Below, piece after piece: positions 1 to 64,000 of a stretch of 64,000 nucleotides of DNA. The position numbers were made by a program, and so were the translations under genes. Position 1 is the first letter of the stretch. The number at the start of each line of letters is the position of its first letter. Location: the NCBI GenBank assembly GCA_046292385.1, contig JBKBRF010000004.1:245212-309211 (forward strand), written 5' to 3'. Under the pieces are notes generated by a model. It saw only the letters and a program-made list of their open reading frames with translations, was not told the origin of the DNA and ran no database searches. Source of the DNA: Armatimonadota bacterium (GTDB lineage: Bacteria; Armatimonadota; SYMT01).

Positions 1-15
1 TGGTTCCGGCCATCG

Positions 16-1944
16 CTATCTTACTCCCTCGCCGGCGGAGGGGCGGCGCAGATCGCTCGCGGCACCCTCGACCGTCTTTCCTTCCAGCGCGGCCTGCACC
101 GCGCGATCCATCACGAGCGCGGCGAGCTTCCGCGTCGCCAGGTCGAGCTCTTCGATCCGCTGGCGGATGAGCTGGTGGTCTTCGTCGCCCGCCACCTCCC
201 GGAGCGCGTCGAGCGCCGTGCGCACGTTCTGCAGTTCTCGCGCGTCCATGCTACCTTCCGCCACGAACTGCTCCCCGAGCGGGAGCTGCTTCTCGGTGGC
301 GAGGATGACCTGGCTCGCCTCCACCCGCGCCTCCGTGATCTGGCGGAGGCGGAGATCGCTCTCGGCGTGCTCGAACGAGTCGATGATCATCTGCTCGACT
401 TCGTCATCGGTCAGCCCGTAGGAGGGCCTCACTTCGATCCGGGCCTCGGCCTCGCTGCGGTGCTCGTAGGCGGAGACGGCCAGGATGCCGTTCTCGTCGA
501 CCATAAAGGTCACTTCGAGCCGCGGCCAGCCGGCCGGCATCGGCGGGATGTGGATCTGCAGGTCCGCGAGCGACCGGTTGTCCGCCGCCATCTCACGCTC
601 GCCCTGCACCACGTGGATCTTGAACGCGGTCTGCCCCTCCACGCCGGTGGTGAAAACCTGCCGCGCGCTGGTGGGGACGGTGCTGTTGCGCGGGATCAGC
701 TTCTCCACGGCGCCGCCGTAAGTCTCGATGCCGAGGGAGAGCGGGATCACGTCGAGGAGCAGCAGACCCTCCACGTCGCCGGCCAGGATTCCGGCCTGAA
801 CGGCGGCTCCGAGGGCCACCACCTGCTCCGGATCGAGCTCCGTATGCGGGCGCGTCCCGAAGATCGCCTCCACCAGCCGCCGTACGTAGGGGACGCGCGT
901 GCTGCCGCCGACCAGCACCACTTCGTCGATCTCCGCCCCCGTGAGCCCGGCGTCTTCCAGCGCCTGCTCGCACCGGATGCGGGTCCGCTCCGCCACCGGC
1001 GCGATGATCCGCTCCAGCTCGGTCCGGGTCAGCTCGCGGGTAAAGGCGCCGGCGCCGACCGGAATCGCGATCGTCGTCGTTTCGGCGTCGGTCAGCGCCT
1101 TCTTGGCGTCCTCCGCCGCGATCCGGACCCGCTCCCGCAGCGACGGGTCCTGCCCATTCACCTCCGGGAACTGCGCGAGCAGCTCCGGCAGAATCGCCTG
1201 GTCGCCGAGGACGCGGTCGAAGTCGTCACCCCCCAGGTGCGTGTCGCCGTTGGTCGACTGGACCTCGAAGACGCCGTCCCGCAGCTTCAGGATCGAGATG
1301 TCGAAGGTGCCGCCGCCCAGGTCGTAGACCGCGACGGTGCCCTCTTTCTTCCGGTCGAGCCCGTAGGCGAGGCAGGCGGCGGTCGGCTCGTTGACGATCC
1401 GCAGCACCTCCAGCCCGGCGATGCGGCCGGCGTCGCGAGTCGCCTGGCGCTGGCTGTCGTTGAAGTAGGCGGGGACGGTGATCACCGCCTGCTCCACCGG
1501 CTCGCCCAGGTACTCCTCCGCCCGCCGCTTCAGCTCCCGCAGGACCTGCGCCGAGATCTCCGGCGGGGTGTAAAGGCGGTCGCCGACCTTGATCCGCACC
1601 ACTTCCCGGTGCTCGTCCGAGATCTCGTACGGCAGCCGGGAGCGCTCCTCGGCCACGTCCTCCAGCCCGCGGCCCATCAGGCGCTTCACGGAGTAGATCG
1701 TCCGCGTCGGCGCGTCGTAGAGGTGGTGGCGCGCGTCGTCTCCGACCAGCGCCGAGCCGTCGGCGGTGAAATGGACCACCGACGGCAGGACCGGGTCGCC
1801 GTCCGGACCCGGAATCACCACCGGCTTGCCGTCCTGCATGCAGGCGACGAGGCTGTTCGTGGTCCCCAGGTCGATCCCCACGATGCGGGGCTCCCGGTGC
1901 CGGTGCGCCCCCGCCAGGGGCAGCGGTATCTTCGATGTGCTCAT
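16..1944 (-). CDS. hscA: Fe-S cluster assembly Hsp70 chaperone HscA
   Basis: Hsp70 motifs [17 protein letters not shown] and [10 protein letters not shown]; lies downstream of hscB/iscA/iscU, and IscU carries the LPPVK HscA-recognition motif. ATG at 1944 chosen over the 2004 ORF-track start. Confidence 0.88.
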
Positions 1945-2040
1945 AATCTTTGTTTGCAGGCTGGACCGGCTGCACCCCGCACGTCGGCAGCCCCGGTCAT
2001 CCACAACCGTTCCCGGCGTACTGAATGCCCCCCCGCCGAA

Positions 2041-2196
2041 GTCATCCTGAACGAAGTGAAGGATCTACGTAACTGAGCCTGTTCCGAAGCGTCGAGCCGT
2101 CCGGCCGGGCGGACCCTGCCAGCGGAGCCCTCGTCACCCCCCTGCGTTTCCCGTCCCAACACGGCTGCCGAGATCCTTCACTTCGTTCAGGATGAC
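2041..2196. repeat. REP/MITE-like element with a perfect 26-bp inverted repeat
   Basis: GTCATCCTGAACGAAGTGAAGGATCT at 2041-2066 and its exact reverse complement at 2171-2196. Confidence 0.85.
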
Positions 2197-2251
2197 CGCT
2201 TTCGCCGGGCATGGTTGTTCTCGGGAGGAGCGCCTGCTTACGATAGCGCTC

Positions 2252-2283
2252 CCCTGACCCCTGAAACCTGACCTCTGATCCCT
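2252..2283. repeat. Heptamer short tandem repeat (CCTGACC-like)
   Basis: cctgacc cctgaaa cctgacc tctgatc next to the hscB stop codon. Confidence 0.55.
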
Positions 2284-2890
2284 ATCCAGCTCCCACCGCG
2301 GCGTTCAGGCTGTTCAACACGCGGCGGAGGTAGGCGCGGTCGGCGAGCACCGTGCGGATCTCGCCGAGCACGCGTGCGCGTTCCGGAGCGTCGCCCGAGT
2401 CGGAGAGCGCGTCCCATCGACGGAACAGCTCGCCGGTGAGGCGCTCCACCCGGCTATCCAGCTCCGCCTGCAGCCGGTCGCGCTTCTCCCGCAGCGCCGC
2501 GGCCAGCGACTCTCGCTCTTCGGGGTCGGCGAAGCGGTGCTCGCCCAGGAGCTCCTGCACCTCCAGGATCTCGTCGAACAGCTCCTGCGGGGGCGCGTCC
2601 TTCGCCGGCTCTCCCGTGCTCTCTTCCAGCGTCAGCAGGTAGGCGGCGCGCTCGAACGGGTCCCGCAGCGTGCGGTAGGCCTGGTTCACCTTGGAGGAGC
2701 TCTCCAGCGCCCCGATCCGCTCGCGCGCGGTGGCCGCGCGATAGAGGTCTGGATGGTAGCGGCGGGAGAGCTCGTGGTAGACCGGCTCCAGCGCCTTCGG
2801 GTCGAGCGTCAGCTTCCGCGGCAGTCCCAGCACCGCGAAGTAGTCCGCGTCACGCGGCAGCGGCTCGGCTCGAGTCGGCTCGTCAGGCAT
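2282..2890 (-). CDS. hscB: Fe-S co-chaperone HscB (J-domain protein)
   Basis: DYFAVLGL...YHPD J-domain, INxAY-like VNQAYRTLRDPFERAAYLL motif, C-terminal HscB helices; isc context. Confidence 0.93.
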   Translation of the reverse strand: MPDEPTRAEPLPRDADYFAVLGLPRKLTLDPKALEPVYHELSRRYHPDLYRAATARERIGALESSSKVNQAYRTLRDPFERAAYLLTLEESTGEPAKDAPPQELFDEILEVQELLGEHRFADPEERESLAAALREKRDRLQAELDSRVERLTGELFRRWDALSDSGDAPERARVLGEIRTVLADRAYLRRVLNSLNAAVGAG

Positions 2891-3623
2891 CGGTCAATCT
2901 CTCACTCCGGCGCTCCACCCGGAAGCCGCACTCCGCGAGCATCCGGGCCGCCGGCACTATCTCGTAGCCGTCGGCGCGCAGCTCCTCGATTAGCGCGGGC
3001 AGCGCCTCGGCCGTCCCGGAGTGTGCCGCCTGGCCGCCGTGCAGCACGATCACCGCTCCGGGATGCACTTCCGAGAGCACTCGCCGCCGCAGCTCCTCCG
3101 GCGTCAGCGGGTTCCAGTCCCCGGGCACCACGCTCCAGTAGACCGGCGTCAATCCCTCGGCGGCGAGCGCGGCGCGCGCCCCGAGCCCCACCGCTCCGAA
3201 CGGCGGCCGGAAGAGGCGCGGCGAGCCGGGACAGACCCGGGAGAGCAGCGCCTCGGTGCGCGTCAGCTCTCGCCGCGGGGAAGCGCAGGTCCCATAGCCG
3301 AGCGGGAGGTGGCTCCAGGTGTGGTTGCCGACCTCGTGACCTTCCGCATGGATCCGGCGCAGGAGCGTCTCTTCCGCCGCGGCGCGGCGGCCTTCCACGA
3401 AGAACGTGGCGGTCGCGCCCGCCGCGCGCAGCGCCTGGAGCAGCCGCGGGGTGATCTCCGGGTCCGGACCGTCGTCGATTGTCAGGGTCACCCAGCGGCG
3501 AGAGGGCGGGCCCTCCCACAGGCCGGCCGGGTACCAGCGGCGGCCAAGCTGCGCGAGGGCGCGCGGCACCCCACCGCGGGGCTTCCGTTCCGCTCGCTCT
3601 ACCGGCGTCACGATGGCGCGCAT
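2883..3623 (-). CDS. Polysaccharide deacetylase (NodB/CE4 family)
   Basis: CE4 motifs LTIDDGP, GNHTWSH, FRPPFG, DW and GAVIVLH; overlaps the hscB start by 8 nt. Confidence 0.88.
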   Translation of the reverse strand: MRAIVTPVERAERKPRGGVPRALAQLGRRWYPAGLWEGPPSRRWVTLTIDDGPDPEITPRLLQALRAAGATATFFVEGRRAAAEETLLRRIHAEGHEVGNHTWSHLPLGYGTCASPRRELTRTEALLSRVCPGSPRLFRPPFGAVGLGARAALAAEGLTPVYWSVVPGDWNPLTPEELRRRVLSEVHPGAVIVLHGGQAAHSGTAEALPALIEELRADGYEIVPAARMLAECGFRVERRSERLTDA

Positions 3624-3633
3624 CTCCCTGACT

Positions 3634-3660
3634 CAAGACAAAGCCCCCCTTGCGGGGGGC
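3634..3660 (-). terminator. Intrinsic terminator-like hairpin after iscA
   Basis: Minus strand reads GCCCCCC-GCAA-GGGGGGC followed by TTTGTCTT (7-bp stem, GNRA loop). Confidence 0.6.
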
Positions 3661-3677
3661 CGTCCTACCCTCTGAAG

Positions 3678-4055
3678 CTAGGCCTGGAACGAGACCCCGC
3701 ACCCGCAGGATCTGGATGCGTTCGGATTCTGAAAGGCGAAGCCTCCCTCGCCGACCATGTGGAGATCGCCGGTGTAGTCGACCGTCGTCCCCGCCAGCAG
3801 CACCAGGCTCTTGCGGTCCACCACCACCTTCAGCCCGTCGAACTCGAAGAGGCGGTCGTACTTGGGGTCGACGTCCCGATCGAACTCGATCACGTAGCTG
3901 AACCCGGAGCAGCCGCCGCCGCGGACGCCGAGGCGCAGGTAAAGCCCCTCGGGATCGTCCATCCGCGAGAGGAACTCCCGGGCCTTGTCGATCGCGGCAG
4001 GGGTCAGCGTCAGCAGCCCTGCCGGCGACGGTGCAATCTCTAGTGTCGTTGACAT
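3678..4055 (-). CDS. iscA: A-type Fe-S carrier IscA (HesB family)
   Basis: GGGCSGFSY and NPNA..CGCGxSF motifs. Confidence 0.93.
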   Translation of the reverse strand: MSTTLEIAPSPAGLLTLTPAAIDKAREFLSRMDDPEGLYLRLGVRGGGCSGFSYVIEFDRDVDPKYDRLFEFDGLKVVVDRKSLVLLAGTTVDYTGDLHMVGEGGFAFQNPNASRSCGCGVSFQA

Positions 4056-4085
4056 GGTCTCTCGTATCCGTTTGCCGGCCGGGCG

Positions 4086-4514
4086 CTACTCCGCGCCGGC
4101 CGTCACCGGCTCCGCGGAGGCGCCGCTCTGATCGCCCTGCTTGTTCTGCAGATCGTGGACCGCCGCCTTGATGGCATCTTCCGCCAGCACGGAGCAGTGG
4201 ATCTTCACCGGCGGCAGCGCAAGCTCCTGAACGATATCGGTGTTCTTGATGTCGAGCGCTTCCTGCAGGGTCTTGCCCTTCATCCACTCCGTCGCCAGGC
4301 TGGACGACGCGATCGCGCTGCCGCACCCGAAGGTCTTGAACTTGGCGTCCTCGATCACCTGGGTGTCCGGGTTCACCTTGATCTGCAGCTTCATGACGTC
4401 GCCGCACTCCGGCGCGCCGACGATCCCGGTGCCCACGTTCGGGTCGGCCTTGTCCAGGCTGCCCACGTTCCGCGGGTTCTCGTAATGCTCCAGAACCTTA
4501 TCGCTATAAGGCAT
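4086..4514 (-). CDS. iscU: Fe-S scaffold IscU
   Basis: YSDKVLEHYENPRNVG, GAPECGDVM, KTFGCGSAIASSS, LPPVKIHCS. Confidence 0.97.
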   Translation of the reverse strand: MPYSDKVLEHYENPRNVGSLDKADPNVGTGIVGAPECGDVMKLQIKVNPDTQVIEDAKFKTFGCGSAIASSSLATEWMKGKTLQEALDIKNTDIVQELALPPVKIHCSVLAEDAIKAAVHDLQNKQGDQSGASAEPVTAGAE

Positions 4515-4685
4515 GTCCGTTCGCTCCTCGTCAGAAATCTACCCGGTGCCGACCGGGACAACTCTTGGGGGTCTAGGGCTTACGGGAGCGTAGGGCGCCA
4601 TCCGAGAACGGCTGCTCCTATGCTGCGCCTCTCAAAGCCCAAATCACCGACCGGATTGGGTGAGCCCCATCGGCGGTTCACTACA

Positions 4686-4716
4686 CCCTGACCCCTAAAC
4701 CCTAAACCCTTCCCCT
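4686..4716. repeat. Heptamer short tandem repeat (CCTAAAC-like)
   Basis: ccctgac ccctaaa ccctaaa cccttcc next to the iscS stop codon. Confidence 0.5.
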
Positions 4717-5935
4717 AATGCGCTTCCCACTGGACCGTCTTCAGGTCCACTCCTTCGCGAGCCAGCTCGTAAAGCGGGCTCATCTCCCGAAGGCGGGAGA
4801 CCGTCTCGATCGTCGCCTGGATCGCGAACTCCACTTCCTCTTCCGTGTTGAAGCGGCCGAGGCCGTACCGGATGGAGGAGTGCGCGAGGTCGTCGCCTAC
4901 GCCGAGTGCCTTGAGCACGTAGCTCGGCTCCAGGCTGGCGGAGGTGCAGGCGGAGCCGGAGCTGAGGGCAATGTCCTTCATGCCCATCATCAGGCTCTCG
5001 CCTTCCACGTAGGCGAAGCTCAGGTTCAGGTTCCCGGGCAGCCGCTGCGTGGGATGGCCGTTGAGGTAGGTCTCCTCCAGCTTGCTGGTGATCGCCTCGC
5101 GCATCCGCTCCCGCAGGGCGGTCAGCCGCTTGCCTTCCTCGCCCATCTCCGCGCGCGCGATCTCGCACGCCTTGCCGAAGCCGACGATCCCCGGCACGTT
5201 CAGCGTGCCGCTGCGCATGCCGCGCTCGTGGCCGCCGCCGTCCATCTGCGCCGCCAGCCGGACCCGCGGGTTGCGGCGCCGCACGTAGAGCGCGCCGACG
5301 CCCTTCGGTCCATACAGCTTGTGCGAGGTGATGGAGGCGAGGTCGACGTTCATCGCCTGCACGTCGAACGGCACCTTCCCGAAGCCCTGCACCGCGTCCG
5401 AGTGGAACAGCACGCCGCGCTCCCGGCAGATCCGGCCGATCTCCGCCAGCGGGTTGATCGTGCCGATCTCGTTATTGGCGAACATGACGGAGCAGAGGAT
5501 CGTCTTGTCGGTGATCGCCTCCGCCACCGACTCCGGCCGCACCATGCCGGTGTCGTCGACCGGCAGATAGGTGACGCGGAAGCCCCACTTCTCCAGCCGC
5601 TTGGCGGTGTCGAGTATCGCCTTGTGCTCCACGACCGAGGTGATGATGTGATCGCCCTTCTCGCGGTACATCTCCGCCACGCCCTTGAGCGCGAGGTTAT
5701 CGCTCTCGGTGGCGCCGCTGGTGAAGATGATCTCCTTCGGGTCGGCGTTCATCACCCCCGCGATCTGCTCGCGAGCCCGGTCTACCGCTTCCTCCGCGGT
5801 CCAGCCGAAGGGATGACTCCGGCTCGCCGCGTTGCCAAAGGTCTCCCGGAAGTACGGGAGCATCGCGTCCAGCACGCGCGGGTCCACCGGGGTGGTCGCG
5901 TGGTTGTCCATGTAGATGGGCAACTGAACTGCCAT
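4715..5935 (-). CDS. iscS: Cysteine desulfurase IscS
   Basis: [19 protein letters not shown] (PLP lysine), SSGSACTS (catalytic Cys), C-terminal SPLYE...VQWEAH. ATG at 5935 with GGAGG upstream. Confidence 0.97.
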
Positions 5936-5982
5936 CGAATCCTTGCCTCCCTCCAGCCGTCGGGCCGGAGTCGTTTCCAATC

Positions 5983-6576
5983 CTATCCGCAGCACTCTCC
6001 GTCCCGGCCGGTCGCCCCGGCCGCGGTGAGCGCGTCCTCTCGTATTAGCTGCGCCTCGGCGCACTCCGTCGGCAGCAGCGCCTGGCAGCTCACGCAGAGC
6101 GCCTGGAGCGCGCTGTGGTCCCGCAGGGCCGCCGTCACGAACGACTCGAGTCCCTGGATCAGCGCCTGGCGGTCCGCCGGGGACATCTGATCCAGCACCT
6201 TCACCAGCCGCTGCGTCCGCTCCCGGCGCACCTGGTGCACCAGCTCCAATCCCGCCGGGGTCACGCGGATCTCGCTCTGGCGGTGGTCGGACGCTGCTAC
6301 GCCCCGCGTCACCAGCTCCTTCCGCGCCAGCTTGTCGACCAGCTTCACCGCCGCGACGTGAGAGACCCCCAGCGCCTCGGCGATTGCTCCCACGCTCGTC
6401 TTCTTCCGCTCCGCCACGATGGTGAGCGCCTGGAGCTGCGAGAAGGTGATCTCCAGCTCGTCCAGCTCCCGGAGCAGGCGCACGGTCATCGTCTCCGTGA
6501 CGATGTCACTGAAGAGTCCCGTGAGCTTCTCCGCAAAGCTGTCGCACGTTTCGCGCGTAGGTAGGCTGGCCGACAT
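5983..6576 (-). CDS. MarR-family regulator with C-terminal Cys cluster, first gene of the isc operon
   Basis: wHTH MarR pattern ITFSQLQAL...[22 protein letters not shown]...[13 protein letters not shown]; Cys at 161, 164, 172, 195 and 196. Confidence 0.85.
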
Positions 6577-6578
6577 CT

Positions 6579-6597
6579 TATGTAACCCGGTTACATA
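6579..6597. promoter_or_regulatory. Palindromic operator, probable MarR site
   Basis: TATGTAACC-C-GGTTACATA, a perfect 9-1-9 palindrome 2 bp upstream of the MarR ATG and abutting a TGATAATAT -10-like sequence on the minus strand. Confidence 0.75.
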
Positions 6598-6613
6598 TTA
6601 TCACCGACACCGG

Positions 6614-6918
6614 GAAAGGCAAAAGGCTGAAGGCAAAAGGCCGAGAGTGAAGGCAAAAGGTTCACCCCCCGAACGGGGGGCAAAAGGCTGAAGGCTAAAG
6701 CCGAACCCTTCGAGCTCGGCTGCTCCTACTGCTGACAGGGATGTCAGCGCTTCGGGAAGCGTGCCGACCCGGCGGGGCGGAATTTGGAGTGCGGTAGCTT
6801 GCTACCGCTTTGAGGAGCGTGGCGCCCTGGCGCATTCCCGTGGGCGAACGGGAGCTCTCGTAGGGATGGCGGTGTGAAGGCGGGACAGGCTGGGCAGGCG
6901 GGACAGGCTGGGCAGGCG
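6614..6918. repeat. Mosaic of short tandem repeats and REP-like hairpins
   Basis: AAGGCAA/AAGGCTG heptamers (6614-6700), GCTGACA-GGGA-TGTCAGC hairpin (6731-6748), GGAGTGCGGTAGC-TT-GCTACCGCTTT (6786-6811), CAGGCGGGA/CAGGCTGGG 9-mers (6877-6918). Confidence 0.65.
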
Positions 6919-8202
6919 CTACCGCCTGCGGGATGCGCCCGTTATATCCCCGTCTTCGGCCTGGCCGCGCAGCAGGGGGCGAGGGCTCCGTCCGCCGTCA
7001 TCGTTGCCGTCGGGGCCACGGCTATAGACCTGCGCCTCGACTCCGTCGGGGTTGAAGACCAGAACGCCGCCGCCGAACGGATCTTCCGGAACGGCGGGGA
7101 GGTACCGGGGGACGAGAGCTTGGAGGGTGGTGGGCGGCTGTCCGCTGTCCAGCTCGTAGCACCGCAGGGCCAGACGCGCCAGCGCAACTCGATAATCGGC
7201 GTCGCGCTTTGCCCATTGCAGCGAGAGGTCGGAGAGCGAGGGGAGCAGCAGCCGGTTGAACGGGTCATCGGGGACCGGCGGAAGCGCCGCCCGCTCCGCG
7301 TACGGCTTGCGAGCCTCCGCGATGAGCGCGTCGTAGTAGGCTCGGTAATGGTAGAGGATCTGGCCCTTGGGCGTAAATCCGAAGCGCAGCTCTTCCCAGG
7401 CTCCGGGCGGCACGCGAAACGTGTTCGAGGGCGCCCCGGGGGCCCGGAGGCGCGCCTGTTCCCAGAACGCCCGGTGGCTCCCCCGTCGCGCCTCCAGCAG
7501 CTCGTAGGTTCCGGAGAGCTGGTAATCGCGATCGGAGGCGAGCACCTGGTGCAGGGCGGTGGAGCGCCGCTCCCGCTCCCGAAGCCGCAAGAGCGTGTCT
7601 CTCGCGGTGTTCGCATCCAGTCGGTCCGCCACCCGGTTGAGGGCGGCGAGCGCCTCCCGCTCGACGGCGATGCCGACCAGGCCATGGATCTGGATGCCGC
7701 CGCGGGGAACGTCGCCGCCCAGCCGCAGGCAATCGAGGTAGCTCTGGGCGGCCGCGTTCCAACGTCCTCGACTCTCGCCGGCGCGCCCTTCGATCAGGAG
7801 CGCACGTTCCAACCGCCGGAACTCCATCAGCTCCGGTGTCTGGTGGGAAAAGGATCGCGCGGGCGGGTTCAGGTATTCGTGCCGGAAGCCGGCGCGGAGA
7901 CGCCGGAGGGCCGGCTGAACGCGTTGCGACCAGCGTTGGAAGTCCCGCGCGGTGAGTGACGGGTCCGACGGGTTGACGGTCTGGAACCGGGGCGGAAGCA
8001 GCGCGGCGGCGGCGACGTAGTCGTCGTACGCATTGGGAGACGGCATCCGCACCGCGGGCGGCCGGTTTGCGGGAAGGCCCTGGCAGTAGGCCCAGTACCC
8101 GGCAACGCCGAGCACTGCCCCCAAGGCCACGGCCGCAAGACCTCCCCACACCCACCTTTGCGCCGCCCGCTTCCGATCGAAAGAAGAAGCTGTCGCTTCC
8201 AA
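6919..8202 (-). CDS. Membrane-anchored hypothetical protein with pseudopilin/GspG-like C-terminus (paralog 1)
   Basis: N-terminal TM helix, PNAYDDY motif, C-terminal LVPRYLPAVPEDPFG...YSRGPDGNDDGG; TTG start. Confidence 0.7.
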   Translation of the reverse strand: MEATASSFDRKRAAQRWVWGGLAAVALGAVLGVAGYWAYCQGLPANRPPAVRMPSPNAYDDYVAAAALLPPRFQTVNPSDPSLTARDFQRWSQRVQPALRRLRAGFRHEYLNPPARSFSHQTPELMEFRRLERALLIEGRAGESRGRWNAAAQSYLDCLRLGGDVPRGGIQIHGLVGIAVEREALAALNRVADRLDANTARDTLLRLRERERRSTALHQVLASDRDYQLSGTYELLEARRGSHRAFWEQARLRAPGAPSNTFRVPPGAWEELRFGFTPKGQILYHYRAYYDALIAEARKPYAERAALPPVPDDPFNRLLLPSLSDLSLQWAKRDADYRVALARLALRCYELDSGQPPTTLQALVPRYLPAVPEDPFGGGVLVFNPDGVEAQVYSRGPDGNDDGGRSPRPLLRGQAEDGDITGASRRR

Positions 8203-8219
8203 GACGTGCTCCTCCGGAT

Positions 8220-9491
8220 CTACTTCCGCGGGCTCGCGGTGGTGATGTCGCCGTCACCGCCAATCGCGTACTGCCACCGCAGGAGCCGGCCGCCGTCGTC
8301 GTCGCCGTCGGGGCCGCGACTGTAGACCTGCGCCTCCAGTCCGCGGGGACTGTAGAGGAGGGCGCCGGTGCCGAACGGATCCCGCGGGACCGAGGGCAGG
8401 TAACGCGGCACGAGCTGCTCCAGGCGGGTGGGGGAAACGCCCCGCTCCAGCCGGTAGGCGCGCAGCGCCAGCCGGGATTGAATCACCCGGCAGACCGCAT
8501 CCCGTTCCTCGAAGCGGAGGTGCGCGCTGATGAAGGTTGGCGCCAGCGACCGGTTGAAGGCATCCTCCGGGATCGGTGGACTGGCCCGGGTTCCGTACGG
8601 CTTGCGCGCTTCCGCGATGAGCGCGTCGTAGTAGGCGCGGTAGTCGTGAAGGACCCGCGCCTTCGGCGTAAACGCAAACTGGACCTCCATCCAACGCTCC
8701 GGGAGTGTCGGTGGAGTGGTCTGCCCGCTCAGCATCCGGAGGGAGGACCACCCCGGCACCGCCCCATGCTTTCCCTGGAGCAACTCGTAGGCACCGGCAA
8801 TACCGGCATCTCGCTCCGCGGCGAGTGTCTGGTCGAACGGGATCGATTCTCGATCGACACGGGCCAGCTCCGCCGCCAGCCGTCGCGCGGTGCGAGCGTC
8901 CAGCCGGTCTGCCAGCGCTTCCAGCCGGGGGAGCGCCATCTGCTGGATTGAGACGCCGACGAGCCCGTGAATTAACGTGCCGCCCCGAGGGACATCCGCT
9001 CCCAGTCGGAGGCAGTCGACGTACGCGCGGGCGGCCTCGTCGGACCGGCCCGCCCGCTCCGCCGCCAACCCGGTAAGCACCAGTCCACGCCCGAGCACGC
9101 GGAACTGCGCCAGCTCCGGGAAAGGCTGGGTGAACGAGAGGACGGGCGGATTGCGGTACTCGTGAGGGAAGCCGTCCCGCAGCCGCTGTAGTGCCGGCTG
9201 AAGCTGCTGGGCCCACCTGCGGAGCTCCGCCTCCGGCAACTCGTCCCGCGATACGTCGACCTGCTCGAACCCGGCAGGGAGCAGGGCGACCGCGGCGACG
9301 TAGTCGTCGTACGCGTTCGGCGACGGCATCCGCACGCGCGCCGGCGTGTAGGGCGGCAGGGCCTGGCAGTAAGCCCAATACCCCACCACTCCCAGCGCGA
9401 GCACCGCCAGCAGCGTGGCAACACTCCCCGCCAGCCAGAGGCGGGCCGCCCGTTTTCGACGCGGAGAGGAGGCAGCAGCTTCCATATCCAT
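8220..9491 (-). CDS. Membrane-anchored hypothetical protein with pseudopilin/GspG-like C-terminus (paralog 2)
   Basis: Colinear paralog of 6919-8202 (shared YWAYCQ, RMPSPNAYDDYVAA, YRAYYDALIAEARKPY, EAQVYSRGPDG). Confidence 0.72.
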   Translation of the reverse strand: MDMEAAASSPRRKRAARLWLAGSVATLLAVLALGVVGYWAYCQALPPYTPARVRMPSPNAYDDYVAAVALLPAGFEQVDVSRDELPEAELRRWAQQLQPALQRLRDGFPHEYRNPPVLSFTQPFPELAQFRVLGRGLVLTGLAAERAGRSDEAARAYVDCLRLGADVPRGGTLIHGLVGVSIQQMALPRLEALADRLDARTARRLAAELARVDRESIPFDQTLAAERDAGIAGAYELLQGKHGAVPGWSSLRMLSGQTTPPTLPERWMEVQFAFTPKARVLHDYRAYYDALIAEARKPYGTRASPPIPEDAFNRSLAPTFISAHLRFEERDAVCRVIQSRLALRAYRLERGVSPTRLEQLVPRYLPSVPRDPFGTGALLYSPRGLEAQVYSRGPDGDDDGGRLLRWQYAIGGDGDITTASPRK

Positions 9492-9530
9492 CCCATAACG
9501 GTGGGAGAGCGGGGTTGGATACGCATTTTC

Positions 9531-9676
9531 TAGGGTCTAGGGGATAGGGTCTAGGGGATAGGGTCTAGGGGATAGGATATGGCGGGCTTGTGCGTCACCA
9601 GGCCGTCATTGGGCAAACGGCTGCGCGCTAACGGAACGGATCGTTCCCACACCCTAAACCCTAGACCCGAAACCCG
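9531..9676. repeat. Inverted short-tandem-repeat cassette
   Basis: (TAGGGTCTAGGGGA)x3 at 9531-9572 facing complementary CCCTAAACCCTAGACCCGAAACCC at about 9652-9676. Confidence 0.7.
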
Positions 9677-9686
9677 GGCTGCCCAG

Positions 9687-9716
9687 TGTAACCTTTTCCT
9701 CCCCGGCCGCATCGAA
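9687..9716 (+). promoter_or_regulatory. Possible ECF-type autoregulatory promoter
   Basis: TGTAAC-N16-GCATCGAA upstream of the ECF gene resembles AAC-containing ECF -35 elements; inference only. Confidence 0.3.
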
Positions 9717-9765
9717 CCGGTGTAAGGGCCCAAGAATAGAGGATGGATGCCATCACGAGGATTCC

Positions 9766-10395
9766 GTGAGTATGCCCCTCGGCCAGAGCATGGAAGCGGC
9801 CGGCGCGTCCCGGGCGACTGCCGCCGGCGCTCCTGACTCCGACCTGAACCTGATCCGTCTTTTCCGCGCGGGCGACGAGGCGGCGTTCGACCGGCTGTAC
9901 GTCAAGCACCAGGAGTACGTCTACAACGTCTGCCTGGGGATCCTGGCGAATGCCGACGACGCGCGCGACTCGACGCAGGAGACGTTCCTCCGCGTCTACC
10001 GCAAGGTGGCGGAGTTCCGGGCAGAGGCGGCGTTCTCGACCTGGCTCTACCGGGTGGCGGTCAACGTGTGCGTGGGGCACCTGCGGAAGCGACCGCGCAC
10101 CGCCACCGCTTCGCTGGAGGACGAAAACGTGCGCGAGATCGCCGACGACGCACCGGAGCTCGATTCCGGGCTCACGCGCGCCGTGGACGAGGCGCTGGTG
10201 CGCGAGTTGGTGGCGGAGCTGCCGGAAGACTACCGGGTGGTGCTGGTGCTCCGCTATTTCCAGAACCTCTCGTATGAGGAGATGATGGAAGTCCTGGGGT
10301 ATACGCTGGGCCAGGTGAAGGTGAAGCTGCACCGCGCCCGCCGGGCCTTCGCGAAGCGGTGGGAAGCGCGCGGATTGGGAGCAGTCGGGCTGTGA
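9766..10395 (+). CDS. ECF RNA polymerase sigma factor
   Basis: Region 2 (DSTQETFLRVYR, FSTWLYRVAVN) and region 4 (LSYEEM...GQVKVKLHRARR). Start could also be 9772 or 9790. Confidence 0.93.
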   Translation: MSMPLGQSMEAAGASRATAAGAPDSDLNLIRLFRAGDEAAFDRLYVKHQEYVYNVCLGILANADDARDSTQETFLRVYRKVAEFRAEAAFSTWLYRVAVNVCVGHLRKRPRTATASLEDENVREIADDAPELDSGLTRAVDEALVRELVAELPEDYRVVLVLRYFQNLSYEEMMEVLGYTLGQVKVKLHRARRAFAKRWEARGLGAVGL

Positions 10396-12017
10396 TGAAG
10401 TGTCGTCAGGCAGCAAACTGGATCGACGCGGCGCTGGACGGCGACGCGGGGCTTACCTCCACCCAGCGGGAGCAGCTGGAGGCGCACCTGGCCGGGTGTG
10501 CCGGCTGCCGCCGCCAGTGGGAAGCGCTGCGGACGGCGGAGGCGGTGCTGCGGGTGCCGCAGCCGGTCGCCGCGCCGGCCGGCATGCTGGACGAGTTCCG
10601 CCGCCGCCTGGAAGCGGAGCGCGCGGCTCCGGTGCTCCCGCCGTCTCGCCGCTGGAGCTGGAGCTGGCTCTGGCCGGTCGGCTCCCTCGCGGCGGCCGGC
10701 GCGGCGGCGGCGCTGGCGCTGCACTTCAGCACGCCGACCCTGCTCCTGCCGTCCACCCCGGACTCCGCGCCCGCTGCGGCAATCCCGGAGAGAACCGGGA
10801 GCGCTTCGGCACCGACGCGCGGCTCGGCGGATGCTCCGGCTGCCCGCGCGGGGACCGGCGCTCCCGATGCCGCGCGAGGCCGGCGAGAGTCGCCGCGCCC
10901 CCCCTCGTCTCCAGCGGCCGGAGGCGGGGAGCTCCGGTCCAGCCCCGCCAAAGTGACCACGCCGGCGGCGGGAGCGCGGCCGGAGCGTGAGAGGACAGCT
11001 ACCGACTCGACTGCCGCGGCAGACTTCACCCGCCCCCATCCGCAGGCCACGACTGCCGGAGGGCACGCGGCGGACCTGAAGCAGGATGCGGCGGCGGCCA
11101 TGCTGGGACTGGAGAGCACCCACCCCAAGCCGGTAGGGAGACGGTCCGCCGCGCCGGAGCAGACGACTCAGCTCTTCGCGGATTGGCCGACCTTTTATGT
11201 CTCGGGGCAGCGCGACAACGCGCCCACCGCGGCCCCGCTCGCACCGGAGTTCGAGGTCTCGCCCGCCGTTCTGAGCGCCCTGCAGCGTCCCGTAAGGGTC
11301 AGCGGAGAGATGCAAAGCCTGCAGGACGCGGCGGAGAGGCTGAGCGAGGCGGCCGACGTTCGCCTGGAGATCGAGGGGCGGCCGTCGGTGCTTCGCCGGC
11401 AGGTACGCCTCAGCGCCCCCACGGATGAAGCCCCGCTGTGGGTGGTGCTGCAGAACGTAGCGCAGGAGCACAGCCTGCGAATCTACCCGAAGGAGAACCA
11501 GCTCGTGCTGCGCCCGGCGGAGGAGACGGAGCGGCGTGGCGGCAAGGCGGTGGCCAGGGCGGAGGCGGTGGCGCCGCGCGCGCCGGAGGCGCTCTCCCAG
11601 AAGCGGGGCCCGGCTCCGCCACCGGAGCCGACCCGGACGATGCGCGCCGTGACGTCTGCCCCACCGGCCGGCCCCGCCGCGCCTTCCTCTGCTCCGGCGC
11701 CGTTCGGCGGCCTGGCGGGAGGCGGCTTGGGCGGGTTCGCCGGCGGCGACCGAGACCACGCCCCGGAGTCGCGGCTGATGTATCGCCGCGGCGCTGCCTA
11801 CCCGGGTCTCGCGCCGGACCGCTCCGTGTGGCCGTCGCAGTGGGGTCTGCTGCCGGAGCAGGGCTTCCGCCTGCCCAGCCCGGAGGAGTTCGCGCAGAAC
11901 CAGCTCTACGGCACGGCGGTGCCGCAGGGTAATGCTCCGGACCGCCCGGCGGCGGAAAAGGCTTCCACACCCCAGCCGAGCTCGCCGGCGAAGCCCCAGC
12001 TCCCGAAAAAGCGCTAG
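10395..12017 (+). CDS. Zinc-binding (zf-HC2) transmembrane anti-sigma factor
   Basis: MKC...HLAGCAGC ZAS motif, one TM helix, long Pro/Ala-rich region, STN-like segment; TGATG coupling with the sigma gene. Confidence 0.85.
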   Translation: MKCRQAANWIDAALDGDAGLTSTQREQLEAHLAGCAGCRRQWEALRTAEAVLRVPQPVAAPAGMLDEFRRRLEAERAAPVLPPSRRWSWSWLWPVGSLAAAGAAAALALHFSTPTLLLPSTPDSAPAAAIPERTGSASAPTRGSADAPAARAGTGAPDAARGRRESPRPPSSPAAGGGELRSSPAKVTTPAAGARPERERTATDSTAAADFTRPHPQATTAGGHAADLKQDAAAAMLGLESTHPKPVGRRSAAPEQTTQLFADWPTFYVSGQRDNAPTAAPLAPEFEVSPAVLSALQRPVRVSGEMQSLQDAAERLSEAADVRLEIEGRPSVLRRQVRLSAPTDEAPLWVVLQNVAQEHSLRIYPKENQLVLRPAEETERRGGKAVARAEAVAPRAPEALSQKRGPAPPPEPTRTMRAVTSAPPAGPAAPSSAPAPFGGLAGGGLGGFAGGDRDHAPESRLMYRRGAAYPGLAPDRSVWPSQWGLLPEQGFRLPSPEEFAQNQLYGTAVPQGNAPDRPAAEKASTPQPSSPAKPQLPKKR

Positions 12018-12113
12018 GGACCGCCGCCCCGGGTACGCGCCGCGGGACCGGGAGCCTCGCCGCCGCTCCCGGTCTTCGGGTGGGTCGCGCCCGGTGACGG
12101 GAGAACCCGGGGA

Positions 12114-12491
12114 TCAGGCGGAAGCCGGCACCGGCGTCCCGATCCGTTCCAGCAGCTTCTTCGCCGCGGCGTGGGCAGGATCGAGCTCCAGCGTGCGCGT
12201 GAGCTCGGCCGTGGCCTCGTCCATCCGGCGCGCCTGGTAGAGCGCCACCGCCAGGTTGTAACGGGCCCCGGCGTGGTCCGGCTGCAGAAAGGCCGCCTGC
12301 TGGAGCGAGGCGACGGCGGAGACGAGGTCGCCCCGCCGCCCGTGGCAGATGCCGAGCAGGCCGTGCGCTCCCACGTCGTCCGGATTGGCCGCGATCGCCT
12401 GCTGGAGCTTCTCCACCGCCTGCGTGAGGTTCCCCGACTGTAGCAGCCGCGCTCCCTCCTCCCGGAGGGCGGCTCCCGATTCCTGGTTCAT
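12114..12491 (-). CDS. Tetratricopeptide repeat protein
   Basis: Three TPR-like units (AHGLLGIC, ARYNLAVALY, LELDP). Confidence 0.82.
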   Translation of the reverse strand: MNQESGAALREEGARLLQSGNLTQAVEKLQQAIAANPDDVGAHGLLGICHGRRGDLVSAVASLQQAAFLQPDHAGARYNLAVALYQARRMDEATAELTRTLELDPAHAAAKKLLERIGTPVPASA

Positions 12492-12599
12492 TGCTGTTCC
12501 CTGTGCCGGCGCGTTCCGGATGCCGGCGGTTGACTACGACTGCCTACTGGTTCTACAGAGGAGTGCCGGAACCCTACAATGCCGTGCAGCCGCCCGAAG

Positions 12600-13526
12600 T
12601 CAGGGAATCGGGGTGAAGGTCACGCTCACCAGCCAGAGCAGCAAGCTGCAGAGCGCCACGTAGGCGACGCCCATCACCACGCGCTGCGACGAGGTGACGG
12701 GAGTACCGCCTTCCGGCGTCACGTCGCCGTGGCGCAGGCCGTGCCAGAGCCGCGGCAGCGAGAGGAGGACCAGCAAGATCAGCAGCGGGTTGCGCAGCAT
12801 TCCGGTGGCGTAGCCGGCGATCATCACCACCACGCCGACCAGCCAGATTCGCGGCGAGACCGCGCCGGTGATCCAGCCGCCGTCGAGCGGAAAGATCGGC
12901 GCCAGGTTGAAGAGGTTGAGCAGGAACGTGAAGTAGGCGAGCGAGAGGAATAGCCCGCTCCCGGTAAGGCCGTACAGGCCCAGGCAGGCCAGCCCCGCCA
13001 GGGTGCCGCCGATCGGCCCGCCGATCCCGATCACCGCCTCTTCGAACGGCGACTTCGCCGCGCGCTTCTGGAGGATCAGCGCCCCGAAGCCGGGGATGAA
13101 GAACGGCGCCGAGACCGGGACGCCGAAGCGGGCCGCCGCGAAGACATGCCCCATCTCGTGCACCAGGATGGAGAGCACGAAGCCGAGCCCGAAGGGCCAG
13201 CCCCAGAGCGTGGCGTAGTACCACGCGCTGAGGAGCATGGTGCCGCTCGTCTGCAGCACCGGCAGCACGAACTTGAGACTGGCCAGGGACTTGAGCTTGC
13301 CGGCCAGCAGGAAGAGGGAGACGCCGATCGGGCCGAGCACCTTGAGCCGCTCCACCCAGCCGGACTGCGCCGCGGCCGGCGTGGAGGCGGTGGGCGACGC
13401 GGCAGGGCGCGCGGGCTGCGACGTGCCGGCGGCGAGGTCGAAGTCGAGCGCCGGCGCGGCCGCGGTGCCGCAAGCAGGACAGGCGCCGCTGAGTGGAACC
13501 GAATTCTGGCAGTGAGAGCAGGTCAT
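12600..13526 (-). CDS. Site-2 protease (M50 family) with N-terminal zinc ribbon
   Basis: HEMGH and NLAPIFPLDGG motifs, several TM helices, N-terminal CSHC...CPAC; TGATG overlap with the upstream gene. Confidence 0.9.
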   Translation of the reverse strand: MTCSHCQNSVPLSGACPACGTAAAPALDFDLAAGTSQPARPAASPTASTPAAAQSGWVERLKVLGPIGVSLFLLAGKLKSLASLKFVLPVLQTSGTMLLSAWYYATLWGWPFGLGFVLSILVHEMGHVFAAARFGVPVSAPFFIPGFGALILQKRAAKSPFEEAVIGIGGPIGGTLAGLACLGLYGLTGSGLFLSLAYFTFLLNLFNLAPIFPLDGGWITGAVSPRIWLVGVVVMIAGYATGMLRNPLLILLVLLSLPRLWHGLRHGDVTPEGGTPVTSSQRVVMGVAYVALCSLLLWLVSVTFTPIP

Positions 13527-14440
13527 CAAACTGGTCGCTGCACCCGCGAGGCGATTCCCGCCCCGATGTAACGTCCCGTGAACACGTAGAAGAAGATGTT
13601 GATCGCCATGAAGCCGCCGCCGAGGAGCATCTCGAGACCCAGGATGATCAGGCCGGCGCCCACGCCGACCATCCACCCCTTCTCTTCGTCCAGGTTAGCG
13701 AGCCCAATGATCCAGCCGGTAATCGCGCCGAAGAACCCGTAAATGATGGCCTGGCCGATCGTTTCCACCCACCAGTCGGACGGTACCGATCCCCTGGAGA
13801 AGAGGAACATCGAGATCGTCGACCAGAGGGTCCACCACTGGCCGTACAGGAGACCCCAGCCCCAGCCGCGCAGGAAGCGTCGCCCGATTCCGGGCAGCTT
13901 CCCTGCCGGTACGGCGGCGGCGTGTGGAGTCCCGGTCGGGAGCGTCATCGGAGCGCCCGGTGCGGGGCCGGCCGCCGGAGCGGGCTGCCAGGTCTGCGCC
14001 GGGCCGCCGAGCAGTGGGGGAGCGGGAGCCGCGTTGGGCGCGGCGGGAGCCGCCGCCGGCGGAGCGACGGTAGACGCTGCGCCGCTCGCTTCGATCCGCC
14101 GGAGCAGGTCCTGCGCCCCGGCATGCTCCGGCTGTAGCTGCAGGGCGCGGCGCACCGCGGAGGCGGCCTCGCGGGTGTCGCCGGCCTGGAACGCCGCGAG
14201 CGCCAGGTTGTAGTGTGCCGCGGCGTCGCCCGGCTGCAGCGCGGAGGCCTGACGCAGCGCGACGAGCGCGGCGGGCAGGTTGCCCTGTCGCGCCTGGCAG
14301 ATTCCCAGCAGGCCGTAGGCGCGCGCGTCGCCCGGATCGAGGCGTACCGCCTCACTCAACAGCCGCTCCGCCTCCGGCAGGTTGCCGGCCTGGAGCTGGC
14401 GGGCTCCTTCTTCTCGCGGCGACGCCGACACGTTTTCCAT
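13526..14440 (-). CDS. TPR protein with C-terminal multi-pass membrane domain
   Basis: N-terminal TPRs, Pro/Ala linker and four hydrophobic segments. Confidence 0.78.
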   Translation of the reverse strand: MENVSASPREEGARQLQAGNLPEAERLLSEAVRLDPGDARAYGLLGICQARQGNLPAALVALRQASALQPGDAAAHYNLALAAFQAGDTREAASAVRRALQLQPEHAGAQDLLRRIEASGAASTVAPPAAAPAAPNAAPAPPLLGGPAQTWQPAPAAGPAPGAPMTLPTGTPHAAAVPAGKLPGIGRRFLRGWGWGLLYGQWWTLWSTISMFLFSRGSVPSDWWVETIGQAIIYGFFGAITGWIIGLANLDEEKGWMVGVGAGLIILGLEMLLGGGFMAINIFFYVFTGRYIGAGIASRVQRPV

Positions 14441-14486
14441 CAAATAGCTCTCCCTGCCGCTTCGGTGCGGCGCCGTCCGGACGAGA

Positions 14487-15257
14487 TTACGAAAGTCCCA
14501 TCGCTTGCAGGTTCCGCAGGCTGATCGCCAGGCTGTCGAACGGGTCCCGCTCGTAGGTGTGGTCCTGCTCCACCACGTACCAGCGCACGCCGGCCTCCCG
14601 GCAGGCTTCCAGGATCGCGGGCCAGTTCAGGTTGCCTTCGCCCACCTCCGCCATGAGCTGCTCTTTGCCGTCGCGAATCGACATGTCCTTGAGGTGGACC
14701 ACCGGCAGCCGGCCCTGCATCCGGCGGATCCACCAGGCGGGATCGCCGCCCCCGTGCTGGATCCAGTACGTATCGATCTCGGCGTTGAACACCGCTGCGT
14801 CGCTCTCGGAGTAGAGGATCTCGAGCCCGGTCCGGCCGTCGAGCCGCTCCAGCTCGAAGCTGTGGTTGTGGTAGCCGAAGGTGAGACCGCGCTCCTTCAG
14901 CCGCCGCGCCACTTCGCTCGCTTCCCGCGCGAAGCGCGGATAGCCTTCCGCGGTGCGGTACTCCGGCGGCATCGAGCCGACGGCGACGCTGCGGCAGCCC
15001 AGGAACTCCTGCTCCTCTACCACTGCCTCCAGCTCATCGCGCATCCGCGGGAAGGACACGTGCGCGGCGCAGGCGGTGAGCCCCTCACCGTCGAGGATTC
15101 TCCGCAGCTCGCGCGGATCGATCGGGCCGACCGCGGCGAGCTGGACCGCGCGGTAGCCGATTGCGGCGAGCTTCTTGAGGCTGGCGGCGATCTCTTCCGG
15201 GGTCTTGATGAACTCCCGGACGGTGTAGAGCTGGGCAGCGAGGCAGGTCTCGGCCAT
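14487..15257 (-). CDS. Sugar phosphate isomerase/epimerase (xylose isomerase-like TIM barrel)
   Basis: AAQLYTVR, GYHNHSFE, EIDTYW, VHLKD, EVGEGNLNW, VEQD. ATG at 15257; the ORF-track extension is shadow of the opposite gene. Confidence 0.9.
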   Translation of the reverse strand: MAETCLAAQLYTVREFIKTPEEIAASLKKLAAIGYRAVQLAAVGPIDPRELRRILDGEGLTACAAHVSFPRMRDELEAVVEEQEFLGCRSVAVGSMPPEYRTAEGYPRFAREASEVARRLKERGLTFGYHNHSFELERLDGRTGLEILYSESDAAVFNAEIDTYWIQHGGGDPAWWIRRMQGRLPVVHLKDMSIRDGKEQLMAEVGEGNLNWPAILEACREAGVRWYVVEQDHTYERDPFDSLAISLRNLQAMGLS

Positions 15258-15398
15258 CGGATGTAAGACTCCGGTGAGAATAGAGCTTTGATGACGATAG
15301 GGGAAGGTACGCCGGGAATGCGGCAAGCCCCTCCCCGGATGCGGCTCCCGGCCGGATGCGGTACGGTATCGGTGTTTACGAACGACAGGAGGCGAGGC

Positions 15399-16481
15399 AT
15401 GCAGCCGTATCGGTTCGCGGTGGTGGGGGCCGGCTGGCGTACCGACTTCTTTCTGCGCATCGCGCGGGAGCTGCCCGAGCGGTTCGAGCTCTGCGGGGTG
15501 GTGGTCCGCAGCCCGGAAAAGGGGGAAGTGCTGGAGGCCCGCTGGGGCGTACCGACCTTCCGCACGCCGGAGGCGCTGCTCCAGGCGGTCTCGCCGGAGC
15601 TCTGGGTCAGCAGCGTCTCTTATGCCGCGAACGGCGAGGTGACGCTCTCGCTGCTGGAGACCGGGCTGCCGATCCTGACGGAGACCCCACCCGCCGCCAC
15701 GCTGGAAGAGATGCAGGCGCTCTGGCGTCGGGTGCGGGAAGTCGGCGGGCGCGTGCAGGTAGCGGAGCAGTTCCACCGGCAGCCGCATCACGCGGCGCGG
15801 CTGGAGGCGGTCCGCCAGGGACACCTGGGGCCGGTCCACACCGCCTACGTCTCGCTGTCGCACGGCTACCACGGCACCAGCCTGATCCGGCGCTTCCTCG
15901 GCGTCCAATTCGAGCCGGCGCGGATCGTCGGGACGGGCTGGACCGATCGTGTCCACGACTCCGGCGGCCGGGAGGGCCCCCCGGTGAATCCGGGGATCAA
16001 AGACTCGCCGCAGCAGATCGCGCTGCTCGACTTCGGCGGAAAGCAGGCGGTCTTCGACTTCACGAGCGTGCAGTACTTCTCCCCGATCCGCGCGCAGCGG
16101 GTCTGCATCCGGGGCGAGAAGGGAGAGATCGTCGACGAGCTGCTCCGGACCTACAACGCCGAGGGCGAGCCGATCACCGTACCGTTCCTCCGGCGCGCGG
16201 CAGGGCCGAATGGAAACCTGGAGGGACACCACCTTCAGGGCATCCAGCTGGGAGACACCTGGATCTACCGCAACCCGACCGCCCCGGCGCGCCTGAGTGA
16301 CGAGGAGATCGCGATGGCGGAAATGCTCCGCGGCATGGGTGAATATGCCCGGGGCGGCGCGGAGGTCTACCCGCTGGTCGAAGCGATGCAGGACCACTAC
16401 CTCGGCCTCTGCATCCGCCGCGCCTGTGAGACGGGGGAGCCGGTGGAAGCGACTCCCCAGGAGTGGGCGCGGGACGCCTGA
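15399..16481 (+). CDS. Gfo/Idh/MocA family oxidoreductase
   Basis: FAVVGAGWR Rossmann start, ETPPA, HGYHG; AGGAGG upstream of ATG 15399. Confidence 0.85.
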   Translation: MQPYRFAVVGAGWRTDFFLRIARELPERFELCGVVVRSPEKGEVLEARWGVPTFRTPEALLQAVSPELWVSSVSYAANGEVTLSLLETGLPILTETPPAATLEEMQALWRRVREVGGRVQVAEQFHRQPHHAARLEAVRQGHLGPVHTAYVSLSHGYHGTSLIRRFLGVQFEPARIVGTGWTDRVHDSGGREGPPVNPGIKDSPQQIALLDFGGKQAVFDFTSVQYFSPIRAQRVCIRGEKGEIVDELLRTYNAEGEPITVPFLRRAAGPNGNLEGHHLQGIQLGDTWIYRNPTAPARLSDEEIAMAEMLRGMGEYARGGAEVYPLVEAMQDHYLGLCIRRACETGEPVEATPQEWARDA

Positions 16482-16493
16482 ACGGCTGCGCCG

Positions 16494-16952
16494 CTACGCG
16501 AGTCCGCGCCGTCGGCCCGGTTGGCCGTCGGCCGCTACCAGTCGCCGGGCCAGCAGCGCGTCGAGGCTGTACGCCCCGGGACCCGCCAGCAGCAGCGCGA
16601 CGTTCACGACCAGGTAAACCGCTGCCAGCTCCCAGCTCGACCCGCCGGTGCCGACGAAGGGATCGCCGGCCGGAAGATGCACGCGGAAGATCGCCACGAG
16701 CATTTGCACGGTCAGGAAGAGTGCGGCCACCGGGGTCAGCAGCCCCAGCACGAGCAGTGCGCCCCCCAGCACCTCCGTCCACGCCGCTATGAATCCCAGT
16801 GCCGGCGGCAGCTGCATCATCTCGGCGAAGGCGGCCGGGTCGCGGACCTTCGGCAGCCCGTGGAAGATGAAGGCGATGCCGGTCACCACCCGCAGCGCCA
16901 GCAGCGCGGCGCCGACCCGACCGGAATGAAAGCGCTCGATGATCAGGTGCAT
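16494..16952 (-). CDS. DoxX family membrane protein
   Basis: LRVVTG..FIFHGLPK, E..GG.LL.LGL.T, GPGAYSLD. Confidence 0.9.
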   Translation of the reverse strand: MHLIIERFHSGRVGAALLALRVVTGIAFIFHGLPKVRDPAAFAEMMQLPPALGFIAAWTEVLGGALLVLGLLTPVAALFLTVQMLVAIFRVHLPAGDPFVGTGGSSWELAAVYLVVNVALLLAGPGAYSLDALLARRLVAADGQPGRRRGLA

Positions 16953-16972
16953 GGGCGAACTCTTTCGAGCGT

Positions 16973-17124
16973 GTAGCGTTTAGGGTGCAGCGTGTAGAAA
17001 TACGTTTGCCGCAGCTTACTCAAAAACCGGTTCCCGCCCCGAGAGGGCGCTCAATTAGGAGCAGGTGTGCGCGGATGGCACTGTCCGCCAGCCACAGACC
17101 TACACGCTGCACCCTAACCGCTAC
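16973..17124. repeat. Inverted heptamer-repeat cassette (25-bp arms, 1 mismatch)
   Basis: GTAGCGTTTAGGGTGCAGCGTGTAG (16973-16997) versus CTACACGCTGCACCCTAACCGCTAC (17100-17124). Confidence 0.75.
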
Positions 17125-17351
17125 CCCCTACAAACCGGGCCTGTTTGCCTGCTCGGTAAGGGCGAGTATGACGCGTGCTATTGTGCGGCGGCTCTCCTAT
17201 ACTGGGGCCGTTCGCGCCGAGGCGCAGCCAACACTTGTCCCGATTCCGATCCCGACTGGTACCTTTCTCCCCGCCGGGTCGCATCGGTAATCCCCCCTGT
17301 CTAGAGCATTTTTTGTTCGGCAGTCGGTGAAACTCCGAAAGGAAAGCAGGC

Positions 17352-18743
17352 ATGCAGCAGCTACTCCTGGCGTTCGTGACCGGACTCTTCTCGCAGCCGG
17401 CCGGCGCCCCCGCGGCACCGCCGATTGCGCCCGCCGCGATCGTTGCCAAGAAGGCCCAGGCGGAGGCGCCCGTGGCGCCGCCGGTGAGCCCGGATGCGGC
17501 GCGGAGCGCCCGCGCGCAGGTGCGCCATTCCGTCGACGTGACCGGATCGCGCCGACGCCACAGCTTTACGTTCCCGGACGGGAGCACCGTCGAGTTCACG
17601 CAGCGGGCGCGCCGCTCGCGCGACCAGGCCCGCCGTCAGTGGGTCCTTTCGTACCCGGGCACTCACACCGCCGGGAACGAGCCGGACACCACCTTCGAGG
17701 CGGCCGGGCAGAGTGCCGGCCTGTCTCCGGCGGCGGTCCGCGCGCTGCGGTTCGTCTCCGGTCATGAGGGCGGCTTCGACGCCATCAACACGTGGGACGT
17801 CGCCCGGTTCAGCTGGGGGTTCATCCAGTTCGCCGGAGGTTACGGCTTCCCGCCGGCGCTGCTCCACGTGAAGCAGAGCAGCCCGGAGCTGTTCCACGAG
17901 CTGCTGGCGCAGTACGGCGTGGACGTGGTCCGCAGCCGTGACGGCGACCCGACCCCGGTCTTCGTCAGCGCCCGCACCGGGCGGACGCTGCGGGGCCGCG
18001 AGGCGGAGCAGGCGTTTGGGGATGATCCGCTGGCGATCGCCCTCTTCATCCGGGCGGGACGCCACACCGAGATCAAGCAGCGCCAGGTCGAGGCCGCGGT
18101 GCACAACTACGCCGCGCCGGCGCTCCAGACGGCGCTAGACGGCATCGCGCTGGCGCAGATGCTGGGGTCGCCGCAGGGGCTGGCGGTGCTGATGGACCGC
18201 CAGGTTCAGGAAGGCAACGTTCGCCGCATCGCCGCCGCGCTGGAGTCGGTCCGCCAGAGCCACCGCCTCGAAAACGCGCAGGACGTAGCGGCGCGCGAAG
18301 GCGAGGTGCTCGACCGCGCGATCCAGGATGCCGATGCGCGCGTCCGCATCCGGGAGCTGAGCCGGTCCGCGGCGGCGGCGCTCTCCCGCGCGGCGGCCAA
18401 GGCGCGCGGCGGTGAAGCCGGTTACGTGCCTTACGGCCCGACTCTCTCCTCGGCGCTCGACGCGGTGCGCCAGATGCACTTCGAGGCGGGGAACCGCATG
18501 ACCCTGAGCAAGAAGCGCGAGCGGATCTACGGCGGACTTTCGGAAGTGCTCACCGTCACCGACCCGGGCCGGCTCCAGGGCCTCTCCGGTCGGGAGATGG
18601 CCCGGCGGCTGGAGCGGGCCGCGGGCGAGGTCCGCGAGCTGGCTTCCGGCTTCCGCTGGGAAGAGAACATCCGCGACCGCCTGCGCAGCATCCGCAGCTC
18701 CGAGTTGGCCGGCCCGGCGCCCTCCGGCATCGTGCTGCAATAG
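17352..18743 (+). CDS. Secreted hypothetical protein with a lysozyme-like segment
   Basis: Signal-like N-terminus; HEGGFDAINTWD..FSWGFIQF resembles the Glu plus GxxQ core of lysozyme-fold hydrolases. Confidence 0.6.
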   Translation: MQQLLLAFVTGLFSQPAGAPAAPPIAPAAIVAKKAQAEAPVAPPVSPDAARSARAQVRHSVDVTGSRRRHSFTFPDGSTVEFTQRARRSRDQARRQWVLSYPGTHTAGNEPDTTFEAAGQSAGLSPAAVRALRFVSGHEGGFDAINTWDVARFSWGFIQFAGGYGFPPALLHVKQSSPELFHELLAQYGVDVVRSRDGDPTPVFVSARTGRTLRGREAEQAFGDDPLAIALFIRAGRHTEIKQRQVEAAVHNYAAPALQTALDGIALAQMLGSPQGLAVLMDRQVQEGNVRRIAAALESVRQSHRLENAQDVAAREGEVLDRAIQDADARVRIRELSRSAAAALSRAAAKARGGEAGYVPYGPTLSSALDAVRQMHFEAGNRMTLSKKRERIYGGLSEVLTVTDPGRLQGLSGREMARRLERAAGEVRELASGFRWEENIRDRLRSIRSSELAGPAPSGIVLQ

Positions 18744-18766
18744 CGGGTCCGGAAGCTGCTGCTCGA

Positions 18767-18805
18767 CCGAAGGGGTCGTCCACCACGAGTGGGCGGCCCC
18801 TTCGG
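18767..18805. terminator. Hairpin between convergent genes
   Basis: CCGAAGGGGTCGTCCAC-CACGA-GTGGGCGGCCCCTTCGG. Confidence 0.6.
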
Positions 18806-18817
18806 CAACTCAGGGAC

Positions 18818-18938
18818 GTTGCAGGTTTGCAGGTTAGCAGGTTGCAGGTTATGAACCCCCCCGACTGGCAGGTCAACCTGGAACCTGCAAACCTGGAACT
18901 TGCAAACCTGGACCTTGCAAACCTGCAACCTGCAAACC
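18818..18938. repeat. Inverted 7/8-mer tandem repeat cassette (GCAGGTT / AACCTGC)
   Basis: About four (T)TGCAGGT units at 18818-18850 facing about eight AACCTG(C/G)(A) units at 18875-18938. Confidence 0.8.
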
Positions 18939-18946
18939 GACTCCCG

Positions 18947-19294
18947 CTACGGGACGCGGCCGGACCACGACGAAAGCATGATCAGCAGCACCACTCCGAT
19001 GCCGATCACGATGGCGGCGACGACCCCCCAGACCTGCGCCTTGCGGCCCCACTGCTGATCTTCCGCGAAAGCGGTCGTCTGCTCCTCGACCACGGCCGGG
19101 TCGAGCGGCACCTCTTCGCCTCGCCTCACCGCCTCGGCGGCAGCTTCCAGCTCGGCGGGGGTCATGAAGCCGTCGGAGACGAGCATGTGGCGCGCGCGGT
19201 CCCGCGGCTCCTGCGGCAGGTGCCCGCACTCCCGGCAGGCGTGCCACGCGCCCGCCTTCCACGCCCCGCACCGGAGACAGACCGCACCGGACAT
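18947..19294 (-). CDS. Small zinc-ribbon protein with C-terminal TM anchor
   Basis: CLRCG...CRECG and a C-terminal hydrophobic helix. Confidence 0.65.
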   Translation of the reverse strand: MSGAVCLRCGAWKAGAWHACRECGHLPQEPRDRARHMLVSDGFMTPAELEAAAEAVRRGEEVPLDPAVVEEQTTAFAEDQQWGRKAQVWGVVAAIVIGIGVVLLIMLSSWSGRVP

Positions 19295-19367
19295 CGCACA
19301 CTCCTGCGCCGCGGAGTAACCGTCGGCGAGACGTAGATCGACCGCCGCCCGCTCCGCTACACCCCTA

Positions 19368-20948
19368 TTATGGCCGTGCCGGGCGGTAGCGGGGCCCCTC
19401 GGAGCGGGCTTCGCGGGTGCCGCTGCCGGCGAGGAAGTGGAGCAGACCCTGGGAGATGCCGGAAGCCACCTTCTCGCGGTAGTCCGGATCGGCCATCTTG
19501 CGGGCGGTAGGCGCGTGGCTGATGTAGCCGGTCTCGATCAGCACCGCGGGGCGCTTCGCGGTCCGCAGCACGTAGAAGCCGGAGCGGTAGCGGGTGTAGT
19601 CGGAGCGGACGCCCAGGTCGTAGGCGTCGATCACGTCCACCAGGTTCTCCTGGACGCGCTCCGCCAGCGACCGGCTGGGCGTGTGGTCGTGGTGGAAGTA
19701 GGTAGTGGTGCCGGAGATGGATGGGCGTCCCTCTATCGCGTCGCAGTGGATGCTCACCAGGATGTCGGACTCGGTGTTCCGGATCCAGGCGGCGCGCTGC
19801 GGCGGATCGAGCGTGCGATCCCCCTCGCGGGAGAGATGCACTTCGTGACCGAGCTCCCGCAGCTGCCGCGCCACCCGGAGGGTGACGTCGAGGGCGACTG
19901 TCTTCTCGTAGAGTCCGCCGGGGCCGACCGCGCCGGAGTCCCGTCCACCGTGGCCTGCGTCGAGGGCGATCACGTAACGCCGGACGGGTCGAGGAGGCGC
20001 GGTGCCCGGTGCGGGAGCTCCGGGGTAGATGAGCTGGGCGACTTGCTCCCCCGCGGGCGCGACCGCGCGGGGCTGCGTTCCCGAACGGAGATCGAGCACC
20101 ACGCGCGCGATGTCCGGGCCGCGGCTGTTCTGTCCCACGCGCACCTGGCGGACCGGGGTGCCGGCCAGCCCGGGGCGCGGTGTCTCCGGCATCGCGAGCA
20201 CCGCCCCACGCACGTCGAGGATGTAGCGCGGCGCGCCCGTGCCGACGAACGCCTCCGAGACCGTGACCGGGCCGGTGGTCTGCAGCTTGACGCGCACGCG
20301 GCTCCCAACCCTGACCAGCTCCACGCCGGTGAGCTGGACGCCCGGCTCCTCCGGGCGAGGCTTCGGCTCGGGCCGCAGAGGGGGTGCCGGGCGTACCGGG
20401 GTGGGGGTGGGGACCGTCGGCTCCGGCCGCGTCGGCGTCACCGGCTCCGGCTCCGGTCCCGGCTCCGGCTTCGGCTCCGGCCGCACCGGCGGCGTCGGCT
20501 CCGGCTTGGGCTCCGGGGCGGCGGAGCCGGGAGCGCCGCCGATCTCGAGCACCAGGTCGCGCGCCCCGGCCGGAGAGACGAGCCGCGCGCCGAGCGGGCG
20601 CGCCACCTGCAGCTCGATCCGCACTCCCTGGGCGCTGCGAGACGAGCGCAGCGAGACGATGCCTCCGGCGTCGACCGGCAGCTCCGGCGGCAGCGAGCGG
20701 CTGGCGGCGCCGGGCAGCTCCACCACGATCTGCCCTTTCTCCACCCGAATGCGCGGCGTGAGCGCGCCGGAGCAGCGGAGGGTGATACGGGAGGCGCTCT
20801 CCCCCGGCTCGATCGTGACCCCCAGCACCTGGACGCGGGTGGATGCGGTCTGGGCCCAGCCAGGCCTGGGGCAAGCGCCGCCTCCCGCGAGGAGACAGCA
20901 AGCGGTAAGCGCGAGCAGGCGGTAGTGCGGGAAAGCTTGGAACGGCAT
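19368..20948 (-). CDS. N-acetylmuramoyl-L-alanine amidase (Amidase_3) with two AMIN-like domains
   Basis: IALDAGHGGRDSGA, EK, VSIHCD and AVLIETGYIS motifs; AMIN-like VRVGQ...ARVVLDL; PEP-rich linker. Confidence 0.9.
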   Translation of the reverse strand: MPFQAFPHYRLLALTACCLLAGGGACPRPGWAQTASTRVQVLGVTIEPGESASRITLRCSGALTPRIRVEKGQIVVELPGAASRSLPPELPVDAGGIVSLRSSRSAQGVRIELQVARPLGARLVSPAGARDLVLEIGGAPGSAAPEPKPEPTPPVRPEPKPEPGPEPEPVTPTRPEPTVPTPTPVRPAPPLRPEPKPRPEEPGVQLTGVELVRVGSRVRVKLQTTGPVTVSEAFVGTGAPRYILDVRGAVLAMPETPRPGLAGTPVRQVRVGQNSRGPDIARVVLDLRSGTQPRAVAPAGEQVAQLIYPGAPAPGTAPPRPVRRYVIALDAGHGGRDSGAVGPGGLYEKTVALDVTLRVARQLRELGHEVHLSREGDRTLDPPQRAAWIRNTESDILVSIHCDAIEGRPSISGTTTYFHHDHTPSRSLAERVQENLVDVIDAYDLGVRSDYTRYRSGFYVLRTAKRPAVLIETGYISHAPTARKMADPDYREKVASGISQGLLHFLAGSGTREARSEGPRYRPARP

Positions 20949-21021
20949 CGAGGGCTCCTGGGCGCAAACGGGCCGCCGCGTGGCGCAGCGGGCAATCCCG
21001 GGCGTGGCTCCCCAAGAAATG

Positions 21022-21076
21022 AAAAGCCGCCCGCGGCGTGGTCCGATCAAACGACCACGCCGCCGGACGGCGGGTT
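21022..21076 (-). terminator. Terminator downstream of tmRNA
   Basis: GCGGCGTGGTC...GACCACGCCGC stem followed by TTTT on the minus strand. Confidence 0.6.
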
Positions 21077-21078
21077 AG

Positions 21079-21431
21079 TGGAGGCGCCGGGAGTTGAACC
21101 CGGGTCCAAAGGGATGCAGCTTAGACTTCTACGAGCGTATCCGATGATTTAATCTCGCGCTGTGCCCCCCATCGGCAGGGTGCATGCTCGCGCCAGCCCG
21201 CTAATACGCGAAACGGCCCGCAGGCAAAACCGTTCCGGTGGCCAGGTTTATCATCGCCCTACGCCGCGCCCCTGGCCGGGCTCGGATCGGACGCGCTAGC
21301 CTAGATTAGGCAGCGAGAGCGTAGCTCTGAGTGTTGTTCGCGTTTATGCGTTTGCCGCTTTTTACGAGGCCAGCGGCGCCTCGGCTCGCAATCTAAACCC
21401 CAAGTCTCCTCTGTCGACACCCATCGCCCCC
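21079..21431 (-). ncRNA. ssrA: tmRNA, tag peptide (A)ANNTQSYALAA
   Basis: 5' GGGGGCG pairs with 3' CGCCTCC-A including the G3-U pair; T-arm CCGGGTTCAACTCCCGG; tag ORF GCG AAC AAC ACT CAG AGC TAC GCT CTC GCT GCC TAA at 21341-21306. Confidence 0.96.
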
Positions 21432-21450
21432 CAGTTGGGAACGTGGCCCC

Positions 21451-21479
21451 ATGGTACCCCGCCGATCGTGGTCTGTCAA
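21451..21479 (-). promoter_or_regulatory. Sigma70-type promoter of ssrA
   Basis: TTGACA-N17-TACCAT. Confidence 0.75.
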
Positions 21480-21697
21480 CGTTTTGCCAACACCGATTCT
21501 CGGCTGCTGATCCGGAATCTACACCCCAATCGCGGGCACCAGGGATAAGACCCGGAGGGTCCGTTCCGGTTCCATCCTGTTTCCGGGCGGCCATCCGGGA
21601 CCGGGTGCCGGCGGTCGTACGCGGGAGAGGGGTCCGCCTTTCGGGGACCCCTCTCCATTCGCTCGCCGTCACTGGGACGGCGTCTTCTCACGCTGCC

Positions 21698-22078
21698 CTA
21701 GCGGGGCATGGTCCCGCCCGGCATCGGCATCGTTCCACCCGGCATGGGAGCGGTGCCCGGTCCCGGCGGAGGGGCGATCATGCCAGGGCCGGGCATCGTA
21801 CCCCCCGGCGTCGGCATGGTACCGCCCGGCGTCGGCATGGTCGCCCCCGGAGTCGGCATCGTGCCGCCGGGAGTCGGCATGGCGCCGCCGGGCGCGGTGC
21901 CCGTGGTTGGCATCACCGCGGGGCCCATCGGCGCCCCGCCCGGTCCACCCATCGTCATGCCGCTGGTGATCGGCGGCGGGGGCGGGGGCGGCGAGAACGT
22001 TTTCCACCCCATGAAGATCGCTGCCACGATTCCGACGGCTGCGAGCGCCGCGGGAACCACCCACTTCGGAAGATCCAT
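21698..22078 (-). CDS. Small membrane-anchored Pro/Gly/Met-rich repeat protein
   Basis: N-terminal TM helix, PPPPPPP, then PGGTMPT-type heptapeptide repeats; AAGGAG upstream. Confidence 0.65.
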   Translation of the reverse strand: MDLPKWVVPAALAAVGIVAAIFMGWKTFSPPPPPPPITSGMTMGGPGGAPMGPAVMPTTGTAPGGAMPTPGGTMPTPGATMPTPGGTMPTPGGTMPGPGMIAPPPGPGTAPMPGGTMPMPGGTMPR

Positions 22079-22104
22079 CCTTCGCTAGCTCCTTTCGTGG
22101 GGGA

Positions 22105-22902
22105 TTAGTCCGTGTCCCAGGGATCGGCGCCGAACTGGTAGTGGCCGCCTGCGGCCTGCCCCCCACGGCTGTTGAACCACCAGTTGATGTCGTAGGCGGC
22201 GATCTGGTTGTTGCCGGAGACGAAGTTCACCTTCATCCACTTGGCGTGGCCGTCGTAGAACAGCGCGTTGGAGCCCTTGCTGCCGGTATTGGCGCCGTTC
22301 CAGGAGTACGGATCTGCGCCGCCCGCGTGCCAGTGCTCTTCCACGAGGTAGGCCAACTGCGCCGGTCGCTGGATCACCGCCTGCGTCACGTCTCCCACGA
22401 TGGACGCATGCGTGTCGTGAGCGTGGCGCTGGTAATAGGAGCCGCGCTCGTTCCCCGCGATCCACCGCCCGACCTTGTTATCACTCGGGCAGCGGAAGAT
22501 GCCCTCGTTCTTCGAGTATGGGTTGAGCCGCGCCGGATAGCCGGCGAGGACGCCGCGCACCGTGGCGGTGTTCGTTCCGGGCTGGTAGAGCCGGATTCCC
22601 CAGCAGGTGATGTGCGCCGCACCCAGGTAGGCGCCGGGGCTGCGGCCGATGGTGCTGCAGCCGCCTCCGTCCAGCGCGTCGAATGACTGGCGCGAGTCCG
22701 GGAAGGTCTCGTCGTAGTCCTGCGTGTACATCATGGCCGCGGTGCCGATCTGCTTCATGTTGCTCAGGCAGCTCGCCTTGCGAGCCGCCTCGCGGGCACG
22801 GGCGAAGACGGGGAAGAGAATAGCCGCCAGGATGGCGATGATGGCAATTACGACGAGGAGCTCTATGAGCGTAAATCCTCGCCTGTCTCGACGATGAAAC
22901 AT
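22105..22902 (-). CDS. Prepilin-type N-terminal cleavage/methylation protein (DUF1559-like, H-X9-DG family)
   Basis: [58 protein letters not shown]. Confidence 0.92.
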
Positions 22903-23070
22903 GACGCGTTCTCCAGAAAGCGGATCCCAACGATCCTACCGGGAGATTCACCGGCCACGCCGTTTTCCCTGCCCGCGCTGTGACTTTTTCGCGACATCCG
23001 GGGTGATTACCGCGCTTTGATTCGATAAACACTTTCTTAAGAACTCTGCTTCCGCGCCGCGAAGTGTATG

Positions 23071-26000
23071 CTATCGACCACTAACGACGCGGGTAGACGC
23101 TCCTCCCCGGCTGCTTCGCACCGTCACGCGATCGGGTCGAATTCGCACCTTGAAGCGGCCTCGATACTCGTTTTTCCGGACGTGCTTCAGCTTGCCGATC
23201 GCCTTTCCGGTGCGGGTGTCGTAGACGGTCAGCGCCGGCTTGCGCAGCCGCCGCGCGGCTGCGGCGAGCCCGTCCGCGGCGGTGCTGGTCGCCTCCACCG
23301 TGAGCTGCGCCCCGGAGTTGCTCGTGGCAGCGGTCTGCACGTCCACCTGGTCCTGCGCCTCACTCGGTAGGATGTCGATCCACGTGCCGAGCTCGTCGTC
23401 CCGAGTGTAGGCCCAGACGTCCGCGAAGGTCGGCTCGGCCACTCCCTGGGTCTGCGCCGTAAACCGGATGATGAACTCCCCTTCCGGAATTAACACGGAG
23501 GCGGGGAGGGCGAGAAGGTCCGGTTTATCGGTCTCCAGGTAGACGGTGAGCCCCTCTTCCGGAGCCGGACCGGAGAGGACGAGGGTGCCCTCCACATGGC
23601 TGCCGCCGACCACCGGATCCGGGGAAAGGAAGAGGTCCTCGAGCCAGACGGGCCAGACCCACAGAATGGCCGAGGCGCTCAATCCGTTGGCGGAGGCCGT
23701 GATCTCCACCTCGCGGTCTTCCGTCGGCGAGGCAGCGGTGACCGGGAAGCTCGCCGTGGTCTGTCCCGCGGGAACGGTGACCGAGCCCGGGACTCGCACC
23801 ACCGCGTGGCTCGACTGCAGCGCCACGCGCAGGCCTCCCGCCGGGGCGGGGCCGTTCAGCGAAACCGTCCCGCTGAAGCTCTCCCCACCGCCGGCGGCCC
23901 AGCGCTCCAGCTCCACCGACACCGGGCCGGGTGGGGCTACGGTCAACGGAGCGGTGTGCGACATGCCCCCGAGCGAGGCGGTGAGCACCACCTCCGTGAG
24001 CCGTTCCACAGCCCGGGTGGAGACGGTGAAGGCGACGCTGCGGAGGCCCGGCCGGACGGTGACGTTAGCCGGCACGGAAGCGGACGCGCTGCTGCTGGAG
24101 AGCTGAACGGTGACTCCCCCCGGTCCCGCGGGCTCCGGCAGCGTCACCACGCCGCCCGCGGGCGAGCCGCCGCCCACTCGCGCCGGCTGCACGGAGAGGA
24201 ACGGCAGCTCGGTGCCCGGCTCCGGCGCCGTCGCTACCGCATAGAGCCAGCTCGCCTCGCCCCGGACATACTGGTTGCCGGTCATCCCCACGTAGGCCGT
24301 CTCCGCGTCTGCGGAGAAGCGCGGGCGGGAGACAGGCAGCACCGGCGCTCCCGCTTCCATCGGCAGCGTGAGCCGCCACAGCGAGGTGCCGGCGATGCTG
24401 ACACCCGCCAGGAAGCACTCCGCCTCGAACACAGTCTGGCCGGGCACCACGAGCAGCGTGTTGAAGGGACTGACCTCCGGCGCGAAGGTGCGCGTCGGCA
24501 CCGGGAGCTCCCATCGCTGCCGGCGTGCTGAATCGAACGCCGCCAGCCGATCACTCTCGAGCGCGTAGACGGTTCCATCCGGCCCCGCCACCGGTGCCTG
24601 GCGCGCCGAGGAGAAGCTTCCACGCGCGGAGCCGTCTGGCCCGTACTCGGTAACCCGGCCGGTCTGGCCCGCGGGCGGGCTGGCCTGCACGTAGACGCTG
24701 CCGTCCGGAGAGATCGCGGCCTGCCCGACGCCGGGGCGCGACCACCGGAAGGTCCCGTCCAGCGTGTACGCCACCAGGGCGCTCTGGGAGCTGAAGTAGA
24801 GCTGATTCCCTGCGAAGACAATCTCCTGACCGTCTCCCCAGTAGGCGCCGCCGAAGTCCCGGAACCCCGGGCTGCTCCAGCGCAGCGCTCCCTGCGGGGA
24901 GACGCTGAAGAGGCCGAGCCCCTGGCCCGGGAGATCGCTTCCGACCGCGTAGATGTTGCCGTCCGGGCCGATGCTGGGACCGGCGAAGATGATTCCGTCG
25001 GTCGGCTCCTTCACGCGCCAGCGCTCCCGGCCGTCCGGACCCACGGAGATGAGCGTGCCGTACGCCGCCATGTAGACGGTGCCGTCCGACCCGACCGCCA
25101 GCGACTGCGCGCAGTGCGCGGGGGCGGCGGAGTAAATCCACTTCAGGGCGCCGTCCGGCGCCAGGGCATACAGGTGCCCGCGGTGGTCTCCCGCGTAGAG
25201 CGTGCCGTCCGGACCGACCGCCGGGCGGCTGTAGACCGCGGGGCCGTCCGCCTGGAAGCGCCAACGCACCCGGCCGTCGCTGGGTCGGGTCACCACCTCC
25301 AGCGGCAGCGCGGCGCCCTCGCCGCCCGCGGTCACGACGACCACCTCCGTCGAGCCGAGCGGTGCCGTCTCCGGCACGTAGGCGGTGATGCTGTTGTCGC
25401 TCCAGTGGGTGACCAGCGCCTCGGCGCTTCCGATTCGCACCACGCTGTTCTCCTGGTGGAAGCCGAAGCCTTCGCCGGTAATCTTGAGGCGCCCGGCGCG
25501 GGGTAGGACCGGGTCGGAGAGCTGGATGAGCCGCGGGACCGGCGTCACGCGACTGCCGTAGAGCGTCATCGACAGATCGGTGTGCATCTCCCCGTAGTAG
25601 AGCTGCCGGGTCCAACCCGGGTCCTCCGCCAGCAGGTCCCGGAACCAGGCCCCGCTGCCCCGCGGGGCGCCGCTGTTGGCGCTCCACCAGTACCAGCGCG
25701 CCTGGAAGACGGGGTCGATCACCGGCTGGACGGAGACGAAGTGGCGACCTTCCGCGGCGAACGGCGGCTCCAGCGCCACTCGGAACCGGTTGGGCACCGC
25801 GTGGTCTACTTCAAGGCCCGGTGCGCCCGCCTCCTGGAAATACTCCGCTTGCAGCGCGCCCGGCTTGCCGTCCGGCCCGAAGGCGTAAAACCGCACGTTC
25901 ACCCCATAGAACGGCGGGGGAAAGTTGGGGCTGCCAATGTGGCCGTTCAGGCCTCCGACGCTGATGGCGGTGACGGAGCCGGTCAAGTCAAAGTCGTCCG

Positions 26001-26166
26001 CCAGCTCGGACTCGATCGGCAGCAGCGGCTCCCTCGACACCTGGCTAGGGCCCCAGGTGTCGCGCCCGCCCTCCGTCTGCTGCCAGATCAGCGTTTCCGT
26101 GTCTCCACTCGCCGCTCCCGCGAGCGTCAGCACCAGCAGCAGTAGGAGCCAGAGTCGGTGGATCAT
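23071..26166 (-). CDS. Large secreted/surface protein: IPT/TIG, PQQ-type beta-propeller and three Ig-like repeats
   Basis: Signal peptide; ITGEGFG...WSDNSITAYVP (IPT); repeated PAVGPDGTLY...DG.LKW; repeated VGG..GTV.L..PAP.GG..V.L.S. Confidence 0.8.
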   Translation of the reverse strand: MIHRLWLLLLLVLTLAGAASGDTETLIWQQTEGGRDTWGPSQVSREPLLPIESELADDFDLTGSVTAISVGGLNGHIGSPNFPPPFYGVNVRFYAFGPDGKPGALQAEYFQEAGAPGLEVDHAVPNRFRVALEPPFAAEGRHFVSVQPVIDPVFQARWYWWSANSGAPRGSGAWFRDLLAEDPGWTRQLYYGEMHTDLSMTLYGSRVTPVPRLIQLSDPVLPRAGRLKITGEGFGFHQENSVVRIGSAEALVTHWSDNSITAYVPETAPLGSTEVVVVTAGGEGAALPLEVVTRPSDGRVRWRFQADGPAVYSRPAVGPDGTLYAGDHRGHLYALAPDGALKWIYSAAPAHCAQSLAVGSDGTVYMAAYGTLISVGPDGRERWRVKEPTDGIIFAGPSIGPDGNIYAVGSDLPGQGLGLFSVSPQGALRWSSPGFRDFGGAYWGDGQEIVFAGNQLYFSSQSALVAYTLDGTFRWSRPGVGQAAISPDGSVYVQASPPAGQTGRVTEYGPDGSARGSFSSARQAPVAGPDGTVYALESDRLAAFDSARRQRWELPVPTRTFAPEVSPFNTLLVVPGQTVFEAECFLAGVSIAGTSLWRLTLPMEAGAPVLPVSRPRFSADAETAYVGMTGNQYVRGEASWLYAVATAPEPGTELPFLSVQPARVGGGSPAGGVVTLPEPAGPGGVTVQLSSSSASASVPANVTVRPGLRSVAFTVSTRAVERLTEVVLTASLGGMSHTAPLTVAPPGPVSVELERWAAGGGESFSGTVSLNGPAPAGGLRVALQSSHAVVRVPGSVTVPAGQTTASFPVTAASPTEDREVEITASANGLSASAILWVWPVWLEDLFLSPDPVVGGSHVEGTLVLSGPAPEEGLTVYLETDKPDLLALPASVLIPEGEFIIRFTAQTQGVAEPTFADVWAYTRDDELGTWIDILPSEAQDQVDVQTAATSNSGAQLTVEATSTAADGLAAAARRLRKPALTVYDTRTGKAIGKLKHVRKNEYRGRFKVRIRPDRVTVRSSRGGASTRVVSGR

Positions 26167-26455
26167 GGAACGCTCCGGTACGGCAGAGGAGGGGCGGCGT
26201 GGGGACGCGCGCCCGCAGCAGGGAGAGGCAGCGAGTGACTCCCATCACTTAATAGCGGCAATCCCCGGAAGAAAATACGCTGCGCCGCACGGGAATTCCG
26301 CACGGGGTCGAGCGTTCGGATGGCGGACCGAGCGCCGCCCGGGTTGACGAGTCCGCCGGGACGAGGACTCGAAGCAGGGTCCCGACGGAAGGCGGCGAAA
26401 TCGATCTAATGTAAGCAGTGTCTGCTTCGATCCCGGACGAGCGAGGAGCAGCGAG

Positions 26456-27469
26456 GTGAGCGAACCGGATTTCATCATCGAGCCGGCGGAGCAGGTCTTC
26501 CGGATGCCGGCCTCCAGCACGCAGACCGCGGTGATGGCGAGTGTCGGCGGGATTGCGCTGCTTGTTCTCGCCGTGGCCGGGTTCTGCCTGGCTATCGTGA
26601 TTCGCGCCAACGTCGTCACGCAGCAGGTCCTGACGACGCTGCCGGCGCTGGCCGGGATCGGGGCACTCGCCACCGCGACGATGATCCGGCGAACTCCGCG
26701 CGAGGTGGGTGTCAGCGACGCCGGCTTGCGGATCGACACCCGGCAGCAAAGCCGTACCCATCCGTGGTCCGAGATCGGGTGGTCGATGATCGACGCGCCG
26801 CTCGGCCCCCGGCGCGTCCTGCGGGTTTTCGACGTGGAGGGGCGAGTGCTGGTTTCACTCAGCGAGAGCATCGAACGGTTCGACGCGCTGGCGGAGGCGC
26901 TCACCGGACGGATCGCGGCGAAGCGCGATGACACCGCGGAGCGGGTGCAGAGGACACAGGCCCGCAGGCGCGCGGTGTGGCTCGGCCTCGGTGGGGTCCT
27001 CTTCCTCGCGGTGTCGATCAGCCTCGCCTGGATGACCTCCCGGGAGATCCGCGCGGAGCGACTGCTCAAGACGGCCGCCGTGCCTGGGAAGGCACAGATC
27101 GAGCGCCGGTTCCTGGCGCCGAACGGCGTTACGCCCCGCCTGGTCTACCGAATCACGACGAAGGACGGGAAGTCCGCCAGCCGTAACGCGGAGGTGCTGC
27201 GCCCGATGTGGGACGCGCTGGAAGGCGCGGAGACGGTCGACGTGATCTATGTCCCCGGCGAGCCCGAGATCAGTCGACTCGCAGCCGGTGAGGCGCCGGA
27301 CCGCGACGCCTCCACCCAGCCCCTCGTCGGCTACGGCGTACCCGTGCTGGGCGGGCTCTTCAGCCTGTTCTTCCTGGGCGCGGCGGTGCTGGCGTGGCGC
27401 GGCCTCGACATCGACCTCGACTCGAAGACCGGCAAGCTCTCGATCAAGCGGTTCGGCACCGGGCGTTAG
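26456..27469 (+). CDS. Membrane protein (PH-like domain plus DUF3592-like domain)
   Basis: Four TM segments; G..I....HPWSEI PH-like stretch; LVYR...DG...VDVIYVPGEP. GAGG upstream of GTG. Confidence 0.6.
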   Translation: MSEPDFIIEPAEQVFRMPASSTQTAVMASVGGIALLVLAVAGFCLAIVIRANVVTQQVLTTLPALAGIGALATATMIRRTPREVGVSDAGLRIDTRQQSRTHPWSEIGWSMIDAPLGPRRVLRVFDVEGRVLVSLSESIERFDALAEALTGRIAAKRDDTAERVQRTQARRRAVWLGLGGVLFLAVSISLAWMTSREIRAERLLKTAAVPGKAQIERRFLAPNGVTPRLVYRITTKDGKSASRNAEVLRPMWDALEGAETVDVIYVPGEPEISRLAAGEAPDRDASTQPLVGYGVPVLGGLFSLFFLGAAVLAWRGLDIDLDSKTGKLSIKRFGTGR

Positions 27470-27519
27470 CTCCCCGCTGGATAGATCCCCGCTCCCAGCC
27501 CGGCATCACGTCGGTCTGG

Positions 27520-27882
27520 CTACTCGTGCCGGTGGACGGTGTCGGGCGAGAACGCCGGCAGGCAGACGGCGAGGTACTCCGCGCCGCCCTCGTCCGGGCT
27601 GCTGTACTGCACCCACTCTCCGGCCGACGCGATGATCGCCTCTCCCGCGCGCACCGCCGTGGTGCCGCCCGCGTGGGTAACCAGGAGCGTGCCGGCGAGT
27701 ACCACGGTGTACTCGTCGAACTCCGGGGTCTGCGCGGGCTCGGTCCAGCCGGCGGGGCTGCGCATCCGCGCGATGCTCACCTGCTCGGTGCCGGAATTGA
27801 CCCGGCCGATGAACTCCTCGATCACCTTAGGGACGTTGCCGGCGGCGGCGATACGGGTGGGGGAGGGGATGTGGCGGGGCAT
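27520..27882 (-). CDS. Cupin-domain protein
   Basis: EEFIGRVNS, GWTEPAQTPEFDEYTVVL.G, YLAVCLPAFSPDTVHR. Confidence 0.82.
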   Translation of the reverse strand: MPRHIPSPTRIAAAGNVPKVIEEFIGRVNSGTEQVSIARMRSPAGWTEPAQTPEFDEYTVVLAGTLLVTHAGGTTAVRAGEAIIASAGEWVQYSSPDEGGAEYLAVCLPAFSPDTVHRHE

Positions 27883-27897
27883 CTGAATCGTCTCCTG

Positions 27898-28932
27898 TCA
27901 TTCGGCGCCCCGCAGGGCGCGGTCGAGGTTCTCCGCGTAGCGCGCGAATCCGAGGGCGGAGGGATGGAGGCCGTCCGGGTAGAGGCGGGCGTCGCGCGGG
28001 GCGAGGCCGCCGACCACTTCCACCTCGGGGAAGCGCGATAGCCGCTCCTCCAGCTGCTGCCGGATCCGCGCCAGGCGGTCCGCGGCGGCCTGGTTCAGGA
28101 AGACCCCGGCAAAGTCGGGCGGGCCCTTGCCCTCCTCCAGCGGCTTGTATCCGGGCAGGAGCCAGACCACCCGCCCGGGCTCCCCGGCGAGCACCCGCCG
28201 AACGAGCTCCTCCGCCCGCTCGCCGGCGAGCTCCGCATCCGGCTCTCGCCAGGCGTGGTTGCTGCCGAGCCCAATCGTCACCAGCTCCCAGCGGTGCGAC
28301 CCGAGCGCCCAGTCGAGCGCCTCCGGCTCGACCTGGAGGCCGCCGACGCCGAGGTTCCAGACCGGGAGACCCCAGCGGCGGGAGAGACGATGGACCCAGT
28401 TCTGAGTAGGGCACTGCACGGAGAAGCCCTGCGTGAGGCTGTCCCCCAGGGCGAGCCACCGCGGCTCCGGAGGAGAGAGCGGCTCGACCGAGCTCCCGGG
28501 CACGACCGCGATCCCCCGCACCTCGCAGGTGGAGATCAGCGGCAGCCACAGGCGCACCGGGCGGAGGTCGCCTCGCTCCAGGCCGGTCGGCAGCGGCACC
28601 TGCACCGCTCCGGAGAGCTCCCGTAGGTCCGTGCTGGAGACCGTGAGGCAGGAGCCGTCCGGCTGCTCCACCTCCAACGCCACCCCCTGCGGGGTCGGCT
28701 GGTGATGCCGCAGCCGCTCCAGGTGCAGCTCCACCAGCGGGCTGTCGGTCTCAAAGAGCAGCGCGCAGCCGGCGGAGGAGCGGAGGTTGGCGGTCGGCCC
28801 GATCTGGCCCGCCAGGGCGTCGTACGCCGCCTGCGGAAACCGGGAGATGCGCACCGTCTCACCGGACCGGTCGACCGGCTGCGGCGCGAAGTAGGAGAGC
28901 CGCGGGTCGGCGGCGGGGATGAAGCTCAGCAT
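27898..28932 (-). CDS. SGNH/GDSL hydrolase
   Basis: LGDSLTQG, NLGVGG, GLGSN and DGLHP blocks. Confidence 0.85.
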   Translation of the reverse strand: MLSFIPAADPRLSYFAPQPVDRSGETVRISRFPQAAYDALAGQIGPTANLRSSAGCALLFETDSPLVELHLERLRHHQPTPQGVALEVEQPDGSCLTVSSTDLRELSGAVQVPLPTGLERGDLRPVRLWLPLISTCEVRGIAVVPGSSVEPLSPPEPRWLALGDSLTQGFSVQCPTQNWVHRLSRRWGLPVWNLGVGGLQVEPEALDWALGSHRWELVTIGLGSNHAWREPDAELAGERAEELVRRVLAGEPGRVVWLLPGYKPLEEGKGPPDFAGVFLNQAAADRLARIRQQLEERLSRFPEVEVVGGLAPRDARLYPDGLHPSALGFARYAENLDRALRGAE

Positions 28933-29022
28933 GACCGTCGAAGCCAGGTACTCCGGGCTGGAAGACCAGCGCCCCCGACCAGTGGCTGATCGGGGGCGCT
29001 CCACTATCCGGTCACTGCCGCT

Positions 29023-30525
<1,503 letters not shown>

Positions 30526-30596
30526 CAGGATCTCCTTGGGCGTGCGTGCAAAGCCGGTGCGAACGGCTGAGAAAGCGATGTAACGAGATAGAAGTG

Positions 30597-31541
30597 CTAT
30601 CGACGCCGGGTTCGTGCCGACGCCGCGAAGAGAGCGGGCCCCCGCGCCTCCGGATCCGCCGGAAGCGGGTGGAAGCGGAGCGCCTCGAAGCCGGACTGGG
30701 TGAGATACCGCGAGAGCTGCGGCTCCGAAAAGCCGAGCCACACGTGGCCCATCTGCTGCTGATACTCCTCACGCTCGTGCGGCAGCATGTCGACGATCAG
30801 CAGCCGGCCTCCCGGCACGAGCGCCCGTCCCGCCTCGGCCAGGACTCGCGCGGGATCCGGAACATAGTGCAATACCAGCATCAGCACGGCGGCATCCAGC
30901 GCGCCGGTCTCTACCGGCAGCGCCTCCAGCTCGCCCTGACGCAGCTCTACGTTCGGCATCCCCTGCAGGCGGCCGCGGGCGCTCTCCAGCATCTCGCGAG
31001 AGCCGTCCACCGCGATCATCCGCCCCACGAACGGCGCCAGGACCTGGGAGACCTGCCCGGTGCCGCAGCCGAGGTCGCCGACCGTCCACTCGCTATCCAG
31101 CAGGCCGAGCAAGGCCCGCAGGTGGAATACCGAGCCGAACAGCTCCCCGCGCAGGCGGTCCCACTGGTCCGCCGTCGACGAAAAGAACTCCCGCGACTTC
31201 AGTCTTCGCTCCGAGAGCACGCCTTCCAGCCGCTGGTCGTCCTGACGCGCCGCGGCGGTCTCCGCCACCTGCGCGTCGACCAGGCTCCACAGCTCCTGCG
31301 CCTCGCCGGAAAGCTCGCCGGCCGCCATGCTGTAGAAGCGGCTGGTGCCGTCCCGCCGGGAAGCGACCCAGCCGTCGTCCAGCAGGGTCTTCAGGTGACG
31401 GCTCACGGTCGATTGCGGAAGCTGCAGCACCGCGCAGAGCTCCGAAACGGTCAGCTCCTGCCCGGCTAGCAGACGCAGCATGCGGCAGCGGATCGGGTCC
31501 GCCACCGCGAGCATGTGTCTCAGTATCGCCGGCTGACTCAC
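30597..31541 (-). CDS. sahR: ArsR-HTH plus SAM-methyltransferase-like regulator (SahR type)
   Basis: ELTVSEL...[14 protein letters not shown] fused to DLGCGTG methyltransferase fold; directly upstream of ahcY. Confidence 0.8.
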
Positions 31542-31550
31542 GCCATCTCC

Positions 31551-31597
31551 ATCCGTCTATCCGGATAGAGTGTTGCACAACTCCGTAGCGGTGTCAA
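31551..31597 (-). promoter_or_regulatory. Promoter and palindromic operator of sahR-ahcY
   Basis: TTGACA-N17-AACACT (31597-31569); overlapping palindromes TCTATCCGGATAGA (31556-31569) and ATCCG-N6-CGGAT (31551-31566). Confidence 0.6.
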
Positions 31598-31808
31598 CTA
31601 CCGGCCGCCCGGGCCTCGAGCGCCGTCGCCCAAGAGCCTTCCGTCCGCTCTCGCGGCCCGGAGCCCGACCATGCGTTGGACCAGATCGACGGGGAGCGGC
31701 TGGTACAGTGGGAATTGGAGGGAGCCCCTGACGCTTGCTACTTCGTCTCGTCGCCACCTTCGTGGGTCCCGAGGCCCTGGGTAAGAGCAGCGCCGGCCGC
31801 GATAGCTC

Positions 31809-31837
31809 TTGCAGTTTCCCTCGCCCCGTGGTAGTAT
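31809..31837 (+). promoter_or_regulatory. Sigma70-like promoter of the RRM gene
   Basis: TTGCAG-N17-TAGTAT about 210 nt upstream of the ATG. Confidence 0.5.
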
Positions 31838-31890
31838 CCGTATGTCAAGTTCAGATTGAGTTCGTAGCGCATTACCGTTCGGAGTTCCAG

Positions 31891-31933
31891 GTCCGTCCTA
31901 CTAGTGCTTTACCGCACCGGGACGGGCTTTTTT
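31891..31933 (+). terminator. Terminator-like hairpin within the RRM gene leader
   Basis: GTCCGTCC...GGACGGGC stem with inner GTGC/GCAC hairpin, followed by TTTTTTG. Confidence 0.5.
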
Positions 31934-32048
31934 GTTGCTTCTGTGACTAGGCTGCCGACGACCGCCTTCTGTTTGGGACCCCTTGTGGCTCGGGACGAGC
32001 CGCCTTTCTGCCGCGATCTCGAAACCTTCGAGACCGGAAGGATACACC

Positions 32049-32357
32049 ATGAGCAAGCGATTATTCGTCGGCAACCTCTCGTTCAACACCTCCGAAGCAC
32101 AGCTTCAGACGACGTTCGCGCCGTATGGCTGCACCAGCGCCACGATCCCTACCGACTACGACGGGCGCGGCAAGGGCTTCGGCTTCGTGGACGTGAACGA
32201 TGACCAGATGGACGCGGCCATCTCGGCCGTCAACGGCCGCGACGTGGACGGGCGCACGCTGAATGTGAATGAGGCTCGCCCGCGCCCCGAGCGCAGCGGT
32301 GGTGGCAGCCGTGGCGGCGATCGCCAGGGTGGATACGGCGGCGGCAACCGCTGGTAA
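32049..32357 (+). CDS. RNA recognition motif (RRM) protein with Gly/Arg tail
   Basis: RNP2 LFVGNL, RNP1 KGFGFV, VNEARPR, GGGSRGGDRQGGYGG tail. Confidence 0.95.
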   Translation: MSKRLFVGNLSFNTSEAQLQTTFAPYGCTSATIPTDYDGRGKGFGFVDVNDDQMDAAISAVNGRDVDGRTLNVNEARPRPERSGGGSRGGDRQGGYGGGNRW

Positions 32358-32373
32358 GCCGTCCGTAGAACTT

Positions 32374-32416
32374 CAGAGAAGGCACACGCGCTCGTCAGGC
32401 GCGTGTGCCTTCTCTG
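32374..32416 (+). terminator. Terminator hairpin after the RRM gene
   Basis: Perfect 18-bp stem CAGAGAAGGCACACGCGC / GCGCGTGTGCCTTCTCTG. Confidence 0.75.
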
Positions 32417-32460
32417 CGTTTCTGGTCTCGCAGGGTACTCAAGACGTAAGGAGAGGAACG

Positions 32461-32856
32461 ATGTGGACTTACAATCGAGATGGGGAGCTCATCAACCTGG
32501 CGCAAGCGCTCAAGGTGGAGACCATGCACGACGACGCCCAGGTGGGCGGGGTCGATGGCAACTACGGCCTCTTCGCGCTGTTCCCGGTGGTCGAAGAGCA
32601 GGAGCTGGACCTGGAGCTAACGTCGGAGGACGCAGCGGCGGAGGGCTCTGCGCCGGGTCCCCGCTGGCGCGGCCGTGCGCTCGGCCAGAGTGCCTTCTAC
32701 GTCGACATTCTCTGGGGTACCTACTCGACCTGGGAAGCGGTGGTAGCCGCGCAGCAAAGTCTTGGACAGAGACTGGGTGTCCTTGACATGGCGGAGCTGG
32801 GCGCGGAGCCGGTTCCGGTCGCTGGGCCCGGTTCGGACGCCGTGCCCGAAGCCTGA
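32461..32856 (+). CDS. Hypothetical protein
   Basis: ATG preceded by AGGAGAGG; acidic globular-looking ORF starting MWTYNRDGELINL. Confidence 0.6.
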   Translation: MWTYNRDGELINLAQALKVETMHDDAQVGGVDGNYGLFALFPVVEEQELDLELTSEDAAAEGSAPGPRWRGRALGQSAFYVDILWGTYSTWEAVVAAQQSLGQRLGVLDMAELGAEPVPVAGPGSDAVPEA

Positions 32857-33142
32857 GCGGGTCTCGGCATCCGTTGAGAAGTCCTGACCGTGCATTCCGC
32901 GCGAGTTTTCGCGCGGAATGCGCACCCGTGGTCGGGTGCCGCCGAGAAGCATCGCCACTGCCGACCCATCCGAAAGCAGCGACACGAGCTTCCGGATGAT
33001 TTTCGGCGGCCACGCACCCGGTGGTTGCCGTGCCCCGCACGCTTCTGTGTGAGAGCGTCACCGGGCGGCCTCGCGAGCGCGCCGCTCCGTCACAACGCAT
33101 GCTCCCGACGCGTATTGTCCGCAGAAAGGAGCGATAGCCACG

Positions 33143-35566
33143 ATGCGTCCCACCGGAGCCCGGACCCTATGGATCGCGACCCTCGCCCTCCTCCTCGCCT
33201 ACGGCGCCCCCGGCCGCGCCCAGGACAGTGCTGCCGGCGCCTGCCGGGAGCGGCTGGCGGCGATTGGAAAGGCGGTGACCGCGTATGAGCGGGAGCACGG
33301 CAGCATCCCGGAGAGCTTCACGCGGCTCTTCCCGAAGCACCTCACTGACAGGAGCCTGCTGATCTGCCCGTCGGACGAGCAGCCGCGCGCGTTGCGCGAC
33401 GGGGACCTGCCCGCGAGCTACCACTCGTGGTGGAACGACAACCCGGACGGAAGCGGCATGCGGCTCTCGCCGCCGCGCGCCGGCGCGACCCAGCGGGAGG
33501 TGCTGACAGCGCAGCGCCAGAACTTTGGCGACCACGTGCCGGTCACCGCGTGCTGGCGTCACCGCCTGCTGCTGGCGGTGAGCGGCGAAGTACGGCCGAC
33601 CGGGCGCTTCTGGCAGCAGGACCTGGTGGTGTTCCCGACCGTGGTCGCCTCGCTGCACCGGGACGCGCTGGGGGAGAAGGCGGCCTTCGATCGCCGTTGG
33701 GATCTCGCGGCGCTCGGAAAGTACTTGAAGTGGGCACTGGAGGCCGAGGTCCGGCTGGACGGGGAGGGCCGAACCCGACTGCGGGAAGCGGCCGCCGCGA
33801 TCCGCGACCGCGCCGGCGCTCCGGAAGGCGTGCGGAGCTTCACCGCCGGGATGGCGTTCGCGGTAGCAGGCGAGACCGACCCCGCCTTCGACGCCCTGGA
33901 ACGGTCGGTCCTCGCGAGCGACAGCCAGCACGAGCGGGCCCTGGAGCCGCTCGACGCGCTCTACCGGTCGGCGGCCCAGCCGGAGCGCGCGATCCGCTTC
34001 TACCGCAGGCTGCTCGACCGCTATCCCGGCGGCACCGGCTACGCCGCGAAGCTGGCCGACGCGTACCAGGCGGCCGGCCGGCGGGAAGAGGCGAGGGAGT
34101 GGTCCGCCAGGGCAGCGGCCGCGGCGGAAGCCGTCACCCGGCCGGCCTCCGTGGAGGCCTGCCGGCTCCGTCTCCAGGCGGTCCACCGGGCGCTGACTGC
34201 CTATCGCACCGATCGCGGAGAGCTGCCGGCGAACCTGTCCGACCTCGCTGCGGACCACCTGAAGCCGGAGCTGCTCCACTGCCCAAGCGACCATTCTCCC
34301 GGCAGCCTCGGCACGCCGTTCGCCTACCGCGACCCGGCGGGCTACGTCAGCTACGCGTATGAGATGAGCCTGGCACCTTCCGGTGGGATGCCGCACCCGC
34401 TCGGCCCCTTCCCCAGACGTCCGGACGGCTGGGGCAGCAGACGCGACGTGGCGACCCACCAGGGGACCTTCTACGGCCCGCAGGTTCCGGTCGTCCGCTG
34501 CTTCCATCACCGTCCCGCGGCGCGAGAGTCGAACGCCGACGACCAGGTGCTGAACCTGCGCGCGGATGGCTCGGTATACCGGAGTGGCTTCCGCTGGGAG
34601 AGTCACCCGGAGAGCGTGCGGATCGCGATGGAGGGAGCCGCGCGGGATCTGGATGCGGGCCCGGAAGTCTTCTCCCGGCGCTGGTATCTCGGACAGATCG
34701 ATCAGGACGCCTCCGACTGGATCGAGGAGCCGCAGCCGCCGGAGACCCGCGCCGCGCTGGTCCGGCTGGCGAAGGCGCTGGAAACGCGGGCGAAGCAGCT
34801 CAAGCCGCTCTCCAAAGCGTTCGCCCTGCGCGTGGCGGGACGGCTCTACCGTGCCGGAGGGGAGCACGCAGCAGCGATCTGTGCGGGCAAGCAGGCGCTC
34901 GGCCTGCTGCCCGAGAGCGACCCCGGCGGCCGGAGCGCGGCGAAGGAGCTGCTCGCCGCGGCCTATCGGAGTGCGGAGCAGTACGACCCCGCGATCGTCC
35001 TCTACCGCGAGCTTCACGAGGCGAGCCCCAGGATCGGCTACTACATGGTCCAGCTTGCCGAGCTGCACGAGCTGGCGGGGCGCCCGGAAGACGCGCGTGC
35101 CTGGCGCCAGAAGGCCGACCCCGGCCAGCGACTGGTGGGGCAGCCGGCGCCGGACTTCACCGTAGCGACGCCGGGCGGAGAACAGCTCGCGTTGAGCCAT
35201 GTCCGGCGCGGGGGGAAGGCGACGTTGATCAACTTCTGGTTCTATGGGTGAGGCGCCTGTCGTGAGGAGTTGCCTCACCTCCAGAAGCTGTATGCCGAGC
35301 TAAAAGGAAAGGGCCTGGAGATCATCGCCGTCAACCACGCCGACTCCAGGGAGACGGTGGAACGCTACTTCCGCACCAGCGGCTTCACCTTCCCGGTGGG
35401 GCTGGGGGACCGGGGGGCGGACGTCTTCTCCCGCTACGCGGTGGAAAGCTATCCCGCGAGCTACCTGCTGGATACTGACGGAAAGATCGTGTGGCGCGCG
35501 GTCGGCTACGGGCCCTCGACGCTGCAGGAGCTCAAGAAGGCGCTCGCCGGTCTCGGCGTGAAGTAG
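33143..35566 (+). CDS. Putative selenoprotein: secreted TPR protein with C-terminal TlpA/Redoxin domain (UxxC, Sec703)
   Basis: ORFs 33143-35251 and 35270-35566 are in the same frame, separated only by TGA 35249-35251. Readthrough gives APDFTV...LINFWFYG-U-GAC-REELPHLQKLY...YPASYLLDTDGKIVW, an intact thioredoxin fold. Confidence 0.85.
35262..35278 (+). promoter_or_regulatory. Candidate bacterial SECIS element
   Basis: GTGAGG-AGTTG-CCTCAC stem-loop starting at the 11th nt after the in-frame UGA, with G in the apical loop. Confidence 0.65.
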
Positions 35567-35697
35567 CAGCGCCACGAGCTACCGACGATGAAGGCGCCGG
35601 AGTCCGGAGCGGACCCCGGCGCCACCGCTGCCTTGGCTCGCATAAGCTCTCCCGGGAGTGGAGCGGTGGGAGTATCGGGCCCCCGGTTCGGCACTCA

Positions 35698-36162
35698 TCA
35701 GGCATCCGGGCGGATGTCGCTCCAGAGCTCCGCTCGAACGAACTGCGAGAGGTGGCCGATGTTAGAGGTGGCGATCACGAGCTCCTCTGGCCGCAGCCCG
35801 AGGTCGAGCGCTTGCGCCGCGAGAAGAACGTCGCAGTCAAGCTCTTTCGGGTCTGCAGTCGGTCGGCCGGAATTCCGGGCCGACGCCCAGAGACTCGCCG
35901 CCAGACGCAGAGCGGTATCGGTGAGCGGGAGGTAGCAGCCCGGCAATGCGCAGAAGGCTTCGAGGCGAGCCAGGCCGGTATCTCGCCCTGACCGGCGGAG
36001 CTCACGGGCAACCTCATAGTAGGCGATGGCGGGCGCCAGGATGCGACAATTGGCGCGGCGACACTCTGCCAACCATCGGCGACATGCTTCCGCCTCGGCA
36101 ACACCCGCTCGCTGGGTGACGATGCTTAGCGGAGAGGTGTCGAGCACGATCGTGAGCGGCAT
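35698..36162 (-). CDS. PIN-domain (VapC-like) toxin
   Basis: IVLDTS, YEVAREL, DCDVLLAAQA and IATSN PIN motifs; TGATG coupling to the upstream gene. Confidence 0.85.
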   Translation of the reverse strand: MPLTIVLDTSPLSIVTQRAGVAEAEACRRWLAECRRANCRILAPAIAYYEVARELRRSGRDTGLARLEAFCALPGCYLPLTDTALRLAASLWASARNSGRPTADPKELDCDVLLAAQALDLGLRPEELVIATSNIGHLSQFVRAELWSDIRPDA

Positions 36163-36455
36163 CAGAACAGACGTCGAGAGCCGGCGCGCTCACGCTCGGC
36201 GTTTACGTTGCGCTTGAAGTCGTTCCAGAGGCGGCGCTCCTCCGCCACCTCATCCGGAGTCAGGTGCGCATCCTCTCGATCCCACTGCGCGAGGAGCGCC
36301 AGAGTGGGATCGGAGTCCTCGTTTAACTGCTCCAACGGTGGCAGGTGCTCGGCGAGAAGCCTTCGCGCTACCTCTTCAACCGACAGGCCCTGATCCCGGG
36401 CCGCGCGTGCGAGCCGCGCCTCGTCGTCCGGGGTGAGCTCGAGCTTGAGAGTCAT
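36162..36455 (-). CDS. Putative antitoxin (RHH-like N-terminus)
   Basis: MTLKLELTPDDEARL...GLSVEEVARRLL, acidic C-terminus; immediately upstream of the PIN gene. Confidence 0.75.
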   Translation of the reverse strand: MTLKLELTPDDEARLARAARDQGLSVEEVARRLLAEHLPPLEQLNEDSDPTLALLAQWDREDAHLTPDEVAEERRLWNDFKRNVNAERERAGSRRLF

Positions 36456-36476
36456 CGTGCGCCTCCGTGCGAGGGA

Positions 36477-38291
36477 TCAGTCGTTGACGCGGAGCACCGA
36501 CAGGAACGCTTCCTGCGGGATCTCCACGCGGCCGACCGACTTCATCCGCTTCTTCCCTTCCTTCTGCTTCTCCAGCAGCTTGCGCTTCCGGCTGATGTCA
36601 CCGCCGTAGCACTTCGCCAGCACGTCCTTGCGGAGCGGGCGGACGCTTTCGGAGGCGATCACCTTGCTGCCGAGCGCGGCCTGGATGCGGATCTCGAACA
36701 TCTGCCGGGGCAGGATCTCCTTCAGACGCTCCGCGAGCTGCTTGCCGCGGGCGTAGGCGCGCTCCCGGTGCGTGATGAAGGAGAGGGCGTCGACCACGTC
36801 GCCGTTGATGAGGATGTCCATCTTCACCAGCGGGCTCTCCTTGTAGCCGCACAGCTCGTAGTCGAACGAGGCGTAGCCCTTCGTGCGGCTCTTCAGGTGG
36901 TCGAAGAAGTCCATCAGGATCTCCGCCAGCGGCAGCTCGTAGGAGAGGACGACACGCTCCGTCCCGGAGTACTCCATGTGCTTGAAGATGCCGCGCCGGT
37001 CGTTGCACAGCTCCATGCAGGCGCCGACGTAGTCTTTCGGCGTGATGACGGTGGCGGCGACGTACGGCTCTTCCACTTTCTCGATCTTCGGGGTGGGGAG
37101 CCAGTGCGCCGGGTTGTCGATCTCGTGGACCGTCCCCGCGCTGTCGGTGACCCGGTAGATCACGGAGGGGGAGGTGGCGATCAGGTCGAGATCGAACTCG
37201 CGCTCCAGCCGCTCCTGGACGATCTCAGAGTGGAGCAGGCCGAGGAAGCCGCAGCGGAAGCCGAAGCCGAGCGCCGCGGAGGTCTCCGGCTCGAAGACGA
37301 GCGCGGAGTCGTTGAGCTGCAGCTTTTGGAGCGCCTCACGCAGGTCCGGGTAGTCCTCGCCGACGACCGGATAGAGGCCGCAGTAGACCATCGGCTTTAC
37401 GGTCTTGTAGCCGGGAAGCGGCTCGGTCGCCCCTCCCGGTCCTGCCACGGTGATCGTGTCGCCGACGCGGCACTCCCCGATCGACTTGATCCCCGCGTGG
37501 ATGTAGCCGGTCTGTCCGGTGGTGAGCCCCTCGGTGGCGCGCATCTCCGGGGCGAAGACGCCGACGCCGAGCACCTCGAACTGGCGTCCGGTGGCGAGCA
37601 TCTTGATCTTCTGCCCTGCCTTGATCTCGCCATCGACGACACGGACGTAGGCGACGATCCCCACGTACGGGTCGAAATGGCTGTCGAAGATCAGCGCTCG
37701 CAGCGGCGCGTCCGGGTCGCCGCTCGGGGGCGGAACTCGCTCGACGACCGCCTCCAGCAGCTCATCGATGCCGATCCCTTCCTTGGCGCTGACGAGGATG
37801 CACTCCTCGCCCGGGATCGCCAGCGACTCCTCGACTTCGTGGACCACGCGCTCCGGGTCGGCGGCGGGGAGGTCGATCTTGTTCAGCGTGGGGATCAGCG
37901 TGAGATTGCTGTTGAGCGCCAGGTTGACGTTGGCGAGGGTCTGCGCCTCTACGCCCTGGGCGGCGTCGACCACCAGGATCGCGCCCTCGCAGGCGGCGAG
38001 CGAGCGGGAGACTTCGTAGGTGAAGTCGACGTGGCCCGGCGTGTCGATCAGGTTCAGCTCGTAAAGCTGACCATCGTTCGCCCGGTAGTTCATCCGCACC
38101 GCGGCCATCTTGATGGTGATGCCGCGCTCCCGCTCCAGGTCCAGCTTGTCGAGCATCTGGTCCTGGTGCGCCTCGCGGCTTACCGTGCCGGTCACTTCCA
38201 GCAGGCGATCGGCCAGGGTCGACTTTCCGTGGTCGATGTGCGCGATGATGCAGAAGTTTCGGATATGCGCTTGTCGATCGCCCTTCGCCAT
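36477..38291 (-). CDS. lepA: Elongation factor 4 (LepA)
   Basis: [64 protein letters not shown]. Confidence 0.99.
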
Positions 38292-38441
38292 GCTCTACTC
38301 CGCCGGGCCCGGGTCCCGTCATGAAAAAAGGGTCGCCGCAGCGACCCTCGGTCTATCCGGTGCCGTGGTCCGGCCCAGCCCCCGCGCAGGGGGAAAGATT
38401 TTGGTCCGGGGGCGCGCGGCCGCGCCGGCTCCGGCGGGCGT

Positions 38442-38470
38442 ATTCTAACAGAGCGGGGTAGGGGCGTCAA
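38442..38470 (-). promoter_or_regulatory. Sigma70 promoter of lepA
   Basis: TTGACG-N17-TAGAAT on the minus strand. Confidence 0.7.
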
Positions 38471-38581
38471 TTGTGACGCGGAGCAAGATGGAGCCTGCCG
38501 CGGACGCCTCATCGCGCCCTTGGGCTACCGCCAGCGGCAGCGATCAGGCAGCCGTTCTCCGCACAGGCACCACGAGGAGTA

Positions 38582-38610
38582 TTGACACCTCCCGGAGCGC
38601 GTGACATAAT
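38582..38610 (+). promoter_or_regulatory. Sigma70 promoter of tRNA-His
   Basis: TTGACA-N17-CATAAT. Confidence 0.75.
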
Positions 38611-38647
38611 GCGCTGGCTCGCGGGCGGGACGGTCCGCAAGCTCCAC

Positions 38648-38720
38648 GGCGGGTGTAGCTCAGTGGTAGAGCGCCAGGTTGTGGCCCTGGAGGCCGGGGG
38701 TTCAATTCCCCTCATTCGCC
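38648..38720 (+). tRNA. tRNA-His (GUG), with G-1 and C73; CCA not encoded
   Basis: Acceptor GCGGGTG/CATTCGC, D-arm GCTCAGTGGTAGAGC, anticodon arm CCAGG-TTGTGGC-CCTGG, T-arm GGGGG-TTCAATT-CCCCT. Confidence 0.95.
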
Positions 38721-38743
38721 CTCAAAACGCCAGTTGCTGATCA

Positions 38744-38786
38744 GCGGCAGAAGCCCCTTCAAACGTGAGGGGCTTCTGCTGTTTTC
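38744..38786. terminator. Terminator between tRNA-His and the chorismate mutase gene
   Basis: GCAGAAGCCCCT...AGGGGCTTCTGC stem followed by TGTTTT. Confidence 0.7.
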
Positions 38787-38792
38787 TGAAGC

Positions 38793-39560
38793 TCAGCGCG
38801 AGGCCGGCCCCTTATCCCGAGACTGCTCCTGCAGGCGCTGGTGGTTGGCGACCACCGCGTCGAAGATGAGCCGGAAGACTCGCTGGGCGACTTCGGGGTC
38901 GAGGCCCACGGAGTTTGCCAGGAGGCGGGCGCGCTGGAGCTGGGCGCCCTCCCGGACCTCATCGCGGGCCGGCAAGCCCTGGCGGCTCTTGAAGACTCCG
39001 ACCTTCTCCGTGGTGCGGAACCGCTCCGCCAGCAGCCGAACCAGCGCGCCGTCCAGGTTTTCGAGCGATGCCTGGAGGTCGGACAGCTCGGAGGGGGCTG
39101 GTTTCGGGGCGCTCTCGCGATCCGTCCCGGGTGCCCGGTCTCCCGGCCGGAGCAACGCTCCCTCGAGCGCGGTGCGGAAGATGTTGTCTACCACCTCCGG
39201 ATCCAGTCCCACCGGCTTCGCCTGGTCTCTCGCCTTCCGCAGCCGGAGCTTCTCGCCTGCCTCGTCGCGGGCCGGCAGGCCGTGACGGTGCCGGTACTCG
39301 CCGAGCCGCTTCGCCGCGCGGGACTGCTCCGCCAGCAGCCGCAGGAGGACGGCGTCGAGGTTGTCCAATGTGGCCCGGAAGTCGGCCAGCGAGGGCTGTC
39401 CGTCGCTCGCTGCCGGGCTCGGAGGGGCAGCGACGCTGCGGTCCCCATCGGATGCGGGAGAGACACTGATCTGGCCCTGGGCGATGCCGCCCGGCAGGGT
39501 GACGGCCGAGAGCGCGATGACCAGCCAGGAAGCGCGGACGGTGGGGCTAAGACAGTTCAC
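38793..39560 (-). CDS. Secreted chorismate mutase with two tandem AroQ domains
   Basis: Signal peptide plus two copies of L..L..LD..L.RLLAE...G......GLPARDE..E......A...VGLDPEV...F; GAGGAG upstream of GTG. Confidence 0.82.
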   Translation of the reverse strand: MNCLSPTVRASWLVIALSAVTLPGGIAQGQISVSPASDGDRSVAAPPSPAASDGQPSLADFRATLDNLDAVLLRLLAEQSRAAKRLGEYRHRHGLPARDEAGEKLRLRKARDQAKPVGLDPEVVDNIFRTALEGALLRPGDRAPGTDRESAPKPAPSELSDLQASLENLDGALVRLLAERFRTTEKVGVFKSRQGLPARDEVREGAQLQRARLLANSVGLDPEVAQRVFRLIFDAVVANHQRLQEQSRDKGPASR

Positions 39561-39756
39561 AACTCCTCCTCGGGAAACGGCAGCGGGTCACCGCAGTTAA
39601 TCATCACCGCGGCGCTCGACGGTAGTTCCGGCTGGCCGCTCATCGAGCAGTGACGGGCGCGGCAGGAGTTCCGGGGAAGCGGTGCGAACGCACCCAGCGA
39701 AGCTCCCGCTGCCGCTCACCCCGTGCCCCGGCGCGGGCTCCTACCTTCCACTCCGC

Positions 39757-40656
39757 ATGGCTCTCTGGCTTGGCGCGCTCACGCAGGGACTGGCACTGAT
39801 CTTCCTCGGGTGGGGGATCTACCTCTCGTTCCGCGTGCTCTCCTTCGCCGACATCACGGTCGACGGCAGCTTCACGCTCGGCGCCGTCCTCTCTGCCGTG
39901 CTGGTGGCTGCGGGCGTCCACCCGGCGCTGGCAGTCGGCGCGGGTCTGCTGGGCGGGGCGGCGGCAGGGGCGGTGACGGGTCTGATCCACACGTGGCTGC
40001 GGGTGAGCGACCTGCTCGCCGGCATTCTCACCCTCACGGCGCTCTACTCGATCACCCTGCGTGTCATGGGGCGCCCGAACGTCTCGCTGCTCGGAAAGCT
40101 CACGCTCCCCGGCTGGCTGCAGAAGCTCGGGATCGCCCCGAGCGACGACGTCGCCGCGCTGGGGCTCTACCTGGGGCTGGCGGTGGCCGGCGCGATCCTG
40201 CTCTCCGCGTTTCTGAAGACCGACGTCGGGCTGGCCCTGCGCGCCACGGGCGACAACCCGGAGATGATCACGGCGCAGGGAGTCGATATCTCCCGCACCC
40301 GGCTGGCCGGCCTGGCGCTGGCGAATGCCCTGGTCGGCTTCTCCGGGGCGCTCATCGCGCAGTACCAGGGGTTCGCCGATATTCAGATGGGCATCGGCTC
40401 CCTCGTTGCAGGGATCGCCGCCGTGATGATCGGGGAGAGCTTCGTGGGTCGGCGCTCTCCCGCGGTGGTGATCGCCGCCGTGGCGGGTGGGTCGATCCTG
40501 TTCCGGCTCCTGATCGCGCTGGCGCTGCGGCTGGGGCTGAACCCGGTCGATCTCAAGCTGGTGACCGCCGTCTTCGTCCTGGCGATCCTCGCCGCCGGCC
40601 GGCTCCGACTCCGAAAGGGATGGAAGCTGGCGCCCCGGACCGGAGGCGGCGCATGA
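39757..40656 (+). CDS. ABC transporter permease (putative Trp/Tyr type)
   Basis: GIYLSFRVL.F.D.TVDGSF.LG, LLAGIL, GLALRATGDN, QYQGFADI.MG.G. Confidence 0.88.
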   Translation: MALWLGALTQGLALIFLGWGIYLSFRVLSFADITVDGSFTLGAVLSAVLVAAGVHPALAVGAGLLGGAAAGAVTGLIHTWLRVSDLLAGILTLTALYSITLRVMGRPNVSLLGKLTLPGWLQKLGIAPSDDVAALGLYLGLAVAGAILLSAFLKTDVGLALRATGDNPEMITAQGVDISRTRLAGLALANALVGFSGALIAQYQGFADIQMGIGSLVAGIAAVMIGESFVGRRSPAVVIAAVAGGSILFRLLIALALRLGLNPVDLKLVTAVFVLAILAAGRLRLRKGWKLAPRTGGGA

Positions 40657-41429
40657 TCCGCCTCGAATCGGTCTCCTGCCACTTCTCCGTGCCGGGCTCG
40701 CCGCCGGTAGCCGCGCTGCAGGCGCTCGACCTGACCCTCACGGCGGGAGAGTTCGTGACCGTGATCGGGACGAACGGCAGCGGGAAGTCGACCCTGCTGA
40801 ACGTCCTGGCCGGCCGCGTCACGCCGGCGGCGGGGGCGGTGTGGCTCGACGACCGGTACGTCACCCGCACGCCGGAGCATGTCCGCGCCGCCTGGATCGG
40901 CCGGGTGTTTCAGAACCCGTTCCAGGGCTCCTGCCCGAACATGACGGTGGAAGAGAACCTGCGCCTGGCGGACCGCCGCGGCCGCCGGCAGGCACTCCCG
41001 GGCCGGGGCGGCGGGGGGCGGCGAGCGCGCTTCCGCGAGGAGCTCGCCAGCCTGGAGCTCGGCCTGGAAGATCGGCTTCACGCCCTGGTGGGCAGCCTCT
41101 CCGGCGGGCAGCGCCAGGCTCTGACGCTGCTGATGGCGACCCTGCGTCCGCCGCGCCTGCTCCTGCTGGACGAGCACACCGCCGCGCTCGATCCGCGGGC
41201 AGCGACCCGCGTGCTGGAGCTGACCCGAGAGCGCGTGGCGGCGCACCAGTTGACCACCCTGATGGTCACCCACAGTATGACACAGGCCCTTTCGGTGGGC
41301 AGCCGGACGATCATGCTGCACCATGGCACGGTAATTGCCGATCTCCTGGGTGTCGAGCGGGCGACCGCTCGGCCGGAGGAGCTGGTCGACCGCTTCACCC
41401 GCCTCCAGCTCGCAGATCCGGCGCCCTGA
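40653..41429 (+). CDS. ABC transporter ATP-binding protein
   Basis: GTNGSGKST, LSGGQRQAL, LLLLDEHTAALDP; ATGA overlap with the permease. Confidence 0.92.
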   Translation: MIRLESVSCHFSVPGSPPVAALQALDLTLTAGEFVTVIGTNGSGKSTLLNVLAGRVTPAAGAVWLDDRYVTRTPEHVRAAWIGRVFQNPFQGSCPNMTVEENLRLADRRGRRQALPGRGGGGRRARFREELASLELGLEDRLHALVGSLSGGQRQALTLLMATLRPPRLLLLDEHTAALDPRAATRVLELTRERVAAHQLTTLMVTHSMTQALSVGSRTIMLHHGTVIADLLGVERATARPEELVDRFTRLQLADPAP

Positions 41430-41462
41430 GCCTCTGCCACTCTACTCTCTACTTCCACGCCC

Positions 41463-42452
41463 ATGCATCGACGAGACCTACTCACCACCCTGTTCGGTGC
41501 GGGCCTGGCGCTGCCGCTCCTCGGCGGCTGCAGCGGCGGCGGCTCGGCGGGCGATCTGCCGAAAGTCGGCGTCGTCGCCTACGGACCGGATCCGACGACC
41601 GACATCACCGTGGAAGGCCTGAAGGAGGGGCTGCGCGCCGCCGGGTTCGAGCCGGGAAAGGCTGTGCAGGTGGAATACCAGGACGCCCAGGGCGATCAGA
41701 GCCTCATTCCGCAGATCGTGCAGAAGTACGTCTCGGAAGGGGTCCGGGTCATCGTGCCCATGACCACGCCGTGCCTGGTGGCGACCGCGAACGCGCTGAA
41801 GAACAGCGACCAGCCGGTCGTCTTCACGGAGGTCTTCAACCCGTATGCCGCGGGAGTGGCGCGCTCGTCGACCGATCACCCTGCCAACCTGACCGGAGTC
41901 GCCTCTCCGCCCCCGGCTAAGGAGCTCCTCGATCTGATCCTGGAGCTCCAGCCGCAGGCGAAGACGATCGGCACGATCTACAACGCGGGCGAGGCGAACT
42001 CCGTCTCGGCGGTCGAACGCCTACGTGAGGCGGCCGCGGCCGGCGGGCTGAAGCTGGTCGAGCGGACCGTTGCCGGCTCGATCGAGGTTCAGCAGGCGGC
42101 GCAGTCGCTGGTGGAGGAGGTCGCCGCCGTCTGTATTCCGGGGGACAACACCGTACAGGCGGCCCTCGATGCCCTGGTCGGGCCGGCGCAGAAGGCGCGC
42201 GTACCGGTCGTAGCCGGGAACCCCGCGTGGATCGAGCAGGGGATGCTTGCCTGCCTGGGGCCGGACTTCCGGAACGCCGGTAAGGAGGCGGGGGAGATGG
42301 TGGCGGCGGTCCTGAACGGGGAGAGTCCCGCCGGCATGCCGATCCGCGAGACGGAGAAGCAGGAGCTGCTCCTCAACCGCAAAGTTGCCACGGCGCTGGG
42401 CATCGCGTTTTCGGAGGCGCTCGCCGCCCGAGCGGACCGTGTCATCGAGTAG
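41463..42452 (+). CDS. ABC substrate-binding lipoprotein (putative Trp/Tyr type)
   Basis: RRDLL Tat-like signal with lipobox LLGGC; AQGDQS, NLTGV, IGTIYNAGEANS, DNTV motifs. Confidence 0.88.
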   Translation: MHRRDLLTTLFGAGLALPLLGGCSGGGSAGDLPKVGVVAYGPDPTTDITVEGLKEGLRAAGFEPGKAVQVEYQDAQGDQSLIPQIVQKYVSEGVRVIVPMTTPCLVATANALKNSDQPVVFTEVFNPYAAGVARSSTDHPANLTGVASPPPAKELLDLILELQPQAKTIGTIYNAGEANSVSAVERLREAAAAGGLKLVERTVAGSIEVQQAAQSLVEEVAAVCIPGDNTVQAALDALVGPAQKARVPVVAGNPAWIEQGMLACLGPDFRNAGKEAGEMVAAVLNGESPAGMPIRETEKQELLLNRKVATALGIAFSEALAARADRVIE

Positions 42453-42728
42453 CGGTACCGCTCTTCGCCGGGCAGGATTCCTCAGCAGCGAGCGTGAGCC
42501 TCGCAGCTCTCGGACGTGCGTAGGGCGGTCGAGCAGCGGTCTGTTCAAACAGGCGATTGCTCAATGAAGGTATCTCCGCTTTCCCCGACGAAATCTAATC
42601 CGCACCCTGCCTGCCCGTCCTGGAAGGGAGCGCCGTCCACCCTGCTGCCGTGACTCGAACCTAGCGTGGAGGCCCGAACGCCCCCGTGAAAAGGCCGATC
42701 GCCGCAGTGGCGAGCCACTCTTCGCGAG

Positions 42729-43868
42729 GTGACCGTGAGAAGCACTCTGCGTTCCGGACTGACCGCTGCCTCCGCCCGCCTGATCGGCCGACTTCGGGGG
42801 CTGCCCCGGATCTCGATCTGGCTGGCGGCGATCACGGCACTCATGCTGCTAGGCCAGGCGCCGGCGGCGGCCGAGACGCTGTTCATCGAGACTACGGAGA
42901 CCTTCAGCAGCAACGGCAACTGGTGGTACCAGGGATTCCGGGTGCGGCGCCGCACCACGTTCATCTTGCGGGTTGCCACGGACTACGCCGCGGACACCGC
43001 CATCGTGACAGCGAGCCAGCTGAGCGCCTTTACGCAGAACGGATCGTTCCGCGGTTACGGTGTCTTCGATAACCGGTTCGGGACCGCGGCCGTCACGCTC
43101 AACCCCGGTCAGTACTACCTCGGGATTCGCAACCAGGTGAACGGCCCGAACACGGTGCGGGTGGAGCTGGACCTGCAGGTATCGCTTCCTCGTCCGAACC
43201 GGTTCTACGATTACTATCTCCAGGGTGCCAGCTACGTAGCCGCCAACGGAGGCTGGTACTACCACCCGTTCGTGGTGCAGACCGGGGCCCGGTACTTCCT
43301 GGATGGCTGCAACAGCGGCCTGGAGACCTACGTCATCCCGGCCAGCGAGATCGGGAACTTCACGGGCGGCAGATCGTTCCTTCACTATCCCACTTACGCG
43401 GGCACCGGCCACAACCTGCCGGGGCTGTACGAGCTCCGCCTCAACCCGGGCAACTACGCGCTTGCCTTTCGGAACCCCAACGGCATCAGCAAGGCGGTCA
43501 CCTATACGATGGAGCGCTGGCTGACCTCCCGCCGCAAACGAGCACGCGCGCGCGGGTCGGCGGCGGAACTGCGCGGCGCGCCCCAGCAGGCCCCGTCACT
43601 GTCGGGAGAGGCCCGACGCGGCAGCGCCGGCGACCCCCACGGTGTTCCGGCGCCCGTCCTTCGGGAAGAATCGGAGCTCGCTCCCGGTTTCTCGGCGGGA
43701 GAGCCCGGCCCGCTCACCAGCAGCCCCCCTCATCCCGGCACTGCCGCCGCCGGAGGGACGGCGGCGGGGCGGGGAGAGCCGGTCCCCTCCGCCCCACGGC
43801 CCAGGCTGCGAGGATCGAGCTCCCCGGGCTCCATTTCGCCGGCCCAGCCGTACCCCGCCGGGTCGTAG
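42729..43868 (+). CDS. Secreted hypothetical protein with two tandem beta-rich repeats
   Basis: Signal peptide; duplicated NG.W.Y..F.V...LNPG.Y.L..RN units; low-complexity tail. Confidence 0.6.
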   Translation: MTVRSTLRSGLTAASARLIGRLRGLPRISIWLAAITALMLLGQAPAAAETLFIETTETFSSNGNWWYQGFRVRRRTTFILRVATDYAADTAIVTASQLSAFTQNGSFRGYGVFDNRFGTAAVTLNPGQYYLGIRNQVNGPNTVRVELDLQVSLPRPNRFYDYYLQGASYVAANGGWYYHPFVVQTGARYFLDGCNSGLETYVIPASEIGNFTGGRSFLHYPTYAGTGHNLPGLYELRLNPGNYALAFRNPNGISKAVTYTMERWLTSRRKRARARGSAAELRGAPQQAPSLSGEARRGSAGDPHGVPAPVLREESELAPGFSAGEPGPLTSSPPHPGTAAAGGTAAGRGEPVPSAPRPRLRGSSSPGSISPAQPYPAGS

Positions 43869-43971
43869 TAGTCAGAGGAAAACCGAGACGCCGGACCGGT
43901 TTCGGGAGCGAATAGCGCTTACCCGAACCGGACCGGCTGCTACCGAAGCCGGGGGAGGGGCGTGCAGGCGA

Positions 43972-44120
43972 GAAGGGAGCGGCGGAGCGGGGACCGACGC
44001 GGCGGTCGATTCCCGCGGTAGCGCGCTCAATACCGGCGACCCTGCATCGCTGTGGTGAACGCCTCTCAGCAGAGCTACTCCGGCGCACACGACGCGTTCG
44101 TCGCCACGCTCAGTCCTGAG
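43972..44120 (+). pseudogene. Degenerate fragment of an SBBP (beta-propeller) repeat gene
   Basis: GSGGAGTDAAVDSRGSALNTGD, then after a frameshift near 44052 VVNASQQSYSGAHDAFVATLSP; together they match one SBBP repeat. Confidence 0.5.
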
Positions 44121-44188
44121 CCGGGTATCCTACTGAAGTTGGCGAAAGGGGACGTGCGGGACCCGTAGTCGCTCGCGCGGCGCGGCGG

Positions 44189-44881
44189 CTACGTGCCGGG
44201 CTGCAGGCTGTTGACCACGCGCTCGAACGCCGGCTTCAGCGTCTTCCACTCGCTCTCCGGGCAGCGGCAGATCACCGTCAGCGCTCGCTGGGGGCCCATG
44301 ATCGTCACGCGATAGCCGCGGAGCTTTCCGTCGAGCCAGCCGCCGTCCGCGGTGAACTCGGAGTAGCGGCCATCGCCCGCCTGGCCCACCATGGTCTTCA
44401 TCTCGCCTTCCTGGTAGCCGCTGAACCGCTTCGCCGCCGCCTTGGCCCCCGCCTCGTGGAGACGCTCGGCCGCCGGCTTCTTCATCTCCTTCATCGCGGC
44501 CTGCATCTCCGGCATCGCCTGCAGGAGCTGCTCCGTACCGGGGTCGATTTCACCCTGGGCGCCCTTGGGAGTGAAGTCGCCGACCAGCGATCCGAGCAGA
44601 TCGGCGGTGACCTCGATCGAGGCGGAGCCCTTCTTGAATACCGCCGCGCTGATGATGGCGTGCGCCTCGCCGGCGGCGCGCGACCAGCCCTCCGGATACT
44701 GGCACTGGAACGAGCCGTCCGCCGCCTTGAACGGCTTGTAGGCCTTCGGCGCCGGAACCCGGCGCGCCTCCCGGTAGCGCGGCACCCCGACGAACCAGCA
44801 GCCGGCGATTCCGGCGGCTACCACTGCAATCACGGCGACGACCGCCCACGGACTTCCACCCCGACGACGCGCGAAGATCAT
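44189..44881 (-). CDS. Membrane-anchored hypothetical protein (possibly PsbP/DcrB-like)
   Basis: N-terminal TM helix, F.C.YPEGW, C-terminal W..LKPAFERVVNSL; GGGAG upstream. Confidence 0.6.
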   Translation of the reverse strand: MIFARRRGGSPWAVVAVIAVVAAGIAGCWFVGVPRYREARRVPAPKAYKPFKAADGSFQCQYPEGWSRAAGEAHAIISAAVFKKGSASIEVTADLLGSLVGDFTPKGAQGEIDPGTEQLLQAMPEMQAAMKEMKKPAAERLHEAGAKAAAKRFSGYQEGEMKTMVGQAGDGRYSEFTADGGWLDGKLRGYRVTIMGPQRALTVICRCPESEWKTLKPAFERVVNSLQPGT

Positions 44882-45006
44882 AGCCTTGCTCCCTCCCGAG
44901 CCGAGCGACTACTTTCCAGTGCGACGACGGAATAAGAGTTTCCTCTAAAAGTGGGCGGCGCTATGCGCGTTCCGTTCAGATGGACCGGAGAGGTGACGGG
45001 CGGGAG

Positions 45007-45936
45007 TTAGCGGCTGGCAGTCTCGAGCTGCTTTCGGACGAATCCGAGATCGCGCTCGGCGGCGAGGAAGCTGCGCTCGAAGCGGTCGGCCCGGTTCGTG
45101 CCGCCCGGGTCGTACTCGATGTGGAGCGAGATCGGGCCGGGGAACGGCGTGCGCGCCAGGAGCCGGAAGAACTCCAGCCAGCGGACCATTCCTTCGCCCA
45201 GCGGCACCCAGCGGGTGTTCCACTGGCCGCCGGACCTCTCCCAGACGTAGTCCTTCAGCGCCACCATCTTCAGCCGGGGTGCCAGGCGGTGGAATCCCAG
45301 CTTCCAGCCGTGCTTGCCGCCCTCGATGTGAGCGTGGGAGGGGTCGAAGTAACTGCCGACCCAGGCCGGGTCGAACGGCTCCAGCACCTCGGCGGCGTCC
45401 CACATCGCTGCGCCGACCGCCTCCCCGGAGTGGTTGTGCAGCCCCGCCTGGATCCCCGCCTGCTGTCCCAGGCGGACCAGCGGCTTCAGCTCCTCTCGGA
45501 CCGCCGCCAGCCGCTCTTTCCAGCGGGCGGTCTCGTCTCCGTAGCCGTGGTTCGCCATCTTGTAGAAGCGGATTCCCAGCTTCCCCGCCAGGGTCAGCGT
45601 CTCCGCCGCGGAGCCGTTCACGGAATTGATCGCGGTGCTGATCATCGGCACCGTGAGCCCTTCCTCGCGGAACGCGGCGACCGCTTTCGGAAGGTCGACG
45701 CTCACTCGCTCCGGGCGTACCAGCCCGCCGGGCCGCACGGTGAGGTCCGGCCCCGCGATCTTGAGCTGTCGCAGCATCCGGGCGACCTCGGCGTAGCTGT
45801 AGTCGAAGTCGTCCAGGTGGTCGGTGAAGAGACAGAGACGCTCCGCCAGGCCTTTGCCCGGCGGCTGGGCTGCCGCGGGGCTCGCGGCGGCGGGGACGAC
45901 GGCGAGACCGAGCTTCAGGAGATCGCGGCGGCGCAT
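45007..45936 (-). CDS. Tat-exported sugar phosphate isomerase/epimerase family protein
   Basis: MRRRDLLK signal; DLTVRPGG, HNHSG, FDPSH, LKDY, PLGEG.V, SLHIEY. Confidence 0.85.
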   Translation of the reverse strand: MRRRDLLKLGLAVVPAAASPAAAQPPGKGLAERLCLFTDHLDDFDYSYAEVARMLRQLKIAGPDLTVRPGGLVRPERVSVDLPKAVAAFREEGLTVPMISTAINSVNGSAAETLTLAGKLGIRFYKMANHGYGDETARWKERLAAVREELKPLVRLGQQAGIQAGLHNHSGEAVGAAMWDAAEVLEPFDPAWVGSYFDPSHAHIEGGKHGWKLGFHRLAPRLKMVALKDYVWERSGGQWNTRWVPLGEGMVRWLEFFRLLARTPFPGPISLHIEYDPGGTNRADRFERSFLAAERDLGFVRKQLETASR

Positions 45937-46082
45937 GGCTCCTCCGGGGCGATGGGCGGAGATGCGGACCACTTCGGCTCGGCGAAGGCGCGGACCTGCC
46001 GGAAGTCGTCCCTCCGGTGAAACCGCAGCGGCGCGGGAGACTCATACCACCCGTCTGCGACTGGTGTCCCCGGAGCTTTGTT

Positions 46083-48395
46083 TTGATCCTACGCACCCGT
46101 TCACTGGCCGGAGCCGGTCTCACGCTGGCGGTTACCGTCGGGATTGCGGGTCTCGCCGCGGCGGCCCTGGCGGCCCCCGGTGAGCGAGTCGATTTCGGGC
46201 GCGAGATCCGGCCGCTGCTGGCAAAGCAGTGTGTCGCGTGCCACGGGCCGAAGCGCCAGGACGGCGGACTGCGGCTCGACGTTCGCGCCCGGGCGCTGCT
46301 CGGCGGCGACAGCGGCCCGGCGGTGGTGGCCCGCGCCCCGGAGCGGAGCGAGCTGCTCCGCCGGCTCAAGACCGACGACCCGAAGCACCGGATGCCGCTC
46401 GGCGGCGAGCCGCTGGCTCCGGAGCAGATTGCGCTGGTGCAGCGCTGGATCGCCGCCGGAGCCGACTGGCCGGATGCGCTGGCGGGACGGGAGGAGGCTT
46501 CGGTCCACTGGTCGTTCCGGCCGGTCCGGCGCCCGCCCATCCCCGCGGTGCGCGCCGCCGCAGGCGTGCGGAACCCGATCGACGCCTTTGTCCTCGCGAA
46601 GCTGGAGGCGAAGGGTCTTCGGCTCTCCCCCGAGGCGAAGTCCGAGACCCTGGTACGGCGCCTCTACCTCGACCTGGTCGGCCTCCCGCCAACTCCTGCG
46701 GAGGTGGACGCGTACCTGTCCGACACGCGCCCGGATGCTTACCAGCGGCTGGTCGACACACTCCTCGCGAGCCCCCACTTCGGAGAGCGCTGGGGCCGGC
46801 ACTGGCTCGACCTGGCCCGCTTCGCGGAGAGCGACGGCTACGAGAACGACCAGATCCGCGCGAACGCCTGGCGCTACCGGGACTGGGTGATCCAGGCGTT
46901 CAACGCCGACATGCCGTTCGACCGCTTCACGGTGGAGCAGCTTGCGGGCGACCTGCTCCCGAACGCCCCGCTGGAGGCGCGGGTCGCGACCGGCTTTCAC
47001 CGCAACACCCTCTGGAACTCCGCCGCCTCCGCGGATAAGGAAGAGTTCCGCACCTACGCCGTCAAGGACCGGGCGGACACCACCGCCACGGTCTGGATGG
47101 GGCTCACCGCGGGCTGCGCGAAGTGCCACTCCCACAAGTACGACCCGATCACCCAGCGGGAGTACTATCAGCTCTACGCCTTCTTCAACCGCACCGACCA
47201 CGAAGACGTGTCCGTGCCCGGCGGCGCGGCGCCCGCGTTGAAAGCGGCGGAGCGGGATACCTTCGTGCACGTCCGCGGCGGCTTTCTGAACCCGGGCGAG
47301 AAGGTGGTCCCCGGCACCCCCGCGTTCCTCCCGCCGTTGAAGCCACGCGGCGCCGAAGCGGACCGCCTCGACCTCGCCCGCTGGCTCGTCTCTCCGAGAC
47401 ACCCGCTGACCTCGCGCGTGGCGGTCAACCAGGTCTGGATGCACCTCTTGGGAAACGGCCTGGTGCCCACCCCGGAGAACTACGGCCGAAGTGGCCAGCC
47501 GCCGACGCACCCGGAGCTGCTTGACTTTCTGGCGTCAGTATTCTCCTCTCCCGCAGGCGACGGAGAGACAGAGAGACAGAGGGACGGAGCGACAGAGGGA
47601 CAGAGAGACAGAGTGACAGGGAGAATCAGAGCCGCTTCCTCCCGGGGAGCGACTCCGCCAGCCGCAGAGCAGGGTTCGGAATTCATCCCTCATCCTTCAT
47701 CCCTCATCCCCCCGAAGGGCTTCGCTTGGAGCACCAAGGCACTCATCCGGCTGATCGTCAGCAGTGCGACCTACCGGCAGGCCTCGGAGCACCGGGAGGA
47801 GCTGACGCGGGTCGATCCGGAGAACGCGCTGCTCGGCCGGCAGAACCGCTTCCGGGTGGAGGCGGAGATCGTCCGCGACCTGAGCCTCTCCGTCAGCGGG
47901 CTGCTCGACCGAAAGTTGGGCGGGCCCTCGATCGTCCCGCCGTTCCCGGAAGGGCTGCTGGAGCAGCGGTTCACTAACGAGGCGCTGAAGCTGCCCGGGG
48001 AGGAGCGCCACCGGCGGGGCGTCTACATCCACGTCCAGCGCACGCTCACGCATCCCAGCCTTGCCGCGTTCGATGTGGCGGACGGCAACCAGGCGTGCGT
48101 CCGGCGCGACCGGAGCACCACCCCGATCCAGGCGCTTACGCTGCTGAACGATCCGGTCTTCGTGGAGTGCGCGCAGGCACTCGGAAAGCGGCTGGCCCAG
48201 CTCGGGCCGGACCGCGACACCCGCCTGCGAGAGGGCTTCCGGCTCTGTCTCTCACGGCATCCCAGCAACGCGGAGCTCGCACTGCTTCGGGAGCTGGTGC
48301 AGACGCAGGAGAAGCTCGGCGCGAGCGAGGACGCGGTCTGGCACGGGGTCGCGCGGACGCTGCTCAACCTGGAAGAGCTCACGACGAGGGAGTAG
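46083..48395 (+). CDS. Planctomycete cytochrome c plus DUF1549/DUF1553 (PSD1) protein
   Basis: CVACH and CAKCH heme motifs, HWSF.P, NPIDAF, GERWGRHWLD, HPELLD, QALTLLN. Start uncertain (TTG 46083 or GTG 46017). Confidence 0.88.
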   Translation: MILRTRSLAGAGLTLAVTVGIAGLAAAALAAPGERVDFGREIRPLLAKQCVACHGPKRQDGGLRLDVRARALLGGDSGPAVVARAPERSELLRRLKTDDPKHRMPLGGEPLAPEQIALVQRWIAAGADWPDALAGREEASVHWSFRPVRRPPIPAVRAAAGVRNPIDAFVLAKLEAKGLRLSPEAKSETLVRRLYLDLVGLPPTPAEVDAYLSDTRPDAYQRLVDTLLASPHFGERWGRHWLDLARFAESDGYENDQIRANAWRYRDWVIQAFNADMPFDRFTVEQLAGDLLPNAPLEARVATGFHRNTLWNSAASADKEEFRTYAVKDRADTTATVWMGLTAGCAKCHSHKYDPITQREYYQLYAFFNRTDHEDVSVPGGAAPALKAAERDTFVHVRGGFLNPGEKVVPGTPAFLPPLKPRGAEADRLDLARWLVSPRHPLTSRVAVNQVWMHLLGNGLVPTPENYGRSGQPPTHPELLDFLASVFSSPAGDGETERQRDGATEGQRDRVTGRIRAASSRGATPPAAEQGSEFIPHPSSLIPPKGFAWSTKALIRLIVSSATYRQASEHREELTRVDPENALLGRQNRFRVEAEIVRDLSLSVSGLLDRKLGGPSIVPPFPEGLLEQRFTNEALKLPGEERHRRGVYIHVQRTLTHPSLAAFDVADGNQACVRRDRSTTPIQALTLLNDPVFVECAQALGKRLAQLGPDRDTRLREGFRLCLSRHPSNAELALLRELVQTQEKLGASEDAVWHGVARTLLNLEELTTRE
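47544..47726 (+). repeat. In-frame tandem-repeat insertion within the DUF1553 gene
   Basis: GAGAGACA/GAGGGACA 8-mers and TCATCCC/TCATCCT 7-mers give 61 aa between F and WS, where the paralog has 4 aa. Confidence 0.8.
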
Positions 48396-48397
48396 GG

Positions 48398-49816
48398 ATG
48401 GATTTCCTGGACGAGCACGTGCGGCAGACTCGGAGGGAGTTCTTCACCAGCGCCCGCGGTGGACTGGGACTCCTCGCGCTCGCCTCGCTGCTGCAGGACG
48501 AGGCCGCCGCGGCGCCGCAGCCAACGGCGTTCGTCGATCCGCTGCAGCCGAAGCCGCCGCACTTTCCTGCTCGCGCGAAGAACTGCATCTTCATCTACCT
48601 GATCGGCGGGACGAGTCAGCTCGAGCTGTTCGATCCGAAGCCGGACCTCCAGCGCCTCCATGGCCAGCCGATCCCCGCTTCGTTCCGCGAGGGGGTGCGC
48701 CTGGGGCAGACGACTTTCGACGCGCCGGTGATGGGGCATCCGTTCGGCTTCCGGCGCTACGGAAAGTGCGGCATGGAGCTCTCCGACATGCTGCCGGAGA
48801 TCGGGTCGTGCGCCGACGACCTGACCCTGATCCGCTCCATGCACCACGAGGCGTTCGATCACGCCCCCGGCGAGCTGGTGCTCTCCACCGGCAAGGACCA
48901 GCCCGGGCGGCCGAGCCTCGGCTCCTGGCTGGCGTATGGGCTCGGGAGCGCCTCTCGGAACCTGCCCGGCTACGTGGTGCTGCTGAACGGCCGCGCGCCG
49001 AAGTCGCGCCGCCTCCTCTGGGGCAGCGGGGTGCTGCCTGCCTCCTACGAGGGGGTGCTGCTGCGCAGCCAGGGCTCGCCGATCCTCGACCTGAAGACGC
49101 CGGACGGCATCTCCGTACCGCTGCACCGCGCGCAGCTCGACACCATCGCGGGGTTGAACCGTCTGCGCCGGGAGCAGACCCGCGATCCGAAGCTCGACGC
49201 CCAGATCGCCGCCTACGAGCTGGCGTTCCGGATGCAGACCGCGGCGCCGGAGCTGATCGATCTCTCCCAGGAGACGCCGGCCACGCGGGCCGCCTATGGA
49301 GAGAGCGACTTCGGCCGGGGCCTGCTGCTGGGCCGGCGCCTGGTGGAGCGGGGGGTGCGCTTCGTGACGGTGACCCACCACGAGTGGGACCACCACGAGT
49401 CGATCATCGACGGTCTCCCAAAAGCGTGCAAGGAGATCGACGCCCCGATCGCCGCGCTGCTGCGCGACCTGAAGCAGCGGGGGATGCTGGACGAGACACT
49501 GGTCGTCTGCGCCAGCGAGTTCGGCCGCACCGCCATCACGCAAGGCCAGGACCTGGCGAAGGCCGGGCGCGATCACCACCCGCACGCCTTCAGCGTCTGG
49601 CTCGCCGGCGCCGGGGTGAAGGGCGGTTACGTCCACGGCGCCACCGACGAGCTGAGCTGGCGCGTGACGAAGGACCCGGTCCACATCCACGACTTCCACG
49701 CCACGCTGCTCCACCTCTTCGGGCTGGACCACAAGCGGCTCACGGTCCGCCACCAGGGCCTCGACCTGCGCCTGACCGACGTCGCCGGCAACGTGGTGCG
49801 CGAGGTATTGGCCTGA
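48398..49816 (+). CDS. DUF1501 family protein
   Basis: TRREFF Tat-like signal, AKNCIF...[37 protein letters not shown]. Confidence 0.9.
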   Translation: MDFLDEHVRQTRREFFTSARGGLGLLALASLLQDEAAAAPQPTAFVDPLQPKPPHFPARAKNCIFIYLIGGTSQLELFDPKPDLQRLHGQPIPASFREGVRLGQTTFDAPVMGHPFGFRRYGKCGMELSDMLPEIGSCADDLTLIRSMHHEAFDHAPGELVLSTGKDQPGRPSLGSWLAYGLGSASRNLPGYVVLLNGRAPKSRRLLWGSGVLPASYEGVLLRSQGSPILDLKTPDGISVPLHRAQLDTIAGLNRLRREQTRDPKLDAQIAAYELAFRMQTAAPELIDLSQETPATRAAYGESDFGRGLLLGRRLVERGVRFVTVTHHEWDHHESIIDGLPKACKEIDAPIAALLRDLKQRGMLDETLVVCASEFGRTAITQGQDLAKAGRDHHPHAFSVWLAGAGVKGGYVHGATDELSWRVTKDPVHIHDFHATLLHLFGLDHKRLTVRHQGLDLRLTDVAGNVVREVLA

Positions 49817-50793
49817 TGTCCGCCACCTCGCGGCGCGAGCTCCTCTGCCGGCTGGCGTTCACGTCGGCCGCGCTCACCGGCGCCGCTGCTGCTCGGGCGG
49901 AGCCGCCCGCCGATCCCCCGCGGGTGGAAGTCACCTCGCGAGAGAACGAGGTCCTGCTCCGGGCCGGCGGCGAGGCGGTGGCGACCTACTGTTTCCGCGA
50001 CCCCGCAATCCCGCGCCCCTACTTCGCCCACGTGAAGGCCCCCGGCGGCATTCAGGTAACGCGCGCCCACCCGCCGGTGCCGGGCCAGGACCCGACCGAT
50101 CACGCCGGGTATCATCCCGGGCTCTTCATGGCGTTCGGAGACCTGAGCGGCGCCGACTCCTGGCGGCTCAAGGCGCTGGTACGGCACGACGGGTTCGCAG
50201 CGCCGCCCCGGAGCGGATCCGGCCGGGGCAGCTTCGCCGTGAAGAACGTCTACCTCTCCGAGAATGGCGCGGGCGTACTTGCGCGGGAGAGATGCCAGGT
50301 CACCCTGCTTACCCGTCCCGCCGGCACGCTCCTGCTCTGGGACTCTCGCTTTACCCCGGGCGAGGTGCCGCTCGTCTTCGGCGATCAGGAAGAGATGGGG
50401 CTGGGTGTCCGTGTCGCGACCCCGCTCACGGTCACCCGCGGCGGCGAGATCCGGGACAGCGAAGGCCGCAAGAACGAGGCGCAGGTCCGCGGCCAGGCTC
50501 CGGACTGGTGCGACTACAGCGGCGTGGTGGACGGCCGCCGCGCCGGCGTCACCCTGATGTCGCACCCGCGGAACTTCCGCCGGAGCTGGATGCACGCCCG
50601 CGACTACGGCATCCTGGTCGCCAACCCGTTCGGCCGCCGCGCGCTCACCGGCGGCGAGGAGAGCCGGGTCGTGGTGCAGCCCGACGCCGCCCTCTCGCTG
50701 CGCTACGGCATCCTGCTCCACAGCTCTCCCGAGGACAAGCCCGTAGACCTCCGCGCCGCCTACCAGGACTACCTCCGCCAGGCGGGAGAGTAG
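49816..50793 (+). CDS. Tat-exported DUF6807/PmoA-like family protein
   Basis: SRRELL signal; RPYFAHV..PGG..VTR.HP, DH..YHPGL, WCDYSG, HPRN...W.HARDYG...ANPF. Confidence 0.75.
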   Translation: MSATSRRELLCRLAFTSAALTGAAAARAEPPADPPRVEVTSRENEVLLRAGGEAVATYCFRDPAIPRPYFAHVKAPGGIQVTRAHPPVPGQDPTDHAGYHPGLFMAFGDLSGADSWRLKALVRHDGFAAPPRSGSGRGSFAVKNVYLSENGAGVLARERCQVTLLTRPAGTLLLWDSRFTPGEVPLVFGDQEEMGLGVRVATPLTVTRGGEIRDSEGRKNEAQVRGQAPDWCDYSGVVDGRRAGVTLMSHPRNFRRSWMHARDYGILVANPFGRRALTGGEESRVVVQPDAALSLRYGILLHSSPEDKPVDLRAAYQDYLRQAGE

Positions 50794-51130
50794 CCAAACA
50801 GCCCGCGCGCCGCGATGGCTGCCCAACTTCGGGAGTCTGGAGGTGCTGCCGCAGGCAGCAACGGAGGGCTCCCTTATGAAGGCCACTGGCGAGGGGCCTT
50901 TGCTTGAGCCGGACGGAGCGGCCCGTGAGTCGCCGCAGCGAAGAAGCCGCAATCCACGGGCGCGGAGCGCAGCCGCCCGAGGATCACGCCCGGACCAGCC
51001 CGCTAGCGGAGCCGAAGGCGGAGCGTGAAAGGGCTGTGGAAGGGCCATTCACGCGGGAGGGCCGCTCCGGGAGGTGAGGGCACGGGGTGGAACCTCGGAA
51101 AGATGGAGGTCCACGAGAGGACGGAAGAAA

Positions 51131-52219
51131 TCAGCGTTGCAGGTCCGACAGGCTCAGCCGCTGCTGCAGTACCACGCCACAATTTTTATCCCGCACCTGA
51201 AGTCGCACCACCGGCGTCGGCTGGTCCCAGTCAATCTCCACGAACCCGAAGTTCGTCTCGAAATAGGTCAGCCCCACGCGGTGCCGGTTGATCTCGTTCC
51301 CGAATCGGACTCGGGCTTTGGAGAAGTTGGGGTTCGGCGCGTTCAGGCTGCTCGAGGTGACGTCGTAGAGCGGGTAGGTGGCCGCGTCTCTGCCGGGCTG
51401 CTGCCGGGAGATCTCCGCCAGGTGCCGGTCGCCGCTCAGGAAGACGACGCCCTCGGCGCCGGTCCGGCGGACCAGCCGGAGTAGTCGCTGCCGCTCCCGC
51501 GGGAAGTTGCCCCAGTGCTCCCAGCCGTGCTCCTCCGAGACGACCTGGATCCCGGAGCCGATCAGGCGGAGGTCGGCCGGGACCCGGAGCTGCGCCTCCA
51601 GCCACTTCCACTGCGTCTCACCCAGGACGGTGGCGGAGGGGTCGTCGTTCGGGACGTAGCTGCCGCGGTAGCCCTCGCCCGGCTCCGTCCGGTTCACGCC
51701 CTTCTTCAGCGGGCCGCGGTGGTAGCGGGCGTCGAGCAGGATGAGCTGCACGCGCCGTCCGGGCGGCCCGAGTAGCTCCGAGTGGTAGATCCCCTCCTGC
51801 CGCCAGCGGGGATCGTCCCTCGGCACTTCGAAAAACTCGAGGAAGACCTGCTGCGATTCGCGCTTCTTCGGGTACTCCGCGCCGCCGTCGTTCACTCCGT
51901 AGTCGTGGTCGTCCCAGGTCGCGCGGATTTCGCAGCTCTCCTTCAGCTTCCGGTAGCCGGGCTGTGCCCCGAGCTGCGCGTACTTCCGGCGAAGCACTTC
52001 CATGTCCTCGGTGTCGCCGTAGATGTTGTCGCCCAGGAAGGTGAAGAGCTGCGGCTTCGTCTCGAGCACCGCCTCCCAGATCGGCTGCGGCTGGTCCTGC
52101 TTCGCGCACGACCCGAACGCGAACCGCCGCAGCGGCTCCTCCTGCGCCGACCGGGTGACGGAAGCCCCGGCGAGCAGGAGCGCGGCGACGGAAAGGGAGG
52201 CGGTGAGGCGGCGGAACAT
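51131..52219 (-). CDS. phoD: Alkaline phosphatase D family protein
   Basis: AFGSC, LGDNIYGD, TWDDHDYG.ND, LLDARY, LGETQWKWL, LSGDRH, TSSSLN. Confidence 0.9.
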   Translation of the reverse strand: MFRRLTASLSVAALLLAGASVTRSAQEEPLRRFAFGSCAKQDQPQPIWEAVLETKPQLFTFLGDNIYGDTEDMEVLRRKYAQLGAQPGYRKLKESCEIRATWDDHDYGVNDGGAEYPKKRESQQVFLEFFEVPRDDPRWRQEGIYHSELLGPPGRRVQLILLDARYHRGPLKKGVNRTEPGEGYRGSYVPNDDPSATVLGETQWKWLEAQLRVPADLRLIGSGIQVVSEEHGWEHWGNFPRERQRLLRLVRRTGAEGVVFLSGDRHLAEISRQQPGRDAATYPLYDVTSSSLNAPNPNFSKARVRFGNEINRHRVGLTYFETNFGFVEIDWDQPTPVVRLQVRDKNCGVVLQQRLSLSDLQR

Positions 52220-52476
52220 ACGTGGGGCTCCTGCGGGGTGGGGGAGTTCGACCGCGTCAACCATATCGCGCCTGGCTGCAGGACTCCTGAACACCGGTTC
52301 GGACCGGAGATAGTTCTGCCGAACGCCAAGAAACGAACCGGAGCCGGGAGTACTCCCAGGTAATCGGTCTGAACATCAGGCGAGACCCGACTCTGCGGTA
52401 GGCGCTCACCAGTCGAGTGTCGAACGTAGCAGGTAGAGAAGGGGACCCGCGCCGTTGCGGGCCCTGAGGAGATCGG

Positions 52477-55113
52477 ATGGGCTCCCGCTGGATCTATCCC
52501 GCCGCCGCGCTGGCGCTCACGCTCGCCGCGTGCGGCACGCTGCTGGCGCAGGATCGCGTCGACTACCTCCGCCAGGTTAAGCCGGTGCTGACGGAGCGGT
52601 GCGTGGCGTGCCACGGCGTGCTGAAGCAGCAGGGCGGCTTGCGGCTGGATACGGCGGCATTCGCGCGGAAGGGTGGGAACAGCGGCCCGGCGGTCCGGCC
52701 GGGCAGCCCGGCGGCGAGCCCGCTGATCAAGCGGGTGATGGCGCCGGAGCACGGCGGGCGGATGCCGCCGGAGGGGGAGCCGCTCAAGCCGGAGGAGATC
52801 CGGTCGCTGAAGCTCTGGATCGAGCAGAACGCAGCGGCGCCCGCGGACGAGCAGCCGGAGCAGGATCCCCGCGAGCACTGGTCGTTCCGGCCGGTCCGCA
52901 AGCCGCCGGTCCCGAAGCCGAAGACCGCGAAGTGGGCGCGGAACCCGATCGACGCCTTCCTCGCCCAGCGCTACGAGCAGCAGGGCCTCAAGCCGCAGCC
53001 GGAAGCGCCGCGGCTGGTGCTGATCCGCCGCCTCTACCTCGACCTGATCGGCCTGCCGCCCTCGCCGGAGGAGCTGGAGCGCGCGGCGACGGACCGCGAC
53101 ATCGGCTGGTACGAGCGGCTGGTCAACCGGCTGCTGGCAGATCCGCGCCACGGCGAGCGGTGGGCGCGCCAGTGGATGGATATCTGGCGCTACAGCGACT
53201 GGTGGGGGCTGGGCGACCAGCTTCGGAACAGCCAGGCGCACATCTGGCACTGGCGCGACTGGATGGTCGAGTCGCTGAACGCCGACACCCCCTACGACGA
53301 GATGGTCCGGCAGATGCTCGCGGCGGACGAGCTCTACCCGAACGACCTGGACAAGCTGCGCGCCACCGGCTTTCTCGCCCGCAACTTCTACCTCTTCAAC
53401 CGCCACCAGTGGATGGAAGAGACGGTCGAGCACGTCAGCAAGGGCTTCCTGGGGCTGACCGTCAACTGCGCCAAGTGCCACGACCACAAGTACGATCCGA
53501 TCCGCCAGGCCGACTTCTACCGTCTCCGCGCCTTCTTCGAGCCGTATCACGTCCGGCTCGACATGGTGCCCGGCGAGCCGGACCTCGCGCGGGACGGCAT
53601 TCCCCGCGCCTTCGACGGCGAGCTGGAGACGCCGACCTACCTCTTCATCCGCGGGCAGGAGAGCCAGCCGGACAAGAGCGCGCCGATGACCCCCGGCGTG
53701 CCGTCGCTGCTGGCGTTCAAGCCGCTCGCGATTCAGCCGGTCCCCCTTCCGGTCGAGGCGTACCAGCCGGAGCGCCGCCCCTGGGTGTTCGAGGCACACC
53801 TCGGCGCCGCCCGTGCGAAGGTCGAGGCCGCGCGGATCGCGATGCGGCAAGGCGCGGACAGCCCTTCGGCGCGGGCGCGGCTGGGGGTAGCAGAGGCGGA
53901 GCTGGCGCGCGTGGAGAAGGCCGCGGCCGCGATGAAAGCGGAGTGGGCGCGGGCGGGCGCGGAGCGGAGCGACCCGGCGCTCGACCGCGCCGAGCAGCAG
54001 GCCCGGGAAGCGGCGGTGCGCGCCGAGCGGGAGCTGGGCGCGTCGCGGGCGCGGCTGGGAGTCGCGCTGGCAGAGGAGAAGGTCGCGGCGGCCGCCGCCG
54101 ACCAGCAGCCGGAGCGGGAGAAGGAGCTCGCCGCGGCGAAGACGGCGCTGAACCAGGCGCTGGAAAAGCTTTCCGCAAAAGTGGGGCCGCAGGAGACCTA
54201 TTCCCGCCTCCCCGGCGCGCAGTGGACCCCCACCCGGTTCAAGTTCTCCGGCAGCGATGATCCGGCGGTGCCGTTCGTCCCGCAGAGCAGCGGCCGGCGC
54301 ACCGCGCTGGCGGACTGGATCACCGACCGCCGCAACCCGCTCACGGCGCGCGTGGCGGTGAACCACCTCTGGACCCGGCACGTGGGCGTGCCGCTCGTGC
54401 CGACCGTGTTCGACTTCGGCCGGAACGGCAGCGAGCCGACCCACCCGGAGCTGCTCGACTGGCTGGCGGCCGAATTCATGGAAAAGGGGTGGAGCATGAA
54501 ACACCTCCACCGGCTAATCGTCACCTCCGCCGCTTACCGAATGTCGTCGTCCCAGCGCGGGGCGGAGGCGAACCGGGCGAAGGACCCGGACAACCGCCAC
54601 TTCTGGCGCCGCGAGCCGGTGCGGGTGGAGGCGGAGGTCGTGCGGGACTCGCTGCTCGCCCTCGCCGGCACGCTTGAGGGCAAGCGCGGCGGCCCGCCGG
54701 TCCCCGCGGGAGAGCAGGCGGCGTCGCGGCGGCGGAGCCTTTACTTCTTCCACTCGGACATCGACCGCAACCTGTTCCTGACCACCTTCGACGGCGCGGC
54801 GGTGCGGGAGTGCTACCGGAGAGACGAGAGCATCGTCCCGCAGCAGGCGCTGGCGCTCACCAACAGCGCGCTGGTCCTCGACACCGCCGGCCAGATCGCC
54901 GAGCGCCTCTCCCAGGGAGCCGCCGCGGCGGACGAGACCGCCTTCATCCGGCGCGCCTTCGCGGCGGTGCTCGGGAGCGAGGCGAGCGAGGCGGAGCTTG
55001 CCGCCAGCCGGAAGGCTCTCGCGGCCTGGCGAGCCCAGGGCCCAGCCGGCGCGGAGCGGAAGCACTTCGTCTGGGCGCTGCTCAACCACAACGACTTCGT
55101 CACCCTGCGGTGA
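52477..55113 (+). CDS. Planctomycete cytochrome c plus DUF1549/DUF1553 protein with coiled-coil insert
   Basis: [54 protein letters not shown]. Confidence 0.9.
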
Positions 55114-55130
55114 CCCGCTGGACACGCACC

Positions 55131-56600
55131 ATGGCTCACTGGAAGAGAAACCCCCTGCACCCCGGCACCGGCCGCCGCTCCCGGCGCGTGTTCCTGACCG
55201 ACATGGGGATGGGCTTCACCGGCCTGGCGCTGGCGGCGATACTCCAGCGGGACGGCTACGCGTCGGCTCCAGGCTGGTCGCCGCCGGACGGCCGGCCGCA
55301 CTTCACCCCGAAGGCGAAGAGCGTGATCTGGCTCTTCATGAACGGCGGGGTGAGTCACCTGGAGAGCTTCGATCCGAAGCCGATGGTGACGAAGTACGCC
55401 GGAAAGACGATCAAGGAGACGCCGTTCGCGGACGTGCAGGATCCGAAGAAGCTCGCCATCGAGCGCGCGGTGGTGCCGGACGCGAACGGCAACCAGCGCA
55501 ACACGCTCTTCCCGCTGCAGACCGGCTTCCAGCGGCATGGGGAGAGCGGCCTCGCCGTCAGCGACTGGTTCCCGCACATCGCGCGGAATGCCGACCGGCT
55601 GGCGGTGGTGCGCTCGATGTGGACGACCGACAGCAACCACGGCGCGCAGACCGAGTTCCACAGCGGTCGCAACCGGCTGGACGGCGACTATCCCACGCTC
55701 GGCGCGTGGGTCCACTTCGGCCTCGGCACGCTGAACCAGAACCTGCCGCAGTTCATCTCGATCGGCACCCGCGAGTACTGGAACAAGAAGGACGGCCACT
55801 ACCTCGGCCCGGCGCACGACGCGGTGCCGCTCCGGATCGATCCGAAGAACCCGCTCGACTTCGGCCGCCCGGAGCGACCGCTCGGGGCGGAGGCACACGC
55901 CACCGGGGTGGAGCTGATCCGGGAATTGAACCGACTGCGCGGCATCGACTACCCGGACGACCCGGCGCTCTCCGCCCGCATCGCTTCTTACGAGCTGGCG
56001 TTCCGGATGCAGCAGTCGATCCCGGAAGTGCTCGACTTCTCCAAAGAGACGGCGAAGACGCAGGAGCTGTACGGACTCAACCTGCCGCACTGCCGCGAGT
56101 TCGGCGCGCAGCTCCTGGCGGCCCGACGGTTCGTGGAACGGGGCGTGCGCTTCATCCAGATCCAGCACGGGGGTGGGGGCGCGGGCGCCTGGGACTCCCA
56201 CAGCGGCCTCAAGGACGGTCACTCCCGCCTGGCGCTGCAGGTCGACCAGCCGATCGGCGCGCTCCTGGAAGACCTGCACCAGCGTGGGCTGCTGGAGGAG
56301 ACGCTGGTCGTCTTCGCCACCGAGTTCGGCCGCACGCCCGGATCGCAGGGCGCGGACGGCCGCGACCACCACATCTTCGGCTTCAGCGTCTGGATGGCGG
56401 GCGGCGGCCTCAAAGGCGGGGTGGTGCACGGCGCGACGGACGAGATCGGCTTCCACGCGGTGGCGGATCGTCACTACGTCACCGACATTCACGCCACCAT
56501 CCTGCACCAGCTCGGGCTCGACTCCCGCAAGCTGGAGATCCCCGGGCGGAAGCGGCTGGATATCGACCACGGCAGGCCGATCCACGAGATCATCGCCTGA
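55131..56600 (+). CDS. DUF1501 family protein
   Basis: SRRVFL Tat-like signal, [42 protein letters not shown]. Confidence 0.9.
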
Positions 56601-56613
56601 AAACTGCGTGGGA

Positions 56614-56823
56614 GAGTGGGCGCAAGGGAGAGTGGGAGAGGCCACCCGCGGGCGCGGCGATCTCTCGGCGGAGCGGGCAGCCGTCCCGGAGCCTCCCCGA
56701 GAAAGAGAACGAGAAGGAGAAAGAGAAGGACCCTCCGTTCCCGAAAGGTTCGGACTCAGCGCTCATCCCTCATCGTTCATCCTTCTGCCTCACCCACTCG
56801 TCCACTCTCCCTTGCGCCCACTC
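56614..56823. repeat. Inverted-repeat cassette with internal short tandem repeats
   Basis: Perfect 22-bp IR GAGTGGGCGCAAGGGAGAGTGG (56614-56635) / 56802-56823, enclosing GAGAAG hexamers and TCATCC-type heptamers. Confidence 0.78.
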
Positions 56824-56867
56824 CAGCCCGTTAGAAGTAGCTGCACCGACTGTTAGAGAGAGCCCCG

Positions 56868-59800
56868 TTGAAACCTGTCTTCACCCTTCACGCAACACTC
56901 CTCCGGCCCCGGCCGCTGCTGTCCGCGCTGGCGGTTCTGGCGGCCTGCGGGGTCGGGCTGGCGGCGCGCACCCCCGCGCCGTCTCCGTTCGCGGCGCTCT
57001 CCAAGGAGTACCAGCGGGAGATCCGCCCGCTGATGAAGCAGTACTGCCTCGGGTGCCACTCCACCGCGAAAAAGGCGGGCGAGCTGGACCTGGAGCGGTT
57101 CTCCACCCTGGCGGAGGCCCGGCGCGGCGCGGCGGCGTGGACGCACGTGGTGGAGATGCTCGAGAGCCGGGAGATGCCGCCGAAGGGCGCGAAGCAGCCG
57201 ACGCAGCCCCAGCGGGCGAAGCTGGTCTCCTGGGTGCAGCGGTTCCTCGACGCCGAAGCCCGCTCCAACCCGGGCGACCCGGGGCCGGTGGTGCTGCGGC
57301 GGCTGAACAACGCGGAGTACACCTATACGGTCCGGGACCTCACCGGCATTCCTGATCTCGATCCCGCCCGCGAGTTTCCGTCCGACAGCGCCGCCGGGGA
57401 GGGCTTTACCAACACCGGCGCCTCGCTGGTGATGTCGCCGGCGATGCTGACGAAGTATCTCGACGCGGGCAAGGAGATCGCGGATCACTCCGTGCTGCTG
57501 CCGAACGGCTTCCGCTTCTCCCGCCACGCCACCCGGGCCGACTGGACCAACGAGCTGCTGGACGACATCCGGTCGCTCTATGCCCGCTACTCCGACTCCT
57601 CCGGCGCGGAGACGGTCAACCTGCAGGGGATCGTCTTCAACACCAACGAGGGCGGTCGGCTGCCGGTGGAGCGGTACCTCTCGGCGCTGCTCGCGGAGCG
57701 GCAGGCGCTGCAGTCGGGGGTAAAGACGGTGGCCGCCGTCGCCGCCGAGCGGAAGCTGAGCGCGCGGTATCTCGGCCTCCTCTGGACCGCGCTGAACGAG
57801 CAGCAGGAGTCTCCACTGCTCGACTCCGTGCGGGCGCAGTGGCGCGCCGCGAAGCCGGACGGCACCGCCGCGCTGGCGGCCAACGTCTCCCGCTGGCAGA
57901 AGGCGCTCTGGAAGTTCAACACCGTCGGCCAGATCGGGCGGAGTGACGGGCCGAAGTCGTGGCAGGAGGCGGTGAGCCCCCTCGCTGCCTCGCGGGAGCT
58001 GCGCGTCAAGCTGCCGGACGCCGGCGGTAAGGACGTGTCGCTCTTCCTCTCCGCGGGCGACGCGGGCGACGGGCCAGCGGGCGACTTCGCCCTCTGGAGC
58101 CGCCCGCGGCTCGTCACCCCCGGCCGTCCCGACGTGCTGCTGCGGGACCTGCGAGACTTTTCCCGGGAGCTGACCGCCCGCCGCGAGCGGCTGCACGCCG
58201 CGGCGGCGAAGGCGCTGGCGGCGGCGGACGCGGCGTCGCGCGGCGGCGACGATCCGGACCTCGCCGCCCTCGCGCGGGAGCACCAGGTCGACCGGGAGCT
58301 GCTGACCGACTGGCTCGATTACCTCGGCATCGGCGTCAGCGGCCCGGTGACGCTGAGCCACTTCAAGAAGCAGGACAGCGGGGTCGGCGGGCACGCCTTT
58401 ATCAACGGCTGGAGCTCCCCGGACCTGCCGAGCCTCGTCGCGAACTCGTCGAACCAGGCGGTGCGCATCCCCGGCAACGTAAAGCCGGGCGGGGTCTGTG
58501 TCCATCCCACGCCCGCGCTCAACGCCTGTGTCGGATGGGAGAGCCCGATCGCCGACTCGGTGCGGATCGAAGGGGTGGTCACCCACGCTCATCCGGAGTG
58601 CGGCAACGGCGTCACCTGGGCGGTGGAGCTGCGCCGCGGCACCCGCCGGCAGCGGCTCGCCGCGGGCGTGGCCCAGGGTGCCGGCGCGGCACGCTTTGCC
58701 GTGGACGCGCCGGTGGCCGTGCGGAAGGGAGACCTCGTCTCGCTCGTCATCGGGCCGCGGAACAACGACCACTCCTGCGACCTGACGGACCTGGAGCTGA
58801 TCCTGAAGCCGGCGGGTGATCCGAACCGGACCTGGAGCCTGACCGCCGACGTGGCGAAGGACGTGCTGGCCGGCAACCCGCACGCGGACCGCTTCGGCAA
58901 TCCCGGCGTGTGGCACTTCTACTCGGAGCCGGTGAGCGGCGCGGACCCGGAGGCGGCGGTGCCGCCGGGCTCCCTCCTCGCGCGCTGGCAGTCCGCCGCG
59001 ACTCCCGAGGAGCGCCGGACGCTGGCGCAGGCGCTGGAGAAGCTGCTGGCGGGGAACGCCCCGGCCGACGCGAAGTCGCCGGACGCCGCTCTCTACCGGC
59101 AGCTGTCGTCACTCAACGGACCGCTGCTCAGCCGCGGGTGGCGGCAGCTCGCCGGCGCGCCCCGGGAGCCGGGAGCGAAGTCGACGCGCGGTGACATCGG
59201 GCTCGATCCGGCGCTTTTCGGCCGTCACCCGCGAGGCGGGCAGATCGACCCGGTCCACCTCTGCGTCCAGGCCCCCAGCACACTCGAGGTCCGCGTTCCG
59301 GCGGAGCTGGCCGTCGGCGCGGAACTGGTTACCGGCGCGTCGCTCTCCTCCTCGGACGACAACGGCAGCGTCCAGATGCAGGTTTTCACCGCCCGCCCGG
59401 ACGGGCACGGCCTCTCTCCCGACGCGCCGATCCTGGCAGCGGACGGCAGCCCCGCGCGCAAGCGGTTCGAGCAGGGGTTCGCGGAGTTCCGCGCGCTCTT
59501 CCCCTCGGCGCTCTGTTACCCCAAGATCGTGCCGGTCGACGAAGTGGTCACGCTGATCCTCTTCTACCGGGAAGACGAACCGCTGCAGCGCCTGATGCTG
59601 ACCGATCGCGAGAAGCAGGAGCTGGACCGCCTCTGGACCGAGCTGGAGTGGGTCAGCCAAAAGCCGCTGAAGCAGGTGACCGCGCTGGAGCAGATCCGCG
59701 AGTTCGCCACGCAGGACCGGCCCGACCTGGTGCCGCAGTTCGACGCCCTGCGGGAGCCGGTGAAGCAGGCGGCGGAGGAATTCCAGCGGCAGCTCGCCGC

Positions 59801-61049
59801 CGCCGAGCCGCGGCAGGTGGGGCATCTCCTGAGCTTCGCCTCGAAGGCGTACCGCCGGCCGCTCACCGCGCGGGAGACGGCCGATCTCCGGGCGCTGTAT
59901 CAGGAGCTGCGGGGTGAGGAGCTCTCGCACGAGGAAGCGTTCCGTCTCATCCTGGCGCGTATCTTCACCGCGCCGGCGTTCCTCTACCGCCTGGAAGAGG
60001 CGCCGGGCACCGCCGGGGCGGCGCCGGTCTCCGACTGGGAGCTGGCGAGCCGGATGAGCTACTTCCTCTGGTCCTCGGCGCCGGACGACGCGCTTCGCGC
60101 CGCGGCCGCTTCCGGCACGCTGCGCCAGCCGAAGGTGCTCTCGGCGCAGCTCCGCCGCATGCTGAAGGACCCGAAGATCCGCCGCCTGGCGACGGAGTTC
60201 GCCTGCCAGTGGCTCAACATCTACGAGTTCGATGCCCTCGACGAGAAGAGCGAGCGGCACTTCCCCGAGTTCGCGGCGCTGCGCGGCGACATGTATGAAG
60301 AGGCGATCCGGTTCTTCACCGACCTGTTCCAGAGCGACGCGTCGGTGGTGAGCATCTTCGACGCGGACCACACCTTCGTGAACGCGCGCCTGGCAAAGTT
60401 CTACGGCCTGCCGGAGACGCCGGGCCTCACCGACGAGACGTGGCGTCGGGTGGACGGCGTGCGGAAGCACGACCGCGGCGGGATCCTCGGCCTGGCGGCG
60501 ACACTCGCGAAGCAGTCCGGCGCCTCGCGCAGCAGCCCGATCCTGCGCGGCACCTGGGTGAGTGAGGTGCTCCTGGGCGAGCGGCTGCCGCGCCCGCCGA
60601 AAGACGTGCCGCAGCTTCCGGACGAGGTCGCCGTCGACGGCCTCACCGTCCGCGAGCTGACCGCCCGCCACGTGAGCGACCCCCGCTGCTCCGGCTGCCA
60701 CGCGCGCATCGATCCGTTCGGCTTCTCGCTGGAGGGCTTCGACGCGATCGGGCGGCGGCGGACGGTCGACGCCGGCAAGCCGGTCGACACGAAGACCCGC
60801 ACTCCGGACGGCAAGCCGATCGAGGGGCTCGCCGGGCTGCGCGCCTACCTGCTGCAGGCGCGGCGAGATCAGGTCCTCGGCCAGTTCTACCGCAAGCTCC
60901 TCGGCTACTCGCTCGGTCGCGCCGTCCAGCTCTCGGACGAGCCGCTCCTGACGGAGATGGAGCGGAAGCTGGCGGCCAACGGCTACCGCTTCTCCACCGC
61001 CGCGGAGCTGATCGTGCAGAGTCGCCAGTTCCGCTACAAGCGAAACTGA
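56868..61049 (+). CDS. Cytochrome c plus DUF1587/1592/1595/1588/1585 multidomain protein
   Basis: CLGCH, RRLNNAEY..TVRDL, WELASRMSYFLWSSAPD, RGGILG, SSPILRG.WV, CSGCH..IDP.GF.LE.FD.IG, LLGYSLGR; TTG start. Confidence 0.88.
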   Translation: MKPVFTLHATLLRPRPLLSALAVLAACGVGLAARTPAPSPFAALSKEYQREIRPLMKQYCLGCHSTAKKAGELDLERFSTLAEARRGAAAWTHVVEMLESREMPPKGAKQPTQPQRAKLVSWVQRFLDAEARSNPGDPGPVVLRRLNNAEYTYTVRDLTGIPDLDPAREFPSDSAAGEGFTNTGASLVMSPAMLTKYLDAGKEIADHSVLLPNGFRFSRHATRADWTNELLDDIRSLYARYSDSSGAETVNLQGIVFNTNEGGRLPVERYLSALLAERQALQSGVKTVAAVAAERKLSARYLGLLWTALNEQQESPLLDSVRAQWRAAKPDGTAALAANVSRWQKALWKFNTVGQIGRSDGPKSWQEAVSPLAASRELRVKLPDAGGKDVSLFLSAGDAGDGPAGDFALWSRPRLVTPGRPDVLLRDLRDFSRELTARRERLHAAAAKALAAADAASRGGDDPDLAALAREHQVDRELLTDWLDYLGIGVSGPVTLSHFKKQDSGVGGHAFINGWSSPDLPSLVANSSNQAVRIPGNVKPGGVCVHPTPALNACVGWESPIADSVRIEGVVTHAHPECGNGVTWAVELRRGTRRQRLAAGVAQGAGAARFAVDAPVAVRKGDLVSLVIGPRNNDHSCDLTDLELILKPAGDPNRTWSLTADVAKDVLAGNPHADRFGNPGVWHFYSEPVSGADPEAAVPPGSLLARWQSAATPEERRTLAQALEKLLAGNAPADAKSPDAALYRQLSSLNGPLLSRGWRQLAGAPREPGAKSTRGDIGLDPALFGRHPRGGQIDPVHLCVQAPSTLEVRVPAELAVGAELVTGASLSSSDDNGSVQMQVFTARPDGHGLSPDAPILAADGSPARKRFEQGFAEFRALFPSALCYPKIVPVDEVVTLILFYREDEPLQRLMLTDREKQELDRLWTELEWVSQKPLKQVTALEQIREFATQDRPDLVPQFDALREPVKQAAEEFQRQLAAAEPRQVGHLLSFASKAYRRPLTARETADLRALYQELRGEELSHEEAFRLILARIFTAPAFLYRLEEAPGTAGAAPVSDWELASRMSYFLWSSAPDDALRAAAASGTLRQPKVLSAQLRRMLKDPKIRRLATEFACQWLNIYEFDALDEKSERHFPEFAALRGDMYEEAIRFFTDLFQSDASVVSIFDADHTFVNARLAKFYGLPETPGLTDETWRRVDGVRKHDRGGILGLAATLAKQSGASRSSPILRGTWVSEVLLGERLPRPPKDVPQLPDEVAVDGLTVRELTARHVSDPRCSGCHARIDPFGFSLEGFDAIGRRRTVDAGKPVDTKTRTPDGKPIEGLAGLRAYLLQARRDQVLGQFYRKLLGYSLGRAVQLSDEPLLTEMERKLAANGYRFSTAAELIVQSRQFRYKRN

Positions 61050-61071
61050 AGTTCAGGAGAGAAGGGCACGG

Positions 61072-61113
61072 CGCCGGAGCGCGCACTGGAGTGGAGCAGT
61101 GCGCGCTCCGGCG
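61072..61113 (+). terminator. Hairpin after the DUF1592 gene
   Basis: 17-bp perfect stem CGCCGGAGCGCGCACTG / CAGTGCGCGCTCCGGCG. Confidence 0.6.
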
Positions 61114-61226
61114 GGTCGAAGAGAGTGAGTGATAGAGAGCGGCCGTTCGCCGGTATCAGGACAGAATCACCCCGAGTGTACGGGCGCACGAGCAGACAGA
61201 GAGCCATGTAAGCCTGGATCCTGGAG

Positions 61227-63758
61227 GTGGTGATGAACGCGGCAGACGTTACGGTGCGAAGTCGATCGTTCAGATGGACGGCGTTCATCCAGCTGCTGAC
61301 GGTCGGCGCGCTGGCTTCGCTGGCATGCCAGGACGACTCCCAGGGCTTCACGACGCGCGCGGTCCCACACCAGTTGGAGGCCGCGGCGGACTTCTTCATT
61401 CCCAACCGCGGCCAGTTCGCGCCGGATTCCCACTTCTACTTCGGCGGGGCAAGCTACGGCCTCCACTTCGGCACGAGCAGCGTGCGACTCACGATGAGCC
61501 CCCCGAGCGCGCGGCCGACTGTGAGTCGCACGCCAGAGACTCGCCGCGCAGCTCAGGTGCGTGATCGGCAGCCCACGCGCGGCGATCGCCACGAAGTCCG
61601 AGTGAGCTTCCCCGGTTCTTCTCCCGTACGGCCGGTGGGGGGCGAGAAGGCGGATACCCGGGTCAGTTACTTTGGCTCGGGAAGTTCCACGGGCTCCAGC
61701 TCGACCGACCTCCCGACGTATCGCCAGATTATCTACCCCTCGCTGTGGCCGGGTATCGATCTGGTCTATCGGAGCCATTCGAACGGGCTCAAATACGACT
61801 TCGAGGTAACGCCGCACGCTGACGTGCGCCAGATTCGGCTCGCGTATCGGGGAGTCCGTGGGATCAGGCTGTTGGACGATGGCGACCTGGAGATCGATAC
61901 GCAGGCGGGGCCGATCCGCGACGAAGCGCCAGTCGCCTGGCAGTGGATCGGAGGAACGCGACGGCCGGTCGAGGTCCGCTATGTCATCGACGAGCTGGCG
62001 AACGTCGTCCGTTTCGAGGTGGGCAGGTACGATCGCAACGCTCCGCTGACGATCGATCCTGCCGTGGTGGTTTACAGCGGACTCGCACTTCCGTTTCGTT
62101 ACCTGGACGATATCGCGGTCGACGCCGTCGGTGCGGCATACGTCGTCGGTGGCGGAAACATGAACCCCGACATCTCGTCCGCGGACGTCTTGATCGCTAA
62201 GTTAAATCCCGATGGATCCGAGTTCGTTTACCTGTGTTGGATCGGTGGAAAGCTGGATGATTATGCCTCGGGAATCGCGGTGGACGGTGAGGGGTCTGCT
62301 TACGTCTGCGGAACGACGGCGTCGTGGCCGGAGGACGGGTTTCCGGTAGTAGTCGGACCCGATCTTTCGCCTGGCGGCAACAACGACGACGCTTTCGTTG
62401 CCAAGGTGAGCCCGGACGGAACGAGGCTGGAATACTGCGGGTACATCGCTGGTAGGGATTACGATACCGCCGTCGATGTTGCGGTTGACGGTCAAGGGCG
62501 AGCGTACGTCGCGGGGACTACCGATTCAGATCAGGCGAGCTTCCCCGTTCGAGTGGGGCCCAAGCGGCGGATCAATGGCGGAAGGCGGTGGAAGAGGTGG
62601 AGAAGGCCGTCAGATGCCTGGGTGGCGCGCGTAGCCGCAGACGGAACGAAGCTGGAGTACTGCGGGTACGTCGGAGGCGAGAGTCAGGACTATGCTCTTG
62701 CTCTCGCGATAGATCGTCTTGGTTGCTCTTATCTCGTTGGAGTGACGGAGTCTCTTCGCGCCTTTCCCCCGATCGGCGGAGTTCTCCCGCGTGGGAACCG
62801 GATTCCCACTCCCCGCTTTGCGGCGAAGATCTCGTCCAATGGCAAGTCGCTGGAGTACGCGAAGTCTCTGCATCTCAATGGAGCTTACCTTGACTCCGCG
62901 GCGGTTGACGGCTCCGGTGCGTTGTTCCTGGCAGGTGTCTCAGATCGCTTCACACGCCTCCGCGAGTCGCGGTATCACGGAGGGGAGTCCGACGGTCTCC
63001 TGGTGAAAATCGATCCTCGAGGCCGAGTGTTGGAGCTGGCCCGACACATCGGTGGAGCTGGCCACGACGTCATCACGGGCATCGCTCTGGATTCGGCAGG
63101 TGATCTCTACTTTTCGGGTATGACAGATTCCACCGTGAGCACCTTGTCGCTGCAGAACGGCCCGGGTCTGGTGCGTGGAGGGGGGAACGATATCTGGATC
63201 GGAAAGCTCGGTAACGGGGGTCGTACGGTTCGGTATGGTGGCGTCTTCGGTACTCAAGGATGGGATTTTGCGCGTAAGATCGCGGTCGACTCCGCTGGCA
63301 ACGCCTGTATCGTCGGTTCGACTCAGGGTGTGGGCTTCCCAGTTAGAGGCGGGCTGGGGAAGTATCCGGACATGGGCGAGTTGCGCTTCAACGGCGGGTA
63401 TCCATTCATTGCCAAGATCGGCTCGCTACCCCCGCCCGGTAAAGGTGGCGGTCGGCTCAGCGTCAGCCCACAAGAGCTTAGCTTCGGGTCGGTGCCGGTG
63501 GGCGAGCAAGCGCGAAGAGCCCTGTCCGTGACGAATAGCGGCTCCGGCCCGCTGATCGTGGATTTCCCGCGGACGCCACCGCCCTTCTCTCTGTCGAACG
63601 TGGGTCCGCACGATCTCGCTCCCGGGGAGTCGATCAGCGTTGAAGTGACGTACACCCCCCGTCACGCGGCCGAAGGCGGAATCGTGGGCGGCATGGCGAT
63701 CGTCAGCAGCGATGACCGGCAGCCGTTGGTGAACGTACTGCTGGAAGCGGACCCGTGA
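61227..63758 (+). CDS. SBBP-repeat beta-propeller surface protein with C-terminal Ig-like (ASPM/choice-of-anchor D type) domain
   Basis: FIPNRGQ...YPSLWPGIDL...KYDF...PLTIDP N-terminal domain; repeated IAVDG.G.AYV.G.T...DAFVAK; LSFGSV.VG...VTNSG.GPL. Confidence 0.85.
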   Translation: MVMNAADVTVRSRSFRWTAFIQLLTVGALASLACQDDSQGFTTRAVPHQLEAAADFFIPNRGQFAPDSHFYFGGASYGLHFGTSSVRLTMSPPSARPTVSRTPETRRAAQVRDRQPTRGDRHEVRVSFPGSSPVRPVGGEKADTRVSYFGSGSSTGSSSTDLPTYRQIIYPSLWPGIDLVYRSHSNGLKYDFEVTPHADVRQIRLAYRGVRGIRLLDDGDLEIDTQAGPIRDEAPVAWQWIGGTRRPVEVRYVIDELANVVRFEVGRYDRNAPLTIDPAVVVYSGLALPFRYLDDIAVDAVGAAYVVGGGNMNPDISSADVLIAKLNPDGSEFVYLCWIGGKLDDYASGIAVDGEGSAYVCGTTASWPEDGFPVVVGPDLSPGGNNDDAFVAKVSPDGTRLEYCGYIAGRDYDTAVDVAVDGQGRAYVAGTTDSDQASFPVRVGPKRRINGGRRWKRWRRPSDAWVARVAADGTKLEYCGYVGGESQDYALALAIDRLGCSYLVGVTESLRAFPPIGGVLPRGNRIPTPRFAAKISSNGKSLEYAKSLHLNGAYLDSAAVDGSGALFLAGVSDRFTRLRESRYHGGESDGLLVKIDPRGRVLELARHIGGAGHDVITGIALDSAGDLYFSGMTDSTVSTLSLQNGPGLVRGGGNDIWIGKLGNGGRTVRYGGVFGTQGWDFARKIAVDSAGNACIVGSTQGVGFPVRGGLGKYPDMGELRFNGGYPFIAKIGSLPPPGKGGGRLSVSPQELSFGSVPVGEQARRALSVTNSGSGPLIVDFPRTPPPFSLSNVGPHDLAPGESISVEVTYTPRHAAEGGIVGGMAIVSSDDRQPLVNVLLEADP

Positions 63759-64000
63759 TAGAGACGCCAGGCTGGGTGCGATGCAGATTTCGGGCAGCCC
63801 CAAACCGTGAGGACGGCGAGGTGCACCCGACCGCCTGATGACGAGGGTCCGACGTCCACGCAGGCCGAAGGACCTGGAATGCGGGAGCTTGTGTCACACG
63901 CTGTAAAGTTACGCCGCTGGTGGCGCAGGAAGGTTTTGCCGCATCGCTCGCTTGCGCGAAGGAGGCCGGGGATGCGCTACCTGCAGGCCCACGATCCGCT

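Follow-up and report, generated by a model that had tools for sequence, protein, structure and literature searches.

A probable 807-residue extracytoplasmic selenoprotein from an Armatimonadota bacterium, with duplicated pilin-like/TPR-like modules and a ResA/TlpA-type redoxin domain

A reading frame of an Armatimonadota soil bacterium, lying in a stretch of 64,000 nucleotides that was analysed as a whole (the window), is almost certainly a genuine selenoprotein gene as judged from its sequence. We put the probability of the complete reading at about 90%: that the gene encodes a single extracytoplasmic selenoprotein of 807 residues, in which UGA codon 703 is decoded as selenocysteine (Sec, U) and duplicated N-terminal modules precede a redoxin domain of the ResA/TlpA type. 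Computational analysis established the signals for recoding, the presence of the Sec machinery, the identity of the domains and the relations of the family. The TGA/Cys column in homologues, the Sec machinery, a covarying hairpin and the retention of the TGA in metagenomes all favor the original prediction of a Sec-dependent thioredoxin-fold selenoprotein.

Results

The reading frame continues through an in-frame TGA

From the ATG at 33143 the frame runs for 702 codons to a TGA at 35249-35251 and is then open to a TAG at 35564-35566 (Table 1). With the TGA read as U the product would have 807 amino acids, and the sequence around it (...INFWFYG-TGA-GGC-GCC-TGT...) would encode U-G-A-C. GC content at the three codon positions was 0.74/0.54/0.88 upstream of the TGA and 0.65/0.44/0.87 downstream in the same frame. 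The database entry of the protein (P0002) has 702 amino acids, cut at the TGA, and the entries of 11 relatives stop at this column too. Two expectations, that the same frame would continue past the TGA to 35566 and that gene callers split genes of this kind, were thus borne out. A sigma-70 promoter scan for the gene found none, and no T-rich terminator was seen 3' of it. One RNA run (X20) yielded no contig on the window.

Table 1. Positions of the gene and its features in the window
Feature	Position	Strand	Remarks
AAGGAG, Shine-Dalgarno-like	33126..33131	+	11 nt 5' of the ATG; by inspection only
Full predicted selenoprotein gene	33143..35566	+	807 codons plus TAG; TGA at codon 703 read as Sec
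Probable Sec-type signal peptide, MRPTGARTLWIATLALLLAYGAPGRA followed by QD	33143..33220	+	By inspection: basic n-region, hydrophobic core, small residues before Q27
Module 1, pilin-like domain then TPR-like helices	33221..34138	+	C34, CPSD at 75-78, C137-W-R-H
Module 2 pilin-like domain, residues 333-492	34139..34618	+	C340, CPSD at 381-384, VPVVRCFHH; AF2 model
Module 2 helical TPR-like repeat, residues 493-660	34619..35122	+	Pfam TPR_12 E 1.5e-08 at 538-589; all-helical in model
ResA/TlpA-type redoxin domain, residues 661-807	35123..35563	+	Pfam, NCBIfam, Foldseek, ResA alignment; predicted active site U703-G-A-C706
Predicted Sec codon 703, TGA	35249..35251	+	No change in contigs of runs X3, X4 and X5
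Bacterial SECIS-like hairpin	35262..35278	+	Stem 35262-35267/35273-35278 (GUGAGG/CCUCAC), apical loop AGUUG
True stop, TAG	35564..35566	+	Read from sequence/translation

The redoxin domain is complete only across the TGA

Pfam profiles AhpC-TSA (E 2.1e-21, positions 1-123 of 124) and Redoxin (E 7.7e-19) matched residues 665-800, across codon 703, above their gathering scores. When aligned with a solved ResA (4nmu, E 3.2e-22), U703 and C706 corresponded to the first and second active-site Cys, respectively, so that the 702-residue ORF stops where the first Cys of the CxxC belongs, as had been claimed. The same alignment pairs the E-x-P that follows the motif, and the conserved Pro of YPASYL, with their counterparts in ResA. 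Foldseek placed the domain on ResA and related structures with TMt of 0.82-0.89 and rmsd of about 2 Å. The active-site surroundings in the gene product read FW-F-Y-G-U-G-A-C-R-E-E-L-P-H, and the domain has the thioredoxin fold, the C/UxxC at the start of helix 1 and the cis-Pro loop of TlpA/ResA/DsbE-like redoxins (cd02966). Pfam, Foldseek and the residue alignment therefore agree on the predicted UxxC (U-G-A-C) at a TlpA/ResA active site. The curated NCBIfam cut-offs were missed by ResA NF002854 (91.8 against 170), DsbE TIGR00385 (57.1 against 123.15) and TlpA NF047696 (35.6 against 230). Because the score was below the cut-off of every NCBIfam model touched, the domain is a family-level relative and not an orthologue of a characterised enzyme.

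It could be argued that the UGA acts mainly as a stop, the functional product being a pilin-like/TPR protein of 702 residues. The redoxin remnant 3' of the UGA would then be either untranslated or made separately from the TTG at 35270. A 98-residue ORF with this start does exist (35270-35566). Bacterial Sec insertion competes with release factor 2, and some truncated product is therefore to be expected. However, the TTG ORF begins after the CxxC and has neither strand 1 nor the active site, termination at the UGA would interrupt the redoxin fold immediately ahead of its active site, and only a reading across the TGA completes the redoxin match. In addition, relatives of the Cys type are each a single chain of about 490-520 residues. 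Termination as the main outcome is thus improbable, and decoding of the UGA as Sec remains the preferred reading.

TGA recurs at the catalytic column and is followed by a covarying hairpin

Among the 13 tblastn redoxin matches of this genome, eight (this gene and seven paralogues) have TGA at the catalytic column, a recurrence that is not due to chance. Each of the seven paralogues gave a full AhpC-TSA/Redoxin match only when its TGA was read through. At the loci of 19 relatives, TGA was found in 5 of 21 matches and Cys in the other 16, and another genome of the phylum (G077) carries a copy of the module and redoxin with TGA at the same column. Both Cys and TGA therefore occur in homologues at position 703, where the original prediction had proposed to look for them, and Sec and Cys forms are mixed together on the tree. 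The TGA of the gene itself, which was to be confirmed in reads, is covered, with no change listed, by contigs assembled from three independent soil metagenomes, each of a separate study. The TGA is thus not an assembly error.

A conserved hairpin downstream of the TGA had been named as a further check, and one is present whose stem starts 10 nt after the UGA. It covaries, was found in all 14 TGA forms, and is absent from the Cys forms as a class. In a fixed register, all 13 TGA forms scored retain 5-7 of 7 pairs (mean 6.3) while 21 non-TGA forms retain 0-5 (mean 3.2), a difference with a Mann-Whitney p of 1.1e-6 among sequences that are related and hence not independent. In the G077 hairpin all 7 of 7 pairs are kept. 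Among the 13 TGA forms, pair 4 is A-U in six, C-G in six and U-A in one. Overall, 90.1% of hairpin cells are paired and the covariation score is 0.205, compared to a shuffled mean of 0.050 (reached by 0 of 500 shuffles); in slid-register controls at most 69.2% were paired, with covariation of at most 0.044. Because its arms coincide with codons that are themselves conserved (R-E-E / P-H), part of the hairpin conservation is protein-driven. One Cys form retains 5 of 7 pairs, and this gene has a short stem of 6 bp, with -8.8 kcal/mol calculated over the 34-nt segment from +9. According to the available part of PMC1088965, the bacterial SECIS lies directly 3' of the UGA and has a small apical loop with a G; the loop of this hairpin likewise has a G. 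An Rfam gathering scan of the window returned only tmRNA and tRNA and no SECIS family.

These data also bear on the possibility of a recent nonsense mutation or a sequencing or assembly error, by which the locus would be a pseudogene or would really have Cys at codon 703. By default a lone in-frame stop marks a pseudogene, and close Cys-type homologues exist, as the 16 of 21 matches at relatives' loci attest. On the other hand, the TGA is retained in the three independent metagenomes, the same column is TGA in seven paralogues, five matches at relatives' loci and G077, the coding signature persists downstream of the TGA, and the hairpin covaries and is specific to the TGA forms. We consider an error or a decayed gene very unlikely.

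The genome encodes the selenocysteine machinery

All four components that the original prediction named for a genome search (selA, selB, selC and selD) are present. The tRNA-Sec (selC) scored 66.6 bits against a cut-off of 47 and was called SeC(tca) by ARAGORN. SelA (577.9 bits), selB (367.5 bits, profile positions 2-577 of 581) and selD (362.3 bits) were above their curated cut-offs, and selD carries an in-frame TGA of its own. UGA is reassigned in some bacterial lineages (NCBI tables 4 and 25), but its reading here as Trp, Gly or Cys through a deviant code or near-cognate suppression is highly improbable given the dedicated tRNA-Sec and selABD, the restriction of in-frame TGAs to the catalytic Cys column with a SECIS-like hairpin, and a paralogue whose frame terminates at a TGA, so that the codon has a stop function here as well.

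The N-terminal region is a duplicated module of an uncharacterised family

The N-terminal 660 residues consist of two tandem copies of a module in which TPR-like helices follow a pilin-like domain; the module belongs to an uncharacterised family. Modules 1 and 2 are 32% identical over 328 alignment columns (E 3e-24), and TPR matches in module 1 lie at residues 271-328. The AF2 model of the module 2 pilin-like domain has a pLDDT of 92.0, and we propose a disulfide between C340 and C381 within it. The top 10 rows from VIA-align were all type IV pilins or pseudopilins, with Z of 5.9-4.1, the middling range for this tool; the best matches are pilins aligned from about residue 29 (Z 5.9, rmsd 2.8 Å, 85 residues). 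Weak GspG/T2SSG HMM matches were also seen. A Foldseek search of the PDB with the N-terminal domain returned nothing at E<=0.001. The probable signal peptide, as judged by inspection, suggests that the protein is exported, and the N-termini of relatives resemble its own.

A word-based homologue search with residues 1-660 returned only the protein itself; the family emerged with a full HMMER search, in which 452 representatives matched the N-terminal module at E<=1e-3. We retrieved 149 of these; 11 stop exactly at the Sec column and 18 have CxxC. An alignment-based search of 401 genomes, with four candidates per genome scored, gave matches in at least seven. In metagenomic relatives the module is fused to beta-lactamase-fold hydrolases, BlaR1/M56 sensors, S41/S9 peptidases, kinases, ECF sigma factors and redoxins. 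The description "TPR-thioredoxin" was therefore right as to the TPR and the redoxin and is incomplete, as both N-terminal modules begin with a pilin-like domain. Similarly, the architecture is unusual in its duplicated module, whereas the single module with a redoxin is a recurring metagenomic family.

Genomic setting

The flanking genes found are of the housekeeping kind and encode an AdoHcy hydrolase, an ArsR-methyltransferase, LepA and a tRNA. No ccm/ccs, sco or dsbD gene adjoins the selenoprotein gene, and nothing therefore points to a substrate. ResB had no match in the genome (98.45% complete), Cytochrom_C_asm genes are on another contig (C7), and a DsbD_TM gene on contig C84 (93.1 bits) encodes a candidate electron donor. 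The suggestion that the protein might service heme-c and Cys-bearing exported proteins encoded nearby thus finds no support in the gene neighborhood, and the genomic association with ccs/ccm/resBC that marks a ResA/CcmG role in cytochrome c maturation was not seen.

Discussion

From these features we infer the direction of electron flow, an adaptor role and the kind of substrate, as follows. The hairpin 10 nt downstream, built from codons of the conserved CRE-E-L/F-PH peptide, would recruit SelB and tRNA-Sec, which would decode UGA codon 703 as selenocysteine. Sec703 may then attack a disulfide, or another oxidised sulfur species, of an envelope substrate, and Cys706 would resolve the resulting selenenylsulfide. 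A membrane electron shuttle of the DsbD/CcdA type could re-reduce the oxidised Se-S form, with the pilin-like/TPR modules serving as putative substrate-binding or localising adaptors.

We tentatively speculate, while thinking it less likely than its converse, that the module is an undescribed extracytoplasmic adaptor/sensor family that in this lineage targets a Sec redoxin to particular envelope substrates, and that a single SECIS design, encoded by the conserved CRE-E-F-PH peptide, is common to at least eight exported UxxC redoxins of this organism. If so, the shared SECIS within a conserved peptide would be a pre-adaptation that lets Cys and Sec forms interconvert repeatedly. The location of the SECIS within a conserved peptide motif and the intermixing of Sec and Cys forms on the tree make this a natural system for studying Cys/Sec exchange.

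The present annotation is misleading, as the public protein stops at 702 residues and loses its catalytic domain, and the database entries of at least 11 relatives are truncated at that residue too. Because this subfamily escapes the curated Sec-aware models, a dedicated profile would repair many records. A soil bacterium that appears to put selenium into at least eight envelope-type TlpA-like redoxins would also extend Sec use to a source other than the usual anaerobes and marine samples. The pilin-like/TPR module, uncharacterised and with many fusion partners, merits definition as a family.

Comparison with known systems

In the model, roughly the first 150 residues of each module form a long helix packed on a small sheet, which may correspond to the pilin head (an alpha-1C helix against an antiparallel sheet) of type IV pilins and pseudopilins (GspG/PulG/EpsG). 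Unlike these, the domain lacks N-terminal methylation and a transmembrane segment, is embedded in a soluble polypeptide and is present twice. Pfam N_methyl and SBP_bac_10 did not match even at E<=10, and in place of a class III signal peptide, an N-methylation motif and a hydrophobic alpha-1N, the domain follows a probable Sec-type signal peptide and recurs at residue 333. A DUF1559 (PF07596) protein of the window has in common with it a C-x3-L-x2-IG-x-A-x3-Y...P helix motif. Membership in DUF1559 was rejected, as hhalign against that protein gave only 35 columns at a probability of 12.6% and Pfam gave no match at E<=10. An Atlas cluster in which 17% of the members carry PF07596 is no more than a lead.

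ResA, TlpA and CcmG/DsbE are extracytoplasmic reductive thiol-disulfide oxidoreductases, and the characterised ResA, TlpA and CcmG are membrane-anchored single domains of roughly 140-220 residues. The redoxin domain, whose best NCBIfam matches are ResA, DsbE and TlpA, shares with ResA (Bacillus), TlpA (Bradyrhizobium) and CcmG/DsbE the fold, the active-site position, the E-x-P and the conserved Pro. The protein differs from them by the predicted Sec in place of the N-terminal Cys, by 660 extra residues and by having no cytochrome-maturation or copper-chaperone gene nearby.

Three NCBIfam models of thioredoxin-fold (seleno)proteins gave weak matches over the redoxin domain, all below cut-off: NF041054 (ResA-like WAxxUGC; 35.3 against 300), NF053656 (TUGYCR; 20.1 against 100) and NF040769 (SelL-related; 27.8 against 120). 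TlpA-like or "thiol-disulfide isomerase-like" UxxC selenoproteins (cd02966) and a "Prx-like thiol:disulfide oxidoreductase" (PF00578, UxxC) are catalogued in PMC13188914 (Table 1) and PMC1088965 (Tables 1 and 3). As far as the available portions of these papers describe them, they have in common with our protein the AhpC-TSA/Redoxin fold, Sec as the first residue of UxxC, a SECIS directly downstream and truncation by gene callers. The same portions make no mention of a pilin-like or TPR front end, nor, in that of PMC13188914, of a multidomain protein or a signal peptide, and by these descriptions the front end sets our protein apart. As Sec-containing TlpA-like UxxC proteins are already catalogued, the concept is unchanged; what is new is the architecture, with its duplicated pilin-like/TPR front end.

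A highly probable selenocysteine codon within a ResA/TlpA-type redoxin domain

The gene begins with 702 open codons that end at a TGA (35249-35251), beyond which the same frame stays open up to a TAG at 35564-35566. Reading the TGA as selenocysteine (U) yields an 807-residue product with the local sequence INFWFYG-U-G-A-C-REELPHLQKLY. Pfam matches were obtained to AhpC-TSA (E 2.1e-21, profile positions 1-123 of 124), Redoxin (E 7.7e-19) and Thioredoxin_8 (E 2.3e-12), and because all three span residues 665-800 they straddle the TGA. In a phmmer alignment with the solved ResA 4nmu (E 3.2e-22), U703 and C706 matched the first and second active-site cysteines, and the E-x-P after the motif and the conserved Pro of YPASYL were also aligned. 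These results fully bear out the original prediction that the 702-aa ORF stops where the first Cys of the motif belongs and that the frame runs on to 35566. GC content at the three codon positions was 0.74/0.54/0.88 before the TGA versus 0.65/0.44/0.87 after it, with the frame unchanged. The catalytic domain of the selenoprotein is a ResA/TlpA-type redoxin with a U-G-A-C active site.

Opposite the gene lies a 703-aa ORF in antisense. Since its GC values by codon position (0.88/0.54/0.74) are those of the sense frame in reverse order, it is a high-GC shadow ORF and no gene.

Features in the window and in the source genome (positions are those of the window unless a contig is named)
Feature	Location	Strand	Remark
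Start codon ATG	33143	+	AAGGAG at 33126-33131 before it
SECIS-like hairpin	35262-35278	+	GUGAGG / AGUUG / CCUCAC; begins ten nt past UGA
Antisense ORF	33167-35278	-	703 aa
Perfect 19-bp inverted repeat	32374-32416	+	5-nt loop; upstream of the selenoprotein gene; terminator-like, poor T tail
tmRNA gene	21076-21431	-	164.8 bits
N_methyl + DUF1559 prepilin-like protein	22108-22902	-	
tRNA gene	38649-38720	+	68.4 bits
PSCyt1/PSCyt2/PSD1 protein	46017-48392	+	~10 kb from the selenoprotein gene
X3 contig over TGA	35208-35358		1 other letter
X4 contig over TGA	35163-35313		0 other letters
X5 contig over TGA	35195-35345		3 other letters
Compact sel cluster	C11, 87438-90122	-	tRNA-Sec, then selD, then selA
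selB	C16, 4680-6554		away from sel cluster
TGA paralogues, tandem genes	C14, TGA at 77773 and 76582	-	
TGA paralogue	C17, TGA at 7389	-	
TGA paralogue	C22, TGA at 72762	+	
TGA paralogue	C18, TGA at 43731	+	
TGA paralogue	C6, TGA at 130982	-	
TGA paralogue	C13, TGA at 85289	-	

Selenocysteine machinery and TGA-containing paralogues

The source genome (7.04 Mb in 91 contigs, 98.45% complete, with the window on contig C4) contains tRNA-Sec (66.6 bits against a cut-off of 47; called SeC with anticodon tca by ARAGORN), selA (577.9 bits), selB (367.5 bits, profile positions 2-577 of 581) and selD (362.3 bits), the last of which carries one in-frame TGA itself.

When the redoxin domain was searched against the genome by tblastn (E<=1e-5), the first-Cys column of the 13 matches held TGA in eight and TGC in four, and the motif was lost in one. 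Read through, the remaining seven TGA paralogues (7/7) gave a complete AhpC-TSA/Redoxin match; these further UxxC TlpA-like redoxin genes share the TGA in the catalytic column and the design of the hairpin. The extensions at their N-termini differed and had no Pfam match, and all seven would be expected to be truncated by standard gene calling. The frame of one paralogue closes at TGA, and therefore TGA also works as a stop in this genome. Relatives gave 21 matches in 19 loci, with TGA at the same column in 5 and TGC or TGT in 16, so that either Cys or TGA was found here both among the genome's paralogues and at the relatives' loci. We put the probability that this is a real selenoprotein gene, concealed by annotation, at about 0.9.

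An assembly artefact as the origin of the TGA is made very unlikely by contigs of three soil metagenomes that bridge 35249-35251. At least part of 34900-35600 is covered by 20 public runs, two of which are possibly the source; X3, X4 and X5 are others, from three studies, and their evidence consists of low-depth Logan contigs rather than raw reads. The TGA was kept in all three, with no change listed at its positions. The sole neighboring difference was a synonymous Gly change (35248 G>C) in a contig that carries 10 differences and resembles a paralogue. The single RNA run had no contig on the stretch.

A maximum-likelihood tree was built from 34 redoxin domains (13 Sec, 20 Cys and 1 other). 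Sec and Cys forms were intermixed, requiring ~8 state changes (bootstrap range 7-9), of which at least 2 were forced by well-supported branches, such as the one joining a Sec form of one relative's genome (G003) to its Cys sister in another (G002; 95/92 support). The clade that contains the window's domain (93/90 support) has 14 rows, 9 of them Sec and 5 Cys. Exchange between Cys and Sec has therefore recurred in this subfamily.

A covarying hairpin follows the TGA

Most paralogues carry the hairpin as GUGAGGA / GUU / UCCUCAC. In a fixed register of 7 pairs, the 13 TGA forms held 5-7 pairs (mean 6.3) versus 0-5 (mean 3.2) in the 21 non-TGA forms (Mann-Whitney p = 1.1e-6, for related and hence not independent sequences). 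In the alignment of the 13 TGA forms, 90.1% of cells were paired and the covariation score was 0.205 against a shuffled mean of 0.050, neither value being reached in 500 shuffles; six slid controls gave at most 69.2% paired and a covariation of 0.044. Pair 4 varied between A-U (six sequences), C-G (six) and U-A (one). Where the codon GAG (Glu) had become GCG (Ala), the Pro codon had changed synonymously from CCU to CCG, pointing to RNA-level selection. A fourteenth TGA form, the module+redoxin gene of another genome (G077), had GUGCGGA/GGC/UCCGCAC with 7/7 pairs. Conservation of the hairpin is partly protein-driven, since the arms encode the conserved R-E-E and P-H and one Cys form holds 5/7 pairs.

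The 2005 Sargasso survey (PMC1088965) describes bacterial SECIS elements as lying directly downstream of UGA with a small apical loop containing G; the present hairpin matches both features.

The front end is a duplicated, probably pilin-like module

By inspection, the first 26 residues resemble a Sec-type signal peptide. Residues 26-332 and 333-660 form a tandem duplication (32% identical, E 3e-24). Module 2 and the redoxin were modeled together with AF2 (475 residues, 40-sequence alignment); the model reached pLDDT 94.3 and pTM 0.89 and matched ResA and relatives in Foldseek (TMt 0.82-0.89). Modeled on their own (pLDDT 92.0), residues 1-160 of module 2 had no Foldseek match at E<=0.001. A Foldseek-independent search with this model returned type IV pilins or T2SS pseudopilins as all ten best chains (Z 5.9-4.1; PilA4, EpsG, ComP, PilE, PulG and PilV among them), mostly aligned from about pilin residue 29. 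Further pointers to pilin likeness, none strong alone, were weak HMM matches to T2SSG/GspG (E 0.07-0.2), weak Atlas neighbors (a 'T2SS protein G family' by name, and a cluster in which 17% of members carry PF07596) and a weak 35-column match with the helix of the window's DUF1559 protein. We read the domain as a soluble pilin-like head that lacks the membrane and methylation segment, not as a pilin. Near-invariant in the family are C8, C48-P49-x-D51, C121 and H124 (module numbering); we conjecture that C8 and C48 form a disulfide and that there is a Cys/His site.

The sole match in a word-based homologue search was the protein itself as a 702-aa record, as anticipated from the way gene callers split such genes. 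A HMMER search with the N-terminal module found 452 representatives at E<=1e-3 (114 at <=1e-10 and 27 at <=1e-30); Pfam has no family for the module. Among 149 retrieved relatives, 11 stop precisely at the Sec column (...NFWFYG, ...NFWFYH, ...NFWASW), CxxC is present in 18, and 16 form a mixed group (redoxin-like but lacking CxxC, or aligning only weakly); the other 104 show no redoxin, being fragments or having different partners. The G077 DNA has TGA-GGG-CCA-TGC and the remainder of the domain after one such '...NFWASW' end. The architecture had been called unusual. This holds for the duplicated module, as two modules plus redoxin occurred in none of the relatives listed, but not for the combination as such, since the typical relative has just one module, along with a signal peptide and a redoxin.

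Module partners in 42 longer relatives were Beta-lactamase-fold (5), BlaR1/Peptidase_M56 (6), Peptidase_S41 (5) and Peptidase_S9 (1) domains, and also RDD, TIR, Pkinase (Ser/Thr), SpoIIE (phosphatase), ECF sigma domains and N-terminal redoxins; one 1100-aa protein (P0032) combines M56, module, AhpC-TSA and a secretin domain. Judged from the sequences of metagenomic relatives (P0030-P0152), the pilin-like domain is probably a promiscuous extracytoplasmic module. Five module+redoxin relatives (P0018, P0020, P0022, P0025 and P0038) have lost both active-site Cys/Sec residues (e.g. FWASAGAPSR, FWKPSDMASA), suggesting non-catalytic, possibly binding-only descendants.

Proposed function and gene neighborhood

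Beyond the redoxin identity, we infer function by analogy with what is established for the family of ResA, TlpA and CcmG. The selenoprotein would be exported, Sec703 would attack a substrate disulfide, Cys706 would resolve the selenenylsulfide, and a DsbD/CcdA-type shuttle would recycle the enzyme; substrate recognition would be supplied by the modules. The genome has one DsbD_TM gene (contig C84).

The original prediction that the protein serves nearby cytochromes found no support. The flanking genes found encode AdoHcy hydrolase and an ArsR-methyltransferase (opposite strand), LepA (likewise on the opposite strand) and a tRNA; the PSCyt1/PSCyt2/PSD1 gene is ~10 kb off, ResB was not found in the 98.45% complete genome, and the three Cytochrom_C_asm genes are all on contig C7, where no redoxin paralogue was found. 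The host is a high-GC (69.3%), soil-type bacterium carrying DUF1559, PSCyt and PSD1 genes, a set that characterizes Planctomycetota-like and related soil lineages. Among named organisms its LepA comes closest to that of a Chthonomonadales MAG (69% identity), a weak hint at the phylum. The selenoprotein gene, for which neither a canonical promoter nor a canonical terminator was found, may be monocistronic.

Comparison with known selenoprotein families

Table 1 of a 2026 review (PMC13188914) includes three relevant families, among them 'Prx-like thiol:disulfide oxidoreductase' (PF00578, UxxC), and the first two of the three were already listed with UXXC motifs in PMC1088965. The review makes no mention of pilin or TPR parts, of multidomain forms or of a signal peptide, nor of Planctomycet, Armatimonad or soil. 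The literature searched gave no description of this architecture; the supplements of both papers may list members. Sec-aware ResA-like models exist in NCBIfam, but the selenoprotein scores below every one of their cut-offs. It is a solid finding, of use to annotation and to work on Sec/Cys evolution, and holds no conceptual surprise. The catalytic domain belongs to a known kind; new are a front end of duplicated pilin-like/TPR modules, a module family not described before, and an eight-fold set of UxxC redoxins sharing a peptide-encoded SECIS.
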